Shown: in pieces, positions 1-64,000 of the stretch
Layout: every line of letters starts with the position of its first letter
Numbering within the stretch: the first letter of the stretch is position 1
Assembly (NCBI GenBank): GCA_963765495.1
Contig: CAVXWP010000008.1
Span: forward strand, 288,001-352,000
Length of the DNA: 64,000 nt
Direction of reading: 5' to 3'
Origin: Blastocatellia bacterium
Lineage (GTDB): Bacteria > Acidobacteriota > Blastocatellia > UBA7656
Translations under genes and position numbers: made by a program
The notes under the pieces: generated by a model
What the model was told of the DNA's origin: nothing
Seen by the model: only the letters and a program-made list of their open reading frames with translations
Database searches by the model: none

Positions 1-671
1 TGGCCGTTCCAATAGTGGATGATGAGGACAAACTTGTCGGCATCGTCACGGTTGATGACGTGCTGGATGTATTACAGGATGAAGTAGCGGAGGACCTTCT
101 TGCGCTCGCCGGTGTCGCCACGGAAGAACATATTTCAACGAGCGCGCGGCGTTCGCTCAGGTTGCGCGCACCGTGGTTGATGGTAAATCTTGCCACAGCT
201 TTTCTTACTTCTTACGTGATCTCTCAGTTTGTAGGAACCTTTGAACGCCTGCCCGTCCTTGCCGCGCTTGTGTCGATCCCAAATGGAATGGCCGGGAATG
301 CCGCCACACAGACAGTCACTGTAATAGTCAGAGGCATCGCCTTGAATGAGATGTCGAAGCTCTCCTGGACTGCGCTGAAGGAGATGGCTGTCGGTGCAGG
401 TAATGGTTTGATAAACGGTTTGATTTGCGCTACGGTCGTCAGCCTCTATTACAGGAACATCTGGTTAGGCATAGTTCTTTCCATGGCAATGGTCATGAAT
501 CTTACGATTGCCGGACTGGCCGGGACATTGATTCCGGTCGCGCTAAAAAAGATCAAGGTTGACCCGGCGGTTGCCTCGTCCGTCTTTGTTACCACATGTA
601 CGGATGTGGCGGGCTCATTCTGTTTTCTTGGTCTTGCTACTCTCTTTCTAAATCTGCTGGCATCGAAATAA
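1..671 (+). CDS. mgtE: Magnesium transporter MgtE, C-terminal part (5' end outside the window)
   Basis: The end of a CBS domain (LVGIVTVDDVLD) is followed by MgtE membrane motifs R(A)PWL, GNAATQT, DPAVASS and VTTCTDV. The frame is open to the window edge. Confidence 0.92.
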   Translation, partial: AVPIVDDEDKLVGIVTVDDVLDVLQDEVAEDLLALAGVATEEHISTSARRSLRLRAPWLMVNLATAFLTSYVISQFVGTFERLPVLAALVSIPNGMAGNAATQTVTVIVRGIALNEMSKLSWTALKEMAVGAGNGLINGLICATVVSLYYRNIWLGIVLSMAMVMNLTIAGLAGTLIPVALKKIKVDPAVASSVFVTTCTDVAGSFCFLGLATLFLNLLASK

Positions 672-685
672 AGCATTCGCATTAT

Positions 686-2122
686 TCAAAGAAGCCGTCT
701 GAACAGATTGAACCCGATTATGAATTTGCTCGGCGGCAGGACCAGATTGCTCGAATTATAGCGACTCGTCGTTGTCGTCTGCGTATTTGAGAATGTCAAA
801 GAGAACGTGTGTCGCCCGAGACGTTTCTCGATGCCAAACCCGATCTCAGGTTCCGATCTGTTCTTAAAGCCTGTGATCTGTGTGAAATCTTCGTTAAAGA
901 GAGGTTCGACGCGCCCAAGTTTGAACCCGATCCGTGGTGTGTATTCGAACACCAGCGAAGCCGTAGGCCGAATCCGCGCATTTACGCCAAATCCAAATGA
1001 CCCCGTATTCGTGCCAAGCTCAAACTTATCGGCGAGCGGGACAGGCGGGAAGAAATTTTCGGATCGAGGGTTGAACCGTCTCTGCCCGTTTGAATTAATA
1101 TGAATCGCCGGCGCAAAGAAGAGATTGACATACTCGGTCACGCTTCGCGCAATCATCGCCTGAAGGTTATAGGTAAACTCTTCCTTGAAATTGTTGTTGC
1201 CCTCGATGCTTGCGTAGGCTGAAAGCGCAACAGGCGAGCGGCCCGCTTCGTCAAGCAGGTGGTAACCCAATCCGATTTCTATAGTCTTGCACAAACCCGG
1301 CTGACAGACAGGCGAACGGTATGCATTGACATAGAGCCTGTCCGTTATCCCAAATGTAAATCCAAAGGATGAGACCGAGAAGCCGTCCAGTCCAAACAGG
1401 TTTTCGAACTGCTCGCCGAAGGTGCGGTTATCTTCGTTTATGGGGGTCGAAAACCTGTGATTGAAATAGACGTTCAGGCTGTGGCGCGGCACCCGCTTCG
1501 GGGTAGGCACATTTACCAGATGATAACCATAAGCTTCTACTGTGCGATGAGTCGCTTTTTGCTCGACTCCGGCGGGTTGCGTCCGACTGGTTTCTGTTCC
1601 GGGCGGCGTTTCGGAATCGTCAAGTCGAGTTACAGTCTTACTTGCGGTATCGATTCTGATTCGTTCGCCGTTCGATTCGACGATCACTACCCCTGAATCA
1701 TCATCTGCAAACCGGACGTTTATCTTTGACTCGGGAGAAACCTCGCCGTCAGTGACTATTATTTCTCCGCTCATGTTTTTGTGACCATCGCCGCAAATCA
1801 CCGAACAATAGAAACGGAACTTTCCATCGTGATCGGGTGTGAAGGTGACCTCTCTCGACTGGCCTGCGGGAATCTTCTTATCTATGCCGAGATCGTCAAT
1901 CGCAAAACCGTGATCCACATCCATTGATGTGATTATCAGCTTCACAGGTTTCCCGTTTCGCAGGGTGATGGTCCGGGGTTGGAATTCAAACTGTCTGGCT
2001 GTGATATGAATCTCTCGGGTTTGAGCGTCATCTGTTCCCAGATTCTCAGCCGCCGCCTTTTCAGATGTGAACCCGAGCAACAGGAAAATCAATCCCCCAA
2101 GGCTCAATTTCGTTATAGTCAC
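686..2122 (-). CDS. Exported CuA-type cupredoxin domain fused to a probable outer-membrane beta-barrel (DUF5777-like)
   Basis: Signal peptide; cupredoxin with DVDHGF and CSVICGDGHKNM; C-terminal ~280 aa of alternating amphipathic strands (HRF, GFGIEKRLGRHTFSLTFSN, FIIGFNLFR). Confidence 0.75.
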   Translation of the reverse strand: MTITKLSLGGLIFLLLGFTSEKAAAENLGTDDAQTREIHITARQFEFQPRTITLRNGKPVKLIITSMDVDHGFAIDDLGIDKKIPAGQSREVTFTPDHDGKFRFYCSVICGDGHKNMSGEIIVTDGEVSPESKINVRFADDDSGVVIVESNGERIRIDTASKTVTRLDDSETPPGTETSRTQPAGVEQKATHRTVEAYGYHLVNVPTPKRVPRHSLNVYFNHRFSTPINEDNRTFGEQFENLFGLDGFSVSSFGFTFGITDRLYVNAYRSPVCQPGLCKTIEIGLGYHLLDEAGRSPVALSAYASIEGNNNFKEEFTYNLQAMIARSVTEYVNLFFAPAIHINSNGQRRFNPRSENFFPPVPLADKFELGTNTGSFGFGVNARIRPTASLVFEYTPRIGFKLGRVEPLFNEDFTQITGFKNRSEPEIGFGIEKRLGRHTFSLTFSNTQTTTTSRYNSSNLVLPPSKFIIGFNLFRRLL

Positions 2123-2239
2123 TTTGTTCTCCTCCGTCCTTCATGATTGCGCAGATGGTTTTGAGTTAGTCATAACCTGTTTTAGACGTATAATAACGAA
2201 TCCGAGCCTGAATTTTCTTTGCAAAGGGAGAAAAAGTAA

Positions 2240-3142
2240 ATGTCAAAGGGATCGGCAAAGAGCAAGAAGCCTTCGGCAAAGGCCAGGCGACAGAAGCGGT
2301 CGTTTCCTTTTTGGATAATCGTTCTTGTTATTGCCGTCGGGTTAGCGATCCTGGTTTTTACTTCAACGCGGTCGGGTTCGGGTGGCAAGACGGAATCGAC
2401 CCCGGCGGGTGATTCTCAATCGAATTCACTCTCACCGAGGATGGCCACACCTGTAGCCTATGACGTAGTAGGAGATTTCCCTCACGACCCTGATGCGTTC
2501 TTGCAGGGGCTCCTCTGGCATCAGGGCAGCTTTTATGAAAGCACAGGGCTTCTGGGCCGTTCCACGCTTCGGCACGTAGAATACCCTTCGGGGAAAGTAT
2601 TGAAATCCGTGAATCTGCCGCCTGACATTTTCGGCGAAGGGCTTGCGGTGGTTGACAATCGTCTCATTCAACTCACGTGGAAGGCTCATAAAGGGTTTGT
2701 CTATGATCTGGAGACGATGAATCTGCTACGAGAATTTCCATACGATACGGAAGGGTGGGGGATAACATTTGACGGGAAAAATCTGATAATGAGCGACGGA
2801 AGCGCCACGCTGACCTATCTCGACCCTCAGACATTTAAGCCAGTAAAGAAAATATCTGTGACGATGAACGGCAGGTCTATGGACCAGCTCAACGAGCTTG
2901 AGTTTATCGAAGGCGAGATATGGTCAAATGTGTGGCAGACCGACTTGATTCTGCGAATCGACCCGGCGACAGGGCAGGTCAAATCGTTTCTTGATATGAA
3001 AGGGCTGCTGTCTGCCCAGACGCGCTCGGGCAGCGAGGACGTGCTAAACGGCATCGCCTATGACCCCGAGGCAAAACGAATTTTTGTAAGCGGAAAGCTC
3101 TGGCCTCGCGTTTATGAAATTCGCATAAAGTCCGAACACTGA
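2240..3142 (+). CDS. Glutaminyl-peptide cyclotransferase (bacterial/plant-type glutaminyl cyclase), membrane anchored
   Basis: Motifs PHDPDAFLQGL, YESTG, FGEGL, QLTW, EGWG, MSDGS, LNELE, NVWQTD, VLNGIAYD and GKLWP; N-terminal basic stretch plus a TM helix. Confidence 0.93.
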   Translation: MSKGSAKSKKPSAKARRQKRSFPFWIIVLVIAVGLAILVFTSTRSGSGGKTESTPAGDSQSNSLSPRMATPVAYDVVGDFPHDPDAFLQGLLWHQGSFYESTGLLGRSTLRHVEYPSGKVLKSVNLPPDIFGEGLAVVDNRLIQLTWKAHKGFVYDLETMNLLREFPYDTEGWGITFDGKNLIMSDGSATLTYLDPQTFKPVKKISVTMNGRSMDQLNELEFIEGEIWSNVWQTDLILRIDPATGQVKSFLDMKGLLSAQTRSGSEDVLNGIAYDPEAKRIFVSGKLWPRVYEIRIKSEH

Positions 3143-3157
3143 TTCGGTGAAGAGCGA

Positions 3158-3226
3158 GACAGGATTAACAGAGATTAGATTGGATTGAACAAGATTCTTG
3201 AATAATCCAAATCAGTTCTATCAATC
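3158..3226. repeat. Degenerate GACAGGATT/AATCC-type intergenic palindrome between convergent genes
   Basis: gacaggattaacagagattagattggatt...aataatccaaatc: repeated GATT units mirrored by AATC units. Confidence 0.4.
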
Positions 3227-5291
3227 ATTCATCCAGCCTTGCGGCCAATTCCTCGCGGCTCGTCGCCGGGGCCAGACAGGTATAGTTCCGGCAGACATAA
3301 GCCGTTGCCTTACCTTCTACCTCGCTGCGGTCGGCAAGCAGATGTATCGAGCGTGCGGCATCGGTTTCCTCCGGCCCACGTAGAGCCAGAACCTTGTTCG
3401 GGATATAACGAGAGTAAATCTCTTCGATGAATGCTCTGACCTCGTGCGAATCCGCATCGCCTACGAGTGCAATCTCTTTTGGCTCCGACAGGTAAAAATC
3501 GAGCGCGCAGAGCAGATACCCGAATCCGCTTGAGTAGCGTGCCATTGTATCGCGCATGATTCGCAGCACGGAGGCAGACTTGCGTTGATATTCGCCCTCG
3601 CTTACCAGAAGCCCAAGTCTTTGAAGCGCGAGGGCCGCGACAGAGTTTCCCGATGGGATTGCGTTATCGAAATAGTCTTTTGTGCGAGTGATAAGGGCTT
3701 CGTGATCCGACGATGTGAAGAAGAACCCGCCTTCCGAATCGTCCCAGAACTGCCCGATCAGCGTATCGGCAAGCCCCCGCGCCGTTTCAAAATATTTCAA
3801 ATCGAAAGTCGCTTCATAGAGCGCAAGCAATCCCTCAATAACAAAAGCATAGTCCTCAAGATAGCCGTTCAGCTTCGCCTGATCATCCTTGTATGTCCTG
3901 AGCATGCGGCCCTCTTTCATTAAATTGTTTAAGAGGAAATCGCCGTTACGCCGGGCCACCTCTCGATAATCATCTCGCCCCAGGATGTTTGCGGCCTCGG
4001 CGAAGGCTGTGAGCATAAGTCCATTCCATGCCGCGAGCATCTTATCGTCTCGTCCGGGCCGCACGCGGGTTTCACGTTCATAGAAAAGTCGCTTTTTACC
4101 TGCGGAAATGATTCTTTTCAATTCCTGAGGTTCGATACTGTTTTCACCGGCCACCGCTTCAATAGAGCGCGGAGTGTTGAGGATTGACTTGCCGTGCTCA
4201 AAATTTCCGCCCTCCGTCACGTCAAAATAGCGACAGAAAATCTCACCTTCTTCCTCGCCCAGAAGCGTCAATATCTGGTCGCGGGTCCAGACATAAAACT
4301 TGCCCTCTTCGCCTTCGCTATCGGCATCCTCCGACGAATAGAAACCGCCGGAGCTATCCGTCAGATCGCGGATGACATATTCGAAAGTCTCTTCCGCCAC
4401 CCGGCGATACTCCGGCTTGCCCGTTGCCTGATAGGCATACAGGTAGATGCGAGAGAGCAGGGCATTGTCATAAAGCATCTTTTCAAAGTGAGGAACCAGC
4501 CAGTGGGCATCAACCGAGTAGCGGGCGAACCCTCCGCCGAGGTGGTCGTACATCCCGCCCGAAGCCATCTTTTGCAGGGTCGTCTCAACCATCTCAAGCG
4601 CATCCACCGACCCCGTTCGCTTATGGTAGCGGAGAAGAAACATGAGGCTCATAGAAGGAGGGAATTTTGGCGCATTGCCAAATCCGCCGTTTACGCGGTC
4701 AAAGCTTTTCGACATCGTCACGTATGCCTGAGTCAACAGATCGGCGGTCAATAAATCCGATGATGCGCGGAAGCTTCCTGCCTTCTTCAATTCCGCCGTA
4801 ATGGCATTGGCGCTCTGTGTGATTTCGCCTCTTTTGGTCTTGTATGCATCCGACACCCCCATAAGAATTCGCGGAAAGCCGGGCATTCCTTGTCTGTCTG
4901 TGGGCGGAAAGTAGGTCCCTCCGTAAAATGGTTTTAACTCGGGAGTGAGAAACATCGTCATAGGCCAGCCGCCGCCGCCTGTCATCATCTGCACAGCATT
5001 CATGTAAATCGTATCGAGATCGGGTCTTTCTTCCCTGTCTACTTTTATGCAGATGAAATTCTCATTCATCAATCGAGCTATCTCTTCGTCTTCAAATGAT
5101 TCGTGCTCCATGACGTGGCACCAGTGACAGGCGGAGTACCCGATTGAAAGCAGAATTGGCTTATCCTCGCCTACGGCGGTTTCAAGCGCTTCCGGCCCCC
5201 ACGGATACCAGTCCACAGGGTTGTGCGCGTGCTGCAATAGATACGGGCTTGTTTCGTTGATCAGCCTGTTTGTATGACGGTTCTCTCCCAT
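3225..5291 (-). CDS. Thioredoxin-domain protein of the YyaL/SSP411 (DUF255) family
   Basis: [43 protein letters not shown] and [10 protein letters not shown]. Start moved to the ATG at 5291, which follows a GGGAGA RBS. Confidence 0.93.
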
Positions 5292-5366
5292 TTCACTCTC
5301 CCTTTTACGTTTTGTATCAAGAGATGAACTATACTGATTTGCATTTCCAATAGCCAGCACACGGGT

Positions 5367-5415
5367 ACCGGCAGAAGACCAGTTATGAAACAGATATGTC
5401 TGATCTTCTGCCGGT
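5367..5415. terminator. Inverted-repeat hairpin, probable terminator of the upstream minus-strand gene
   Basis: 12-bp perfect arms, accggcagaaga ... tcttctgccggt. Confidence 0.55.
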
Positions 5416-5444
5416 TTATAAAATGCTTTTCTGTAGTTGGGAGA

Positions 5445-6632
5445 TTACCAGGGAGCTACCGTGGCTCCGAATGAAGCGCGGACTCGCTTGCCGGTAGTGT
5501 CTTCGCCCGAAGCGATGCAGACGACTCTGCCACGCCAGTCGCTTTCTCTTGCTCCCGGCATTTCGAGACTGACCGTGAATGTAAGCATCCCTCCCGCTCC
5601 AAGAAAATAGGGGAAGCCTAAAGCCTGATTGTGGCGCTCGCCGCTTGCCGAAAGGGCCGAGATCGTCAGCCGGTCCCATCGCAATGCGCGGCCTGCTCGT
5701 TCACGCAGATTGAACGTCAGGTCGTATCTGTAACCTGAGGAGGATTGTCTGGGTCTTACCCTGATCAGATCAGCCCACACTCGACCATCGGTAGCCTCGG
5801 AAGGCACAGGGGCAGAGACATCTATCACCCTTCTCGGCTGGGTCTGGGGAGAGTGCGTTTTATCCTCCGCCCCGACATTGCCCGGCATCTGTGCCGACCT
5901 CTGCTCTTTACCGGCGAGCTTTGAAACCGAGGATTCGACCTGTGATGGCCTGGTTTCGGCAGGCTCCTGCGTCTGTGCTATCTGACCCTGCTGGTTTGAG
6001 TCTTTTGAATCTGCGGTGGCTGTCTCTTCCTCTACGAAATCCCTGGCCTCCTCAGGAGTCGTTATGAGAGGCGACACGGTCTCCGGCTCCTCAATTTTGC
6101 CGGTCACTCCAGCCGGTTGAGGTGTGGGATTGCGTCTTACACCCACAAACAGCGTGTAGACCGCAATCAACCCGAAGACAATTAACCCGATCAAGATCAA
6201 AAATGCGGCTATGCGAAGGCTGTCAGGTCTCGTTTCTTCAATCGATTCTTCGGGGAACGGTGGCTCAAGCGTTTCATCCACAACCTCATAACCCCGAACA
6301 TTGCTCTCTGCTGGCGGGGAAAACTCCTCATCAACCGGAGTCTCTTGAATGAATTCCTCAGGGGGTTCGAGAAGTTCCTTTTCCTCTGTCAAAACCTCCG
6401 GGACGGGTTCTGAAATTTGCTCTTTGGCGGGGGAGGGAATCGAGCCCGCTCTGTTCCGCAATTTAGAGATTGGCTTTCGATCTGTAAGCCGGATTCCATC
6501 AGCGGGACAAAGCTCGAATGTCAGGGGGTACTCGCCCGCGCAGGCGGGACAATAGAGCAGGGGGCTATGGCTCGCCTTAACCCCCGATTCCACATTTTTC
6601 AGCACAAAAGCCTCTACTAAATCATTCGCCAT
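5445..6632 (-). CDS. Hypothetical bitopic membrane protein with an N-terminal zinc ribbon
   Basis: CPAC-x9-CPADG, an acidic Pro-rich linker, one TM helix (IAAFLILIGLIVFGLIAVYTLFV) and a C-terminal beta-rich domain. Confidence 0.7.
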   Translation of the reverse strand: MANDLVEAFVLKNVESGVKASHSPLLYCPACAGEYPLTFELCPADGIRLTDRKPISKLRNRAGSIPSPAKEQISEPVPEVLTEEKELLEPPEEFIQETPVDEEFSPPAESNVRGYEVVDETLEPPFPEESIEETRPDSLRIAAFLILIGLIVFGLIAVYTLFVGVRRNPTPQPAGVTGKIEEPETVSPLITTPEEARDFVEEETATADSKDSNQQGQIAQTQEPAETRPSQVESSVSKLAGKEQRSAQMPGNVGAEDKTHSPQTQPRRVIDVSAPVPSEATDGRVWADLIRVRPRQSSSGYRYDLTFNLRERAGRALRWDRLTISALSASGERHNQALGFPYFLGAGGMLTFTVSLEMPGARESDWRGRVVCIASGEDTTGKRVRASFGATVAPW

Positions 6633-6887
6633 AAAGCCCTCAGAGCGACAATCTGTTTCCTGTTGACCGTGATTTATCCATCAAAAACGGTACTTCAAAC
6701 AAAGGGAACTTACTTGTTCGAGATGCGTTTGCGCTCGACAGGGGTTGCCCGGACAGGAACCGTACAAAAGGCACTGGACAGACGGCCCCGGCCTGACCTT
6801 GGGATGAATCCGAACGGGTTCCCGAGAAAAAGGTTAGTAATACTAAATATTGCGATTATGGCGAGAACTCAGTTATTCTTTAGGGTG

Positions 6888-7475
6888 ATGCGAACACACT
6901 TAAATGTATCGAGGCGGCCCTTTATCAATCACAGGTTGTTCTGGATCGCGATGCTGTCTATTTTCTTTATAAGCCTCTGGCTTGGTCTATGGATAGCAGC
7001 CGAAAAATCGCGGGTCAGCGCACAGATTGTCGAGGTGAAGAATAAAATCAAATCCACATCCGAGATGGCTGAAGCTGCCAGACAGGAGGAGGCTCGCCGT
7101 CAGCAGGAGAATCAAAAGATTGTCCTGACCGAGCAGCAAGTCTACGAGCTTGCTGCGGCCCGGCAATTGATCGAAGATAAATCACTATCTTGGAACAGGG
7201 TGCTCGGCGACATTGAGAGATATGTCCCCAAGAACGCGCACATAACCGACATCGCGATGGGCGAAGTCTATGACGCGGGCTCAGGGGCCACCGCGAGGGT
7301 AGAGATCAAGGCGGCTGGTCAGTCCGTTGCAGAGATGACTGAGATGATGGATAAGCTTGAGAAATCAAACGGCCTGTTTATCATAGATCAAGCCACGCAG
7401 TCACAGGCCGAAGGCGGCGAGGTTCCTTTCACTCTTCAGCTCACCTATGTACCTTCGAGAGGAGGCGCACAATGA
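6888..7475 (+). CDS. PilN/GspL-like assembly protein
   Basis: N-terminal LNVSRRPF (PilN INLL-like), TM helix, coiled coil, and SWNRVLGDIERYVPKNAHIT ferredoxin-like fold. Overlaps the next gene (ATGA). Confidence 0.7.
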   Translation: MRTHLNVSRRPFINHRLFWIAMLSIFFISLWLGLWIAAEKSRVSAQIVEVKNKIKSTSEMAEAARQEEARRQQENQKIVLTEQQVYELAAARQLIEDKSLSWNRVLGDIERYVPKNAHITDIAMGEVYDAGSGATARVEIKAAGQSVAEMTEMMDKLEKSNGLFIIDQATQSQAEGGEVPFTLQLTYVPSRGGAQ

Positions 7476-8179
7476 GCAGTCAGGTTCGTGATCGTGTTTC
7501 GCGCCTTGAGGTTAGAGCGCCCGGGATCAAACCGAGACCTTTTGGTCTCACAAACGGTGAGATCATAGTCGCCGTGGCCGTGCTTTTATTCTTTGTCCTT
7601 GTAGTCACTTACTATTTCGCTTCGCTGAAACCTGACCTTGAGCAGTTGCGCGTCCTTCAGGCCCAGGCATCCGAGCAACAGATTCAGATTCTAAAGAGCC
7701 AGACCCAGACAGGGGGCGAAGGTCAGAGCGCGCCGGATACGACAAGAGACGCATTGCAGACTCTCGAAGAGTTTGAGACCAGACATTTAAAACCGCTTGC
7801 TCAAGGCAGGATCGCGATCATTGATGAGATCAATTCGCTTTCCAAAAAGAGTAATGTCAATTTGATTTCCGGCGTTGATATGAAGCTTGATCGTCCGGGT
7901 CAGCAGGAGAAGAAAAAAGAGTCGAGCCGCAAACAGATCGAGCAGATGTTGGATGTGTATCCAAAGCTTTCTGTGAGATTCACGGTTGCAGGTGAGTATC
8001 AAAACCTCAGAGAGTTTATAAACGCGCTCGATCACAGCGGGCAATTCATGGTCATACATTCGGTCTCGCTCACGAGCATTCAAGAAAGAGCTTCCTCAAG
8101 CGGCGGGGGGCGGCGAGTTTCATCTCAAGCTTCGGGGCTGTCGCTTTCGATAGATCTTTTAGCATATTTTCAGCCCTGA
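7472..8179 (+). CDS. PilO/GspM-like assembly protein
   Basis: TM helix, coiled coil and VAGEYQNLREFINALD, which matches the PilO G-Y-x-x-L-x-x-F motif. Confidence 0.75.
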   Translation: MSSQVRDRVSRLEVRAPGIKPRPFGLTNGEIIVAVAVLLFFVLVVTYYFASLKPDLEQLRVLQAQASEQQIQILKSQTQTGGEGQSAPDTTRDALQTLEEFETRHLKPLAQGRIAIIDEINSLSKKSNVNLISGVDMKLDRPGQQEKKKESSRKQIEQMLDVYPKLSVRFTVAGEYQNLREFINALDHSGQFMVIHSVSLTSIQERASSSGGGRRVSSQASGLSLSIDLLAYFQP

Positions 8180-8213
8180 TAAGCAATTTTCCGTTTGAGT
8201 TATTCAAGAGAGT

Positions 8214-9074
8214 ATGGGGATGTCAAAAAGTAGCGCTTCGGCCGACAAAAAGAAAAAGATTGCTGTTGTTGTCCTGTTTTCGCTGATGGGCATAGTATTC
8301 ATTTATGAGATGTTTTTTACCAAGCCCACTCCCAGAAGCAACAAGGCTGCGCAAAATGCGAGTCCCACGCCTCAAGCGCAGCCAAATGTTCCGACTGCAA
8401 AACAACCGCTTGCGTCGGGACGCGCTCCTGTTGATGAAGAGGCATTGTTTCAGCAACGGCTCGCCGATACGTCTCCACTAAACCTGGCCGTGCTTACATC
8501 TTCGACAGGGAGCGCAAAAGTAAGCGAGCGGGGAAATATCTTTGCCAACTGGGTGCCGCCTCCCGAGCCTGCGCCACCGCCACCGCCGCCGCCGCCGATT
8601 ACCTTGCAGTTGATTCAGCCACAGAGCGCCATTGCCAGTACCCCGCGCCCGCTCACGGTGGCCGTCAGAGGCGTAGGCTTTCCGCCCGATGCCCAGATCA
8701 TAATCGAAGGCCGCCCGCGTCCGACAAAACGGGTCAATGATACGATGCTGTCTACGGATTTAGCGCCGCAGGATTATTCGTCTCCTCGCAACATGACCGT
8801 AGAGGTAAAGTCTCAAAGCGAGCCTGCAAAGCTTTACTCGAACACGATCCCTTTTATCGTGCAGCCGCCGCCTGAACCGGGATTCAAGTACATCGGGAGG
8901 ATCGGCCCGCTCGGCGTCTTTGAAATAACCAGCAGTAAAGAGGTGGTAAGGGCCGGAGTAGGCGGGACAGTTCAGGGCGTCTGGCGGATTGATGCGATAA
9001 GCGATACGGCCGTAGAATTGACTCAAACACAGTATGAAATAAAGAGAAGACTCACGCTGCCGGATAAGTTCTGA
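8214..9074 (+). CDS. PilP/GspC-like protein with a polyproline linker and an IPT/TIG-like domain
   Basis: TM helix, RGNIF, poly-Pro, an Ig-like segment (VRGVGFPPDAQIIIEG) and a C-terminal KYIG...G.TVQGVWRIDAI HR-like domain; operon position. Confidence 0.55.
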   Translation: MGMSKSSASADKKKKIAVVVLFSLMGIVFIYEMFFTKPTPRSNKAAQNASPTPQAQPNVPTAKQPLASGRAPVDEEALFQQRLADTSPLNLAVLTSSTGSAKVSERGNIFANWVPPPEPAPPPPPPPPITLQLIQPQSAIASTPRPLTVAVRGVGFPPDAQIIIEGRPRPTKRVNDTMLSTDLAPQDYSSPRNMTVEVKSQSEPAKLYSNTIPFIVQPPPEPGFKYIGRIGPLGVFEITSSKEVVRAGVGGTVQGVWRIDAISDTAVELTQTQYEIKRRLTLPDKF

Positions 9075-9087
9075 TAGAGTATCTATT

Positions 9088-10095
9088 ATGAAAGTTGTGT
9101 TGCAAAAAGAATCTGCCTTCCAGAAGGACCGACATCCAGGAAACGTTTATGAAGACGAGCGCGGCTGGGCCTTGCTCGGCATGATTCTTGCGCTTTCGAT
9201 CCTCAGTATTGTTCTGGTCTCGTCGGTTGCCCCAAACGTTGCATTTCAGGTCCGACGCGACAAGGAAGCCGAAATGATCTATCGGGGCGAACAGATGGCA
9301 GAAGGTATAGCCCGCTATTACGGCAACGGCACCCTCGTACCTTTGACCATCCAGCAACCGCCACCCTACGGTTATCTGCTGGATCTGAAGAAACTCCGGG
9401 ACGGGGTTACGGTAGGCGTAGTCGATAAAAAGTTTGTGCGGGCCTCCGCGATGATTGATGCCTTGACCAGCGAAGAGTGGGAACCTGTGCGGCTCCGGGA
9501 CCCGAGGATTGCCAATGCGTTGCAAGTATATTCAACTCAGCCCGACACGGTAATTCCGCAGTCATATATGTTACTGGCCGGGCCACCCGCCCCGCTTAAA
9601 GTAATAAAACCAGCAACAGGATCAGATTCAAATCCTCCCGGTGGTCAGGTTATTCAGCCAACGCAGCCGAGTGGTTCGGTATCAGGCGGCAATCAGCAAG
9701 ACTCGGACGATAGTGACGATACGGATGATAACACCGATGGAACCGATGGGAATGTAGGGACTAACCCGGGAATCACGAATCCCGGCAGCACCGGGAACGT
9801 CTCAAATCAGGGTCAGCGAGTCTTAGGAGACGCCGAAGAGAAGGCAAGAGACCCTTTCGCTCACTTTTTTGAAGACGGAAAGTTTTCGAAAAACAATACG
9901 AATTTGCCGATAGTCGGCGTTGCCACCAAGATGAAAGGAAAGTCGATTCGTTCCTACAAGGGATTGAATAATTATGAAGAGTGGGTGTTCATCTACGTTC
10001 CAAAGGTGCTGGAACTGCAACGCTCGGCAACCTTGCCCCAGACCAACCCGATACAGCCTACTCAGACCAGACGGCAACGGCGCAATAATCCATAA
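9088..10095 (+). CDS. Large pseudopilin-like type II secretion/T4P protein (GspK/PilX-like)
   Basis: Prepilin-like cleavage site ERG|WALLGMILALSILSIVL lacking Glu5; RDKEAEMIYRGEQ, PIVGVA and YEEWVF. Confidence 0.7.
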   Translation: MKVVLQKESAFQKDRHPGNVYEDERGWALLGMILALSILSIVLVSSVAPNVAFQVRRDKEAEMIYRGEQMAEGIARYYGNGTLVPLTIQQPPPYGYLLDLKKLRDGVTVGVVDKKFVRASAMIDALTSEEWEPVRLRDPRIANALQVYSTQPDTVIPQSYMLLAGPPAPLKVIKPATGSDSNPPGGQVIQPTQPSGSVSGGNQQDSDDSDDTDDNTDGTDGNVGTNPGITNPGSTGNVSNQGQRVLGDAEEKARDPFAHFFEDGKFSKNNTNLPIVGVATKMKGKSIRSYKGLNNYEEWVFIYVPKVLELQRSATLPQTNPIQPTQTRRQRRNNP

Positions 10096-10117
10096 TCGGG
10101 TTTATTGATTTAAGGGT

Positions 10118-11833
10118 TCATTCATTCTTCGTCTCGGTCTCTGGCCCGGGTCTGGAAGGGAAGATGTAACTGACAAGGATTCCGACCGCGAGCACGACAG
10201 CAGGCCCCGCGACGTTGTAATAGAGCCACGAGATATCTGTAGATACGCTTATGTAGATCACGGTTGCCATCCCCAGTATGACTCCAAGGAATGCCCCCGT
10301 GGCATTCGCCCTCCGAACGAAGAAGCCAAGAAGGAAAACGCCAAGAATCGGCCCGTAGAAATATGAGCCCACGGTGTTGACTGTCTCGACCAGCGAAGTC
10401 CCGCGCCTCCCCACATACGTAGCCGCGAATGTCGCAAAGACTCCCCAGAAGAGCGTAAACATCTGCCCGGCGCGCAGGTAATGGCGGTCGTTGGCTTCTG
10501 GTTTCAGATAGCGTTTATAGAAGTCGATCATCGAAGCGCTTGAAAGCGCGGCGATTTCGGCTGAGATCGAAGACATCGCCGCCGCGAATATGACGGAGAT
10601 CATCAGCCCCAAGAGTCCAACGGGAACGTAGTTCAAAAGAAAGGTCGGATAGACATAATTGACATCGCTGCTTGGAGTGCCCGTGACGTTGCGGATAAGC
10701 TCCGCGCCCTTTGTGCGAGCGGCTTTGACGAGCTTATTCGTCTCCTGATACTGACTGAGGATAGCGGCTTCGCGGGATTTATCGCCGTTGCGCCGGGCTT
10801 CGAACAATTCATAGGTCAACTGTTTGCGGCGCTCAAAGGCAGCCCCGAAATCCTGTTCGGTCTGACGGAACTGGTCGCCTGCGGGGCTGGCCTCTATTTG
10901 ACTTACCTCTGCCGGGTTGAAGTAAACGGGCGGCTTTTCAAACTGGTAAAAGATCAACAGAAAGACGCCTGTTGCGAGGATAAGGAATTGCATAGGGACT
11001 TTCAACAATCCGGTCATAATCAGCGACATCCGGCTCTCTTTTAACGACCGGGCGGTTATATAACGCTGCACCTGGCTCTGGTCCGCACCAAAATACGAAA
11101 GCATGAGAAAGAAGCCGCCAAGCAATCCCGAAAGCAATGTGTATTTGTCTTCGAGATCGACCGACAGGTTGACCGCGTTCCAGTGATTTGTAAGTCCGCC
11201 CAGATAGACCGCGTCAGAAAGACTGACATCCGAAGGTATTCTTGAAATGACCAGATAAAGCCCCGCAAAAAGGCCCAAAAACATCAACATCATTTGCAGA
11301 GTGTCGGTCCAGACCACGGCCCGCACGCCTCCGATTGTCGTATAGAGGAGCGTGGTCAGCCCCATCAAAAAGATCGTAGACCGTTCATCCCATCCGAGTA
11401 TCGCAGAGAGCACGACCGATGGCGCGTAGAGTATTATGCCTACGCTGAGTCCGCGCGAGCATTGGAAGAGAAAGCTTGTCAGCGATCTGGTCTTTGCGTC
11501 GAATCTCCTTTCAAGATATTCGTAGGCCGTGTAGACCCTCGCCTTATAAAAGAAGGGGACGAAGCTGACGCAAAGAATCACAACGACGATAGGCAGAGGC
11601 AGATAGATTTGAATAAAACGCATCCCGTCGTTAAAGGCCTGCCCGGTAGTGCCGATGTATGTGATGGCGCTTGCCTGTGTGGCCATCACAGAGAGCCCTA
11701 CGGCCCACCACGGAATCGAGCGATTCCCGAGAAAGTAGGCGTCAATGTCATTGCTCTTGCGGCTCTTGTAAAGCCCCAGCGTTATGGTGCCTCCGAGGTA
11801 GAGGACAAAGATTATCCAATCGATTATTTGCAT
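10118..11833 (-). CDS. Sodium:solute symporter (SSS family)
   Basis: YFLGNRSIPWWAVGLS, AYEYLERRF, GGVRAVVWTD, DQSQVQRY and FAAAMSS; many TM helices. Confidence 0.95.
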   Translation of the reverse strand: MQIIDWIIFVLYLGGTITLGLYKSRKSNDIDAYFLGNRSIPWWAVGLSVMATQASAITYIGTTGQAFNDGMRFIQIYLPLPIVVVILCVSFVPFFYKARVYTAYEYLERRFDAKTRSLTSFLFQCSRGLSVGIILYAPSVVLSAILGWDERSTIFLMGLTTLLYTTIGGVRAVVWTDTLQMMLMFLGLFAGLYLVISRIPSDVSLSDAVYLGGLTNHWNAVNLSVDLEDKYTLLSGLLGGFFLMLSYFGADQSQVQRYITARSLKESRMSLIMTGLLKVPMQFLILATGVFLLIFYQFEKPPVYFNPAEVSQIEASPAGDQFRQTEQDFGAAFERRKQLTYELFEARRNGDKSREAAILSQYQETNKLVKAARTKGAELIRNVTGTPSSDVNYVYPTFLLNYVPVGLLGLMISVIFAAAMSSISAEIAALSSASMIDFYKRYLKPEANDRHYLRAGQMFTLFWGVFATFAATYVGRRGTSLVETVNTVGSYFYGPILGVFLLGFFVRRANATGAFLGVILGMATVIYISVSTDISWLYYNVAGPAVVLAVGILVSYIFPSRPGPETETKNE

Positions 11834-11976
11834 CAGGAATGATTGAAAGCGAGTGTGAACAGATAAAGCAGAAGGATTTGAAGCGCGGCATAGATCAGAA
11901 CAAAGATATATAATCCCTTCCAGCCGCCCCGGAACCTGATCGGCTCGTCGATCTTGTCTTCAAACAATTCGGGCAT
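11833..11976 (-). CDS. 47-aa single-TM protein translationally coupled to the SSS transporter
   Basis: Strong RBS (AGGAGGTGA) before the ATG at 11976; WKGLYIFVLIYAALQILLLYLFT; its stop overlaps the SSS start (TGATG). Confidence 0.75.
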   Translation of the reverse strand: MPELFEDKIDEPIRFRGGWKGLYIFVLIYAALQILLLYLFTLAFNHS

Positions 11977-12184
11977 TCTCACCTCCTGAAAAATAGCCTG
12001 CCTTTTGGGTGCGTTTATTCTATTGGTCAGACCTGTCACAAGTCAACGCGGGCGAGTTCGGCGCTCAAACGGCTTTGTGGAACAACAATGATTGTTATAA
12101 TCGTTATTGGTTACAGCCTTGCGCTTCACCAAAACTGAACTTTGAGGAGTTAATGATCCTCGATTCCAGACAGGGAGGCCGAAA

Positions 12185-14884
12185 GTGTCTATGAATCGCG
12201 CGATAAGAAAAATCTTCACCCTCGCATTAATCTCAATCGTATCAATAAACCTCTCGCTCGTTTCGCTTGCCGCTCAGTCAGAGACTCTGACCGCACAGCT
12301 TGCGGACGGGCTAACCAGTTATGTCGCACGCCAGGCCAATCCCGGCGAACACGGCGCGGCCGGTTTGGGGGAGGCGATAAAGAGGCTGGGAGTAGTGGCA
12401 AGCGTGCTTCACACGGGCGCGCACCCTGATGATGAGGACAGCGGATTGCTCGCCTATCTTGCGCGAGGCAGGCAGGTGCGCACCGCATACCTTTCGCTTA
12501 CGCGGGGCGATGGGGGCCAGAACCTTATAGGTCCCGAGCTTGGCGAGGCGCTGGGCGTGATTCGCACCGAAGAGCTTCTTGCGGCTCGCAGACTTGACGG
12601 TGCTACACAGTTTTTTACAAGAGCCTATGATTTTGGATTCAGCAAATCGCGGGACGAGGCGCTTTCGAAATGGGACCGCGACAAAGTGCTCGGCGACATG
12701 GTGAAGGTGATACGTTATTTCCGCCCGTTTGTCATCGTGTCATCCTGGTCAGGGACACCACGTGACGGCCACGGCCATCATCAGGCGGCGGGATTTCTGA
12801 CAAGAGAGGCCTATACGGCAGCCGCCGACCCTTCGCGTTATCCCGAACAGATAAGGGCCGGGCTGCAACCCTGGAAGGCGAAGAAGTTTTATATAAGGGT
12901 TCCGGGCCGAGCCGAGATGGGCGAAAAACAAGAGAATGACCCGGTTACGGTGTCTATAAACACCGGCCAGTTCGATCCGCTTCTTGGCCGCAGCTATTAC
13001 GAAATCGCGATGCAGGGCCGCAGTCAGCATCGCTCGCAGGATATGGGAACGATTCAGCGGCGAGGGCCGCAATATTCAAGGCTAAAACTCGTTGACGGGG
13101 GCGCGGGCACCGAGTCGAAAGAAGACGACATCTTCGCAGGCATTGACACGACAATCACGGGGATCGCCGATTACGCGGGCAAGCCGGGCGAGAGGTTGCG
13201 CCCCCTGCTATCCGAAGCTCAAAAGGCCGCCGAGAGGGCGCAGAAAGAGTATAGACCTTTCTCACCTTCGACGCTCAGCGCAACTATTGCGCAGGGGCTT
13301 GGAAAGATTCGAGAAGCGCGAGCCCTCCTTGCCTCCCTCAAGCCCGATGCGGCGGCGATGGCAGAAACCGACTTTCTGCTGATGCAGAAGGAACAGGATT
13401 TCGAAGACGCGCTGCTTAAGGCCGAAGACGTGGTAGTAGATTGCCTCGCAGATGATGAGGTCGTAACTCCGGGCCAGTCAGTTGCCTTACATGTTTCGAG
13501 CTATGCGGCTCTGAAGCCCACTGCGGTTTCGATTCACCTGTTGCCGGGAATATCGGCAAAGGAAGGCAAGCAGACTACGACAGAGGCCGAGAACCAGATC
13601 ATCTCGCAAACCGATTATGAGATCGCGGTCAACTCGGATGCAGGTTTTACCGAGCCTTACTGGCTGAAGAACAAGCGACAGGGGGATATGTTTTCAACCG
13701 ATGAAGGAATGGGAGGAATTGAGCCGTACTGGCCGGTCCCGGTCGGCGCGATTGTGACTTACGAAATCGAAGGGCAGAAGGCGGCAATCTTCCAACCGGC
13801 CCAGTATCGTTACGCTGACAAGGCGCAGGGTGAGATAAGGCACAATATAAAAATCGCGCCCGCCGTATCAGTAGCCTTATCACCGGGGATAATAATCAGC
13901 CCCATCTCTTCCAATGCAACCGAACGAGAAGTGACGGTATTTTTGACTAATAACGAAAAGGGCGGGGCAAACGGTTCTCTATCGCTCAACCTTCCACCCT
14001 CGTGGAAAGCGGCACCCGAGCAAATCGGATTCGATCTAAAACGAGAGGATGAAAGAGCAAGCTTTACATTCAAGATACAGGTTCCGGCAGGCGCTGTCGC
14101 GGGCGAATATAAAGTGCAGGCGATTGCCACGCTGGGCGGCAGGCGCTACAGCGAAGGATACGAGGTGGCCGCATATTCACACATCGAGCCGCGATTCATT
14201 TATAAAGACTCCGCAGCCACGGCGGAAGTCATAGATGTAAAGGTCGCGCCCGGCATCAAGGTAGGCTATATCGAAGGCGCGGGTGATGATTTTGCGGGGG
14301 CCCTGAAACGCCTCGGCGTAAACGTAGAATCACTTGCCGAACGTGATCTTGCTTCGGGAGATCTCTCCCGATTCGATTGCATAGTTACGGGCATTCGGGC
14401 CTATGAGGTCAGGCCCGATCTGATAGCCAACAACCAGCGATTACTCGACTATGTAAAGCAAGGCGGCACAATGATCGTGCAGTATAACAAATGGGAATAC
14501 GCGAGAGGGAATTTCGCGCCTTTTCCCCTAGAGATGGCGCAATCTCCTGACCGTGTGACCGATGAGCTTGCCGATGTCTCGATTCTCGCGCCCGACCATC
14601 CGCGCTTCAATTTCCCGAATAGGATAACCGCCAGAGATTTTGACGGCTGGGTTCAGGAGCGAGGGGCGTACTTTATGAGGAAGTGGGATTCGCATTATAA
14701 ACCGCTTATGTCGAGCCACGACGCGGGCGAAGAAGGCGAGGAAGGCGGGGAATTGATAGCCGAGTACGGAAAGGGGCTTTATGTTTACACAGCGTACGGA
14801 TGGTTTCGCCAGTTGCCCGCAGGCGTTCCGGGCGCGTACAGGTTGATTGCAAATCTGGTGAGTCTATCGAAGGCGAAGCGTTAA
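12185..14884 (+). CDS. Exported PIG-L/LmbE-family deacetylase with NEW3/Ig-like and C-terminal GATase-like domains
   Basis: Signal peptide; AHPDDE, TRGDGGQN, RTEEL, DFGFSK and GHGHH; C-terminal WFRQLPAGVPGAYRL. Confidence 0.9.
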   Translation: MSMNRAIRKIFTLALISIVSINLSLVSLAAQSETLTAQLADGLTSYVARQANPGEHGAAGLGEAIKRLGVVASVLHTGAHPDDEDSGLLAYLARGRQVRTAYLSLTRGDGGQNLIGPELGEALGVIRTEELLAARRLDGATQFFTRAYDFGFSKSRDEALSKWDRDKVLGDMVKVIRYFRPFVIVSSWSGTPRDGHGHHQAAGFLTREAYTAAADPSRYPEQIRAGLQPWKAKKFYIRVPGRAEMGEKQENDPVTVSINTGQFDPLLGRSYYEIAMQGRSQHRSQDMGTIQRRGPQYSRLKLVDGGAGTESKEDDIFAGIDTTITGIADYAGKPGERLRPLLSEAQKAAERAQKEYRPFSPSTLSATIAQGLGKIREARALLASLKPDAAAMAETDFLLMQKEQDFEDALLKAEDVVVDCLADDEVVTPGQSVALHVSSYAALKPTAVSIHLLPGISAKEGKQTTTEAENQIISQTDYEIAVNSDAGFTEPYWLKNKRQGDMFSTDEGMGGIEPYWPVPVGAIVTYEIEGQKAAIFQPAQYRYADKAQGEIRHNIKIAPAVSVALSPGIIISPISSNATEREVTVFLTNNEKGGANGSLSLNLPPSWKAAPEQIGFDLKREDERASFTFKIQVPAGAVAGEYKVQAIATLGGRRYSEGYEVAAYSHIEPRFIYKDSAATAEVIDVKVAPGIKVGYIEGAGDDFAGALKRLGVNVESLAERDLASGDLSRFDCIVTGIRAYEVRPDLIANNQRLLDYVKQGGTMIVQYNKWEYARGNFAPFPLEMAQSPDRVTDELADVSILAPDHPRFNFPNRITARDFDGWVQERGAYFMRKWDSHYKPLMSSHDAGEEGEEGGELIAEYGKGLYVYTAYGWFRQLPAGVPGAYRLIANLVSLSKAKR

Positions 14885-14886
14885 TA

Positions 14887-14920
14887 TGATCCGGGTCATC
14901 AACGTTGACGACCCGGATCA
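14887..14920. terminator. Bidirectional terminator-like palindrome between convergent genes
   Basis: tgatccgggtcatcaacgttgacgacccggatca, a near-perfect palindrome. Confidence 0.7.
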
Positions 14921-14925
14921 CAAAA

Positions 14926-16260
14926 TCAGTGTGAGTTTGTCGCGCTCTTGATAGTAGACCTCAATTGATTCTCAGCCTCTTCGACAGCGCGGTCGTGCTG
15001 ATGCCGCAAATCCGAAAGGGTAAGCGCGACGGGGCCATCCGGTATAACCCCCGCTCCTTCCAGCTTCTTGCCGCCGGGCGAAATATATCCGAGTTCGCTT
15101 ATGGCAAGCTCGCCGCCGCCTTTTACCTTTCTGTATTTCGCTATGCCGAGAAGGCATCCACAACTCTGGCGGCCTATGATCAAGGCTCGCCCGCCTTCCT
15201 GCATCACGCCCGAAAACATCTCGGAGCCGCTGCCCGATCCTTCGTTTATCAACACAGCCACCGAACCTTTATAAATATCATCTTCGTCGTGGCCCGTGTA
15301 GAGATCCAGCAACTTACCCGCTCGAGTGTAGAATCTGCCGAATGGAGTCTTTTCAGGCAGGAAGTAGCCTGCTATCTTGAGGACTTCGTTAACCTCGCCG
15401 CCGGGATTGCCGCGCAAATCGAGTATGATGCCGGGAGTGTCCTTTAACTGCTGGATCGCGTTTTTAAATTCTTTATGAATAGGTGATTTCCAAAGCGTAA
15501 GCCTTATGTATCCGTACCCTGATTCCAGCCGCTTATAAAAGACTCGGGGCTGGTCGGAAACTGTGCGCCTCATGATTTCGACTTCAAATTCGCTCCCATC
15601 CGCTCGCGCCAATCCGACGCGAAATGTAGTGCCCGGCTCTCCGTCAATGATCTTTCTGTAGAGCCTCAGTTTTACGGCTCGCTCCGATGAAGAATCTCCG
15701 ATCTGGGTCTGTGCCTCCCTCAGACGCTCGCCTATTGGTTTCCCGTCGATGGTGCGAACGACCATTCCAATCTCTATCCCCGATGTCGAGGCATCCGAAG
15801 CCGGATCGATGCCTATGATTACATTCTGGCCCTCTACATTTCCGATGGAAATGCCCGTGCTTACGGTTTGCAGTCGCTCTCGTTCCTTTCGCTCACGAGG
15901 AGTATGGAAACGCGTATGCGCGTCGTGAAGCTCGCCGACCATCTTCTTTAGAAGCGAATAGAACTGCTCTTCATCTCCGGCCTTTTCAAGCATCGGCTGA
16001 TATCGGTCGCGGACTCCTCGCCAGTCTATGCCGTTAAAGGAAGTGTCGTAATACCTGTCATTGACCAGTTGCCAGACTTCCTCAAACAGGTCAATCCGAT
16101 CCTTTCGAGAAAGCGTCTCGGAACCTGTGCCTGTTTCAGTGTGGGCGGGCGCGAGCCGGGGCGAACTCGTCGCTCCATTTGTGGTGGAAGAGGCGAGCAA
16201 TATTACTAAAACGAAGAGCGACGCGAGCCGCCTGAACCAGTATTTTGTCGAGTTCAACAC
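14926..16260 (-). CDS. S41-family (C-terminal processing) peptidase with a PDZ domain
   Basis: LHDAHTRF, PDZ segment, GYIRL, ILDLRGNPGG, SGSGSE and LEGAGVIPD. Start placed at the GTG at 16260 after AGGAGA (uncertain). Confidence 0.9.
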   Translation of the reverse strand: MLNSTKYWFRRLASLFVLVILLASSTTNGATSSPRLAPAHTETGTGSETLSRKDRIDLFEEVWQLVNDRYYDTSFNGIDWRGVRDRYQPMLEKAGDEEQFYSLLKKMVGELHDAHTRFHTPRERKERERLQTVSTGISIGNVEGQNVIIGIDPASDASTSGIEIGMVVRTIDGKPIGERLREAQTQIGDSSSERAVKLRLYRKIIDGEPGTTFRVGLARADGSEFEVEIMRRTVSDQPRVFYKRLESGYGYIRLTLWKSPIHKEFKNAIQQLKDTPGIILDLRGNPGGEVNEVLKIAGYFLPEKTPFGRFYTRAGKLLDLYTGHDEDDIYKGSVAVLINEGSGSGSEMFSGVMQEGGRALIIGRQSCGCLLGIAKYRKVKGGGELAISELGYISPGGKKLEGAGVIPDGPVALTLSDLRHQHDRAVEEAENQLRSTIKSATNSH

Positions 16261-16631
16261 CTTTGGATTCTCCTGATTCTTATTCGCCGGACTTTTTGCG
16301 GGGGCCGTCTGCTGAAGCGGCCCCTTTCCACTATAGCAAATGGCAAACGGTGTTTTCCATTTCAACTTGTCTTAAACCCGTGACAGATTATCTAAATCGG
16401 GATGTCCAAGATTGGTGGAAACGAAATCTCAAAGTAAGGTATGTTGAAATAGACCACGGATGACACAGTGGCCTATTCCCATCTTCCTAATCTACATCCT
16501 GAAAACTGAACGGCGCTGTTCGTTCACGCATGGGCGGGGTCGAAAGGCCGGTGGCGGTTGACTCGGCGTCGTCTGCATTGATAAGTTGTTTAGTCGCTCT
16601 GAGAGCGAATTTTTATCGAAAGGAACACAAT

Positions 16632-18179
16632 ATGCTGCCTCCCTTTAAGAACGAGCCGTTGACCGATTTCACCGATGAGCGCAATGCGGCCGAGTTGCGC
16701 GAAGCACTCTCGAATGTTGAATCCCGTTTTGGTCAGGAGTACCCGATTATCATCGGTGGAAAGCGGTACACAACCGGCGATTTTCTAAACTCACCAAACC
16801 CGTCCAATCACAAGGAGGTTGTCGGCCTCGTCCACAAGGCGACGACCGAGCTTGCCGACAAGGCGCTCGATGAAGCCACAAAGGCTTTTCAGGATTGGAA
16901 GCGGGTTCAGCCCGAAGTGCGCGCGCGGTATCTGCTGAAAGTAGCGGCGTTGCTCAGAAAGCGGAAGGCTGAATTTTCCGCTCTGATGGTTCTCGAAGTC
17001 GGAAAGTCCTGGGCAGAGGCCGATGCCGATGTCGCCGAAGCGATTGACTTTGCCGATTTCTATGCGCGAGAGATGATCAGGTACAGCCACGAGCACCCCC
17101 TGACGCCGTTTCCCGGCGAACAGAACGAACTCTACTATATCCCGCTCGGTGTCGGTCTCGTCATACCGCCGTGGAACTTCCCGCTTGCGATCATGGCGGG
17201 GATGACTCTGGCTTCGGTAGTTACGGGAAATACCGTAGTCCTGAAGCCTTCGAGCGACAGCCCTGTAATCGCCGCCAGATTTGTCGAGTTGCTTGAAGAG
17301 GCCTCGCTGCCGCCCGGCGTTGTAAATTTCGTCCCCGGCAGCGGCAGCCGCATCGGCGATTATCTGGTCGGAAATCCCCGCACACGATTTATCGCCTTCA
17401 CAGGCTCGCGAGAGGTCGGGCTGCATATCAACGAACTCGCGGCCAAGACCGCCGAAGGCCAACTTTGGATAAAGCGGGTCGTAGCCGAGATGGGTGGGAA
17501 AGATACCATTATCGTAGATGAGACCGCCAATCTGGATGAAGCTGTTGACGGAGCAGTGGCATCCGCCTTTGGTTTCTCAGGCCAGAAATGCTCGGCCTGT
17601 TCGCGGATGGTGGTTGTTGAGGATGTCTATGACGAGGTCGTAAACCGGGTGGCCGAGCGAGCGTCAAAGATAAAGGTAGGCCCGACAAAAGAGCAGGAAA
17701 ACTGGATGGGGCCGGTTTCAAGCAAGAGCGCCTATGAATCAATAATGAATTACATCGAGGTCGGGAAAGGCGAAGGCGAGGTGCTGGCAGGCGGCGGCCC
17801 GCTTGATGATAAAGGTTGGTTTATAAAGCCTACGGTCATCGGCGGGGTTGACCCGATGGCTCGAATCTCGCAGGAAGAGATTTTCGGCCCGGTGCTTGCC
17901 ACGTTCCGCGCAAAGGACTTTGAATCGGCTCTTGAAATAGCCAACAATACCCAGTTTGGTTTGACCGGCGCGCTCTATTCAAGGGAACGCGAGCGATTGG
18001 AACGCGCACGCCACGATTTTCACGTAGGCAATCTTTACCTGAACCGCAAATGTACGGGAGCCTATGTTGATGTCCATCCTTTTGGGGGCTTCAACATGTC
18101 GGGGACCGATTCAAAGGCGGGCGGCAGAGATTATCTGCTCCTGTTTATGCAGGCAAAGTCGGTCTCTGAGAAGCTCTGA
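16632..18179 (+). CDS. pruA: L-glutamate gamma-semialdehyde (P5C) dehydrogenase
   Basis: FKNEP start, PPWNFP, FTGSREVG, EMGGKD, FSGQKCSACSR, EEIFGPV and GNLYLNRKCTGA. Confidence 0.92.
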   Translation: MLPPFKNEPLTDFTDERNAAELREALSNVESRFGQEYPIIIGGKRYTTGDFLNSPNPSNHKEVVGLVHKATTELADKALDEATKAFQDWKRVQPEVRARYLLKVAALLRKRKAEFSALMVLEVGKSWAEADADVAEAIDFADFYAREMIRYSHEHPLTPFPGEQNELYYIPLGVGLVIPPWNFPLAIMAGMTLASVVTGNTVVLKPSSDSPVIAARFVELLEEASLPPGVVNFVPGSGSRIGDYLVGNPRTRFIAFTGSREVGLHINELAAKTAEGQLWIKRVVAEMGGKDTIIVDETANLDEAVDGAVASAFGFSGQKCSACSRMVVVEDVYDEVVNRVAERASKIKVGPTKEQENWMGPVSSKSAYESIMNYIEVGKGEGEVLAGGGPLDDKGWFIKPTVIGGVDPMARISQEEIFGPVLATFRAKDFESALEIANNTQFGLTGALYSRERERLERARHDFHVGNLYLNRKCTGAYVDVHPFGGFNMSGTDSKAGGRDYLLLFMQAKSVSEKL

Positions 18180-18191
18180 TCGGAGAAATTG

Positions 18192-18256
18192 GCCGCAGAG
18201 ACACAAAGACACAGAGTCTTTATATGCTTTTTTCTGTGTCTCAGTGCCTCCGTGGC
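18192..18256. repeat. CACAGAG/CTCTGTG-type intergenic palindrome, probably also a terminator
   Basis: gccgcagagacacaaagacacagag ... ctgtgtctcagtgcctccgtggc. Confidence 0.6.
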
Positions 18257-18327
18257 TTTCTCAGATTTTTGCCATATTTGTTAGGGGTTGACCGGATTTC
18301 CAAAAGGCAGCTATCTTTATTCTCAAT

Positions 18328-20139
18328 ATGTTCAAATCAGTAGTATCTTTGCTTCTCAGTCTATCATTTGCGACTTTCGCCTCTGGCCAACAGGCAGAGC
18401 AGGGGAAAGAGCAAACGTTACCAAATCCATCGATTCAAACCGGTCGGGGATTTGTATCCCCCTCTGAACTAAATGTCCGATTAGACCCGGATGTGCGGAC
18501 CTTCGTCGTTATGGCGGCTGTAAACATTGCGGGTTTCGATACGGAGCCGGGGGGGCTGGCGCTTACTCCCGCGCGGGCAGAATTGAGAAAGGACCTGGCA
18601 AGTCTTGACCCGGCAATCAAACAGAAGCTTGCCGCATTCTATCAGTCGCACAGACGCCCCGAATTCGATGAGGTTATAGACGCGGGGCGATATTCGGCTT
18701 TAAGCCTGTTGATGACTCAGCCGCCTGCCTTTACTATCACGGACAGCGTAGCCGCCTCCGCGCCTCCAGATTTAAAACCGCTTATAGATTTCGTCCCGCT
18801 CGTGAGAGAGTTTTATCTCAAGGGCGGGCTTCGAGAGCTTGCGCCGAAATATTTGGGCATAGGGACTGAATACGCTACAGCGTACCGCAGACCGGTAGGC
18901 GAGCTTATTTACCAGGCGCTAAATTATTTCCATACGGTACCGGACACGATCATAAATATGCGGCCTTTCCTCGTAAGACCCGATACCGCGACTTCAAAGA
19001 AGTCCAAGCCGAAACCAAAGGCTATAGAGCGTTCGCGCACCCGTCAGGTCTTTATCATTCCTGACCCGCTTGCGGGCGTTGATACGTCTTTCGTGCGAGG
19101 CGACCTGCTAAATCAAAAGGATGACATCCTCGTGCGGCGGACGGGTGACGACTATATCATCCTTATAGGCCCTTCGCGCACACCGAATATGGATGGCATC
19201 CGGCAGGCGATGATTCGATTTGTCATAGATCCGCTTGTCGAGCGGCATTTGAAGACCTCGCTCGAATATAAGGATCAGATAAGCGCGCTTGTCGGTAAGA
19301 TACCAACCGCTCAAAAGGAATATGAAGCAAGCGTCTATCTTGTTGTGCGGGAATCGCTCGCGCAGGCGTCCGAGGCCCGGATGCGCCGTATCCTTGCATC
19401 AGAGAATAAAGCCTCATATACCGAAGAGGATGCCGTCTTCGATCTGGCGCAGGCATATTTGCGTGGCGCAGCGCTGGTCTTTCACTTTTACGAATCCTTA
19501 CAGGGGCTCGAACAGGTAGGTATAAACATCGAAGACTTTTTCGATGAGATGATGAAGGGCATAAAGTTTGATCGCGAGGCTACGAGACCCAGAGATTTTG
19601 AGCCTGTCGTGGCTCGGGTGACAGCCAGCCGCGCCGCAGCCGGTCCGAAATCATCGAGCAATGCCACCAGCGCCGCAGAGCCGGGCGCGAGTACGGTCGC
19701 GGCTAAAATCCTGCTTTCGGATGATCTGATACGCAACCGGCGATTTGAAGAAGCAAGGCCGGTGCTTGAAGAAGTGCTTGTGAGCGACCCGGGGAATGCC
19801 AGAGCATTATACGGGTTGGCGCAAATAATCAGTCAAACCCCGAGCCGTGCCGAAGCCGATCCAAAAGCCGACGAGGACGATAAGATACAGGCGCAGTATG
19901 ACCGTCTGAAGAAGGCGCTCGAGATGTTTGACAAGGTTATAGAGCACGCAAACGGGGATTCGGAGAGATGGCTTGTCCAGTGGAGCCACGTATTAAAGGG
20001 ACGCATTCTGGATTTTCAGGAATTCAGGTCTGATGCCGTCGCCGAGTACTCAAAGGCCCTGGCAATGGGCGATAACATCTCGAACGGGGCCTACAAAGAG
20101 GCGCTTGAAGGGAAAGATCATCCCTACGGGCAAAGGTAA
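18328..20139 (+). CDS. Exported protein with C-terminal TPR repeats
   Basis: Signal peptide; TPR-like segments (FEEARPVLEEVLVSDPGNARALYGLA; WSHVLKGRILD...AVAEYSKAL). Confidence 0.75.
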   Translation: MFKSVVSLLLSLSFATFASGQQAEQGKEQTLPNPSIQTGRGFVSPSELNVRLDPDVRTFVVMAAVNIAGFDTEPGGLALTPARAELRKDLASLDPAIKQKLAAFYQSHRRPEFDEVIDAGRYSALSLLMTQPPAFTITDSVAASAPPDLKPLIDFVPLVREFYLKGGLRELAPKYLGIGTEYATAYRRPVGELIYQALNYFHTVPDTIINMRPFLVRPDTATSKKSKPKPKAIERSRTRQVFIIPDPLAGVDTSFVRGDLLNQKDDILVRRTGDDYIILIGPSRTPNMDGIRQAMIRFVIDPLVERHLKTSLEYKDQISALVGKIPTAQKEYEASVYLVVRESLAQASEARMRRILASENKASYTEEDAVFDLAQAYLRGAALVFHFYESLQGLEQVGINIEDFFDEMMKGIKFDREATRPRDFEPVVARVTASRAAAGPKSSSNATSAAEPGASTVAAKILLSDDLIRNRRFEEARPVLEEVLVSDPGNARALYGLAQIISQTPSRAEADPKADEDDKIQAQYDRLKKALEMFDKVIEHANGDSERWLVQWSHVLKGRILDFQEFRSDAVAEYSKALAMGDNISNGAYKEALEGKDHPYGQR

Positions 20140-20463
20140 ACCGAGCACCCTCGGGCGACCACAGCCATTTAGACCTCTGATTGGTTTTTGTTGAATCTTT
20201 GCGTAGTTTTTGACATTGCATCCTGGCGAGAAATTGTTGGTCGCTAAATTGAAATGCACAAGATTGGTACAAACGAAACTCCAAAGTAGGGTGAGTAGAA
20301 ATAGGCCGCGGATAACGCGGATCGGGCGGATCTACGCGGATTTGTTCAATTCGTCTTGCATTCAATTTAACCTGGCAACCCGCCTGACGCATGTTGCCCG
20401 CAATTCAAAAACTGAATGACCCTGCTGTGCGACATCTTTATTTACATTTACCTGATATAACTC

Positions 20464-20492
20464 TTGACGTATTGAATGAGGCTGAGTATGAT
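20464..20492 (+). promoter_or_regulatory. Sigma70-type promoter
   Basis: TTGACG-N17-TATGAT upstream of the ORF at 20596. Confidence 0.65.
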
Positions 20493-20595
20493 CGTCGCCA
20501 TAAGAGAGCTGGATGAACAGCCGGGCTGTTGTTCCACCCCAAGTAAACTATAATCAAACCTCACCTGATCTTTCATAACCAAGAGGTGAAAATTA

Positions 20596-21024
20596 ATGGC
20601 TTTTAGCATTCATGGAGAGCAGGCCACGGAAATACAGGTTACGACGGGCGAAAATTTAGTGCTTCGGATTCGCGCTTATGATCCGGCGGGGATAAAGAAG
20701 ATTCTGATCGAGTGTTTTCAGTTTAGCAATGCGAGCACTAACAAATTGAAGGTTGCGATGGGGGAGGCCGAAGTGTCTGTTCAAGAGAGCTTTTCTCAAA
20801 ACAGTTTTGAAGTTCCCGTCCCGATCCCCGACAATGCCGCGCCGGGCAAATGGGGGGTCCGCTGCGTTGAGTTCACAAACGGACGCGGCTACAAATCATC
20901 CTTTTACAGGGGGCAGGGGAAATTCGATAACATAGTCTTTGAGGTAGTCCCCCCGCCGAGCAAAGAGGATGAACTGCTCAATTTTAATGGAGTCGAGATT
21001 GCCGGCAACAGCCATCGCATGTGA
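20596..21024 (+). CDS. Hypothetical protein with an Ig-like beta-sandwich character
   Basis: GAGGTG RBS and an upstream promoter; AYDPAGIKKI and IPDNAAPGKW resemble Ig-like domains; followed by a ggaggcc/ggcctcc hairpin. Confidence 0.65.
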   Translation: MAFSIHGEQATEIQVTTGENLVLRIRAYDPAGIKKILIECFQFSNASTNKLKVAMGEAEVSVQESFSQNSFEVPVPIPDNAAPGKWGVRCVEFTNGRGYKSSFYRGQGKFDNIVFEVVPPPSKEDELLNFNGVEIAGNSHRM

Positions 21025-21103
21025 AGGATAAGAGGCTCCGAGGTGTCGGGAGGGAGGCCGGGTTTTGTGGCCTCCACCCAACTAATACCAGTCGAACATC
21101 TAT

Positions 21104-22684
21104 TCAGGGTTTTGTGTTTGTCCCATTTTGATGGGCAAGCAGCATTTCGGACGCAACACGTATAGGCACACCGAAATTGGACCCTCCAAAGCTTTGAGAG
21201 CCGTCAGCCACTACCAGTATGGCAGAATTTATTGCGATCACCCTCTCTTCGCTATCAAACATAGGACTCCCCGAACCGCCCTCAGTCGTCTGCGCGCTAT
21301 GAGTAATGCGTCCGGGCAACACATCGCCGATAGTGCCGGTTGTCGTAAGGGGTCTTATCAGTCCGCGCTCGGCCAGTCCTTCGGCCACATCTTCGACAGA
21401 CTGACCGTGTTGTTTGAGGATGTCGCGGCGCTCGGGCTCATCTATTCGCTGGAGCAGGCCGTCAACCCCGGTTGGAAACCCTAGGAGTACGACGGGGCCT
21501 CCTATGAGCGAGCGCGGGTCTTCGGTGCTTATCGGGAGGACGGGCAGCGCGGCGTCTCCCTGTTCGAAATTGCACAGCGCGACATCATAACGGTCGGAGG
21601 TGTCGAGAACTTTCAACTCAAACGGGTTTTGAATGGAAGGGAAGAAGGCCGAAAGGGAATCTCGTCTCGGACGGAATCCTCCACCCTGTTGAAGAATTAT
21701 CTGGGCGGTCTGATCGCCTATCCAGGGCTGAACCACGTGTTTGTTTGTCACGATGATACCGCCCTCGACCAGAAAACCTGTCCCCGTGTAATCGATCTGG
21801 ACAGGAGGGCCGACTCCATCGACAGAGGCGAGAAGGTGGCCGCTTCGATCTACGGGGGTGTCGTTGGCATCATCTGCGGTTTCATACCTTAAGACGCGCC
21901 CCGTTCCTTTTTCGACGAAACTGTAGCTGCCGACGATAAGACAGACGCCGGGACTGTAGCGTTCGGCGATCTTCTGCGTAAACAGGCGATTTTGGTCGGC
22001 AACTACTCTGAGCCGTTCTATCTCCTTCTCCTGTTTCTTGATGACCTCCTGATCCTGTTCGAGCCTGGTCTGACTGACATCGTTTGCCATTCTCAAGCGT
22101 TCAATTTCCTGGGAATTGCGGTGAAGAAAGAGGAAGTTAAAATAGATAATGCCGAGTATGGCGACGGCAAACAAGCCAACCGTGGCGAGTCCGATCAATC
22201 GGGCTTTTCTGGGGATTTCAGCCCAGAGGCTTGCGGTAAGTTCCTTGACGAAGAGGGTGGCCGTCAGAGGGTGGACCGGCGGGGCCGCTACTGCCTGTAC
22301 CTCGCGATTACGGCGGACCAGGCTTGCAGCCGAGAAATTTTCAGGCATCACCTGAAAAAGCACACTTGCGCTCGACAGGCCGTGTCCGAAATGCAGCGTA
22401 TCGCCGTCACGCAAGGGAAACCCGGCGGCATTATAGTCGTCGCTGTAAACCTCTCCGTTTACGGTGATTTCGAGTTCGGGATTCTCTTCGCGACGACCAA
22501 GATGGTAGTTTCCTTCTTCGTTGTATATGTCGGCGAGGACGCCTTCGGGCATAAGAGCGCCTTCTTCGGGGACAAGCTTAAAGTCGCTATCGTCCGATGT
22601 GCCGACCGTCACGTGATCTTGTGTATATATTCTTGTCTTACCCTTCTCGGACCCCGAGAGGTAAACCAGCATTAAACGGCTCAT
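21104..22684 (-). CDS. FHA-like domain, TM helix, coiled coil and trypsin-like serine protease
   Basis: N-terminal FHA-like fold (VTVGT...LRDGDTLHFG); TM helix; triad TNKHVV / YDVA / GGSGSP; GTGF. Confidence 0.85.
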   Translation of the reverse strand: MSRLMLVYLSGSEKGKTRIYTQDHVTVGTSDDSDFKLVPEEGALMPEGVLADIYNEEGNYHLGRREENPELEITVNGEVYSDDYNAAGFPLRDGDTLHFGHGLSSASVLFQVMPENFSAASLVRRNREVQAVAAPPVHPLTATLFVKELTASLWAEIPRKARLIGLATVGLFAVAILGIIYFNFLFLHRNSQEIERLRMANDVSQTRLEQDQEVIKKQEKEIERLRVVADQNRLFTQKIAERYSPGVCLIVGSYSFVEKGTGRVLRYETADDANDTPVDRSGHLLASVDGVGPPVQIDYTGTGFLVEGGIIVTNKHVVQPWIGDQTAQIILQQGGGFRPRRDSLSAFFPSIQNPFELKVLDTSDRYDVALCNFEQGDAALPVLPISTEDPRSLIGGPVVLLGFPTGVDGLLQRIDEPERRDILKQHGQSVEDVAEGLAERGLIRPLTTTGTIGDVLPGRITHSAQTTEGGSGSPMFDSEERVIAINSAILVVADGSQSFGGSNFGVPIRVASEMLLAHQNGTNTKP

Positions 22685-23075
22685 CCGAAATCATGCCTCT
22701 TTGGATAAAATATTCCGACCGGGGTTGTGCACATTGCTTCACTTCGGCCCGGGCCAGAAAGTGAAGCAATTAGTTTACAGAAACATTTATGGGGTTGCTT
22801 CAAGCACCCGGTTCGCTCGGAAATAAATCAAAGCAAAAGCCCCTACCCAACTAAAATGATAAGGATACACATGATTTGGATTTGTTTCCATACCGAGTTA
22901 AAGAAAGATTCGAGGGAAAGGTTTTATTGCAGGATCATTCAATTCTCAGATTGATATTTGGAGGTCGCAGGAACCCACTGATTGCTTTATGAAAACCCCC
23001 GTGCGTGTTAGGATCAATTCGCTGTGCCGTGCATATACTCAGTTACTCAAAATCACTTTCAGAGGTTTTTCCGAA

Positions 23076-24206
23076 ATGAAGCGTCATAGAAATATGATTA
23101 TCTCAATCTGCGCCGTAATTCTGTTGTGTCTTACAAGCCATTCGGCAAGTTCAGGTTTGAAAATGATCCCGGATTCCCCCGACAAAAAGAAGGTAGTCGA
23201 GCCCTACAAGATCGAAAAACTGACACAGGGCATGGGACTTTACAGTCTGGGGGCTGTCTCTCCCGACGGGAAATCCATGCTTTTACTCGCGCAAAAACCC
23301 GAGCACGCTCCGAACCTTTATGTGATGGACCTGACCGATTTTTCCATTCGCCCGCCGCTTACGGACCTGCGCTGGGGCGTATCAGACGCGGCCTGGTCGC
23401 CCGACGGTTCAACGATTGCGTTTGCCGGATTCGGCGAATCGGCGAGCTTTTCAGAGCTCTATACTTTGGGGGTAAAGGGTGGGAGACCTTCCCAGATGAC
23501 GAGGAATAACTTCAGCGATAAGGAGCCGGTATTTTCCCCCGACGGCAAGCGATTGTATTACACTACAGACGAAAGCCCTCTGCCCGACGCAGCGTTTGGC
23601 ATACTTCATATTGCCACGATGCCGACAGCCGGCGGTAAGCCCGAATACTTCACCGAGGATGAAGCATCTACGATCAAACCCGTGCTGACATCGGATTCAA
23701 AGGGGCTCTACCTGATCAAAATTGACGAGGACAGCGGGCGGCATTCGCTCTGGGAATACGGATTTGATGGGAAGGCGCGGCAAGATCTGACGGAACGAAA
23801 ATTTGCCAGGATTCACAGGCTCATTCCCGTTGCCTCTAGCAACTCGATTGTCATCGAAGGGCAGGAGGAGCCAGAACAAGAGGAAGATGTTTATATCTTT
23901 GATCTGAAAACGAGACAGGCGACCGAACTTCCGAACGGCGACCTGATAAAGAGGATGCCCGCTGTTTCACCAAACGGGCGGCGTGTGGTCTTTATATCGC
24001 CGACGGGGACCGGGACACAGCTTTTTCTCTACGACTCAACCACGTCTGAAATCAAACAATTGACCTACCTCGGGTCGAGCACATTCACACCCGTTTTTAT
24101 CTCTGATGAGAGAATCGTTTTCGGTTCGAATCGGAGCAAGGATATGGCGAATGAGATTTACTTGCTTGATCTTGCTGTCCCGACGCCGGAAGAAAAGAAG
24201 AAGTAA
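23076..24206 (+). CDS. Exported TolB-like PD40 beta-propeller protein
   Basis: Repeated WSPDG / FSPDG / VSPNG blades; signal peptide. Confidence 0.8.
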   Translation: MKRHRNMIISICAVILLCLTSHSASSGLKMIPDSPDKKKVVEPYKIEKLTQGMGLYSLGAVSPDGKSMLLLAQKPEHAPNLYVMDLTDFSIRPPLTDLRWGVSDAAWSPDGSTIAFAGFGESASFSELYTLGVKGGRPSQMTRNNFSDKEPVFSPDGKRLYYTTDESPLPDAAFGILHIATMPTAGGKPEYFTEDEASTIKPVLTSDSKGLYLIKIDEDSGRHSLWEYGFDGKARQDLTERKFARIHRLIPVASSNSIVIEGQEEPEQEEDVYIFDLKTRQATELPNGDLIKRMPAVSPNGRRVVFISPTGTGTQLFLYDSTTSEIKQLTYLGSSTFTPVFISDERIVFGSNRSKDMANEIYLLDLAVPTPEEKKK

Positions 24207-24276
24207 AGCGAGGGAATAAATTGGAGCCAGGCTCGATGCACAAGAATGCTGAACCGTCCTCTAAGGCAAATAAAAC

Positions 24277-25719
24277 ATGACTGATGAAACCAGATCGAAA
24301 AATTCTTCTTATGATGCTGTGATAATCGGTTCAGGGCCAAATGGACTTGCCTCGGCTATCACGCTTGCAAGAGCGGGGAAGTCAACGCTTGTCATCGAAG
24401 CCGAAAGCACAATCGGGGGAGGGACGCGGTCGTCTGAGTTGACACTGCCCGGGTTCACACACGACATCTGTTCGGCGATACACCCGCTTGCAGTCGGGTC
24501 GCCATTTTTCGCCACGCTCCCGCTTGAAGAACACGGGGTTGAGTGGATTCATCCGCCCTCACCGCTTGCGCATCCATTTGATGACGGGTCGGCTGCCGTA
24601 CTGGAAAGGTCTGTTGAGGAGACAGGAAAGATCCTTGGCGAGGACAGTCATTCGTACAGGAAACTGATGCAGCCTCTGGCCGATCACTGGACCGCGCTTG
24701 CCGAGGAATTGCTTGCTCCGCCTCATCTGTTTCGCCATCCGGTTGTACTCGGCAAGTTTGGGTTGAACGCGATTTATTCTGCGTGGGCGCTTGCGAGACG
24801 CAGATTTGCGGGAGATCACGCTCGGGGGCTGTTTGCGGGGCTTTCTGCCCATTCCATCCTCCCGCTTGAGTACTTTATGACGGCTTCTTTCGGGATGCTC
24901 CTTGGCGCAAGCGGCCACGCGGTAGGCTGGCCCTTCCCGCGAGGTGGCGCGCAGATGATCGCCGATGCCATGCAATCAATCCTGAAATCGCTTGGCGGAG
25001 AGATAGAGACAGACAGGCGGGTAGATTCGATAGAGGACCTTCCACCGGCACGCGCTTACCTTTTTGATGTGACCCCGCGACAGTTTTTGCGAATAGCTGG
25101 GAATCGCCTCCCTCACAGATACAGGCGGCGGCTTGAAGGCTTTCGCTACGGCCCCGGAGTCTTCAAGATAGATTGCGCGCTCTCCGGCCCGATTCCGTGG
25201 AAGGCTGAGGCCTGTCGCCGGGCTGCGACCGTTCATCTTGGGCCGACGCTTGAAGAAATATGCGCGAGCGAGGCAGGCGTCTGGAGAGGCGAACCCCCCG
25301 AACGCCCCTTTGTTCTTGTAGCCCAACACACCCTCTTTGACACGACGCGCGCCCCCGAAGGCAAGCATACTCTCTGGGCGTACTGTCACGTTCCAAACGG
25401 CTCAACCTTTGATATGACCGAGAGGATAGAGGCGCAGATCGAGCGTTTTGCTCCGGGGTTTCGTGATCTGATAATTGCCAGAAGCGTTCTTACGCCTGAG
25501 CAACTTGAGAGGCACAACGCCAACTATATCGGTGGAGACATCAGCGGCGGGGCGAATGATTTCCCTCAACTGCTGGCTCGTCCGCTCATCAGTCTCAATC
25601 CGTATTCGACCCCCGCAAAGGGAGTATATCTTTGCTCATCATCAACGCCGCCGGGTGCGGGTGTTCATGGCATGTGCGGGTATTTTGCTGCTCGAAAGGC
25701 CCTGGAGGATGTCTTCTGA
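24277..25719 (+). CDS. FAD-dependent oxidoreductase, phytoene dehydrogenase-related
   Basis: IIGSGPNGL, GGGTRS, HDICSAIHP and STPPGAGVHGMCG. Confidence 0.88.
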   Translation: MTDETRSKNSSYDAVIIGSGPNGLASAITLARAGKSTLVIEAESTIGGGTRSSELTLPGFTHDICSAIHPLAVGSPFFATLPLEEHGVEWIHPPSPLAHPFDDGSAAVLERSVEETGKILGEDSHSYRKLMQPLADHWTALAEELLAPPHLFRHPVVLGKFGLNAIYSAWALARRRFAGDHARGLFAGLSAHSILPLEYFMTASFGMLLGASGHAVGWPFPRGGAQMIADAMQSILKSLGGEIETDRRVDSIEDLPPARAYLFDVTPRQFLRIAGNRLPHRYRRRLEGFRYGPGVFKIDCALSGPIPWKAEACRRAATVHLGPTLEEICASEAGVWRGEPPERPFVLVAQHTLFDTTRAPEGKHTLWAYCHVPNGSTFDMTERIEAQIERFAPGFRDLIIARSVLTPEQLERHNANYIGGDISGGANDFPQLLARPLISLNPYSTPAKGVYLCSSSTPPGAGVHGMCGYFAARKALEDVF

Positions 25720-25795
25720 ACCTGTCAGAGATTTCTAACCTCAAGTCTCAAATCTCAGATTCATGTGTGCGCTTGCGCCGGGGAGTCCTCAAGAA

Positions 25796-26116
25796 TCAGG
25801 ATTCCTCTCTGGTGTCGCGCCCGCTGATAAAGCTTTCGGCAAAGTCAATAAAGGTGTTGAGCCGGTCTTCGCTCTCGGTCAATCTCTTTTCGGTGCGCGA
25901 GACGATTTCGGAAAGCTCGGTGACTCTCGCATCTGATTTCTCCTGCGTCTCGATGACTCTGCCTACCATGTTGACAAGTGTCAGTGTGGCATCGGTCAGT
26001 TTTCCGAGCTGGTTCTGGAGGCGGGTTTGAATATCTTTTATTTCCTGTATCTCGTTTGCGAATTGTGCCTGTTGTTCGATTATAAACTGTATGGTTCGTT
26101 CCTCTTCTTCTGCCAT
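25796..26116 (-). CDS. Small coiled-coil hypothetical protein
   Basis: Heptad pattern (IQFIIEQQAQF...ERLN-like end); AAAGGG RBS. Confidence 0.65.
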   Translation of the reverse strand: MAEEEERTIQFIIEQQAQFANEIQEIKDIQTRLQNQLGKLTDATLTLVNMVGRVIETQEKSDARVTELSEIVSRTEKRLTESEDRLNTFIDFAESFISGRDTREES

Positions 26117-26160
26117 AAACGGTATACCCTTTCCGGCCCGATATGGCAGGGCCGATTCTT

Positions 26161-28446
26161 TCAGGGTTGCTTTGAGCGCAACCGTGTAGCCTTTTGATAT
26201 TCCTGGTTGGCTTCGTCTCTGAGACCCTGACTGTAAAGCGCGTGCCCAAGCTTGGTATGCAGCGTATCATTTGAAGGTTCAATATCAACGGCTTTTCGAT
26301 AGACATCTGCCGCCTTCTGCCACTGTTGAAGATTGAAATAGCCATCTCCAAGCGCGGTCAGGATCGCGATATTGCCTGCGCCAAGCGAAGCCGCCTGCTC
26401 GAGTTCGGCCAGGGCGTCATCATCTCTCTGATTTCGATAGAGCAGGGCGAGATTGTAATGCGGGGCCGCCCATTTGGGATCGAGTTCGATAGCGCGTTTG
26501 AAGGCTCGTTCGGCCTGAAAGGAGTCGAGCCGCCCGCTGTAGATGAGTCCCATAGAATTTTCGATTGTGGCGAGCCGGGTTCCCTGCAACTGTGCAAGCG
26601 CCCTTTCGGCTTCGTCGTAAAATTGCAGGGCAATCAATGCCTGGGCCGCGCTCACTTTCTCAAGAGCCGCCACGTCAGAAAGCTCAGGCATCAGCGCGCG
26701 AGCACGGCTAAACATCTGGCCCGCGCGCTTGAATTCATCTACCTTGTCTGAAACGTTGTCGCTTCGAACATCGCCGCTCACAATCGCGCGGCCCGAATCG
26801 GTGAGCGCCTCGGCAAGCCTTGGTTTTAGCTGTAAGGCGCGGGGTCTGGTTGCCGGGTCATCGGCCAATCTTTGATAGATATCCCACGCGCTTGCATTCT
26901 TCGGTTCCAGAAGCCTCCCGTCAGCAATAGCGGCCTGAAATTGTAAAACGAGCGGCGAGGGGGCGGTCCCCATCGCGGGCGCAGAATTTGGCGAGCCGAT
27001 TGGAATATTTCCGTTTCCGGCAGAAGACGCTTCTATAGTCGAAGTTTCCGGTGGAGTCGGAGTCGGTCTGCGAGGAGGAGGCGCTGATCGGGGCGGCTCT
27101 CCCACATTTGGAGAATCGCTTGAGGTAGCGGCCGGAACTCCGGCAGACCTGATCGGCTCATTTGCAGGCGGCGTCCCGGCTCCGCGAACAGATTTGGATG
27201 CGCCATTGGGCGACGGATTGGAGGGACCTGATTTTCTGGTTCCCGTCGAATTTGACCGGGTGACGGGCGTGCTCACCCCACCGCTTACCGCCTCGGGTTT
27301 CGGGTTGTTTGCCACGATGTCGGGTTTGGCTGGACTCTTAGCAGGCGGAGTCGGCACTCGAGCGGACGGCTGATCTTTTATCGCTTCCTCCGGGCGAGGC
27401 TCGATACCTGCGGGCTCATGGTAATCCGTTGCCGCCTGTCGGTTATTTTCTGTCGCATTATTTGCGGGCGCATTATTTGCGGGCGCGATCTGTTCGGCCC
27501 TTTTCACGGAAAGAGCGACCGGTTCCGGGGTCTTTTCGGCGGTTGGCGCAGGCGGCTTTTGCCCGGAATCGAGGGCGAGCGAGCCGTTTGTTCGGATGAG
27601 CATGCTGGCGAGGCCGAAACCGCCGTGCCAGGGATGTTGTTTGTTTGAGGTCTCTTTTGCCACACGTGCTGAGACGGTGTGGAAAATCCCTTCGGCGGTT
27701 CTGGTGTTGTTTACATCCGGATTTGCTTCGTTGAATGCATCCACAAGCGAGCGCGTAAAGACGCCCATATCACCCCATCGTTTTCCTTCACGAGAGTATT
27801 CACCCTGGCCCGAAGCGAGTATTACATTCAGCCCCGCGCGCGAAGCCACCATCTGGTTGAAGGTCAGGACAAAAGAGGATGAGTCCCTGTTACCTTCTTC
27901 TTCCGGGGGAAAGAAATCGCCGCGTACGGCATCGGCTATGACAAGAACGTTTCCGGCGCGGATGCGACGGTTCAACGCGTCGGTCAAATCATTTATCGAA
28001 AACGCGCTCGTGTAAGGATCGGCAGGATCGGAATCAAAGGCAAGCAGATACGATTCGCCAAATTCGCGTTCAAAAATGCCGTGCCCGGAAAAGAAGATAT
28101 AGACCCTGTCATCAGTTGAGACCGATTTCGCCAGCCAGTTCCCGATAGCCGCTTTTATCGCCGAGATGGTCGCTTCCTGCCCTAAAAGCAGTTTTATATT
28201 CTCTTTTCTCACCCCGGTCTTTTCCAGCGCCTCGGCAAATGCAGATGCATCACGGTCGGCAAATTGCAGTTGTTGCCCTCCGGGCACTTGTGAATAATGC
28301 GAGATGCCTATTATGACGGCCCACTCTTTTGCGGAGCCGTTTCGACCGGGAGGCTGTGATTGACCGTTTGCCGTTTCGAGGAGGGAAATCAGACAACAAA
28401 GGGCGGCTAGCAAAAGGCATACCGACCATCTTCTTGTAGTTTGCAT
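26161..28446 (-). CDS. Exported caspase-like (C14) domain, Pro-rich linker and TPR protein; catalytic Cys replaced by Val
   Basis: WAVIIGISHY, LQFADRDA, FFSGHG, IADAVR (normally DACH/R), GVFT and QHP; C-terminal TPRs. Confidence 0.85.
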   Translation of the reverse strand: MQTTRRWSVCLLLAALCCLISLLETANGQSQPPGRNGSAKEWAVIIGISHYSQVPGGQQLQFADRDASAFAEALEKTGVRKENIKLLLGQEATISAIKAAIGNWLAKSVSTDDRVYIFFSGHGIFEREFGESYLLAFDSDPADPYTSAFSINDLTDALNRRIRAGNVLVIADAVRGDFFPPEEEGNRDSSSFVLTFNQMVASRAGLNVILASGQGEYSREGKRWGDMGVFTRSLVDAFNEANPDVNNTRTAEGIFHTVSARVAKETSNKQHPWHGGFGLASMLIRTNGSLALDSGQKPPAPTAEKTPEPVALSVKRAEQIAPANNAPANNATENNRQAATDYHEPAGIEPRPEEAIKDQPSARVPTPPAKSPAKPDIVANNPKPEAVSGGVSTPVTRSNSTGTRKSGPSNPSPNGASKSVRGAGTPPANEPIRSAGVPAATSSDSPNVGEPPRSAPPPRRPTPTPPETSTIEASSAGNGNIPIGSPNSAPAMGTAPSPLVLQFQAAIADGRLLEPKNASAWDIYQRLADDPATRPRALQLKPRLAEALTDSGRAIVSGDVRSDNVSDKVDEFKRAGQMFSRARALMPELSDVAALEKVSAAQALIALQFYDEAERALAQLQGTRLATIENSMGLIYSGRLDSFQAERAFKRAIELDPKWAAPHYNLALLYRNQRDDDALAELEQAASLGAGNIAILTALGDGYFNLQQWQKAADVYRKAVDIEPSNDTLHTKLGHALYSQGLRDEANQEYQKATRLRSKQP

Positions 28447-28470
28447 TGCTCTAAAGTAACTGCATGATCG

Positions 28471-28512
28471 TGAAGGGCGCAACCCTTTACGGCGTAGAGG
28501 GAGCGCCCTTCA
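28471..28512 (-). terminator. Probable terminator after rsbW-rsbV
   Basis: tgaagggcgc ... gcgcccttca inverted repeat. Confidence 0.55.
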
Positions 28513-28552
28513 TCGCTTGAGAAAGATACCGCCATGAAAAGAACAGATTCGC

Positions 28553-28900
28553 TTACTTGAAGCTTGCCACGGCGTCTGCTTCGTTATCGAATGTCTCAAA
28601 GACAGTGAGGAGTTTCGTAATCATCAGCAGGTCTTGAATCTTCTTTGTAAGATTCAGGAGCTTTAATTGACCGCCCTGATTATTTGTCGTCGTATAGGAA
28701 CTGACGAGTTCGCCTATCCCCGAGCTATCCACGTAAGAGACATCTCCGAGATTGAGCAAAATCTTTTTCTTGCCCTCGTCGAGGAGTCTGCGCACGGCTT
28801 CGCGCAACTGTACACTGCCTTCGCCTATAGTGATCTTGCCCGACAGATCCAGGATAGCTACATCACCAGCCTGTCGCTCTTTGATATTAAGCTGAGCCAT
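28553..28900 (-). CDS. STAS-domain anti-sigma factor antagonist (RsbV/SpoIIAA-like)
   Basis: [13 protein letters not shown] with the phosphoacceptor Ser; AGGAGAGG RBS. Confidence 0.92.
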
Positions 28901-28933
28901 CTTACCTCTCCTTTTTGAACTCTGATGTTTGTA

Positions 28934-29353
28934 TCAGGATGATTGCTTCTGCTTCGCCAGACGGACGATGCTGCCACCCTCTGGATGAATCGTATATTCC
29001 ACCTCATCCATAAATGTGCGCATATAGAAAATGCCACGTCCGGTCGGGTTGAGCAAGTTATTTGGGTCGAGCGGGTCGGGCAAGGTCGAGGGGTCGAAGC
29101 CTTCGCCCCTGTCCCGGACATAGACCGTCAGCCCGTTGCTTTCAACCACGAATCGGACATCCACCTGCTTCTCTTCCTGATTCTTATTTCCGTGTGTAAT
29201 CGCGTTTATGACCGCCTCGTGTACCGCAAGCTCCACCCAGCTAGCATCATCTTCGGGAAAGCCGAGTTTTGCCGTTACGCTCTTGGTTACGGAACTGACC
29301 ATGTCTACAAACTCAAGTTTGCTGTCTATTGATAGTTCGATGGTCTCAGTCAT
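28934..29353 (-). CDS. Anti-sigma factor Ser kinase (RsbW-like)
   Basis: LAVHEAVINAITHG, VRDRGEGFD and GRGIFYMRTFMDEV. Confidence 0.92.
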   Translation of the reverse strand: MTETIELSIDSKLEFVDMVSSVTKSVTAKLGFPEDDASWVELAVHEAVINAITHGNKNQEEKQVDVRFVVESNGLTVYVRDRGEGFDPSTLPDPLDPNNLLNPTGRGIFYMRTFMDEVEYTIHPEGGSIVRLAKQKQSS

Positions 29354-29448
29354 CCGAACGCGGGTCCCTTTCCATTATGACTCACATTGCCGTAAACGGC
29401 TCGCACGGCTGAAATCAGAGGTGGTCACAAGTCGCGTCATTGTGTAAC

Positions 29449-30804
29449 ATGTCGGAAGTTGCGATGTCAAGAACAATAGGAATTAGAGGGCCCGGCTCAA
29501 TCAACGGGGTCATACGGGTCCCCGGCGACAAATCAATTTCGCACCGTGTAGCGATGCTCGCATCGGTGGCAAGCGGCACGTCCGTCATTGCCGGATTTGC
29601 CTCAAGCGCCGATTGTCATACAACGCTAGACTGCATAAACAGGCTCGGAATCCATACGGAAAAGTTCGAAGACCGTATAGTGATACACGGAAGAGGTTTG
29701 CGCGGGTATCGCGCAGCCGAAGGCCGCGCCCTGCTCGATGCAGGCAACTCGGGCTCTACGATAAGGATGCTGAGCGGGTTGCTGGCGGGTCAGAGTTTTA
29801 CCTCTGTGATTGAAGGGGATGAGAGTCTAAGCCGCCGCCCGATGGCTCGAATTATCGAGCCGCTCACGCTGATGGGGGCGCGTGTAGAGGCCCGTCGCGG
29901 GCGGTTCCCACCCATTCAAATCCATGGCGGCAGGCTTGATTCGATCTCATTTGAGAGTCGCGTAGCAAGCGCCCAGGTAAAGACCGGTGTGCTGTTTGCC
30001 GGGCTTCTCGCAGAAGGGCGGACCTCATTCAGAGAGCCGGTCCTTTCACGCGATCACACGGAACTGATGCTCCCGCAATTCGGCGTGGCGCTTGAAATAA
30101 CCGATATGGAAACAGGCCGCCGCCTTAGCGTCGAAGGGGGCAAGGAACTTGAACCGGTTGAATACCAGGTGCCCGGGGATGCTTCGTCTGCGGCCTATTT
30201 CATAGCCGCCGCCACCGTTCTTCAGGGTTCCGAACTACGACTTAGCGGCGTCAATCTGAATCCCACGCGAACAGCCTTTGTCGATGTCTTGAACAGACTT
30301 GGTGCAAGCATTCGGCTTGAGAACCAGAATCGAAGACACGGCGAGGAAGTAGGAGACGTTTTCGTCAAAAGCAGCCGTCTTGCCTGTATGGGCGGCGTTC
30401 TCAAATTGAGCGGGGAGATAATTCCTAACCTGATTGATGAGATTCCGATTCTTGCCGTGGCCTGCACGCAGGTAGAGGGGCGAGTCGAAATAAGAGAGGC
30501 GAGGGAACTTAGGTACAAGGAGAGCGACCGTATCAAGACCGTCATCGAAGGGCTGAGAGCGATGGGCGTGGAAGTCGAAGAGTTTGAGGACGGCTTCGCC
30601 CTGAACGGGCCGCAACGACTTTCGGGAGGGCGGATTGAAACGGCAGGCGATCATCGCATAGCGATGGCCTTCAGCGTGGCTGGTTTGATCGCTACGGGAA
30701 GATCAGAAATAGTTGGAGCGGAGTCGGCGGCAGTCTCATTCCCCGAGTTTTACGACCTGCTCTCTTCGCTCACCGGACAGACGATGACGGAGCAGCCGTC
30801 TTGA
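29449..30804 (+). CDS. aroA: 3-phosphoshikimate 1-carboxyvinyltransferase
   Basis: PGDKSISHR, DAGNSGST, SAQVK, SRDHTE, ELRYKESDR and DHRIAMAF. Start is 29449 or 29464. Confidence 0.96.
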   Translation: MSEVAMSRTIGIRGPGSINGVIRVPGDKSISHRVAMLASVASGTSVIAGFASSADCHTTLDCINRLGIHTEKFEDRIVIHGRGLRGYRAAEGRALLDAGNSGSTIRMLSGLLAGQSFTSVIEGDESLSRRPMARIIEPLTLMGARVEARRGRFPPIQIHGGRLDSISFESRVASAQVKTGVLFAGLLAEGRTSFREPVLSRDHTELMLPQFGVALEITDMETGRRLSVEGGKELEPVEYQVPGDASSAAYFIAAATVLQGSELRLSGVNLNPTRTAFVDVLNRLGASIRLENQNRRHGEEVGDVFVKSSRLACMGGVLKLSGEIIPNLIDEIPILAVACTQVEGRVEIREARELRYKESDRIKTVIEGLRAMGVEVEEFEDGFALNGPQRLSGGRIETAGDHRIAMAFSVAGLIATGRSEIVGAESAAVSFPEFYDLLSSLTGQTMTEQPS

Positions 30805-31301
30805 GTGAAAAGCCCATTTTCCTGATCGGTTTTATGGGAGTCGGCAAGACGACCGTGGGCCGCGTACTTGCCGAGAAGGTCGGATTCCAATTTATAGACC
30901 TGGATGAGATCATAGAAACCCGACAGAAACGCTCCATAAGTGAAATCTTTGCAGAAATGGGCGAAGCAAGATTCAGAGAGATTGAACGCTGCGCCCTGGA
31001 AGATTGCCGCGTATTCACTAGGACAATAATAGCCCTAGGAGGTGGCGCTTTCGTCTCTGAAGAGAATCGCGCGATCATAAGCAGGATTGGGAAATCGGTC
31101 TGGCTTGACTGCTCGCTGGATGTGATACTTGCCAGGATTTCCGGGAGCGATTCGCGCCCCTTGCTCGGAGAGAGAGAGAGCATGAAACTATTACTCGAAA
31201 GCAGACATCCGGCTTATGCGCTGGCGGATTATCGCGTAGAGGCCGAGAACGGCACGCCCGATATTATAGCCGACCAGATAGGAAGAATTCTCAACCTGTA
31301 A
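30801..31301 (+). CDS. aroK: Shikimate kinase
   Basis: GFMGVGKTTVG, DLD, FREIE, LGGGA and RPLL; overlaps the aroA stop. Confidence 0.95.
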   Translation: MSEKPIFLIGFMGVGKTTVGRVLAEKVGFQFIDLDEIIETRQKRSISEIFAEMGEARFREIERCALEDCRVFTRTIIALGGGAFVSEENRAIISRIGKSVWLDCSLDVILARISGSDSRPLLGERESMKLLLESRHPAYALADYRVEAENGTPDIIADQIGRILNL

Positions 31302-31316
31302 AAGACCTGCGCCCGA

Positions 31317-33050
31317 TCATTCCAGCCTTTCCGCATTGCATCCGGGTTGAACCATTATGGTCTTAAATGAAGAGAGTCGAACAAGACCGGGCTTTGCCTT
31401 TGGAGGCTTTGAGACGAATTTCTTCTGAGTATAATGAACCGCAGCCTTAGCTTCCCGCTTCGCCTGCGAATAGAAAGCAGCGATCTCTGCTGCCTCAAGA
31501 ACCGTTTTGTGAGGAACCTCCTGGCGGTTCGGATTGCGTATAACCACGTGTGAGCCGGGATAATCCGCGGCGTGGAGCCAGATGTCCTGGGGCCGCGCTG
31601 AGCGAAATGTGAGGCGATCGTTTTCGCGGTCGTTTCGTCCTACACCGATTTGAAACCCGTCCGAAGAGATAAACCAGCGCCCGGCCTCCCTGCTAATGTT
31701 TGCCTTCTGACCTTTTGCATCGGGCTCTTCTTTCTCTCCTGCCATCCTGAGTCCAAACCTGCGCGCGGCTTCGGTCTTTACACTTTCCACCCGCTCTGCC
31801 GTGGGTTCTTTTTCGAGTCCGATCAACAATGAATTTAACGAGTCAAGACTTTCCACAAGTGAAGACAGACGCGGGGCAATAGCTTCGATAGCTCGCTTTC
31901 CTTTTTGATATCGCGCGAAATATTCATTTGCGGCCTGGGGAAGCGCTACCCCTTCATCTATCTCAATCTCAATCAAGGGTTGAGTCGGGTCGTAATAATC
32001 TATAACCGATGCGGTCCCGGTCGAAACCCTGGCAGTAAACTGATTTGCCAGCAAAAGGTCTCCATATTTTTTCAGTTTCTCAGGGTCGTCGTGTTTTGCA
32101 AGATCGCTTTCAAGACCGCGCTTCCTCGCCTCCAGTTTCTTAATTTTCTCAACCAATCCCCGCTTGAGAATACTATATTTGTCCTGAAATCTCTTAGCCC
32201 GGTCCCTCGTTTGATAATAGGTCTCAGCGGCCTCGGAAAGGGAAGCGAACTCATAGGTTTTCAATCCCCTGGCCTGAATCAACTCTATATGCGAGAGCAT
32301 CAGATCGGACTTTAAATTCATCAATCCCGTTCCAGCCTTCTCGATGGGTAAACGAGAATAGATCAAGGGTTTTGGCGGTCTCTCAAACAGATCGAGCAAC
32401 AAAGACCTGAATGCTGCGACAGGGGCTACGGTTTGTGATCGGGCAACGAACTCCCGTTTCAGCATAGGTCCGAAAGGAGATTGCGCGGTAAAGAACTCTT
32501 CCAGTATCTCTGCCTCTCCCGTTTCGGAGTTCAATCTCTCCACTCTTTCAATCCATACAACGGGATCGAAAGTCAATTCGCCCGTCTCTAATCGGTTTCC
32601 GACCCGAAGCCCTCTTCGATCATTAAATGCAGCGATGATCTGGCCCTGCCGGTCTGCAAGATAGACATTCGATGTTCTGCCGGTAAGCGAGACGACGAGA
32701 AGCCATCTTATCTTCTCTCCGCCCGCATCAAATCTTTCGAACTCGAACCGAACCAGCCGATCAAGCGGATCTTTTGAAACGGACAAGAGCCTTGCCCCGC
32801 CTATCTCCTTTTTGAGTTGAAGTATAAATGCCGTGTTTGTCTGCCGTTTTGGCCCCGATGCATTCTCAACAGAGCGAGAAACGTAGAGCGCCGGACTCGT
32901 AGGGTCGAGCGATATTTTCAAAATCCATCCATCTGGCAGGCGGAAATCGAGCAATACTACCGAGCCGACCTGTGAGATTTTTGTAAGCGCGCGGCCCGTT
33001 ACTTGAGGCTGAATTTCGCCTACCAGAGCCGATAGAAAGAAGTTCTCCAT
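31317..33050 (-). CDS. rqcH: NFACT/FbpA-family ribosome quality control protein RqcH
   Basis: DRLV.F.F, LTGRTSN, coiled coils, VGRNDRENDRLT, WLHAADYPGSHVVI, AAFYS and YTQKKFVSKP. Confidence 0.88.
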   Translation of the reverse strand: MENFFLSALVGEIQPQVTGRALTKISQVGSVVLLDFRLPDGWILKISLDPTSPALYVSRSVENASGPKRQTNTAFILQLKKEIGGARLLSVSKDPLDRLVRFEFERFDAGGEKIRWLLVVSLTGRTSNVYLADRQGQIIAAFNDRRGLRVGNRLETGELTFDPVVWIERVERLNSETGEAEILEEFFTAQSPFGPMLKREFVARSQTVAPVAAFRSLLLDLFERPPKPLIYSRLPIEKAGTGLMNLKSDLMLSHIELIQARGLKTYEFASLSEAAETYYQTRDRAKRFQDKYSILKRGLVEKIKKLEARKRGLESDLAKHDDPEKLKKYGDLLLANQFTARVSTGTASVIDYYDPTQPLIEIEIDEGVALPQAANEYFARYQKGKRAIEAIAPRLSSLVESLDSLNSLLIGLEKEPTAERVESVKTEAARRFGLRMAGEKEEPDAKGQKANISREAGRWFISSDGFQIGVGRNDRENDRLTFRSARPQDIWLHAADYPGSHVVIRNPNRQEVPHKTVLEAAEIAAFYSQAKREAKAAVHYTQKKFVSKPPKAKPGLVRLSSFKTIMVQPGCNAERLE

Positions 33051-33096
33051 ATAAACATCTTAATGGATGGTTGATCTCGGGAAAATGGAGAAAAGT

Positions 33097-33151
33097 TTGC
33101 GGCTTTGCGGTCTGGCTAGAGCCTATTTCTAGCCAGACCGCAAAGCCGCAA
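33097..33151. repeat. Perfect 24-bp inverted repeat built from TTTGCGG/CCGCAAA heptamers (terminator or REP-like)
   Basis: ttgcggctttgcggtctggctaga-gcctatt-tctagccagaccgcaaagccgcaa. Confidence 0.8.
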
Positions 33152-33200
33152 GGTACGCAAAGTTTTCCCCGGGTATAAAGTGGTCTTGCGTTCCGGTCCG

Positions 33201-34616
33201 TCAAAAGTCGCGGGCTACCAGAGTTCCTGAAATATAGTCCTGCCAGGCTCTTCGTTTTCGGTTCCCAACCACCCATAATAATCCCACAAGTGCGGGAGCG
33301 AGGGCGATAAAGAATCCAACGGTTCGAATCAAAGCCTGCGCCGGTCTGATCGACTCGAATGAATCGGCATCCACTATGCGTGTGTTTGTCATCATCATCC
33401 CAAACGTTTTTCCCGTGAGGGATTGCGTGATTGCAAGATAAAAGAAGGATATAAGCAGAACGATAATACCGGCCGAAAGTTGTGTTTCGAGCCTGGAAAA
33501 ATTACCTTCCAGAATAACTATCAACGCCAGGAAAGGGATGCAACTGAGCGCAATTGCCAGAAAATCTATAACGAGTATGAAGAAATGAGCTATGAGAGAA
33601 GGGCATTCATTGTGAGCGAATTCGCCTGCGAGAGTCTTATTGAATTTTCTGAGTTCGGCTTCGAGATAATCCGTGGGCTCGATTTCGTCGATCGGTTCGA
33701 TGCTTCGCGGGGACAGGGTATCTTCGCACAGGTCTTCATATACCGGTTCGTTTACAAGGGGACGGGTGACTTCGACACGAATCGGCTCGTGTGCGTGAGC
33801 GGGAGCGCTGGAAAGCTCGGCCGTTGTGCGCTCAACAACTGTCGTAAGGGGCTGAGTGTTCATGCTTGCTCTAGGGGTTGTCTTAGGGCTTGCCTCGGGG
33901 CTCGTTTTCGGGCCTGCGTTAGAACTTGCCGTAGAATTTGATTGCACTCTTGTTTGCGGATTTGTTCTGGTGTCTGGCCTGATGTCATCATCAGGATCAA
34001 GCGCCCTTGCGGTAGCCTCCCTGTCGATTGCCATAGCGCCTGTGGTCGGTTGCTGAATCGGGCGAGCGGGTTCGATCTTTGGAAGAGCAGCGCGATTTGC
34101 CTGCTCACTTGCTCGGCGCGCGCGAGCGATTGCGGCCTCCCTCACCTGACTGCTTGGTCTGACCGGCATTCGAATATTTGACGACCGCGAAGTCGGTTCG
34201 GCATTTTCTAAAACCTCATCCTCAATGGGCTCGGTGATTCGAGCGGGCCCTGGCGTAGCGGCTTTTCTTTGCGCCACGGTCGTCGCTGAGCGGTGAGGAG
34301 CATGTAAATCCTCATCGTCGAAATCGGGCGCAAGTTTTGGATGATCAAGGACCGATGTTTGAGCGACCGTTTCCGAGATGACTTCGGTCCCGTTGCGCCG
34401 AGCCTGAATCTGGCGAACCTTTTCGCTGAGTTCGGCGCGCCAGGCAGGCATGGAATTTTCTTTTGGTTCCCGCTCCGTGATGGGTCGCGTTTTTCGGGGA
34501 AATTCGATTAGTCGAGATGATGATGACCGTTGGCCTCGTCGGGGCGTTAATTGTCCGCATCGAGTGCAACGTGTTATGGTGCTAGGGTAATCGTGACCAC
34601 ACCCTTGACATTTCAT
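33201..34616 (-). CDS. Zinc ribbon, long disordered region and RDD-family membrane protein
   Basis: CQGC...CTRC at the N-terminus; C-terminal RDD motifs (ID, GKTFG, ALIR, WQDYISGT). Confidence 0.85.
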   Translation of the reverse strand: MKCQGCGHDYPSTITRCTRCGQLTPRRGQRSSSSRLIEFPRKTRPITEREPKENSMPAWRAELSEKVRQIQARRNGTEVISETVAQTSVLDHPKLAPDFDDEDLHAPHRSATTVAQRKAATPGPARITEPIEDEVLENAEPTSRSSNIRMPVRPSSQVREAAIARARRASEQANRAALPKIEPARPIQQPTTGAMAIDREATARALDPDDDIRPDTRTNPQTRVQSNSTASSNAGPKTSPEASPKTTPRASMNTQPLTTVVERTTAELSSAPAHAHEPIRVEVTRPLVNEPVYEDLCEDTLSPRSIEPIDEIEPTDYLEAELRKFNKTLAGEFAHNECPSLIAHFFILVIDFLAIALSCIPFLALIVILEGNFSRLETQLSAGIIVLLISFFYLAITQSLTGKTFGMMMTNTRIVDADSFESIRPAQALIRTVGFFIALAPALVGLLWVVGNRKRRAWQDYISGTLVARDF

Positions 34617-34664
34617 GATCGGTGTACCTCAAGTGTGCGGGGGCATCCTGGTGATACGCGCCGG

Positions 34665-34694
34665 ATAGTACCAAAAAGCTAAACCTCAGGTCAA
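34665..34694 (-). promoter_or_regulatory. Sigma70-type promoter for the RDD gene
   Basis: TTGACC-N18-TACTAT on the minus strand. Confidence 0.5.
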
Positions 34695-34710
34695 CCCAAA
34701 TGTTGCCTTT

Positions 34711-34840
34711 CTTGACTTTCCGTTGCTTGTCGTCTGAGAGGGCCAGACGGGTTTACGATAGCCTTAATCACTGCGGGAACTTTAAGGCCGCAATCAAGGT
34801 CCACGCTCTCATAGTGACGGCTAAAGTAGAATGAGTCAAG
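34711..34840. ncRNA. Candidate structured intergenic RNA or element (long interrupted hairpin), family unassigned
   Basis: Nested arms CTTGACT/AGTCAAG, GTCGTC/GACGGC, TGAGAG/CTCTCA and GCCTTAA/TTAAGGC; also a minus-strand TTGACT-N17-CACTAT. Confidence 0.35.
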
Positions 34841-34877
34841 TTAAGGAGCGTTATCTTTAGAAGAAAATTTGAAAGAT

Positions 34878-34910
34878 AAGAGGCAGCGGAGGTACGCCCC
34901 GATGCCTCTT
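34878..34910 (-). terminator. Probable terminator of the tol-pal-cpoB operon
   Basis: aagaggca...tgcctctt stem followed by a U-rich tract on the minus strand. Confidence 0.6.
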
Positions 34911-34924
34911 AAACTATTGAAAAC

Positions 34925-35713
34925 TCATTGTCCAAGCTGTTGACGGGCAAGCGCGGCTTCGTTGCTTCTCGGAAAGAGTTTTATGACGGCCTGAAATTCG
35001 GCTCGCGCCGATTCCGAATCGCCAAGCTCTTGCAGCGCCATAGCCTTCTTGAATCTCGCGCCCGGTATCTTGTCACCTTTTGGGAAGAGTGTAGAAACCT
35101 TGTCGAATTCAGCGATGGCCTGTTCATACTGATGTTTCCCGAATAAGGCTTCGCCAATCCAATACTGGGCATTATCGGCCATCTCGCTTGTGGGGTATGT
35201 CTCTACGTATTGTCGGAACTCGCTTATAGCCAGATCATAATTGCCTCGGCTGTAATCGGCATAGGCGGCAGCAAAGAGTTGATCGGGGTTGCCGGGCGTT
35301 ATCTGAGTGAAGGCAGGCAACTTTGGCATATCCTCGACCAGCTTCTTGAGTTCGGCAATCTGCTCAGAAAGCCGGTCAATCCTTTGATTGGTAGCAGAGA
35401 GTCGTTCGCCTACGCCGTTCACCTCCTTGATGGCGCTCAGAGAGCCCTCCGAGACTCTGCCCTGCGCCTGGCGTATCGCAGAAACGTTATCAATTATCTG
35501 ATTGATCAGGGCATTAATCTGACCGCTATTGCGATCAAGTGATTCCTGCATGTCCCTAAGCTGTCGCTGAAGGATGACGATTTCATTCTTCATCTCGTCG
35601 AGCGCCAGCTTTACCTGCTTGTCATCGAAGTTCCCGCCGCTTGCTTTGGGTGCGCTCATTCCGAGAGAGAACACGAAAGCGAGCGCAATCAGTATCATTA
35701 GTTTTGATCGCAT
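34925..35713 (-). CDS. cpoB: Tol-Pal system protein CpoB/YbgF
   Basis: Signal peptide, coiled coil and TPRs (ADNAQYWIGE, GDKIPGARFK); lies after pal. Confidence 0.92.
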   Translation of the reverse strand: MRSKLMILIALAFVFSLGMSAPKASGGNFDDKQVKLALDEMKNEIVILQRQLRDMQESLDRNSGQINALINQIIDNVSAIRQAQGRVSEGSLSAIKEVNGVGERLSATNQRIDRLSEQIAELKKLVEDMPKLPAFTQITPGNPDQLFAAAYADYSRGNYDLAISEFRQYVETYPTSEMADNAQYWIGEALFGKHQYEQAIAEFDKVSTLFPKGDKIPGARFKKAMALQELGDSESARAEFQAVIKLFPRSNEAALARQQLGQ

Positions 35714-35782
35714 AATCTGCTCCTGTAAATATCGGCCTGAAGCGAGCAGGATGCTCAATCGACCCTGCTCGCCAAAACCGGC

Positions 35783-36805
35783 TTACTGCCCGTTGCCCGC
35801 CTTCAACTCCATCGTCAAGGTGACGGGTTCCGGGCTGCGGGGTGTCCCGCCCGATACGTATATGAAATCATCCCGTCTGTCGTGTGCCCACGAAGGCACG
35901 ACCGAAGGCGCGCCTTCGCTTCCGCCGCTCGCCCTCTCTTCGCCGTAGCTCACCGTCTGGATACGAGATGAGTCAACGCCGAGCGATGCAAGAAACTCGC
36001 GCGCCGCCTGGGCACGCCGCTCGCCCAGACCGATATTATACTCTTCGGTTCCGCGCGGGTCGCAATTGCCTTCTATGCGAAAGGTAATTGAACGGTTGGG
36101 AACATCGGTCAGCCAGGAGGCTGCACGCCGGAGCATATCTTTTCCATCCGGTCTTATTTCGGCGCTGTCATAATCGAAATAGACAGGCAGCACGTTTTGA
36201 GAGAACAAAGCGGCAATCGTGGGGTTCGTGTTCGAAGTGGTCGTGCGCGGTCTTGAATCATCGGGCGGCTCGTTTACCGTTATGCGAGTGGATGCGGAAT
36301 CGCTTCCGCCCGGCCCCGTTGCGGTCGCGGTGTAGGTAGTCGATTGCGATGGGCTGATCACGCGCGAGCCTGATCCTTGAACTGTGCCAAGTTCGGAAAT
36401 ATTTACCTGATCGGCATTTGTCGAACTCCATCTGAGCGTGGTGCTCTGACCGCGTTCGATGCCGCTTTGGTCTGCCGAGATCGAAATTGTCGGGGCCGCG
36501 GGTTTTGGAGTGACGGCGACCACGCGGCTGTCGCGGGCCTCTTTGCTGCCTCGTTTGGCAACCGCCGTATATGTGGTCGTGTTGTCGGGCGTGTAAACCT
36601 TAGAACCGACCTTGTCCACCTTCTCACCGTTGAGGACGACTTCCTTGGCATCTTTTGAGACCCAGCTTACTCTGACATCTTCACCCTGCTGGATCCGGTT
36701 TTGTGAGACTTCAAGAGTAACCTTGGGTTTCTTACACCCGGCTACACCTACGAGCAACCCTGCAACAAAGATGATCGCAAATAATCGAGAAAACCTGGTT
36801 GCCAT
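35783..36805 (-). CDS. pal: Peptidoglycan-associated lipoprotein Pal with two N-terminal Ig-like repeats
   Basis: Lipobox VAGC; OmpA-like VYFDYDS, IEGNCDPRGTEEYNIGLGERRA, VSYGEE and RR; located between tolB and cpoB. Confidence 0.9.
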   Translation of the reverse strand: MATRFSRLFAIIFVAGLLVGVAGCKKPKVTLEVSQNRIQQGEDVRVSWVSKDAKEVVLNGEKVDKVGSKVYTPDNTTTYTAVAKRGSKEARDSRVVAVTPKPAAPTISISADQSGIERGQSTTLRWSSTNADQVNISELGTVQGSGSRVISPSQSTTYTATATGPGGSDSASTRITVNEPPDDSRPRTTTSNTNPTIAALFSQNVLPVYFDYDSAEIRPDGKDMLRRAASWLTDVPNRSITFRIEGNCDPRGTEEYNIGLGERRAQAAREFLASLGVDSSRIQTVSYGEERASGGSEGAPSVVPSWAHDRRDDFIYVSGGTPRSPEPVTLTMELKAGNGQ

Positions 36806-36877
36806 CACTATTCTCCTTTCTTCCGCCCGGCCCGTGGTTGTGAGGTCGTGGCCGAGTCTTTATCTGATTGAATGATG

Positions 36878-36957
36878 ATGCGCGATGAGTGATATGTGAT
36901 TCGTGAGGCAGGTTGGGGTCCCGTATCACGAATCGCGTATCACTCATCACGTATCAC
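36878..36957. repeat. GTGAT/ATCAC heptamer-type intergenic palindrome
   Basis: gatgagtgatatgtgattcgtga ... tcacgaatcgcgtatcactcatc. Confidence 0.65.
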
Positions 36958-36960
36958 TTT

Positions 36961-38268
36961 TCATTTTGCCCATGTCGGCGAACGTCCGCCGCCTTTTGAA
37001 ATCTGGCGCTGGCCCGTCCCGTCAATATGCATCTGCCATATTTCCCACCTTCCCGACCGATTCGATTGAAATGCCAGGTGTCGTCCGTCGGGCGACCACG
37101 TAGGACTCTCATTTCGTCCCTGTGAGGTCACTTGGAGCAGCTGGCCCGATGCAACGTCTGCGATAAAAATCTGAAAGCTTCCCGCGCCTCCGTAGGTGAA
37201 GGCGATGTAGCGGCCGTCGGGTGACCAGGATGGTGAATCGGCGTGGCCGCCTCGCGAAATCAGGGGGCGTTGATTTGCGCCGCTCGCATCCATCACATAA
37301 ACCTGCGGCGACCCGCTTCTGTCAGAGATAAAGGCTATTTCGCGGCCCGTGCGGGGGTTCCATCTCGGAGAGATGTTGACAGCCTTTCTTGTCTGGGTCA
37401 GCCGGCGCGGGTTTGACCCGTCGAGGCCGGAAACGTATATCTCCATCGACCCGTCGTTGCTGATGCCGGAGCTGAAGGCGATCTGCCCGTTTGGAGAGAT
37501 CGAAGGCGACGATGTTGTGGAATTGTAGTGCGTGCCCCCGACAAGGCCCCCGGAAGAGTTTCTAACCACGATATTTGCCACGCCCGATTTGAAACTCACA
37601 TAAGCCAGGTATCTTCCGTCGGGCGAAAACTGCGGGAATCTGACTATCGGGCCGTCGCTTGCGAAGCCTCTATGATTGAACCCGTCATAGTCCATCATGT
37701 TTATCGAATCGCCCGCGACATAGGCGATCTTTGAAGTTGCTATGCCGTCCCTTCCTGTGAGGAGTTTGACGATCTCGTCGGCAAATTCGTGAGCCATCAT
37801 TCTTGCATCGCCCGTGTGGCGAGTGGCAATGAGTTGTTGTTTTGTCTTTACATCGAAGAGGTATGTGTCTGCGGCAAGCCCGCCCAGATTCTGAATATTG
37901 CCGAATGCGACATAATCGGCCTTTGTCGGGTCGGCGCTCCATTCTTCGAAATTTAGGCTCGCCGGGTCAGGCACAAGGGTCTTTGGGTTGAGACTCTTGC
38001 CGACTATCCCGGTCACGGCGGCGAAATCGAGATCATCCTTCAGTACCTGATTAAAGGTAGCCACAGCCGCTTCTACGCCCGCCGTTCGGGCTACGAAGTC
38101 GGCGAGGGCAAGATTTGGACCGTTGCCGGGAGTGACGATGATAGTGCCTATCTGGGAACGCAAGTCCTGGCGGTCGGAGGCAGGCTCCTGTTGCGCAAGG
38201 CTTGTGTGTGGCCAGTTAAAGACAAAAAACAGGGCAGTAGAGATCAATATAGACTTACAAATTCTCAT
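36961..38268 (-). CDS. tolB: Tol-Pal beta-propeller protein TolB
   Basis: TolB N-domain (DDLDF, AHEFADEI, GIATSKIAYV) and PD40 blades (WSPDGR). Confidence 0.93.
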   Translation of the reverse strand: MRICKSILISTALFFVFNWPHTSLAQQEPASDRQDLRSQIGTIIVTPGNGPNLALADFVARTAGVEAAVATFNQVLKDDLDFAAVTGIVGKSLNPKTLVPDPASLNFEEWSADPTKADYVAFGNIQNLGGLAADTYLFDVKTKQQLIATRHTGDARMMAHEFADEIVKLLTGRDGIATSKIAYVAGDSINMMDYDGFNHRGFASDGPIVRFPQFSPDGRYLAYVSFKSGVANIVVRNSSGGLVGGTHYNSTTSSPSISPNGQIAFSSGISNDGSMEIYVSGLDGSNPRRLTQTRKAVNISPRWNPRTGREIAFISDRSGSPQVYVMDASGANQRPLISRGGHADSPSWSPDGRYIAFTYGGAGSFQIFIADVASGQLLQVTSQGRNESPTWSPDGRHLAFQSNRSGRWEIWQMHIDGTGQRQISKGGGRSPTWAK

Positions 38269-38381
38269 AATTTAATAACCGCTTCTTCCCGTCCATATTC
38301 TGGTCAGATCGTAATACCAGAAGAGAGGACTCGGAGAGATACCTGAGTGTGTTTATAAACGGCCTGCAATCGGAGCCTGAA

Positions 38382-39245
38382 TCATTTCGGATAACGAAAC
38401 CAGACCTCAGCCACGGCTTCCTGTACGCCGGATAGAAACCCTGCCGGAAAAGGGGGCAGGGGATCAGATGCTATCACAGCCCGCTCGGCGGCGTTATTGA
38501 CAAGGGCAAGCGGGCTCCTCTGTTTGAAGTATGCAGGCGAGACCCGCCCGCCGGAAACCGAAAGAATCTTTCCATCCCTCGCGATTCGAAGCAGAATCTT
38601 AACATACTGGACCGAGTCCGAATCCGCGCCGGGCGGGTTATAGTTCCTCCCAAGTATGCTTTGAATTCTCCGTCCGTATTCTGAGCCGCCGGGCAAACCC
38701 GTGCCCGCCCCAAATCCGCCGCCTGTGCCCAGTCCTACACCGCCTGTCATTGTCGGAGTGGGGCTTCCGTAACTGCGCCCAACCTGCGCGGTCGGCGCAG
38801 CGGAACGGCCACGTTCCTCCTTGCCCGTAAATGCCTTCTCCTGTTGATTCACGACAGGGCGGTTGGTCTTTACGGCATCCTTATTTGGATCTTCCCTGTC
38901 GGTCCTTGGTAAGACCTCATCGGGGTTTTCGGTTGCGGGCCGCTCGGTTTCAAGTCTCGCATTGTTTACCGGGTTGTCCTCATCACCGACATATGAGACA
39001 GGCTGAGGTTTTGCAAACCCCAGGATGGCCGACGGGTCGGCTACCCCCACTTCTATAGAACCTCCGCCGCCTTCGCCGCCTTCGCCCGGCCCTGCGGCTA
39101 CTATTTCGGATGAGTATGTGCTTTTAGCCCACACGATCAGCAGAAGCAAAACAATCAGGTGGAGTGAAAACGACAGGGCAAGACCCAGGCGAGGCGACTT
39201 CTTCTCGCCAGCAGATTGGGCCTGAAATGTGCCCCCTTCAATCAT
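38382..39245 (-). CDS. tolA: TolA/TonB-like energy transducer
   Basis: TM helix with SxxxH (SFSLH), a Gly-rich linker and a TonB_C-like end (IARDG, AAERAV, PLPPFP); operon position. Confidence 0.78.
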   Translation of the reverse strand: MIEGGTFQAQSAGEKKSPRLGLALSFSLHLIVLLLLIVWAKSTYSSEIVAAGPGEGGEGGGGSIEVGVADPSAILGFAKPQPVSYVGDEDNPVNNARLETERPATENPDEVLPRTDREDPNKDAVKTNRPVVNQQEKAFTGKEERGRSAAPTAQVGRSYGSPTPTMTGGVGLGTGGGFGAGTGLPGGSEYGRRIQSILGRNYNPPGADSDSVQYVKILLRIARDGKILSVSGGRVSPAYFKQRSPLALVNNAAERAVIASDPLPPFPAGFLSGVQEAVAEVWFRYPK

Positions 39246-39676
39246 TTCTTTTTCACCGTAGGCTCGGTGACGAGATTAACCTCGGCCCCGGCCTGCTTCG
39301 CAAGATCGAGGACATAGGCGATTATTCGATACGGGGTCTCGCCGTCGCCCCGCACATAGACCTTTCTCTCGCCCGATTGACCGAGTTTTTCAGAGATCAG
39401 CCCCGGAAGGTCGTTTATATTTACCGGAGTCGCTTCTCGTTGCGTGCTGAGATAGATGTTGCCGTCTTTGTCTATGCTTATGACAATGGCTTTTGGAGTT
39501 TGATTTTCAGTACGGGTTTCGCGTGTCTTTGGCAGGGAGACTTCGATGCCTGTCTGGAGTATCGGAGCCGTAACCATGAAGATAACCAGCAGCACAAGCA
39601 TAACGTCCACCATCGGGGTGACATTGATTTCGGAAAGCGAGGTCTGCGTTCGGCCCTGGTTATTTGTGAAAGCCAT
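39242..39676 (-). CDS. tolR: TolR/ExbD
   Basis: EINVTPMVDVMLVLLVIFMVTAP and VRGD. Confidence 0.93.
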   Translation of the reverse strand: MAFTNNQGRTQTSLSEINVTPMVDVMLVLLVIFMVTAPILQTGIEVSLPKTRETRTENQTPKAIVISIDKDGNIYLSTQREATPVNINDLPGLISEKLGQSGERKVYVRGDGETPYRIIAYVLDLAKQAGAEVNLVTEPTVKKK

Positions 39677-39739
39677 ATCCGATTATCTCATATCTCGAAT
39701 CTCAGTAATCAATCTGAGGATTGAGATTACGAAACCGCT

Positions 39740-40459
39740 CTAAAGGTTTGCCTTTATATAGTTGCGTTCGACAAAATTCAGCAATTCGAGTGAAAAACGG
39801 TCGAGGTCTCCGGTCATCGCCTTGATCCGGCTCAGAAAATGATTGTAAAAGATGGCCGCAGGCACAGCCGCCGCGATGCCTGCGGCGGTTGCTACGAGTG
39901 CCTCGGCAATACCGGGTGCCACTGCCTGAATAGATGAGGCCGAAGCGGTCGTCAGCCCTTCGAAGGCGATGACGATGCCGACCACGGTTCCGAAAAGACC
40001 TATAAAGGGCGAGGCGTTTGCAGTAGTCGCAAGCCAGGTCATGCTATGTTCCATCTGAGTTATTTCGGCGATAGTGGCCGATTGCAGCACACGGCTTAAC
40101 GAATCAATGCTGCGGATACCCGTCCCGCCGTCCCCCATCTGGTTTGTGATCTCGTTGTAGCCCGCCATAAAGATCCGCGCAAGAGGACTCTCCTTTATGG
40201 ATTGTGAATCCATAAACACGTCAGACAGCTTTGAGCGCGCCCGAAAACTCGAGAGAAATTCCCGCGTTGCGCGCTCTGCTTTCCTGAGCGATACCCATTT
40301 GCTGAAGATGATCGCCCACGAAATTATCGAGAACAGAAGCAACAGTAGTAGCACCCCCTTGGCGATTGGACTCGCTCTCAAGAGCAAATCAATGAGCGTG
40401 CTGCTTTGTGTTTCTGTGGTCTGAATAAATGAAAGAGCGAAAAAGAAACCTATCGTCAA
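39740..40459 (-). CDS. tolQ: TolQ/ExbB proton channel
   Basis: LATTANASPFIGLFGTV and VAPGIAEALVATAAG. Confidence 0.93.
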   Translation of the reverse strand: MTIGFFFALSFIQTTETQSSTLIDLLLRASPIAKGVLLLLLLFSIISWAIIFSKWVSLRKAERATREFLSSFRARSKLSDVFMDSQSIKESPLARIFMAGYNEITNQMGDGGTGIRSIDSLSRVLQSATIAEITQMEHSMTWLATTANASPFIGLFGTVVGIVIAFEGLTTASASSIQAVAPGIAEALVATAAGIAAAVPAAIFYNHFLSRIKAMTGDLDRFSLELLNFVERNYIKANL

Positions 40460-40526
40460 TATGAGTTCTCCTTGACCATTTACACGAGATCAATTTTAGA
40501 ACGGCCCCATTTAAGGTGTCAAACAA

Positions 40527-42458
40527 ATGGGCTTGAATCCTTTGAAGAAACGGGCTGATCTTACAGTTTTTTTCGCTTGTAGGCTTGACCGGCCAGAGGT
40601 GTTCAAACATAGTTGCAAGTCTGTGGAAAGGCAAAAGAGATTAAGAAGCGGGTTTTCTGCGCTTGGATTTGTGACAGCGGGTGTGTATCTCTTCCTCTAC
40701 TGCCCGATAGCGGTCCTCGTCGTTTTGTCCCTGAACAACTCTCGGTTCGGGACGATCTGGCAAGGGGTTACCTGGCGATGGTATGCGCTTGCGTGGCACG
40801 ACCGGGAATTGATAAGCGCCCTTCGCGTTAGCCTCGCCGTTGCCTTCTCGACTACCGTTATATCGACTATTTTGGGGACAGCGGCAGCGTTCGCGCTTTC
40901 ACGCTACAGGCTGAAACTCAGAGGCGCGGTTGAATCCATAGTATTTCTACCCGTGATCATTCCAGAGGTCGTCATAGGGTTTGCAACCGCAGGTTTATTC
41001 GGGTTGGCCGGAATCGCGCTGGGGCTTGGGACGATAATCGCGGCACACGTAGCCTTTTCGATCTCTTATGTTGTATTTGTCCTGCGCGCCAGGATCGCGG
41101 GTCTTGACCCGGCGCTTGAAGAGGCCGCGATGGACCTGGGAGCCACGCGAGGACAGACCTTTCTGAAGGTTACCTTGCCGATGCTGCTACCGGGGATAAT
41201 GTCTGCCGCCCTGCTTGTCTTCACCATCTCTCTGGATGATTATGTGATAACGAGTTTCGTAGCCGGACCCGGCGCAAACACCCTGCCCATCAAGATTTAT
41301 TCTATGGTAAAGACAGGTGTCACGCCTGAAATAAACGCCATCTCAACAGTGCTGCTTGCGGCAACTATTCTGCTGATCTTTGTCTCCGAGCGGCTTTCGG
41401 CAGGGCGGCTCACGCGCAGGTCGTTTGCGCTTGCCGCCGTCGCCGTGGGCTTTCTGGCGCTTTTCGCACTGGGCGGGAGAGGGCAGTCGGCAAGAGGCGG
41501 CGAGTTGAACATTTTCATCTGGTCAAACTATCTTCCCGACAGTGTGATCTCGGAATTCGAGCGTCGCTATGATGCGAGGCTTAATGTTGAGTTATACGAT
41601 TCAAATGAGGCGTTGCTTGCAAAACTCCAGTCGGGCGGAGCCGCCTACGACATCATAGTGCCGAGCGATTACATGGTGACGGTGCTAAAAGAGCAGGGGT
41701 TATTGCAGGAGCTTGATCTCGACAGCCTTACGGGCTTTTCAAATCTTGACCCTCAATTTCTCGGAAAAGACTACGACCCGCTCAATCAATACTCGATTCC
41801 TTATATGTGGGGGACGACTGGAATCGCCTACAGAAAAGACAAGATCGCAGCGCCGGTCGATAGCTGGGCTGTGATGTGGGACAATCGCTATGCGGATAAG
41901 ATAGCGATGCTTGACGACATACGCGAAACATTTGGCGCGGCGCTCAAGCGAATGGGCAAATCCCTTAACAGCACAGACCCGGAAGATATAAGAGCGGCTG
42001 CGCGATTATTGATCGAGCAAAAGCCACTTGTAAGAGCGTATGACAGCGGCGGCTTTGATCAGATGTTGTTATCTTCGGATGCGTGGATTGTTCAGGGTTA
42101 TAGCGGGCAGATAGCGAGGGCGATGATTGAAGACCCGGCAATCGAGTATGTAATTCCAAAGGAAGGTTGCACGTTTTTCATAGATAATCTATGTATCCCG
42201 CACAACGCGAAGCACGCGGAGCTTGCTCGGGAGTTTATAAATTTTGTGCTTGAAGCTCAGACGGCGGCCGACATCGCAAACGAGACCGGTTTCTCAACAG
42301 CCAACCTTGCGGCCCGCGCCTTTATACGTAGAGAGTTATTGACAAACGAGGCAGCCTACCCGCCGCGCGATGCTCTTGAGAGATGCGAGTTGATAAAGGA
42401 TGTGGGGGAGACGATCAGTCTGTACGACAGGTTATGGACGGAGATCAAATCCCGGTAG
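40527..42458 (+). CDS. Fused polyamine ABC permease (PotC-like) and substrate-binding protein (PotD-like)
   Basis: EAA loop (LEEAAMDLGA), SLDDY and TLP.KIYS, then WSNY, YDSNE, YDIIVPSDYM, PYMWGTTGI and PKEG. The true start may be the GTG at 40623. Confidence 0.88.
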   Translation: MGLNPLKKRADLTVFFACRLDRPEVFKHSCKSVERQKRLRSGFSALGFVTAGVYLFLYCPIAVLVVLSLNNSRFGTIWQGVTWRWYALAWHDRELISALRVSLAVAFSTTVISTILGTAAAFALSRYRLKLRGAVESIVFLPVIIPEVVIGFATAGLFGLAGIALGLGTIIAAHVAFSISYVVFVLRARIAGLDPALEEAAMDLGATRGQTFLKVTLPMLLPGIMSAALLVFTISLDDYVITSFVAGPGANTLPIKIYSMVKTGVTPEINAISTVLLAATILLIFVSERLSAGRLTRRSFALAAVAVGFLALFALGGRGQSARGGELNIFIWSNYLPDSVISEFERRYDARLNVELYDSNEALLAKLQSGGAAYDIIVPSDYMVTVLKEQGLLQELDLDSLTGFSNLDPQFLGKDYDPLNQYSIPYMWGTTGIAYRKDKIAAPVDSWAVMWDNRYADKIAMLDDIRETFGAALKRMGKSLNSTDPEDIRAAARLLIEQKPLVRAYDSGGFDQMLLSSDAWIVQGYSGQIARAMIEDPAIEYVIPKEGCTFFIDNLCIPHNAKHAELAREFINFVLEAQTAADIANETGFSTANLAARAFIRRELLTNEAAYPPRDALERCELIKDVGETISLYDRLWTEIKSR

Positions 42459-42556
42459 GCGGATAAATCGGTAGGCGGATAAACAGGAAGGAGACCGAGT
42501 GGCAAAGCAAGCTGCGAAGAAAATCAGCGTGGGGGCATCCGAGATCAAGCAGTCGC

Positions 42557-43249
42557 TCAGTTTCGAATCCTAAGCATAAGCTCATCTTCCTGATCGAGTT
42601 TTCTCAGGGGGCTTGAATGTTCGCGATTTACCCGCCCCGTTCCAATTCGAGCAGGCGGCTCCGCTTTTTGAGGCGGCTCTGTTTTTTGAGGCGGCTCCGC
42701 TTTTTGAGGCGGTTCCGGCTGCGACGCCTGAGGTTGAGCTTCACCGGGTTTGGGCAGATTCACAGGTCGCGTGCTTGCAAGCTGAGGAGCAGGCTTTGAC
42801 GGGTCGCGTGCCAGACGCTGTGTTCCGTTTACGGCGGGCTGTTGCGGCGTCATCGATTGCAGAGAGGGAAGTCCGCCTGTCGAACGAGGCTGAAGCTCGG
42901 GGTCGAGGAGCTTCGGTCCCACCTTTGAGTCGATGATGCTGCCTATGCTGCGGAACAACTTTACGATTCCGGCCAGTCCTATTACCAACGAAACGGCATA
43001 GATGATCGTGTTTGTCCGTCCGAGGAAGAAGGAAAGGGCAGAGGCGGTAAGGAGGGCCGTCCCAACGGCCGCGCCCTGTATCCCGTCACTGATCTGTTTG
43101 CGAGCGCGCTTGTATTCGCGTTCGCGGAGCGGGTCTGAGACAACGACTCCCCCGCTCAGAGCTTGCGACAACACGTTGAGATTCATCCCACAGGTCTTGC
43201 AAAATTTGGCCCCTTCTATTGATTGGGTCGAGCAACTAGGGCAATACAT
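42557..43249 (-). CDS. Zinc-ribbon membrane protein with a Pro-rich tail
   Basis: MYCPSC...AKFCKTCG and two TM helices. Confidence 0.8.
   Translation of the reverse strand: MYCPSCSTQSIEGAKFCKTCGMNLNVLSQALSGGVVVSDPLREREYKRARKQISDGIQGAAVGTALLTASALSFFLGRTNTIIYAVSLVIGLAGIVKLFRSIGSIIDSKVGPKLLDPELQPRSTGGLPSLQSMTPQQPAVNGTQRLARDPSKPAPQLASTRPVNLPKPGEAQPQASQPEPPQKAEPPQKTEPPQKAEPPARIGTGRVNREHSSPLRKLDQEDELMLRIRN
42653..42717. repeat. 18-bp coding tandem repeat (about 3.5 copies; PPQKAE/PPQKTE)
   Basis: aggcggctccgctttttg / aggcggctctgttttttg / aggcggctccgctttttg. Confidence 0.9.
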
Positions 43250-43445
43250 TCATCAATCTCCAAAAACTTTTAGTATGGTCGGGAACTTGTAACCGGGTAT
43301 ACGAGCCGCCCGGTAGCTTTTCGCCGGGAAGATTGGTTCAACTGCGAGGGGGCCTCGACACTCAGTATAACACGAAAGGTTGACTCTCTCTATAGTCAAT
43401 CGCTACACTCGAATAACATCTAGCCCGGTGGGAGGTTGTGTAACA

Positions 43446-44837
43446 GTGAAGAATTTGTTGTTGCTTATGAGTGTGTTTCTGCTCCTGGTTTCTCCGCAAA
43501 AGCAGGCCGTCGCGGACCAGCAGTCTTCAACCGGCCCGAATGGATACCAGCAGACGGCGAATGTCGTATTGCCAATCGTCAAGCGGGATTCGCTTTTAAA
43601 CGGGCTTCAGCTTGTATTGCTTGAAAACGCCGGAACCGGGAGTGTCTCTGTCAGACTTCGGATAAACAGTGGTGCCATGTTTGACCTTGCGGGAAAAGGC
43701 GGGCTTGCAGACCTGACAGCGGGGATGCTCTTGAGAGGCGGGGGCGGCAACGACGCGAAGGCGATTTCGGATCTGGTTGAACAATTGGGGCTCACGGTTC
43801 ACATACTCGTAGATTGGGATTCGACCGACATCATGATAAACGGGCCGGCTGACTCGCTCGAAGCGATCTTCGAACTTCTGGGAAAGCTGGTAATAAAACC
43901 TGCCTTTGATCAAAAGGAATTTGAGGAACTGAAGTCTATGAAGGTTGCTGAGTTGAAATCGGCAGAGACCGAAGATGCGGATAGGGTCAGGAGAAAGGCT
44001 CTCGATCTGGTCTTTGGCACCCATCCGTTTGGACGACCGATGCATGGCACTACGGAGACGCTGCCAAACATAAAACAGGCAGACCTGCAATTTTTTCATA
44101 ATCGCTATTATCTGGCCAATAATTCCGAGTTGATCGTATCCGGTGACGCAACGATCGAGAAGGTGACACAGTTTGGGCGGTCCAAGCTTGGAGCATGGAA
44201 AAAAGGCGAGAAGGTGCCAGCGACCTTCCAGCCGCCGTCCAACCGTTCGCGGCGGGATTTCATAATCCTGGATCGCGCGGGTACCGCGCGAACTTACGCC
44301 GCGATAGCTCAGATCGGGTTTTCAAGGCGGGCAGACGATTACTTTGCGTCTGCGGTGATGGTAGAGATTCTGAAGGAGTTGGCCGCGAAGGCAGCCGGAT
44401 CAAACGACTCCAGGGTCACAGTCGAGTCTTATGCACGATTTTTGCCCGGTCCGATTCTGGTCGAGATCGAAGCCTCGCCCGAGGAGATGCCCGCTACGAT
44501 AGATCGTGTGCTTTCCTTGATGAAACGCATGCAGACCGTCGCGGTAAGTGTTGAAGAGATCGAGGCTGCAAAAGAGCGCGTAATCACTTCCTTCAAAGAA
44601 AAGCTTCGAACCAGTGAGGGCGCTGCCGATGTCCTGCTTGACGTAGACCTTTACGGATTGGGGCGCGATTATTTGATAAATTATATAAGCCGTGTGAGCG
44701 CCTTAACGCCGCTGGATGTACAGAAGGCAGCCAGCGCACATCTTACGCCCGAAACAGCGGGTGTAGCGGTTTCCGGGCCTGCCGGGAAGATCGAAGGCGC
44801 ATTGAAGGATAAAGGGACTGTGACGGTGATGCCCTGA
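43446..44837 (+). CDS. M16 (pitrilysin) family protein, non-catalytic type
   Basis: LLNGLQLVL, GLADLTAGML in place of HxxEH, HPFGR and FHNRYY. GTG start after GGAGG. Confidence 0.82.
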   Translation: MKNLLLLMSVFLLLVSPQKQAVADQQSSTGPNGYQQTANVVLPIVKRDSLLNGLQLVLLENAGTGSVSVRLRINSGAMFDLAGKGGLADLTAGMLLRGGGGNDAKAISDLVEQLGLTVHILVDWDSTDIMINGPADSLEAIFELLGKLVIKPAFDQKEFEELKSMKVAELKSAETEDADRVRRKALDLVFGTHPFGRPMHGTTETLPNIKQADLQFFHNRYYLANNSELIVSGDATIEKVTQFGRSKLGAWKKGEKVPATFQPPSNRSRRDFIILDRAGTARTYAAIAQIGFSRRADDYFASAVMVEILKELAAKAAGSNDSRVTVESYARFLPGPILVEIEASPEEMPATIDRVLSLMKRMQTVAVSVEEIEAAKERVITSFKEKLRTSEGAADVLLDVDLYGLGRDYLINYISRVSALTPLDVQKAASAHLTPETAGVAVSGPAGKIEGALKDKGTVTVMP

Positions 44838-44872
44838 ATCGGCCCCGTCTGACGCTTGCGAAATCTCAATTG

Positions 44873-45595
44873 ATGGATAGACCTGTAGACTCAAACGACC
44901 AGACAAGCAAAGCTGAAAGAGTTCGTGCGATGTTTGCAGACATCGCCCCGCGCTATGATCTTCTCAACCACGCTCTCTCCCTGAATATTGATCGGCGATG
45001 GCGGAAGTTTGCAATAAAGAAACTGGAAGAGACTTTAAGGAAACCGGGCGCTCTGGCGCTGGATTTATGTTGTGGAACGGGTGATCTCTCGCTTGCGCTG
45101 GCGAGGCTTGCGCCGACTTTTGGCGTCGATTTTTGTCATCCTATGCTTGAGCGTGCAAAAGAAAAGGCTAAGGCTTCCGGGCTCCCGGTTTTTCTGGCCG
45201 AAGGCGATGCCTTGCGCGTACCCGTAGCAGATTCCTCTTTTGACGTGGTGACGATGGCCTTTGGTCTCCGCAATCTTGAGAACATCGAAGGAGGTTTGAG
45301 CGAAGTCTACAGATTGCTCAGACCGGGCGGGCGGAGCGCGGTGCTCGAATTTTCACATCCCCGCATCCCGATCTTTCGCGACCTGTTCAAGTTCTATTTC
45401 ACACGAATCCTTCCGAGGATTGGAAATAGACTTTCAGGTTCGGGGTTTGCGTATCAATATCTCCCCGAATCCGTTCAGTCATTTCCCGATCAGGATCGGC
45501 TTGCATCCTTGATGCGAACGGTTGGTTTTTCCAATGTCAGATATTACAATCTGTTTGGTGGGGTCGCCGCTTTGCACACGGGCAATCGGGAATAA
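44873..45595 (+). CDS. menG: Demethylmenaquinone/ubiquinone methyltransferase MenG/UbiE
   Basis: MFADIAPRYDLLN, LDLCCGTGD, FGLRN, LEFS and AYQYLPES. Confidence 0.92.
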   Translation: MDRPVDSNDQTSKAERVRAMFADIAPRYDLLNHALSLNIDRRWRKFAIKKLEETLRKPGALALDLCCGTGDLSLALARLAPTFGVDFCHPMLERAKEKAKASGLPVFLAEGDALRVPVADSSFDVVTMAFGLRNLENIEGGLSEVYRLLRPGGRSAVLEFSHPRIPIFRDLFKFYFTRILPRIGNRLSGSGFAYQYLPESVQSFPDQDRLASLMRTVGFSNVRYYNLFGGVAALHTGNRE

Positions 45596-45638
45596 GCCGT
45601 ATCAACCCCACGACAGAGATTTTGGATAAGAAGGTGAT

Positions 45639-47075
45639 ATGAGCACAGATGCGATTGAATTCTTTTTTGAGAGATACGGATTGACGGTCGGTGATCTCGA
45701 CCAGTTGCTCGCCACGGCTCTTGCGCGGGGAGGGGATTACGCAGATTTGTATTTTGAATACAGAATATCAAACAGCGTTAACCTTGAAGAGCAGATCATA
45801 AAATCGGCAAGCAAATCAATCTCGCAGGGAGTAGGCGTGCGCGTCATCATCGGTGATAAGACAGGTTATGCCTACACGGATGAGATAGAGTTTGACTCGA
45901 TAAAACGCGCGGCAGAGACGTCCGGTCACATAGCTCGCTCAGGCCACAGCGTCGAGGCTATCGGCGTCAATGTGACCAGGCGAGGGCAGGACCTCTATTC
46001 AATCGAAAGCCCGGTCTCTTATGTTGATCTGGCGCGTAAGATAGAGCTGATAAGAGAAGCCGATTCGGGGGCCCGCAAATTTGACCGGCGGATTCAAGAG
46101 GTTCAGACATCGGTTGTAGACGAAATCAAATATGTAATGATCGCAAGTTCTGACGGGAGGCTTGTCGGAGACATTCAGCCGCTAGCCCGGTTGGGCATTT
46201 CCTGCATAGCCGATGATGACGGGAACCGTCAGGTCGGCAGGGCCGGTGGAGGGGGGCGAATCGGGATAGATTTTTTCGAGAACAGCTACACCGCCGAGCA
46301 ATTCGGAACCCAGGCCGCAACCCAGGCCATAATTCAGTTGGATGCGATTGATGCTCCAGCCGGAAAGATGGAAGTCGTGCTCGGTCCGGGCTGGCCGGGC
46401 ATTCTTTTGCACGAAGCCGTGGGCCACGGTCTGGAGGCCGATTTCAACCGCAAGGGGACCTCGGCATTTTCAGGGATGATCGGGCAGCCTGTGGCATCGC
46501 CTCTGTGTACTGTAGTCGATGACGGAACGATACCTGACCGGCGCGGTTCGCTTAACGTGGATGATGAAGGCGAGCCTACGACGCGCACCGTCTTGATCGA
46601 AAACGGCATCCTGCGCGGTTTCATGAGCGACTATCTGAATTCAGGGTTGATGAAGGCTGAGAGGACTGGAAATGGTCGCCGCCAAAGTTATAAGCACATG
46701 CCCTTGCCCCGTATGACGAATACTTTCATGCTATCGGGCGAAGATATGAGCGAAGACATAATCCGATCCGTGAAACGCGGGCTCTATGCCGTCCAGTTTG
46801 GAGGCGGGCAGGTTGACATCACGAGTGGAGAGTTTGCCTTTTCCGCTTCCGAGGCTTATCTGATTGAGGATGGAAAGATAACAGCCCCGGTCAAGGGGGC
46901 GACACTCAGAGGCAACGGGCCGGAGGCTCTCAAACATGTGACGGCTGTCGGCAACGATTTGGAGTTGGACCAGGGCGTAGGCATTTGCGGCAAGGACGGG
47001 CAAAGCGTAGCCGTAGGTGTCGGCCTCCCAACGATAAAGATCAGCGAGATGTCAGTCGGCGGAACGCAGCAATAA
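45639..47075 (+). CDS. tldD: Metalloprotease TldD
   Basis: GILLHEAVGHGLEAD, DDEG, TGNGRR, PRMTNT and CGKDGQ. Confidence 0.95.
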   Translation: MSTDAIEFFFERYGLTVGDLDQLLATALARGGDYADLYFEYRISNSVNLEEQIIKSASKSISQGVGVRVIIGDKTGYAYTDEIEFDSIKRAAETSGHIARSGHSVEAIGVNVTRRGQDLYSIESPVSYVDLARKIELIREADSGARKFDRRIQEVQTSVVDEIKYVMIASSDGRLVGDIQPLARLGISCIADDDGNRQVGRAGGGGRIGIDFFENSYTAEQFGTQAATQAIIQLDAIDAPAGKMEVVLGPGWPGILLHEAVGHGLEADFNRKGTSAFSGMIGQPVASPLCTVVDDGTIPDRRGSLNVDDEGEPTTRTVLIENGILRGFMSDYLNSGLMKAERTGNGRRQSYKHMPLPRMTNTFMLSGEDMSEDIIRSVKRGLYAVQFGGGQVDITSGEFAFSASEAYLIEDGKITAPVKGATLRGNGPEALKHVTAVGNDLELDQGVGICGKDGQSVAVGVGLPTIKISEMSVGGTQQ

Positions 47076-47178
47076 AATGCTTGTTGTCCGTGAGCCGTCT
47101 TACTTCGCCCTACAGAATGGATAAGACATCGGGCGACCGACGACGGACAACAGAAAACGGAGAAGAGAAGAGAATAAA

Positions 47179-48522
47179 TTGGAATTGACCAAAGATTTTG
47201 CTGCCGAAATAGCGAAAGATGCCGTGCGGCATGGCGCGAGCGCGGCTGAGGTGATCATCCGGCACAGGAGAGAGTTTTCTGTTGGGGTCCGAATGGGTGA
47301 GATCGAGACCCTGAAGGAATCGACCGACAAGGGGTTGGGCCTAAGGGTCTTGATAGAGGGCCGACAGGCATCGGTATCCGGCTCTGATTTCGGTCTTCAA
47401 GCCATAAGGTCTTTAACCGAAGAGGCGATAAAACTTGCCCGGGCCACCTCGCCTGATGAAACCACGGGCTTGCCCGATTCTGAAGAGTTTGCCACTTCGA
47501 TACCCGCTCTCGATCTCTATGATGAAGCGATAGAGAACCTGTCACCCGAAGCGAAGATCGAGCACGCTCTTAGAGCCGAACAGGCGGCGAAGGATTATAG
47601 TCCTCTGATTACAAATTTTGACGGGGGCGGGTTCGATACCTCAAGCGGATGGGCGGCGCTGGCAAATTCTCTGGGATTCGCGGGAGAGTACCGGGGCACA
47701 TCCTGCTCGATAGCCACGGTGCCGGTCGCGGCCGAATCCGGCAGGATGCAGCGCGATTACTGGTATGATGTGAGCCGAAAATTTGCTGATCTCGACACCC
47801 CGGAGCAGGTTGGCCGGATGGCCGCAATCAGAACTCTTCGAAAGCTCGGAGGCAAACCCGTTCCCACCCAGAGTGTGCCTGTGATCTTTGAGCCCAATGT
47901 CGCGCGCGATCTGCTGGGCGATATATTCCACGCTGTTTCAGGGGAATCGGTTTTTCGCAAAGCGAGCTTTCTGGTCGGGCAGCTAAAAGAGCGAGTGGCG
48001 AGCAGGTCCGTCACGATTATTGATGACGGACGAAGACCGTGTGCCCTCGGGTCACGACCTTTCGACGGCGAGGGCCTGCCTACGAGGCGGACGGTAGTCA
48101 TTCAGGAGGGTGTGCTTGAGAGTTATTTATTGAATACCTACACGGCGCGCAAACTCGGACTCAAGTCAACCGGCAACGCCGCGCGAGGGCTGATCGGCGC
48201 TCCGAGCGTCGAGGCGGGAAATATGTATATCGAGCCCGGCCCTCATACACCAAAAGAGATGATCGCTTCGATCTCGAAAGGTTTTTACATAACCGAATTG
48301 ATCGGGTTTGGCGTCAACATAGTAAACGGGGATTATTCGCGGTCGGCATCAGGCATCTGGATCGAGAATGGAGAACTGACCTTTCCCGTGCAGGGTGTGA
48401 CCATCGCGGGAAACCTGAAGGAGATGCTTTGCTCGATTGAGATGGTTGGCAACGATCTCGATTTTCGCGGCAATATCGTATCTCCGACATTGATGATTGG
48501 GCGAATGACCATAGGCGCATAA
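47179..48522 (+). CDS. pmbA: TldE/PmbA
   Basis: RDYWY, FDGEG, STGNA, VN.VNGDYS and TIAGNL; no HExxxH; follows tldD. Confidence 0.92.
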   Translation: MELTKDFAAEIAKDAVRHGASAAEVIIRHRREFSVGVRMGEIETLKESTDKGLGLRVLIEGRQASVSGSDFGLQAIRSLTEEAIKLARATSPDETTGLPDSEEFATSIPALDLYDEAIENLSPEAKIEHALRAEQAAKDYSPLITNFDGGGFDTSSGWAALANSLGFAGEYRGTSCSIATVPVAAESGRMQRDYWYDVSRKFADLDTPEQVGRMAAIRTLRKLGGKPVPTQSVPVIFEPNVARDLLGDIFHAVSGESVFRKASFLVGQLKERVASRSVTIIDDGRRPCALGSRPFDGEGLPTRRTVVIQEGVLESYLLNTYTARKLGLKSTGNAARGLIGAPSVEAGNMYIEPGPHTPKEMIASISKGFYITELIGFGVNIVNGDYSRSASGIWIENGELTFPVQGVTIAGNLKEMLCSIEMVGNDLDFRGNIVSPTLMIGRMTIGA

Positions 48523-48548
48523 GAGGGGGAATATAAGCAGGGGAATAT

Positions 48549-49034
48549 ATGTTTGATGAATCGGACCCAAAGGAAGAGAAGGATCGGTCGCGGCCGATAA
48601 TGCTGCTCAGCGCAGTGGCGGTAGTCGTGGTGATAGGTTTGATAATCGCTGTCACCTCGCTCAAGACACAGGAGACGCCACTCGATATAGCGCGTGCGGG
48701 ATCCCAGGAATTTGACTCCTATTTAGAGAATGTGAAGGTCGGCGAATTGGATATAACGACAGGGGAGAGACTCGCAAACAGATTCGCCCGACTAAAATTT
48801 CCTGTACAGAACCTGGGGTACAAAGAACTCACGGCGCTACAGCTAAGAGTCACGGTCCTTGGGCTTGACGGCGAGACTAAGAAGGAAAAGATAGTCACGT
48901 TGGTTCCAACCCAGATTGAAATCTTGAAACCGAGGACAGCACTCCCGACGGAGGTCAATCTGGAACCAATCCCGGACCCGTCAGAGATTATGGATTTCAA
49001 GGTTGAGGTCTATGGGCTGAAGATCAACCAGTAA
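48549..49034 (+). CDS. Hypothetical single-TM protein
   Basis: N-terminal TM helix and a beta-rich extracytoplasmic domain. Confidence 0.65.
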   Translation: MFDESDPKEEKDRSRPIMLLSAVAVVVVIGLIIAVTSLKTQETPLDIARAGSQEFDSYLENVKVGELDITTGERLANRFARLKFPVQNLGYKELTALQLRVTVLGLDGETKKEKIVTLVPTQIEILKPRTALPTEVNLEPIPDPSEIMDFKVEVYGLKINQ

Positions 49035-49067
49035 CCAGGAAAGTTCGGTAAGTATGTAAGGGGAGAA

Positions 49068-49098
49068 GGGCAGCGCAGTTATAAAAATTGCGCTGCCC
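49068..49098. terminator. Bidirectional terminator hairpin
   Basis: gggcagcgca...tgcgctgccc between convergent genes. Confidence 0.7.
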
Positions 49099-49112
49099 GT
49101 TTCTCATGCTGA

Positions 49113-49880
49113 TCATCGCTCTTGAACAGTGACACCGGGCGGTGTGGTGAAATTGAACTGGGTATCGGGCGCAACATAATTTTCCTTCACATTCGATAAG
49201 CGGAAATCCATCTTAGCCCCGTTTCGCTCAAATATGACCATCCGTCGCACCTCAAAGGTATTGGGATTCACTTCGACCAGCAGTTTGCTGAACTCTTCGG
49301 GGGCGTTCTTGGGAACCAGCCTCAACACGCGATTTCCGGCTTCGGCGGCGCGGCCGTCACTGAGCAATTCGATTCGGGTAAAATCCCGCCTCAAATTTCC
49401 ACGGCCAAGCAGAAAGAGAAAAGGGATTTGAGGGTCGGCAGATTTTTTGACGGATGTTTTGCTTGCCTGCCGCTCACCTGCTACATAGAAGTAGAGCGTC
49501 CTTCCGTCCGAGATAAAGAGCTTCTGCTCGGGGCTCTTGTATTCCCACCGGGCCTTTCCCGGTCGCTTCAACAGTAATGTGCCGCTTTCGGTGATAGAAC
49601 GCCCGTCGCTTGCCTGATACATCTGCACAAAGTTTGCGGACAACCCTCTCATACGCGAATACTTTGCCTGAAGGCCGTCAATGATAGCATTCAAATCGTT
49701 TTCAACGGCGTAGATGTTTGGCTTCGAACAACTCCTCGCATTGACGGCTGCGATAGCCAGGTGGAAAATGAGCAGGGTGCTCACAATTGCCGAGATTTTG
49801 ATCAGTCTCAAGACCCGTGAAAATGATTTTCTTCCTGTTTTTACAAAATCTTCTATCAAAACTTTTCTGTAACTGGACAC
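49113..49880 (-). CDS. lolA: Outer-membrane lipoprotein carrier LolA
   Basis: ANFVQ, KRPGKARWEY, FISDG and FTTPPGV. Start uncertain. Confidence 0.9.
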   Translation of the reverse strand: MSSYRKVLIEDFVKTGRKSFSRVLRLIKISAIVSTLLIFHLAIAAVNARSCSKPNIYAVENDLNAIIDGLQAKYSRMRGLSANFVQMYQASDGRSITESGTLLLKRPGKARWEYKSPEQKLFISDGRTLYFYVAGERQASKTSVKKSADPQIPFLFLLGRGNLRRDFTRIELLSDGRAAEAGNRVLRLVPKNAPEEFSKLLVEVNPNTFEVRRMVIFERNGAKMDFRLSNVKENYVAPDTQFNFTTPPGVTVQER

Positions 49881-49883
49881 TTT

Positions 49884-50849
49884 CTAACTCCTCTGTTTGG
49901 TACCTGAAAAAATATCTTCGAGCGACGCGCGCCTCGGCATAATCGAAACAAGAGATCCCTGGCGCTCGTGAAGGACTGTGATGACCTTCTCAACCTCGGA
50001 ATCATCGTTCAACAGCACGTGCACCCCGTTCGGAGAAGCGATGACCGAACCGACTGTAGCAAGGTGCGCGAGAGCCTCGGAAAATTCCGTGGAGTCGACC
50101 CCAATCGCCGTAACTTCGAGCGCCGAACCTTCTGCGCCGGTCATTTCAAGGACAGTCCCGGAGCGAATCAGCCTCCCTCGACTCAGGATGGCAGCGCGGT
50201 CGCATAAAGCCTCCACATCAGAAAGTATATGTGATGAGAAGAAAATTGTCTTGTTGCGGTCGCGCAGAGAGAGCATCAAATCGCGAACCTCACGTCTGCC
50301 AATCGGGTCGAGCCCCGACATAGGTTCATCCATGAAGATGACTTCCGGGTCATTGACGAGGGCCTGCGCGATGCCGATTCTCTGCAACATTCCCTTTGAA
50401 TATTTACGCAACTGACGACCGGCGCGGTCTTGGTCCAAGCCTACGACATCAATCATCTCTCTGGCCCTGAGCTTTGCATCTTTTTTAGAAATGCCAAACA
50501 ATCGGGCCGTATATTCCAAAAGCTCAATGCCCGAGAGGTAATCATAGAAGTAGGGATTTTCGGGCAGATAACCTATTCTGGTTCGTATATCGAGGTCATC
50601 CATCGAATGGCCGAGGATTTGGACCTGTCCGCTTGTAGGGAAGATAAGCTTCATAAGAAGCTTTAGGGTCGTAGTCTTGCCTGCGCCGTTTGGTCCGAGG
50701 AACCCGAATATCTCTCCACGTCGGATCTGGAGCGACAGGTTATCGAGGGCGCGAACCGTCTTCTTTTTCAGAAAGCCGGTCTGATAATCTTTTGTGAGGT
50801 TTTCGATTTCGATTACAAATTCTGTTGCATCCTTTTTTGTCGTTGTCAT
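49884..50849 (-). CDS. ABC transporter ATP-binding protein (ABC-2 type)
   Basis: [26 protein letters not shown] and SSHIL. Confidence 0.92.
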
Positions 50850-51295
50850 TTCGCCCTTCTCTCAAGACATTTTCCCGCTGCGCGCAAGAAAGCCGCGCGA
50901 ACTTCCTCGTTGGCTATCATGGCGGCCTGTTCTTGCAGCGGCAATACCTGCTCTTCGGGGGCGATAAAGGAGATCTCGGGGGACTCTGAGTGTGTGCGGT
51001 CGATCAATTCGGGGTTGATCACAAAGTCGATAGCGGTGACGACAGGTGCGCCCAGGAGCGAGTTGAGAGTAAACAGGGCATGCCTGCTGACGTTTTTTAA
51101 TTGTGTGCGCCAGGTTGAATCTAAAACGGCTATTATGAGGGTTTTGCGCTCAAGCCTGACCGGAGCCGTGACCATTCGCACCTGCCGGCCTACGACCGCC
51201 GACCACGCCACAAAAACCGCCTGTTCGCGAAGCTCATCGGTATCGCCGACCTGGCGGAGCATCTGTGGTAGAAGTCGTAGCAACGATGTCAGCAT
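50846..51295 (-). CDS. DUF721/DciA-family protein
   Basis: AWSAVVG, LIIAV...WRTQL, and LN.LLG...VTAI.F. Confidence 0.75.
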   Translation of the reverse strand: MLTSLLRLLPQMLRQVGDTDELREQAVFVAWSAVVGRQVRMVTAPVRLERKTLIIAVLDSTWRTQLKNVSRHALFTLNSLLGAPVVTAIDFVINPELIDRTHSESPEISFIAPEEQVLPLQEQAAMIANEEVRAAFLRAAGKCLERRAK

Positions 51296-51381
51296 CAGGC
51301 TCGATTTGTGAGGATGGAAATCAAGAAACGATTTAAGGCATCAAAGCATCTCTTTCATTCATCATCCTCACACGACATCCG

Positions 51382-52881
51382 TCAATGTTTGATCTTTTGC
51401 CAATAGCTCTCGAATTCGAAATCAGGGCTGTTGGACTGAGTGTGGCATTGAACGCAACCGGATGGAGTGGTCATCTGGCCGTAGCCTTTGCCGGGATTCT
51501 CAACGTGCTGTTTGCCGGGTCCGTGACAGGCTTCGCACTGAACATTGGCAAACTGTGGAGTGGTGACCAGGCTCTGAAATCCACCCTGATTGAAACCCAC
51601 GACATGGCATTTCACGCACTCGGTATCGAACTGCTGATTCTTCTTCTCAAGCGTGGCCATTGCGTGCGCGTGGTTTGTATTCTGCCATATCTGGTACTGC
51701 TGTGTGTGACAGCTGGCACACGCATCCGCGCCAACATAAAGAGAGTTGGTATTGAGTGGTCCCTCGACTCTTACCGGCGTTGGGGTATGAGCCTGCGCGG
51801 CCTGATTTTGCTGCTCGGTAAATTCATCGTGCGCGGCAGTTACGATTCGGACAGCATCCGGGTCATCGGGTATCACCGAATCCATAGCGTTAAAGCGATT
51901 CACCTGATTTTCTATAGCGCCATCGCTTTTGACATAGTAGAGCATCTCGCCCAGATGTTTTGTTTGACTAAAGGCAGTGGTAACGGTTGCCCGGTTGTAA
52001 TGTTCGGGCTCGTCAAGCGAGTTGATCTGTTTGCCTGCAATCACAGTATCGATCTCTGAGTTATTGATCGCAAGTTTCTGAGCCATATCCCTGGGCATGT
52101 AAGCCAGCGCGATAATGACATCAACCTTCTTCTTTAGTTCGGGGAGCACTCGACTGGCTGCTTCAAACGGGTCGGTAATCCGATAGCTTGCATTTGTGGC
52201 GCTATCTATATTGATCTCCGTAAAACCGACGATGCCAACTTTGACCTTCTGTCCGGGAGCGCCTCGCTTGAGAGTGATTTCGCGGATCACATAAGGTTGA
52301 GGTGCGCGGTGAGAGTCATCGAGCGGCTCAACATTGGCAGAAATGAGTTTCGAAATGAACGGAAACTCTTCGATCCTGTTGTCATATCCGTCCTTCTTCA
52401 GCAACTCCGTAAGATAGGGAAGATCGGAATAGCTGATATTGGCAGCGTCGACATGGAATTCGCCGTAACCCTTGACTACCCATCTATTTTTTGTCATAAC
52501 GTCAGAGGGTAACTGGCCTCCAGCAAAACGCTCGTCGGTGAACAGATTGCCTGCATCAACGGAGATAGTGGGGACTTCTCCATTTGAGACGTACTTAAAT
52601 GCGTTGATAAAGCTGGCACGCCGTGCCAGACCACCCATAGGGTGAGCCGGTCAGCCACAGGTTTCGAGGCTGCCGTGAAGGTCAGCGCCGTAAAAGACGG
52701 CAAAGGCGTAACCATCATCTACGCCCAACCGGTCTTTTATTTTCGGATCATTCGGATCAAAGCTCAGGCTTTCAACTTTATCGCTGATCTCATCGGCTCC
52801 TGACCTGGAGCAGCCATGATTTATCGCAGCCAGCGTGGAAATGAACGCCAGTATGATTAATAGTGAGATTTTTCGCCGCAA
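51382..52881 (-). CDS. Predicted selenoprotein: exported UshA/5'-nucleotidase-like domain with a CxU motif, fused to a tetraheme cytochrome c (TGA at 52651-52653 read as Sec)
   Basis: GGAGG RBS and TTG at 52881; the frame runs continuously through ACC TGT GGC TGA CCG GCT CAC CCT ATG GGT GGT CTG (TCG-U-PAHPMGGLARR); four CxxCH motifs (CASCH, CVKCH, CEACH, CVQCH); hairpins immediately 3' of the TGA. Confidence 0.82.
52612..52650 (-). promoter_or_regulatory. Candidate bacterial SECIS element
   Basis: Directly after UGA: GGC-U-CACCC-UAU-GGGUG-GUC with a bulged U, then CUGGCAC-GGC-GUGCCAG with a G-first loop about 28 nt from the UGA. Confidence 0.55.
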
Positions 52882-52986
52882 TGGAAACCTCCGACAATGG
52901 AAAATCGCCTTCGATTCGAAAGGTTGTATGATAGTATAACAACCTGAAGCAGAATCCGAAGGCTGACAGTTCAAAATCATATCATT

Positions 52987-53577
52987 ATGGCCGAAAAAGA
53001 GACCAAAATAATTTTAGCATCTTCATCGCCCAGGCGCGCGGACTTGCTTAGGAATATTGGAGTTGCCTTTGAAGCCGTGCCCAGCGAAATTCACGAATGG
53101 CCTCATTCTGACGAAGCGCCACCGGATTATATCATACGTCTGGCAAGGGCTAAAGTTATTGCCGTGGCCCGCGAAAGGGATTCGGGGCTTGTTATAGGTG
53201 CCGACACAATCGTTGTCCTGGACGGTAGGTTATTGGGCAAACCAGAGAGCAAGGAAGACGCGGCAAACATGTTGAGGCAGCTTGCGGGGCGGTGGCATGC
53301 AGTGATGACCGGCGTAGCCCTCTACGACGCGGCCTCACGTCGCGAAGTTGCTGATTATGACAAGACTCTTGTGCGTTTCGCCCAACTAAGTGAAAAGGAG
53401 ATCGAATGGTACGTAGAGACGGGCGAACCTATGGACAAGGCGGGGGGGTACGGGATACAGGGAGCGGGTGGGATTTTTATAGAAGAGATAGCCGGTAATT
53501 ATTATAATGTCGTAGGTTTACCTATACCGCTCGTCTACCGCCTTGCCAAACGCCTTGGCTATTCTTTTATCCCCTAG
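52987..53577 (+). CDS. maf: Maf-family nucleotide pyrophosphatase (YhdE-type)
   Basis: ILASSSPRR, IGADTIV, LGKP, DKAGGYGIQG and NVVGLP. Confidence 0.95.
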   Translation: MAEKETKIILASSSPRRADLLRNIGVAFEAVPSEIHEWPHSDEAPPDYIIRLARAKVIAVARERDSGLVIGADTIVVLDGRLLGKPESKEDAANMLRQLAGRWHAVMTGVALYDAASRREVADYDKTLVRFAQLSEKEIEWYVETGEPMDKAGGYGIQGAGGIFIEEIAGNYYNVVGLPIPLVYRLAKRLGYSFIP

Positions 53578-53776
53578 CTCTTTGCCTCAATAAATTTACC
53601 TGGTCTCATCTCAATACAATAATAGTGAGGATGTCTCTTACTTGAGTCTGATAACATCCTGCAAGTCGATATATGAAGTTGTAAACGGAGGAATAAAAGA
53701 GACAGGTGGATAATGATATCGAGGGTTGGAGGCGGGCCCGACGGTTTTGGAAAAGTGACAGGGAGGTTTGGTTTAG

Positions 53777-54499
53777 ATGAGCAGGGTCGAAGGAAAGACA
53801 GCGATAGTGACAGGGGGGACTCGCGGAATCGGTTTCCAGATAGCACTCGAATTGTTGAAGCGAAAAGCGAATGTCTTAATCTGTGCTCGGAGCGCAGAGG
53901 AGGTTGAGCGGACCGTTTCAAGTTATGTCTCTGAATATGGGAACACGCTAAGGGGGATAGCCTGTGATGTCCGGGACCATCGTCAGGTTCAGGCATTGGT
54001 TGCAGAGTCTGAACATGCTTTTGGGGGTTTAGATATACTTGTAAACAATGCAGGTGTGGGATCGCACAACCAGGTAGAAGAGATGTCGCCCGATGAGTGG
54101 CGAGCGACAATCGAAACAAACCTCGGTGGAGTTTTTTACTCTTGCAAAGAGGCGATACCGCGGATGAAGAAGAGAGGCGGGGGCTACATAATCAATATTG
54201 GCAGTCTTGCCGGAAAGAATGCCTTTGCCGGGGGCTCGGCTTATTGCGCTTCCAAGTTTGGGCTTATTGGGTTCTCAGAGGCTCTGATGCAAGAGGTAAG
54301 GTATGACCACATCCGGGTCAGTTACGTCATGCCCGGGTCTGTGAATACAACCTTTGGCCGTAGTGGTCTACAGGATTCTTCCACTACATGGAAACTCCTG
54401 CCCGAAGATGTCGCCCTGGTAGTCATGAACCTGCTTGAGATGGACCCTCGCGCCATGCCGAGCCGGGTGGAACTGCGTCCATCAGAGCCTAAGAAATAG
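53777..54499 (+). CDS. Short-chain dehydrogenase/reductase
   Basis: TGGTRGIG, NNAG and YCASK. Confidence 0.92.
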   Translation: MSRVEGKTAIVTGGTRGIGFQIALELLKRKANVLICARSAEEVERTVSSYVSEYGNTLRGIACDVRDHRQVQALVAESEHAFGGLDILVNNAGVGSHNQVEEMSPDEWRATIETNLGGVFYSCKEAIPRMKKRGGGYIINIGSLAGKNAFAGGSAYCASKFGLIGFSEALMQEVRYDHIRVSYVMPGSVNTTFGRSGLQDSSTTWKLLPEDVALVVMNLLEMDPRAMPSRVELRPSEPKK

Positions 54500-54529
54500 C
54501 CTGTGTCTGGTGCGGCCTTACAGGGTCAA

Positions 54530-54558
54530 TTGACATGGGAAATGGCTGGCTGTAGAAT
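54530..54558 (+). promoter_or_regulatory. Near-consensus sigma70 promoter for the cytochrome c biogenesis operon
   Basis: TTGACA-N17-TAGAAT. Confidence 0.7.
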
Positions 54559-54621
54559 CGCTGTGTCAAGAATGTTCATCATAAAGTGGTGGTTTTATCA
54601 TCCTTCTCAACAGGTGCAATT

Positions 54622-56184
54622 ATGGCAACGTCGGAAACAAATGTAAGAAATGATCCTGAATCAAATACGGCTGCTGAAGTAGTAGTCAAGCCAAGTCCCA
54701 GAAAAGAAGTATCCATAGTCGATAAAATATTAGCTCTGCTCAGTTCAGTGCGTTTTGGGGTGACTATGCTCGTCATCCTTTTGATTTGTTGTATGATCGG
54801 AATGCTTATTCAGCAGGTAAACGTAGAGGGATTTCAGGAGTACTTTCAGCGGCTTACACCCGCCCAAAGGTTGATCTACTCAAAGCTGGGATTCTTTGAT
54901 ATTTATCGGTCATGGTATTTTAGCCTTTTGCTTGCCGTAACAGGGTTGAATATTATCCTCGCATCTATAGATCGTTTTCCCACAGCCTGGCTCTATATCT
55001 CAAAGCCAAAGGTAAAGGCATCGCCAAATTTTATCCGCGCTCAGATGTTTAATAGCGAGATAAAAGAGAACATTCCTCCTCAGAAAGTGGCTGAAAGTGT
55101 CCGCGCCGGATGGCGCAGGCTCGGATTTCGAGGTAAGGCAACCGAGGATGGAAAAAGAATCACAGTATTTGCTCAGAAAAACACCTGGAATCGCCTCGGC
55201 GCATATGCAGTCCATGTTGCGCTGCTCACCATCTTCACGGGCGGCTTTTTGACAAACAGATATGGCGTAGGGGGGATGATGGAGATTCGCCCCGGGATGA
55301 CGACGAATGCCTTTAATACCATTGAAGAATCACTCGATGGGCCGAAAGTGGATAGAGCATTCACTCCGTTTCAAGTCGAGTGCGTAGATTTGCAGCAGAA
55401 ACTGATCAGACCCGAGGGCGGGCTCGATGCCCAAAACACGATTGATTGGATCAGCACCGTCAAGATAAAGGATGGCTCGAAAGAGGTCCCGGCAGTTGTG
55501 AAGTTGAATTATCCATTCGATTATCGCGGATACAGGCTTTTTCAATCACAGTTTACGCCGGTCGGGAATGCGCGGAAGATTGTTTTGAGTTTTGAACCCG
55601 CATCAGGCGGGAGCCCACTGCCCGAGGTTACGATCCCGCGAAACGGGTCGGAAGATGTTCCGGGCATTGGGAAAGTGAGTTATGTAGACTTCTTCCCGGA
55701 TTTCAAGATTACGGAATCGGGACCGACGACACAATCCGGGGAATACAACAGCCCTGCCGCGAGGTTGGAAATTACATCACTTGATGGTAAAAAACAGACG
55801 GCCTTTGCCTTCAGCCCAAAGATTGCGGACGAATATTTATCGGCGGCTGAAAAGGCCGACAAGACCGGGGGCGAGAACCCTCTGCTGGTAAATGGATACA
55901 AAGTTATATTAAAAGACTTTGAGAAGGTGGCGCTCGGCCATACGCTTGCAGTTCAGTATGACCCTGGCCGAATACCTGTCTATACGGGATTCACGCTTCT
56001 CATCCTTGCCTTATGTGGGGTTTTCTTTTTCTCTCATCAGAGAGCGTGGGCTGTTATTGAGCCCGATCCTGATGGGGGATCGACAGTGTACTTCGGGGGT
56101 AATACGAATCGAAACAGGCCTGCCTTCGAAGCTCGCTTCAATTCACTGGTTCAATCTGTTTCAGAAGGAAGGAGCCAAAGATGA
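54622..56184 (+). CDS. resB: System II cytochrome c biogenesis protein ResB/CcsB
   Basis: LSSVRFG, IGMLIQQ, DIYRSWYF, VHVALL, LNYPFDYRGYRLFQS and YDPG. Confidence 0.9.
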   Translation: MATSETNVRNDPESNTAAEVVVKPSPRKEVSIVDKILALLSSVRFGVTMLVILLICCMIGMLIQQVNVEGFQEYFQRLTPAQRLIYSKLGFFDIYRSWYFSLLLAVTGLNIILASIDRFPTAWLYISKPKVKASPNFIRAQMFNSEIKENIPPQKVAESVRAGWRRLGFRGKATEDGKRITVFAQKNTWNRLGAYAVHVALLTIFTGGFLTNRYGVGGMMEIRPGMTTNAFNTIEESLDGPKVDRAFTPFQVECVDLQQKLIRPEGGLDAQNTIDWISTVKIKDGSKEVPAVVKLNYPFDYRGYRLFQSQFTPVGNARKIVLSFEPASGGSPLPEVTIPRNGSEDVPGIGKVSYVDFFPDFKITESGPTTQSGEYNSPAARLEITSLDGKKQTAFAFSPKIADEYLSAAEKADKTGGENPLLVNGYKVILKDFEKVALGHTLAVQYDPGRIPVYTGFTLLILALCGVFFFSHQRAWAVIEPDPDGGSTVYFGGNTNRNRPAFEARFNSLVQSVSEGRSQR

Positions 56185-57737
56185 GTAGAGCAATAGACCG
56201 AAATGATGCAATGATGCCTGAACTGGAACTGACCTTGCCCGAGAAGGTGATTGGCATGTGGCCGGTTGTCATGCCTATATTGCTAGCGGTAGTGCTGATC
56301 CTGGCAAGGATTTACATAGGGCCAAAGGGCTTTTTATATGAGGGCGCGCTCACGATGCTTGCGCTCGTATCCTATATCAGCGCCGGAGTCCTGCTCTTAA
56401 CAAACCTCTTTGTAAAAGAGAATGTGCTTTACAGGCTGGGATTGCTGACCGTATCGATGGGGTATTGTTTTAACCTGTCCGGGTGGATGATGCGATGGAT
56501 AGAGGCCGGGGATGCCGAAGGGTGGAAAGAAGGAATCAACGGTGTCTGGCGCTATTTCCCGCTCGATAATCTTTATCCGCTAACGCTCGGATTTTGCGCG
56601 GGCGCAGCCTTGACGACGCTTGTGATTATTAGAAAACCTCGATATCAGTTTCTCGGGGCGCTCTCGATGCCGATAGTGACCGTGATTCTTACGCTTGCTA
56701 CTTTTTTGGGCAATGACATAAGAACGCTTCCTCCAATTCTAAACAGCTATTGGCGACCAATCCATGTGTCGATTGCGACAATCGCATATGGTGTTTGTCT
56801 GGTGAGTTTTGGTCTTGCCTTCGCTTATCTTCTAAAAGACGGGGTCAGAACAGAGGCGATTGCCATTGCGGTGGGGTTGTTTGGGCTGCTTGTGTATTCA
56901 ACGGTTGGGAGATTTGGCATCCCCTTTCATGGTGAGTATGGCGTTTCACTCTTTATGGATAAGATGAGTTTGCCTGTACGGGCAACTCTGCCTGGAGTCG
57001 GTCCCTTAATGGCCGTTGCTCTGATTCTGATATTGAGTGCTGTAATACTGTTTGCGATTGATTTCTGGAAGGGTGATGAGAAAGCGAAAAAATGGGGCTG
57101 GAATCTCTTCAGATCGGCAGTGGTCGTTCAGGCTATAGTGCTGGTCGCGCTGTTTTACCAGGTGAGCAATCTGAGCAATCCAAGTTCTCGTGTTCCGCAA
57201 AGCGCGTTGCCGCAATTCGGCGGATGGCTTTCAAAGCAGATGCAGACGAACGTGCCGCCTGATCGTCAGGCGGAATTGGCACAGAGTTGGATAAACCAGA
57301 ATTCAACATCTCTTATCGTCAACAAGGAGTCTAACCCCGTCGAATTTGGAGCACTCATCGGTTTATTTGTTGCGTTGCTGATTGTGTCATTGTTTGCCTG
57401 GAAGCGGAAAGAGGTGGTCAACTCCCTCCCTCCATTACAGAAGATTGACGGGTTGCTCTACAGAACTGTGGGGGTTGCTTTCCCCTTATTATCTCTTCTT
57501 TTGATTACGGGGGCCGTGTGGGCAAATGAGTCCTGGGGACGTTACTGGGGATGGGATTCAAAAGAGGTAGGGGCTCTCGTAGCATGGATGGCCTATGCAG
57601 GCTTCCTTCACACGAGGATTGCTCACGGCTGGCGAGGCAGACGCAGTGCCTACTTTGCCCTTCTCGGTTTTGCACTGGTGATCTTTACCTGGCTTGGGGT
57701 GAGCTACCTATTGCCGGGATTACATTCCTATGCCTAG
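56181..57737 (+). CDS. ccsA: System II cytochrome c synthase CcsA/ResC
   Basis: LPPILNSYWRPIHV and the WWD domain GAVWANESWGRYWGWDSKE; terminal GLHSYA. Confidence 0.93.
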   Translation: MSRAIDRNDAMMPELELTLPEKVIGMWPVVMPILLAVVLILARIYIGPKGFLYEGALTMLALVSYISAGVLLLTNLFVKENVLYRLGLLTVSMGYCFNLSGWMMRWIEAGDAEGWKEGINGVWRYFPLDNLYPLTLGFCAGAALTTLVIIRKPRYQFLGALSMPIVTVILTLATFLGNDIRTLPPILNSYWRPIHVSIATIAYGVCLVSFGLAFAYLLKDGVRTEAIAIAVGLFGLLVYSTVGRFGIPFHGEYGVSLFMDKMSLPVRATLPGVGPLMAVALILILSAVILFAIDFWKGDEKAKKWGWNLFRSAVVVQAIVLVALFYQVSNLSNPSSRVPQSALPQFGGWLSKQMQTNVPPDRQAELAQSWINQNSTSLIVNKESNPVEFGALIGLFVALLIVSLFAWKRKEVVNSLPPLQKIDGLLYRTVGVAFPLLSLLLITGAVWANESWGRYWGWDSKEVGALVAWMAYAGFLHTRIAHGWRGRRSAYFALLGFALVIFTWLGVSYLLPGLHSYA

Positions 57738-57749
57738 AGTAAGCTGACG

Positions 57750-57776
57750 ACAAAGGCGGGTTATGCCCGCCTTTGT
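57750..57776 (+). terminator. Rho-independent terminator
   Basis: acaaaggcggg-ttatg-cccgcctttgt followed by a T-rich sequence. Confidence 0.75.
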
Positions 57777-57863
57777 AATTTCCTTGAGAGATTTAGATCA
57801 GAGTCTGATAACGTAATTACTGGAAATAGTGTCTTAATTTCTTTGTATGAGGGAGGGGGGGCC

Positions 57864-58550
57864 ATGTCAGGTCAGGGAAGGATGATCAGTTTTAATGTAG
57901 GCGAGCGGACGGCTGAAGGGTATTTGATTGAACCAGGCGAAGGCAGGGGATTGCCGGGTTTAATCGTCATTCAGGAATGGTGGGGTCTTACTGATCATAT
58001 AAAAGATATAGCCGGGCGGTTTGCTGATGAAGGATATGTCGTTTTGGCACCCGATTTATATGATGGAAAGGTGACAAAAGATGCCGAAGAGGCCGGGCTA
58101 TTCATGCAACGGCTCAGCCCGGAGAAGGCCATTGAGACATTGAATGGTGCTGTTACATATCTAAAGAGTCAGGATAGTGTTGATCCGGCGAAGATAGGAG
58201 TTACAGGATTTTGTATGGGTGGGACATATGCCCTGCTTCTTGCCTGTAAGAACTCAGATATAAAGGCTACGGCTCCTTTTTATGGAGATGTGCCCTCGGA
58301 TGAAGTCCTTTCACAACTTTCCGCGCCGGTACTCTTTCAAGGAGCAGAAAATGATGCCTGGATTACACCTGAAAAGATGAGTAAATTAGAGCATGCCCTT
58401 AAAAAGTACGGGAAGGATGGAGATGTGAAAATCTATCCCGGTGTAGGGCACGCATTCTTTAATGACACGCGACCGGATGCTTACGATAAGGGGGCAGCAC
58501 AGGAAGCGTGGAAGAGTGTGTTGAGCTTTTTTGAAGAGAATCTGAAGTAG
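57864..58550 (+). CDS. Dienelactone hydrolase family protein
   Basis: IQEWWGL, APDLY, GFCMGG and GHAFFND. Confidence 0.93.
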   Translation: MSGQGRMISFNVGERTAEGYLIEPGEGRGLPGLIVIQEWWGLTDHIKDIAGRFADEGYVVLAPDLYDGKVTKDAEEAGLFMQRLSPEKAIETLNGAVTYLKSQDSVDPAKIGVTGFCMGGTYALLLACKNSDIKATAPFYGDVPSDEVLSQLSAPVLFQGAENDAWITPEKMSKLEHALKKYGKDGDVKIYPGVGHAFFNDTRPDAYDKGAAQEAWKSVLSFFEENLK

Positions 58551-58612
58551 GTCAAAATAACCGCTGATGCAGTTTGCCTTACATTTTTAACCAGTGTCAA
58601 TTCGGTAGCCTT

Positions 58613-59389
58613 TCAAAGTATCTGTACATCTGCTGAATTTAGAGCTGACCTCAGAACGATGTAAATATCTTTACCAACGCTGGAAAAGTCTGTAGGTGTG
58701 GTCCAGGCTGAGATGTCGAGAGTAGCAGCATCCCCCTCTATTGCAGCTACTCTTATTTCATGTGGTGGGGCTTTGAGAACCCTATCATCCTCAGAGAGGA
58801 CCTTGTCTATTGATTGAAGCGCGTCTTCAACCTTCTCTTGATTCACTTTAAGCTTGAGGTCGAGCCTGCGGCTTTGGCTGAGTGAGTAATTGATTATTTT
58901 TGCTCCCCACACTTTTGAATTTGGCATTATAACTCTAACGCCGTCACTTGTGATCATTTGCATATTGACGATTGTCAATTCATAGACAGTGCCTCGGCTT
59001 CCCTCTACTTCTATGGTCTGTCCGGCTCTGAAGGGCCGGTAAATGAGAAGGAGCAAGCCTGACGCAAAGTTCGATAGGGTATCCTTAAAGGCAAAGCCGA
59101 CAATGATTCCTGTAACGCCGAATCCTGCGATAAATGTTCTTACATCCCACCCTATCTTGCTTAATGCAGTAACAGTAGAGACTAATATAATTGATAGGGA
59201 AATAGCGCGAAGGAAGAAGTTTTTTAAGAGATTGTCATTTCCTATTCGGCCTCGGTCAAGGATAGGACGAAGCCATCGCTTTACCAGCCTTGCGGCAATT
59301 ATTCCGATTGCCATTATCAAAATCGCGTAGAATATATTGGGGGCGATTGAGATGAGACTGCTTCGCCAGTTCTCAAATGCTTGTTGCAT
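58613..59389 (-). CDS. mscS: Small-conductance mechanosensitive channel MscS
   Basis: GFAFKDTLSNFASG, RPFRAG, PNS.VW and IINYS. Confidence 0.9.
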   Translation of the reverse strand: MQQAFENWRSSLISIAPNIFYAILIMAIGIIAARLVKRWLRPILDRGRIGNDNLLKNFFLRAISLSIILVSTVTALSKIGWDVRTFIAGFGVTGIIVGFAFKDTLSNFASGLLLLIYRPFRAGQTIEVEGSRGTVYELTIVNMQMITSDGVRVIMPNSKVWGAKIINYSLSQSRRLDLKLKVNQEKVEDALQSIDKVLSEDDRVLKAPPHEIRVAAIEGDAATLDISAWTTPTDFSSVGKDIYIVLRSALNSADVQIL

Positions 59390-59568
59390 GCTCTTTCCTC
59401 CAGCAAATAGGTCACATGTGGCCGATAAAAATTTCAACCTATCCAGGCGAAACGAAATACAATCAAGATATTATAATACTGTTGCGTCATTACAAAGGTA
59501 TTGAGCCACAAGGATTTAGTTGATACCATGAGATTACTTTAAACCAAAACAAGCGGGGGAAACAAAGA

Positions 59569-60855
59569 ATGGGAAGATTAGGTGTTTGTTGTCTGATAGT
59601 TCTCACAAGCACAAGCTTTATCAGTTCAAATGCTGGAAGAGTTGCAAAGTTTGATAGCTTATCGGCGGACCGGCTGCTCGAACACATAGGGGAAGCAAGG
59701 AAAAGGCTTGAAAGTGAGCAGGTTGAAATCTTATCCGATGTTGTTGGAAGCAGAAGAGTGCGGATAGGAAGGCGAAAATATAGAACAGAGCCTGTAATTG
59801 GGGTAGTAGGTCGTGAAATGGCTCTTGCCATTTTGGATGTCGATGGGAATATCCAGATTGCAAGAGGTATCAAGCGGGACAAAGGGCTTGATGTATTGAC
59901 TCCCGGGTTTATTTTGTCTGTCAGGCGCGATAATGGAATCAATTCCGACATTTCATGTGTAATGCCGTCTGGTGGTAAAGTTCTTGCGGTCAAATATCCG
60001 ATCGACAACAAGGGGAATCGCTTTGGAGCACGTGGGGAAGTTATACAGGCAATATATACTCCCTACTCGGCAGAGATAAAATCTGAGGATCTGATTGAGC
60101 GCGGGATCAAAGTACAAAATGACTTTATTGAGAAGGCATATATAGCTCTGGAAAAGCGCGGAGTGATGTCGCTTGCATACACCGGGAAGAAGGTAATTGA
60201 TGTGGTGCGGCGTGACGTTCTGACCGTCTTATTGATGAATGAGCACATCGATCCTTCACTCTTTAAGTCATCCGGTTTAACGAGACCTCTTGTTGAGCAA
60301 GTTCTGACGACAATCGCTACTAATAGGGAAAGAGCATATGCTTACTCCATTAGTTCTGCTGGCGCTCGGGGATTGATTCAAATGATACCCTCTACCTATT
60401 ACCTGATTGCACGGAAATATCCACTGGCAAGACTCAATCCCAACTTTATTGATGGAATGATAGATCCGGTGAATGCAGTAATGGCTCAGGTACTGCTTTG
60501 TGATTCGGACTGGCAGGCGATAAGATCGAGAGAGGATGTAGGACCGGAGAGGATCGGTCCTTATCTGGCTGCTGCCTATAATGGTGGAGTGGGGCGTGTT
60601 CTGTCGGTTTTTGCACACGATGAGACCGATTGGATGGAGAGTCCCGAGCCTGGTCGCAAGCCTACAATGACTGTGACGAAGAGAGTTCCGGTCAGAGTAA
60701 GGACACGACGGGGGAGAAAGACGAAATACGTTTTGAAGAGCTATACGCAACCAATCTTTCGTTCGGAGACCAGCAAGTATGTGAGACAGTACCACTGGAT
60801 AAACGACTATTTTGTGGGACGGAATACAGAAGGATTTAAAGAGCTGGAAGAGTAA
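59569..60855 (+). CDS. Exported SLT-like lytic transglycosylase-domain protein
   Basis: SSAGARGLIQMIPSTY (motif II), LAAAYNGG (motif III) and ETSKYV. Confidence 0.75.
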   Translation: MGRLGVCCLIVLTSTSFISSNAGRVAKFDSLSADRLLEHIGEARKRLESEQVEILSDVVGSRRVRIGRRKYRTEPVIGVVGREMALAILDVDGNIQIARGIKRDKGLDVLTPGFILSVRRDNGINSDISCVMPSGGKVLAVKYPIDNKGNRFGARGEVIQAIYTPYSAEIKSEDLIERGIKVQNDFIEKAYIALEKRGVMSLAYTGKKVIDVVRRDVLTVLLMNEHIDPSLFKSSGLTRPLVEQVLTTIATNRERAYAYSISSAGARGLIQMIPSTYYLIARKYPLARLNPNFIDGMIDPVNAVMAQVLLCDSDWQAIRSREDVGPERIGPYLAAAYNGGVGRVLSVFAHDETDWMESPEPGRKPTMTVTKRVPVRVRTRRGRKTKYVLKSYTQPIFRSETSKYVRQYHWINDYFVGRNTEGFKELEE

Positions 60856-60950
60856 ATCTGGTTGCTAAATCGAGTTGCCTGAGCCTAAAACGCCTATCAT
60901 TGTTAGTTATTTTGAGATTCGTTTCTGAGGCTTCTCGGGATAAAAATAAA

Positions 60951-61004
60951 GAAGGGTCAAAGTGATCAGCACAGCCCCCGTTGCCCTGATCATTTTGACC
61001 CTTC
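60951..61004. terminator. Hairpin, probable terminator
   Basis: gaagggtcaaagtgatcag ... ctgatcattttgacccttc followed by a T-rich tract. Confidence 0.65.
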
Positions 61005-61087
61005 CGTTCTTTTTGAAGCTCGCCATAATGGACTGCAATCTGGATGCCATGTTATTGTGAAAGAAACGTGTGTTGTAAGTCGTGTTA

Positions 61088-61100
61088 AATCAATAGGTTA
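61088..61100 (+). promoter_or_regulatory. IHF-consensus site
   Basis: AATCAA-TAGG-TTA matches WATCAANNNNTTR. Confidence 0.4.
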
Positions 61101-61334
61101 TTGAGGGCTTTGGAAGGGGTAGGATTTCGAAGCTTACAAATTTTGGTAAGTTGTAGATACGAAATTTTGTTACCTGTCATATGTGCTGAATCTGGTGGCC
61201 TAAAGTAAAATTGTGATTGTGACAATATAGATCGATCTGTGATCGCTTAGAGGCTTTGACTGAAAAAGAATTCGCGAGATATTATGAATCTGGGTTCTCT
61301 TGGGTTTCTGGACTAGCAGTAAAGAGGAAGCGAT

Positions 61335-62330
61335 ATGCGAATATTGATAACAGGTGGCGCGGGATTTCTTGGCTCACATCTTGTTGACAGGTTGATGGAT
61401 AATGATCATGAAGTAATCGTTTTTGATAATCTCGTGACTGGGCGTGCAGCAAATATTGAGCATCATTTGGGAAAAGCCCACTTCCGCTTTGTTAAGCAAG
61501 ATGTCACAGAATACTTGTATGTAAAAGGCTCATTAGATGCTGTGGTCCATTTTGCTTCTCCAGCCAGTCCCATAGACTATTTACAATTGCCGATACAGAC
61601 TTTGAAAGTAGGCAGTTTGGGAACGCATAAGGCACTTGGTTTGGCGAAGGAGAAAAATGCTCGTTTTCTTCTTGCCTCGACTTCTGAAGTTTACGGCGAT
61701 CCTGATGTGCACCCTCAGAAGGAAACTTATTGGGGAAATGTCAACCCGGTTGGTCCCCGGGGCGTTTATGATGAAGCCAAGAGATTTGCAGAGGCAATGG
61801 TTATGGCCTATCATCGAGTTCATGGGTTGGATACGCGTATAGTGAGGATATTCAACACTTATGGGAGTAGGATGCGGCCAAATGATGGAAGAGTGGTGTC
61901 GAATTTTATTGTGCAGGCCATAAATGGTGAGCCTCTTACCATTTATGGTAGTGGGAAGCAGACCCGGTCATTTTGTTATGTCAGTGATTTGATCGATGGA
62001 ATAATAAAGTTATTGATGTATTCTGAAGAAGGGAAATATCAAGAGGATGTAGGGAATATTCACCTGCCTGTGAATATAGGCAATCCTCAGGAGTTCAGTG
62101 TGCTTGAATTAGCAGAGAAGGTTATAGCCCTTTCGGGGACAGGGAGTAGAATTGAATTCCATCCGCTTCCAATCGATGACCCGCAGGTCAGGCAGCCAAA
62201 TATTGAAAGGGCTCAAAATCTTTTGGAATGGGAACCTACTGTCTCTCTTGACCAGGGGCTTGAGAAAACTTTTTCTTATTTCAGGAGTTTAAGAGCTTTT
62301 CAACTCGAGTCTGATAACGATACGGAATAA
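61335..62330 (+). CDS. UDP-glucuronate decarboxylase (UDP-xylose synthase) family
   Basis: [39 protein letters not shown] and [10 protein letters not shown]. Confidence 0.93.
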
Positions 62331-62332
62331 TT

Positions 62333-63391
62333 ATGAGAATTAAAGTCTACCCAAACATAAGTAAGTGGAAGAAGTGTCTGTTTTTCATTTTGCTAAGTCT
62401 TATAATTTTGTATCCTCGAGTTGAGTCGTTTGGTCAGGAAGTGGACCAGAGACGTGGAAGAGATAAATCGGGGCGAGATGAGAAGGCAATTAAACTGAAT
62501 GCAACGCTCGTGCAGGTTCCTGTCATAGTCAGTGATTTGGGGGGTAGGTACACTACGGATTTGAAGAAGGAGGACTTTGAATTATTTGAGGATGGTGTTG
62601 AGCAAGATATTGAATTGTTTGGGTCGGTGGAAGAGCCTTTTAGTGTTGCTTTGTTGTTGGATAGTAGTGGGTCTACGGCTGAACAGTTGGCATTGATTAA
62701 AAAGGCGGCATTGGTCTTTATTGGGAATTTGAGGGCTCAGGATAAGGTTATGGTGTTTTCTTTTAATGATAGTGTTCAACAGATGTGTCCTCTTACTGGT
62801 GATAGGAATATTTTAAGGAATGCGATCGAGACAATAGAAAGCGGAGAATATACACAAGTTTATGAGGCAGTTTATACTGCGGTTTGGGAAAGGTTGAGGG
62901 GAGTTAGTGGTAGGAAGGCTGTCATAATGTTTTCCGATGGGATTGATACAGCGAGCAGTGAAATTGATGCTGAAGATACACTGGATGCGGTAGTAGAGAC
63001 AGAGGATATTATTATTTATCCAATTAGGTATAACACAAAGGCGGATGTAATTGAGAAGCTCGTTCGTAGGAGGGAAGGAGATTTGAAAGTTAGTCATTCC
63101 GCTGAAGCAAGTAAGTCTTGGGAAGAGACAATTAAGAGTTTAGATGACACTTATCGAGTGGCAGATGATTATCTGTCGCAGCTTGCTGAGTTGTCGGGGG
63201 GAGTTTTGGAGCGTGCGGACAGATTAGAAGATTTGGAGCAGGCATTTACAAGAATTGCTGAAGAGCTACGTCATCAGTATTTACTAGGGTACTATCCTAA
63301 GGATAGTGAAAGCAGGGGAATGGATCGAAGGATCAAGGTTAGAGTAAGACGTCCGAATTTAAGGGTAAGAGCCAGACCAGGGTATAAATAG
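62333..63391 (+). CDS. Acidobacterial-type VWFA domain protein
   Basis: LV.VPVIV.D, FEDGVEQ, MIDAS DSSGS, GRKAVIMFSDG, ELRHQY.LGYYP and RARPGY. Confidence 0.9.
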   Translation: MRIKVYPNISKWKKCLFFILLSLIILYPRVESFGQEVDQRRGRDKSGRDEKAIKLNATLVQVPVIVSDLGGRYTTDLKKEDFELFEDGVEQDIELFGSVEEPFSVALLLDSSGSTAEQLALIKKAALVFIGNLRAQDKVMVFSFNDSVQQMCPLTGDRNILRNAIETIESGEYTQVYEAVYTAVWERLRGVSGRKAVIMFSDGIDTASSEIDAEDTLDAVVETEDIIIYPIRYNTKADVIEKLVRRREGDLKVSHSAEASKSWEETIKSLDDTYRVADDYLSQLAELSGGVLERADRLEDLEQAFTRIAEELRHQYLLGYYPKDSESRGMDRRIKVRVRRPNLRVRARPGYK

Positions 63392-63452
63392 AATAAATAC
63401 GCGCGTCTGATAACGAACCCCCCTTGTTTTAATAGTGAAATGGAGTGGATTA

Positions 63453-64000
63453 GTGAAGAGGGATATATTGGATTTTCTTGAGAGGGTGTATGAGAAAGGT
63501 GGGTCGTTGGCTATTTTAACTTTTCTTAATAAGGAGAATTCTGTTCGTAAGGGAGTAAGTGTGTTAGATGGTCGTCTTGAGGGGGGGTATGGTGATATTG
63601 ATGTATATGAATTTGACTCTGGATGGTTGGGTGGGGACGATATTGGTGGGAGTGATGTGGTGGGTTTGGCTCAAGAGCAAGAAGTGATTATTGAGGTAAT
63701 GAGGCCGGAGCGTAGACTAATAGTATTTGGTGCAGGACATGTGGGGAAAGCTGTTGCAGAGCTTGGTCTTTTTGCTGGCTTTAAAGTGTTGGTAGTTGAT
63801 GATCGTGGGGACTTTCTGGAAATAGTTCGTAATGTCGATTCTGAGATTAGTGTATTGTGTGTTGACTATAATGAAAGTATTCAGGACATTGGAATTGATG
63901 AGTCTTGTAGTGTTGTTATTGTAACTAGAGGGCATCAATTTGATGAAATCTGTTTGAGTGAGGTCTTGAATTCTACTGCATCATATATAGGAATGATTGG
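63453..64000 (+). CDS. XdhC/CoxI-family Mo-hydroxylase accessory protein (3' end outside the window; not in the ORF track)
   Basis: Manual translation of an open frame from the GTG at 63453 gives RLIVFGAGHVGKAV, VVDDR, VVIVTRGHQFDEICL and YIGMI. Confidence 0.85.
   Translation, partial: MKRDILDFLERVYEKGGSLAILTFLNKENSVRKGVSVLDGRLEGGYGDIDVYEFDSGWLGGDDIGGSDVVGLAQEQEVIIEVMRPERRLIVFGAGHVGKAVAELGLFAGFKVLVVDDRGDFLEIVRNVDSEISVLCVDYNESIQDIGIDESCSVVIVTRGHQFDEICLSEVLNSTASYIGMI

Follow-up and report, generated by a model that had tools for sequence, protein, structure and literature searches.

When translation table 11 is applied to the minus strand of the window analysed here (a single stretch of 64,000 nucleotides), gene finding reports a 109-aa ORF followed by a 418-aa ORF starting at ATG 52638. 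The question raised by this locus is whether these are two genes or one gene that has been cut at a recoded codon. The original prediction had proposed that the two ORFs share a frame split only by a TGA, and frame reading bears this out: one frame runs from TTG 52881-52879 to TGA 51384-51382, and its sole internal stop is the TGA at 52653-52651. With that codon translated as selenocysteine (Sec), the product has 499 residues, ...YGADLHGSLETCG-U-PAHPMGGLARRAS..., in which PAHPMGGLARR follows YGADLHGSLETCG-U. The two ORFs are one gene (52881..51382, minus strand), and it very probably encodes an exported, probably lipid-anchored selenoprotein of the UshA-like family NF041198, in which UGA-77 is Sec. 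The features that define the frame are the following.

52888..52892, minus strand: Shine-Dalgarno sequence GGAGG, 6 nt 5' of the TTG start (read from the sequence)
52879..52881, minus strand: TTG start codon of the full-length gene (frame reading and homolog alignment)
52810..52881, minus strand: predicted signal peptide, residues 1-23, up to HG-Cys24, a possible lipoprotein Cys (read from the translation)
52651..52659, minus strand: Cys75-Gly76-Sec77 (TGT GGC TGA), with the Sec codon at 52651-52653 (translation and homolog columns)
51382..51384, minus strand: terminal stop codon, also TGA (frame reading)

The ribosome binding site and the start thus lie in the upstream part, as had been proposed. 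In the homolog alignment, the column of the TTG start holds the first Met of 6 of the 13 homologs and a first Leu in 2 others. The N-terminus is basic, then hydrophobic, and then reads HGC, and Cys24 is kept in all 13 N-terminally complete sequences of the alignment, the query included. Because hemes require export, the protein would be exported; lipidation at Cys24 is perhaps its means of anchoring, judging from these residues. The TGA itself does not appear to be a misread TGC or TGT, since a public assembly contig from a soil run, possibly of the same sample as the source of the window, spans 52571-52756 with zero differing letters and shows TGA. Of two sequencing runs compared with the locus, one matched only portions of it and the other did not match it anywhere.

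If the TGA were a true stop, the locus would comprise a short upstream ORF and a separate 418-aa cytochrome gene beginning at ATG 52638, or else a pseudogene. Gene callers annotate it in this way, and 106 of the best 120 database matches are 418-435 aa long, covering 84% of the query; all five that were fetched from among these begin at MGGLARR, whose Met lies five codons past the TGA. However, the 418-aa form has no signal peptide, yet needs periplasmic heme attachment, and no Shine-Dalgarno-like run could be read ahead of ATG 52638, a point already made in the original prediction. In addition, the TGA falls inside an invariant C-G-x motif, and the reading frame is conserved over the 76 codons upstream of it, which can be aligned with full-length proteins that contain Cys. 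At the Sec column itself, all 13 uninterrupted homologs (12 full-length and one N-terminally partial) have Cys, reading N-C-G-C-P; Cys, rather than Trp or Arg, was the residue foreseen for this position.

We then consider the relatives. Using the NF041198 profile, the gene was located in 40 of 41 genomes of a sample of the class, including 24/24 in the same family. The own genome and 40 relatives together gave 53 loci, with C-G-TGA in 42, C-G-Cys in 6, and no motif in 5 (four of these being other N-terminal matches and one a C-terminus only). The relatives keep the TGA with both halves in one frame, so that the halves are not separate genes there either, consistent with what had been predicted. 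These loci fall into two paralog groups. Group A, of the ETCGUPSHPMGGLARR type, contains the gene described here and was seen in 22 of the 24 genomes of the same family. Group B, of the EPCGUKPPRMGGLARR type, was seen in 18 relatives and also takes in another copy from the own genome (contig C9, 836222-837553). A cross-phylum scan limited to one genome per species, with loci found by a peptide pattern that includes V447, C449, E450, C452, H453 and G454, yielded 80 loci, of which at least three repeat genomes already in the class sample: 22 have TGA, 49 have Cys, and 9 are unresolved by motif. Record titles of these loci place the family in Acidobacteriota, Planctomycetota (including Scalindua), Verrucomicrobiota, Myxococcota, Desulfobacterota, Nitrospinota, Armatimonadota and others. 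Because the same C-G-U TGA recurs in 42 of the 53 loci and in 22 of the 80 cross-phylum loci, the in-frame TGA is far beyond chance.

Sec-decoding signals are present directly after the codon, in the form of two hairpins.

52631..52645, minus strand: hairpin 1 (UCACCC-UAU-GGGUGG), the first after the UGA, -7.0 kcal/mol, which may serve as a lower or accessory portion of the SECIS
52613..52629, minus strand: hairpin 2 (CUGGCAC-GGC-GUGCCAG), the SECIS core, with a 7-bp stem and a 3-nt loop beginning with G, 28 nt past the UGA

Hairpin 2 has an energy of -9.8 kcal/mol (z -3.07). The bacterial SECIS model, as given in the available part of a 2026 review, specifies a loop of 3-9 nt, a stem of 4-16 bp, a G in the first two loop positions, a distance of 16-37 nt from the UGA and an MFE of -7.5 or lower, and hairpin 2 satisfies all of these published constraints (PMC13188914). 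When 41 Sec-form sequences were aligned from the TGA, hairpin 2 (columns 25-41, CUGGCAC-GGC-GUGUCAG) was paired in 41/41, with an A-U pair replaced by G-C in seven sequences and a C-G pair by U-A in two; in slid controls pairing fell to 27-44%. For hairpin 1 (columns 9-23), 85.8% of cells were paired in the 41 sequences, with compensatory change at two pairs.

Because the stem of hairpin 2 codes for the conserved peptide L-A-R-R-x-S, a peptide-matched control was made, restricted to sequences with the peptide x-A-R-R. With the peptide thus held the same, 7/7 pairs were formed in 47 of 49 Sec forms (the remaining two have 6), versus 0 of 15 Cys forms, in which the number of pairs ranged from 1 to 6. 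In three other lineages the Sec forms also have the hairpin, with other stem sequences and GGC or GGA as the loop, and in several deltaproteobacterial Sec forms an earlier hairpin, UUGGGC-GGUCU-GCCCAA, takes its place.

Only the isolated hairpins stand out from shuffled sequences, not the post-UGA stretch as a whole: folding of the entire region after the UGA (72 nt or 43 nt) was no better than shuffles (z -0.51 and z -1.14). A crude comparison across phyla of the MFE of the 60 nt past the codon found no difference between 22 Sec and 49 Cys forms (p 0.79); since the hairpin of the deltaproteobacterial Sec forms is a different one that comes earlier, a fixed window is a poor MFE test. An Rfam search over 52300-52900 gave nothing near any gathering score, and the terminal TGA (51384-51382) has no SECIS-type hairpin downstream. 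With a hairpin specific to the Sec forms behind the internal TGA, in addition to the conserved upstream codons, we regard a true stop at this position as highly improbable.

The components needed to decode UGA, selA, selB, selC and selD, had been named as a check on the prediction, and all were found in the own genome: SelA (467.5 bits), SelB (374 bits), SelD (385.7 bits) and, by ARAGORN, one tRNA-SeC(tca). SelA is present in 41/41 genomes sampled from the class, including those that have only Cys forms, and thus its presence cannot separate Sec forms from Cys forms. What it does show is that the class generally carries the Sec trait.

The best NCBIfam match of the full-length protein is NF041198, "UshA-like (seleno)protein" (UshA_like_PCGU), with an E value of 7e-81. 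This is an equivalog model of 519 positions with a curated cut-off of 275 bits, and the full-length sequence, with Cys in place of Sec, scores 272.3 bits. The 418-aa ORF alone scores 239, and so the upstream piece adds 33 bits. Model positions 23-270 correspond to the N-terminal domain and positions 352-519 to residues 328-491, in the cytochrome domain. A syntenic ortholog scores 289.3 bits, which is above the cut-off, and 3 of the 41 genomes searched pass it when the pieces are summed (281.4, 276 and 275.3). By orthology, then, the gene belongs inside the NF041198 family, although strictly its score lies 2.7 bits under the cut-off. As in NF041198, the C-G-U motif comes after the first strand of the UshA-like domain (ETCGUPAHPMGG).

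That UshA-like CxU proteins are known selenoproteins had been part of the original prediction, and the family is indeed listed in the available parts of three papers (PMC2398784, PMC9312934, PMC13188914). "UshA-like (COG0737), CxU" has been described since Zhang and Gladyshev in 2008, whose text, in the portion available, gives 76 Sec and 92 Cys sequences from GOS data (PMC2398784); the tables available from a 2022 review (PMC9312934) and from the 2026 review (PMC13188914) include it, the latter with NF041198. The whole architecture, cytochrome included, is thus already curated as NF041198. In the full-text literature we found no study of the function of the family or of its acidobacterial members; supplements may hold per-family lists. 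Because selenoproteome reviews already list UshA-like CxU, this gene is an added, mis-annotated member of a known family, that is, a rediscovery with a borderline score.

The protein has two domains, the first of which is defined as follows.

51787..52764, minus strand: UshA/5'-nucleotidase-like fold with a degenerate metal site, residues ~40-365 (AlphaFold2, Foldseek and motif alignment)

The original prediction had assigned this fold by signature, and structure comparison supports the assignment. An AlphaFold2 model built from a 41-row alignment has a pLDDT of 82.6 and a pTM of 0.78, with residues 40-365 mostly above 90; the CGU loop (residues 71-80, mean pLDDT 77) is the least confident part of the domain. 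Foldseek matched the model to E. coli UshA (1oie, E 6e-18) and also to YfkN, CD73 and SoxB. In a profile alignment to YfkN, the motifs DxHG, GGxAR, VDxGx and SANV occur in the order common to UshA/YfkN/CD73-type enzymes. The same alignment reveals what has happened to the five ligand motifs of the two-metal site (DxH, GD, GNHE, H and GHxH). Only D67-x-H69 is kept, while the other four are lost: GD corresponds to G111-N112 (VDNGD to VDAGN, with D replaced by N112), GNHE to S150-Y151-S152-D153, the AH histidine to Y261 (LAH to LAY261), and GHQH to G283-K-Q-I286. The reading of GNHE as SYSD, and with it the loss of the later ligands, had been anticipated.

These replacements bear on whether the protein could be a working 5'-nucleotidase or phosphodiesterase with a mere cytochrome tail. 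The likeness of its fold to UshA, YfkN and CD73 would favor such an activity, as would the name 2',3'-cyclic-nucleotide phosphodiesterase given to many homologs by JGI. However, other residues stand in for four of the five metal-ligand motifs, the family does not conserve any of the five, and the cytochrome takes the place of the UshA substrate-binding C-domain. Pfam sees Cytochrome_C554 only; neither the Metallophos domain nor the 5'-nucleotidase C-terminal domain is matched, even at E<=1. Because the ligand motifs are replaced here and not conserved family-wide, we conclude that the two-metal site is gone, and because the nucleotide-binding C-domain is missing as well, phosphoesterase activity is not expected. 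We give a working nucleotidase scarcely any credence, and the description of the domain as a dead phosphoesterase scaffold is supported.

What the domain does conserve was asked of a 70-sequence family alignment. Its only N-domain columns conserved at >=90% are G70, C75, G76, U/C77, G83, G84 and G111; the 70 sequences were picked by C75, U/C77 and GG, and the invariance of these is by construction. G76, for which the selection allowed G, A or S, is Gly in 70/70. Judging from the alignment, the conserved feature of the domain is the Cys/Sec loop adjoining the former first ligand motif (D-x-H).

The position of this loop beside a former metal-ligand motif raises another possibility, that the C-G-U loop together with D67, H69 and D153 binds a replacement metal, so that the chemistry would be metal-centred and not chalcogen-centred. 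D67-x-H69 is present in this protein and in its close orthologs, and residue 153 is acidic in 70/70, both of which fit such a site. Family-wide, however, D67 is kept in 42/70 and H69 in 8/70, and thus no ligand sphere beyond Cys/Sec and D/E153 is conserved. We consider a replacement metal unlikely.

The second domain is the tetraheme cytochrome.

51385..51744, minus strand: c554-like tetraheme cytochrome c domain, residues ~380-499 (PF13435 and structure-profile matches)
51706-51720, minus strand: CxxCH, residues 388-392 (motif)
51604-51618, minus strand: CxxCH, residues 422-426 (motif)
51523-51537, minus strand: CxxCH, residues 449-453 (motif)
51442-51456, minus strand: CxxCH, residues 476-480 (motif)

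The four CxxCH motifs and a c554-like heme chain had been predicted, and the match to PF13435 (Cytochrome_C554), at 62.1 bits versus a gathering cut-off of 20.8, agrees with this. Structure-profile matches include 1bvb (E 6e-16) and 6i5b (3e-24). AlphaFold2 models the heme domain poorly (pLDDT 42-76), as expected when the hemes are absent from the model. In the family alignment, further His residues are conserved at H404 (70/70), at H459 (70/70) and at the C-terminal H499 (60/70), giving three distal His for four hemes family-wide. V447, C449, E450, C452, H453 and G454 are also found in 70/70, largely by construction, since they belong to the pattern with which the loci were located.

One heme would thus have no conserved distal His, and Cys75 or Sec77 might be its sixth (distal) ligand, making a His/Cys- or His/Sec-ligated catalytic heme; TsdA and SoxAX have catalytic hemes that are His/Cys-ligated. 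Apart from the count of four CxxCH against three other conserved His, this proposal draws on the fact that the only invariant nucleophiles of the N-domain are C75 and U/C77 (columns used for sequence selection) and on the presence of SoxB, of the Sox sulfur-oxidation pathway, among the fold matches. However, Nitrosomonas c554 itself has one five-coordinate heme, and three distal His for four hemes therefore need no extra ligand. In addition, both C75 and U77 are conserved, and a pair accounts for this better than a lone ligand would. We regard ligation of a heme by the loop as distinctly unlikely. A bolder form of the idea, to which we would give only a slim chance, is a heme enzyme of a new type, in which the Cys/Sec loop would reach the tetraheme domain as axial ligand or covalent partner of the His-less heme and, much as in TsdA/SoxAX, oxidize thiosulfate, sulfane sulfur or a compound of selenium on the cell surface. 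If this were true, the Sec forms would contain the first natural selenocysteine-ligated heme.

The genes for ResB and CcsA (System II cytochrome c maturation) lie 2 kb away, at 54586-57737. The immediate neighbors are a divergent maf on one side and, on the other, dciA in the same orientation as the gene; an ABC ATPase and lolA come after dciA. The order maf / gene / dciA / ABC recurs in the family loci scanned, and dciA is paired with the gene even where the latter is a Cys form from a different family within the class. An operon hint taken from Maf / UshA-like / DciA / ABC-ATPase was rejected, as this looks like inherited synteny of housekeeping genes. No functional partner was seen in the gene neighborhood of the family loci scanned. 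In one genome only, a rhodanese gene is located just upstream of a Cys form.

Taken with the preferred reading of a single Sec-containing redox protein, these features suggest a mechanism whose redox chemistry, substrate and direction of electron flow we infer. SelB and Sec-tRNA(Sec) would decode UGA-77 as Sec, directed by the in-gene hairpin at 52613-52629. The N-domain keeps the 5'-nucleotidase/calcineurin-like fold without its two-metal centre, and the conserved loop G70...C75-G76-U/C77...G83-G84 comes after the D-x-H motif. The four c-type hemes of the C-domain would be attached by System II (ResB/CcsA). Cys75 and Sec77 would then make up a redox pair (selenenylsulfide/selenolate) within what was once the phosphatase pocket. 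This pair would react with a small substrate of the periplasm, be it a thiol, a sulfane-sulfur or some other chalcogen compound, and electrons would pass along the heme chain to or from periplasmic redox partners. Such a relay between the Cys/Sec pair and the heme chain is possible, at somewhat less than an even chance. The mechanism follows motif logic only, because the neighborhood gives no functional partner and the heme domain and the CGU loop are weakly modelled. That the substrates might be sulfur or selenium compounds is a guess by analogy, made because of the SoxB-like fold and CxU chemistry.

In annotation, this gene and most of its public-database relatives are cut at the Sec codon. 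The cut takes away the signal peptide together with the one conserved motif that looks catalytic, and what is left is named a "multiheme cytochrome". Because two Sec genes occur in almost all of the genomes sampled from this acidobacterial family, soil Acidobacteria use more selenium than is annotated. What this analysis contributes beyond the known family is a SECIS hairpin specific to the Sec forms, with its peptide-matched control; the occurrence of Sec paralogs in pairs, two per genome, in this acidobacterial family; the finding that the phosphatase ligands are lost throughout the family; and the count of three distal His versus four hemes. The family is widespread across phyla and combines a metal-less phosphatase fold with a Cys/Sec pair and a heme wire of the c554 type. 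Purifying a member could bring to light a new redox reaction of the periplasm, and the Sec/Cys pairs together with the Sec-specific hairpin are clean tools for testing.

Comparison with known systems begins with NF041198, with which the protein shares the two-domain architecture, the C-G-U/C motif and the interchange of Sec and Cys. It differs in having T before the Cys, where 56/70 family sequences have P, and in leaving model positions 271-351 unaligned; the Blastocatellia branch differs further in having two Sec paralogs per genome. E. coli UshA, B. subtilis YfkN and CD73, which are calcineurin-like metallophosphoesterases, share the fold of the N-domain (Foldseek E 6e-18 to 1e-15), but here only one of the five metal-ligand motifs survives and the nucleotide-binding C-domain is missing. 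SoxB from Thermus (PDB 2wdc/2wdf/4uwq) belongs to the same fold class (TMq 0.47-0.48) and is likewise periplasmic, acting in sulfur chemistry. However, SoxB has neither hemes nor a CxC/CxU motif, and it keeps a two-manganese site; the protein scores 24.9 bits against TIGR04486 (SoxB thiosulfohydrolase), far below the cut-off of 550.

Nitrosomonas cytochrome c554 (1bvb) and the multiheme protein 6i5b are matched by the C-domain, which has the PF13435 domain, four hemes and three extra conserved His; four hemes with three extra His is the c554 pattern. Whereas c554 is a free-standing electron carrier, the heme domain here is fused to a catalytic-looking domain bearing the Cys/Sec pair. Two further systems, without sequence or fold relationship to this protein, offer analogies of mechanism only. 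In the yeast sulfhydryl oxidase Erv2, the Cys-Gly-Cys is a shuttle disulfide, in which a flexible loop of the C-G-C type passes electrons to a tightly bound cofactor; in TsdA and SoxAX, with their His/Cys-ligated hemes, a Cys ligates the catalytic c-type heme in sulfur oxidation.

The UshA-like tetraheme selenoprotein gene ends in the same triplet that encodes its Sec residue, and the gene lies beside others of the window as follows (window coordinates).

51382-51384, minus strand: TGA, the real stop codon of the UshA-like gene
50846-51295, minus strand: DciA (PF05258) gene, directly 3' of the UshA-like gene
54586-56184, plus strand: ResB (215.9 bits)
56181-57737, plus strand: CcsA-type cytochrome c assembly protein

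Because the real stop is also TGA, a Sec-UGA and a stop-UGA are present on one mRNA, and the SECIS core hairpin would appear to be the only thing that distinguishes them. The ResB and CcsA-type pair (54586-57737), about 2 kb from the selenoprotein gene, is the System II heme-attachment machinery. A DciA gene also directly follows the UshA-like gene in same-family orthologs, and likewise follows the Cys forms (C-G-C homologs) in four genomes from other families of the class (L073-L076). The UshA-like/DciA adjacency predates the Sec/Cys switch.

Among the 120 best database hits to the 499-aa read-through protein, 106 are only 418-435 aa long (84% query coverage), and some of these are named 'multiheme c-type cytochrome' by NCBI. 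All five of the short hits that were fetched begin at a Met five codons 3' of the Sec codon. Public annotation appears to truncate these proteins systematically.

Two further loci lie in the same genome and in a genome of the same order.

C9:836222-837553, minus strand (L015:886-2544, minus strand): second Sec-containing paralog in the same genome
L078:327-737, plus strand: rhodanese-domain gene, immediately 5' of a Cys form (L078:777-2315, plus strand)

The paralog encodes …GELGTCGUKGPRVGGLARR… and four CxxCH motifs, and its TGA is followed by the same hairpin as in the window gene. An AMP-binding enzyme gene adjoins it, and an IS605 OrfB/TnpB-like gene is close by. The arrangement of a rhodanese-domain gene and a Cys form on the same strand was seen in one same-order genome (L078), where the upstream rhodanese gene offers a lone hint of sulfur chemistry.

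The acidobacterial hairpin is absent from the deltaproteobacterial Sec forms (L124, L148, L153, L156, and L159, Desulfobacterota-type loci), which carry an earlier hairpin with a GGU loop, UUGGGC-GGUCU-GCCCAA. There are apparently two SECIS solutions within one family of UshA-like selenoproteins.
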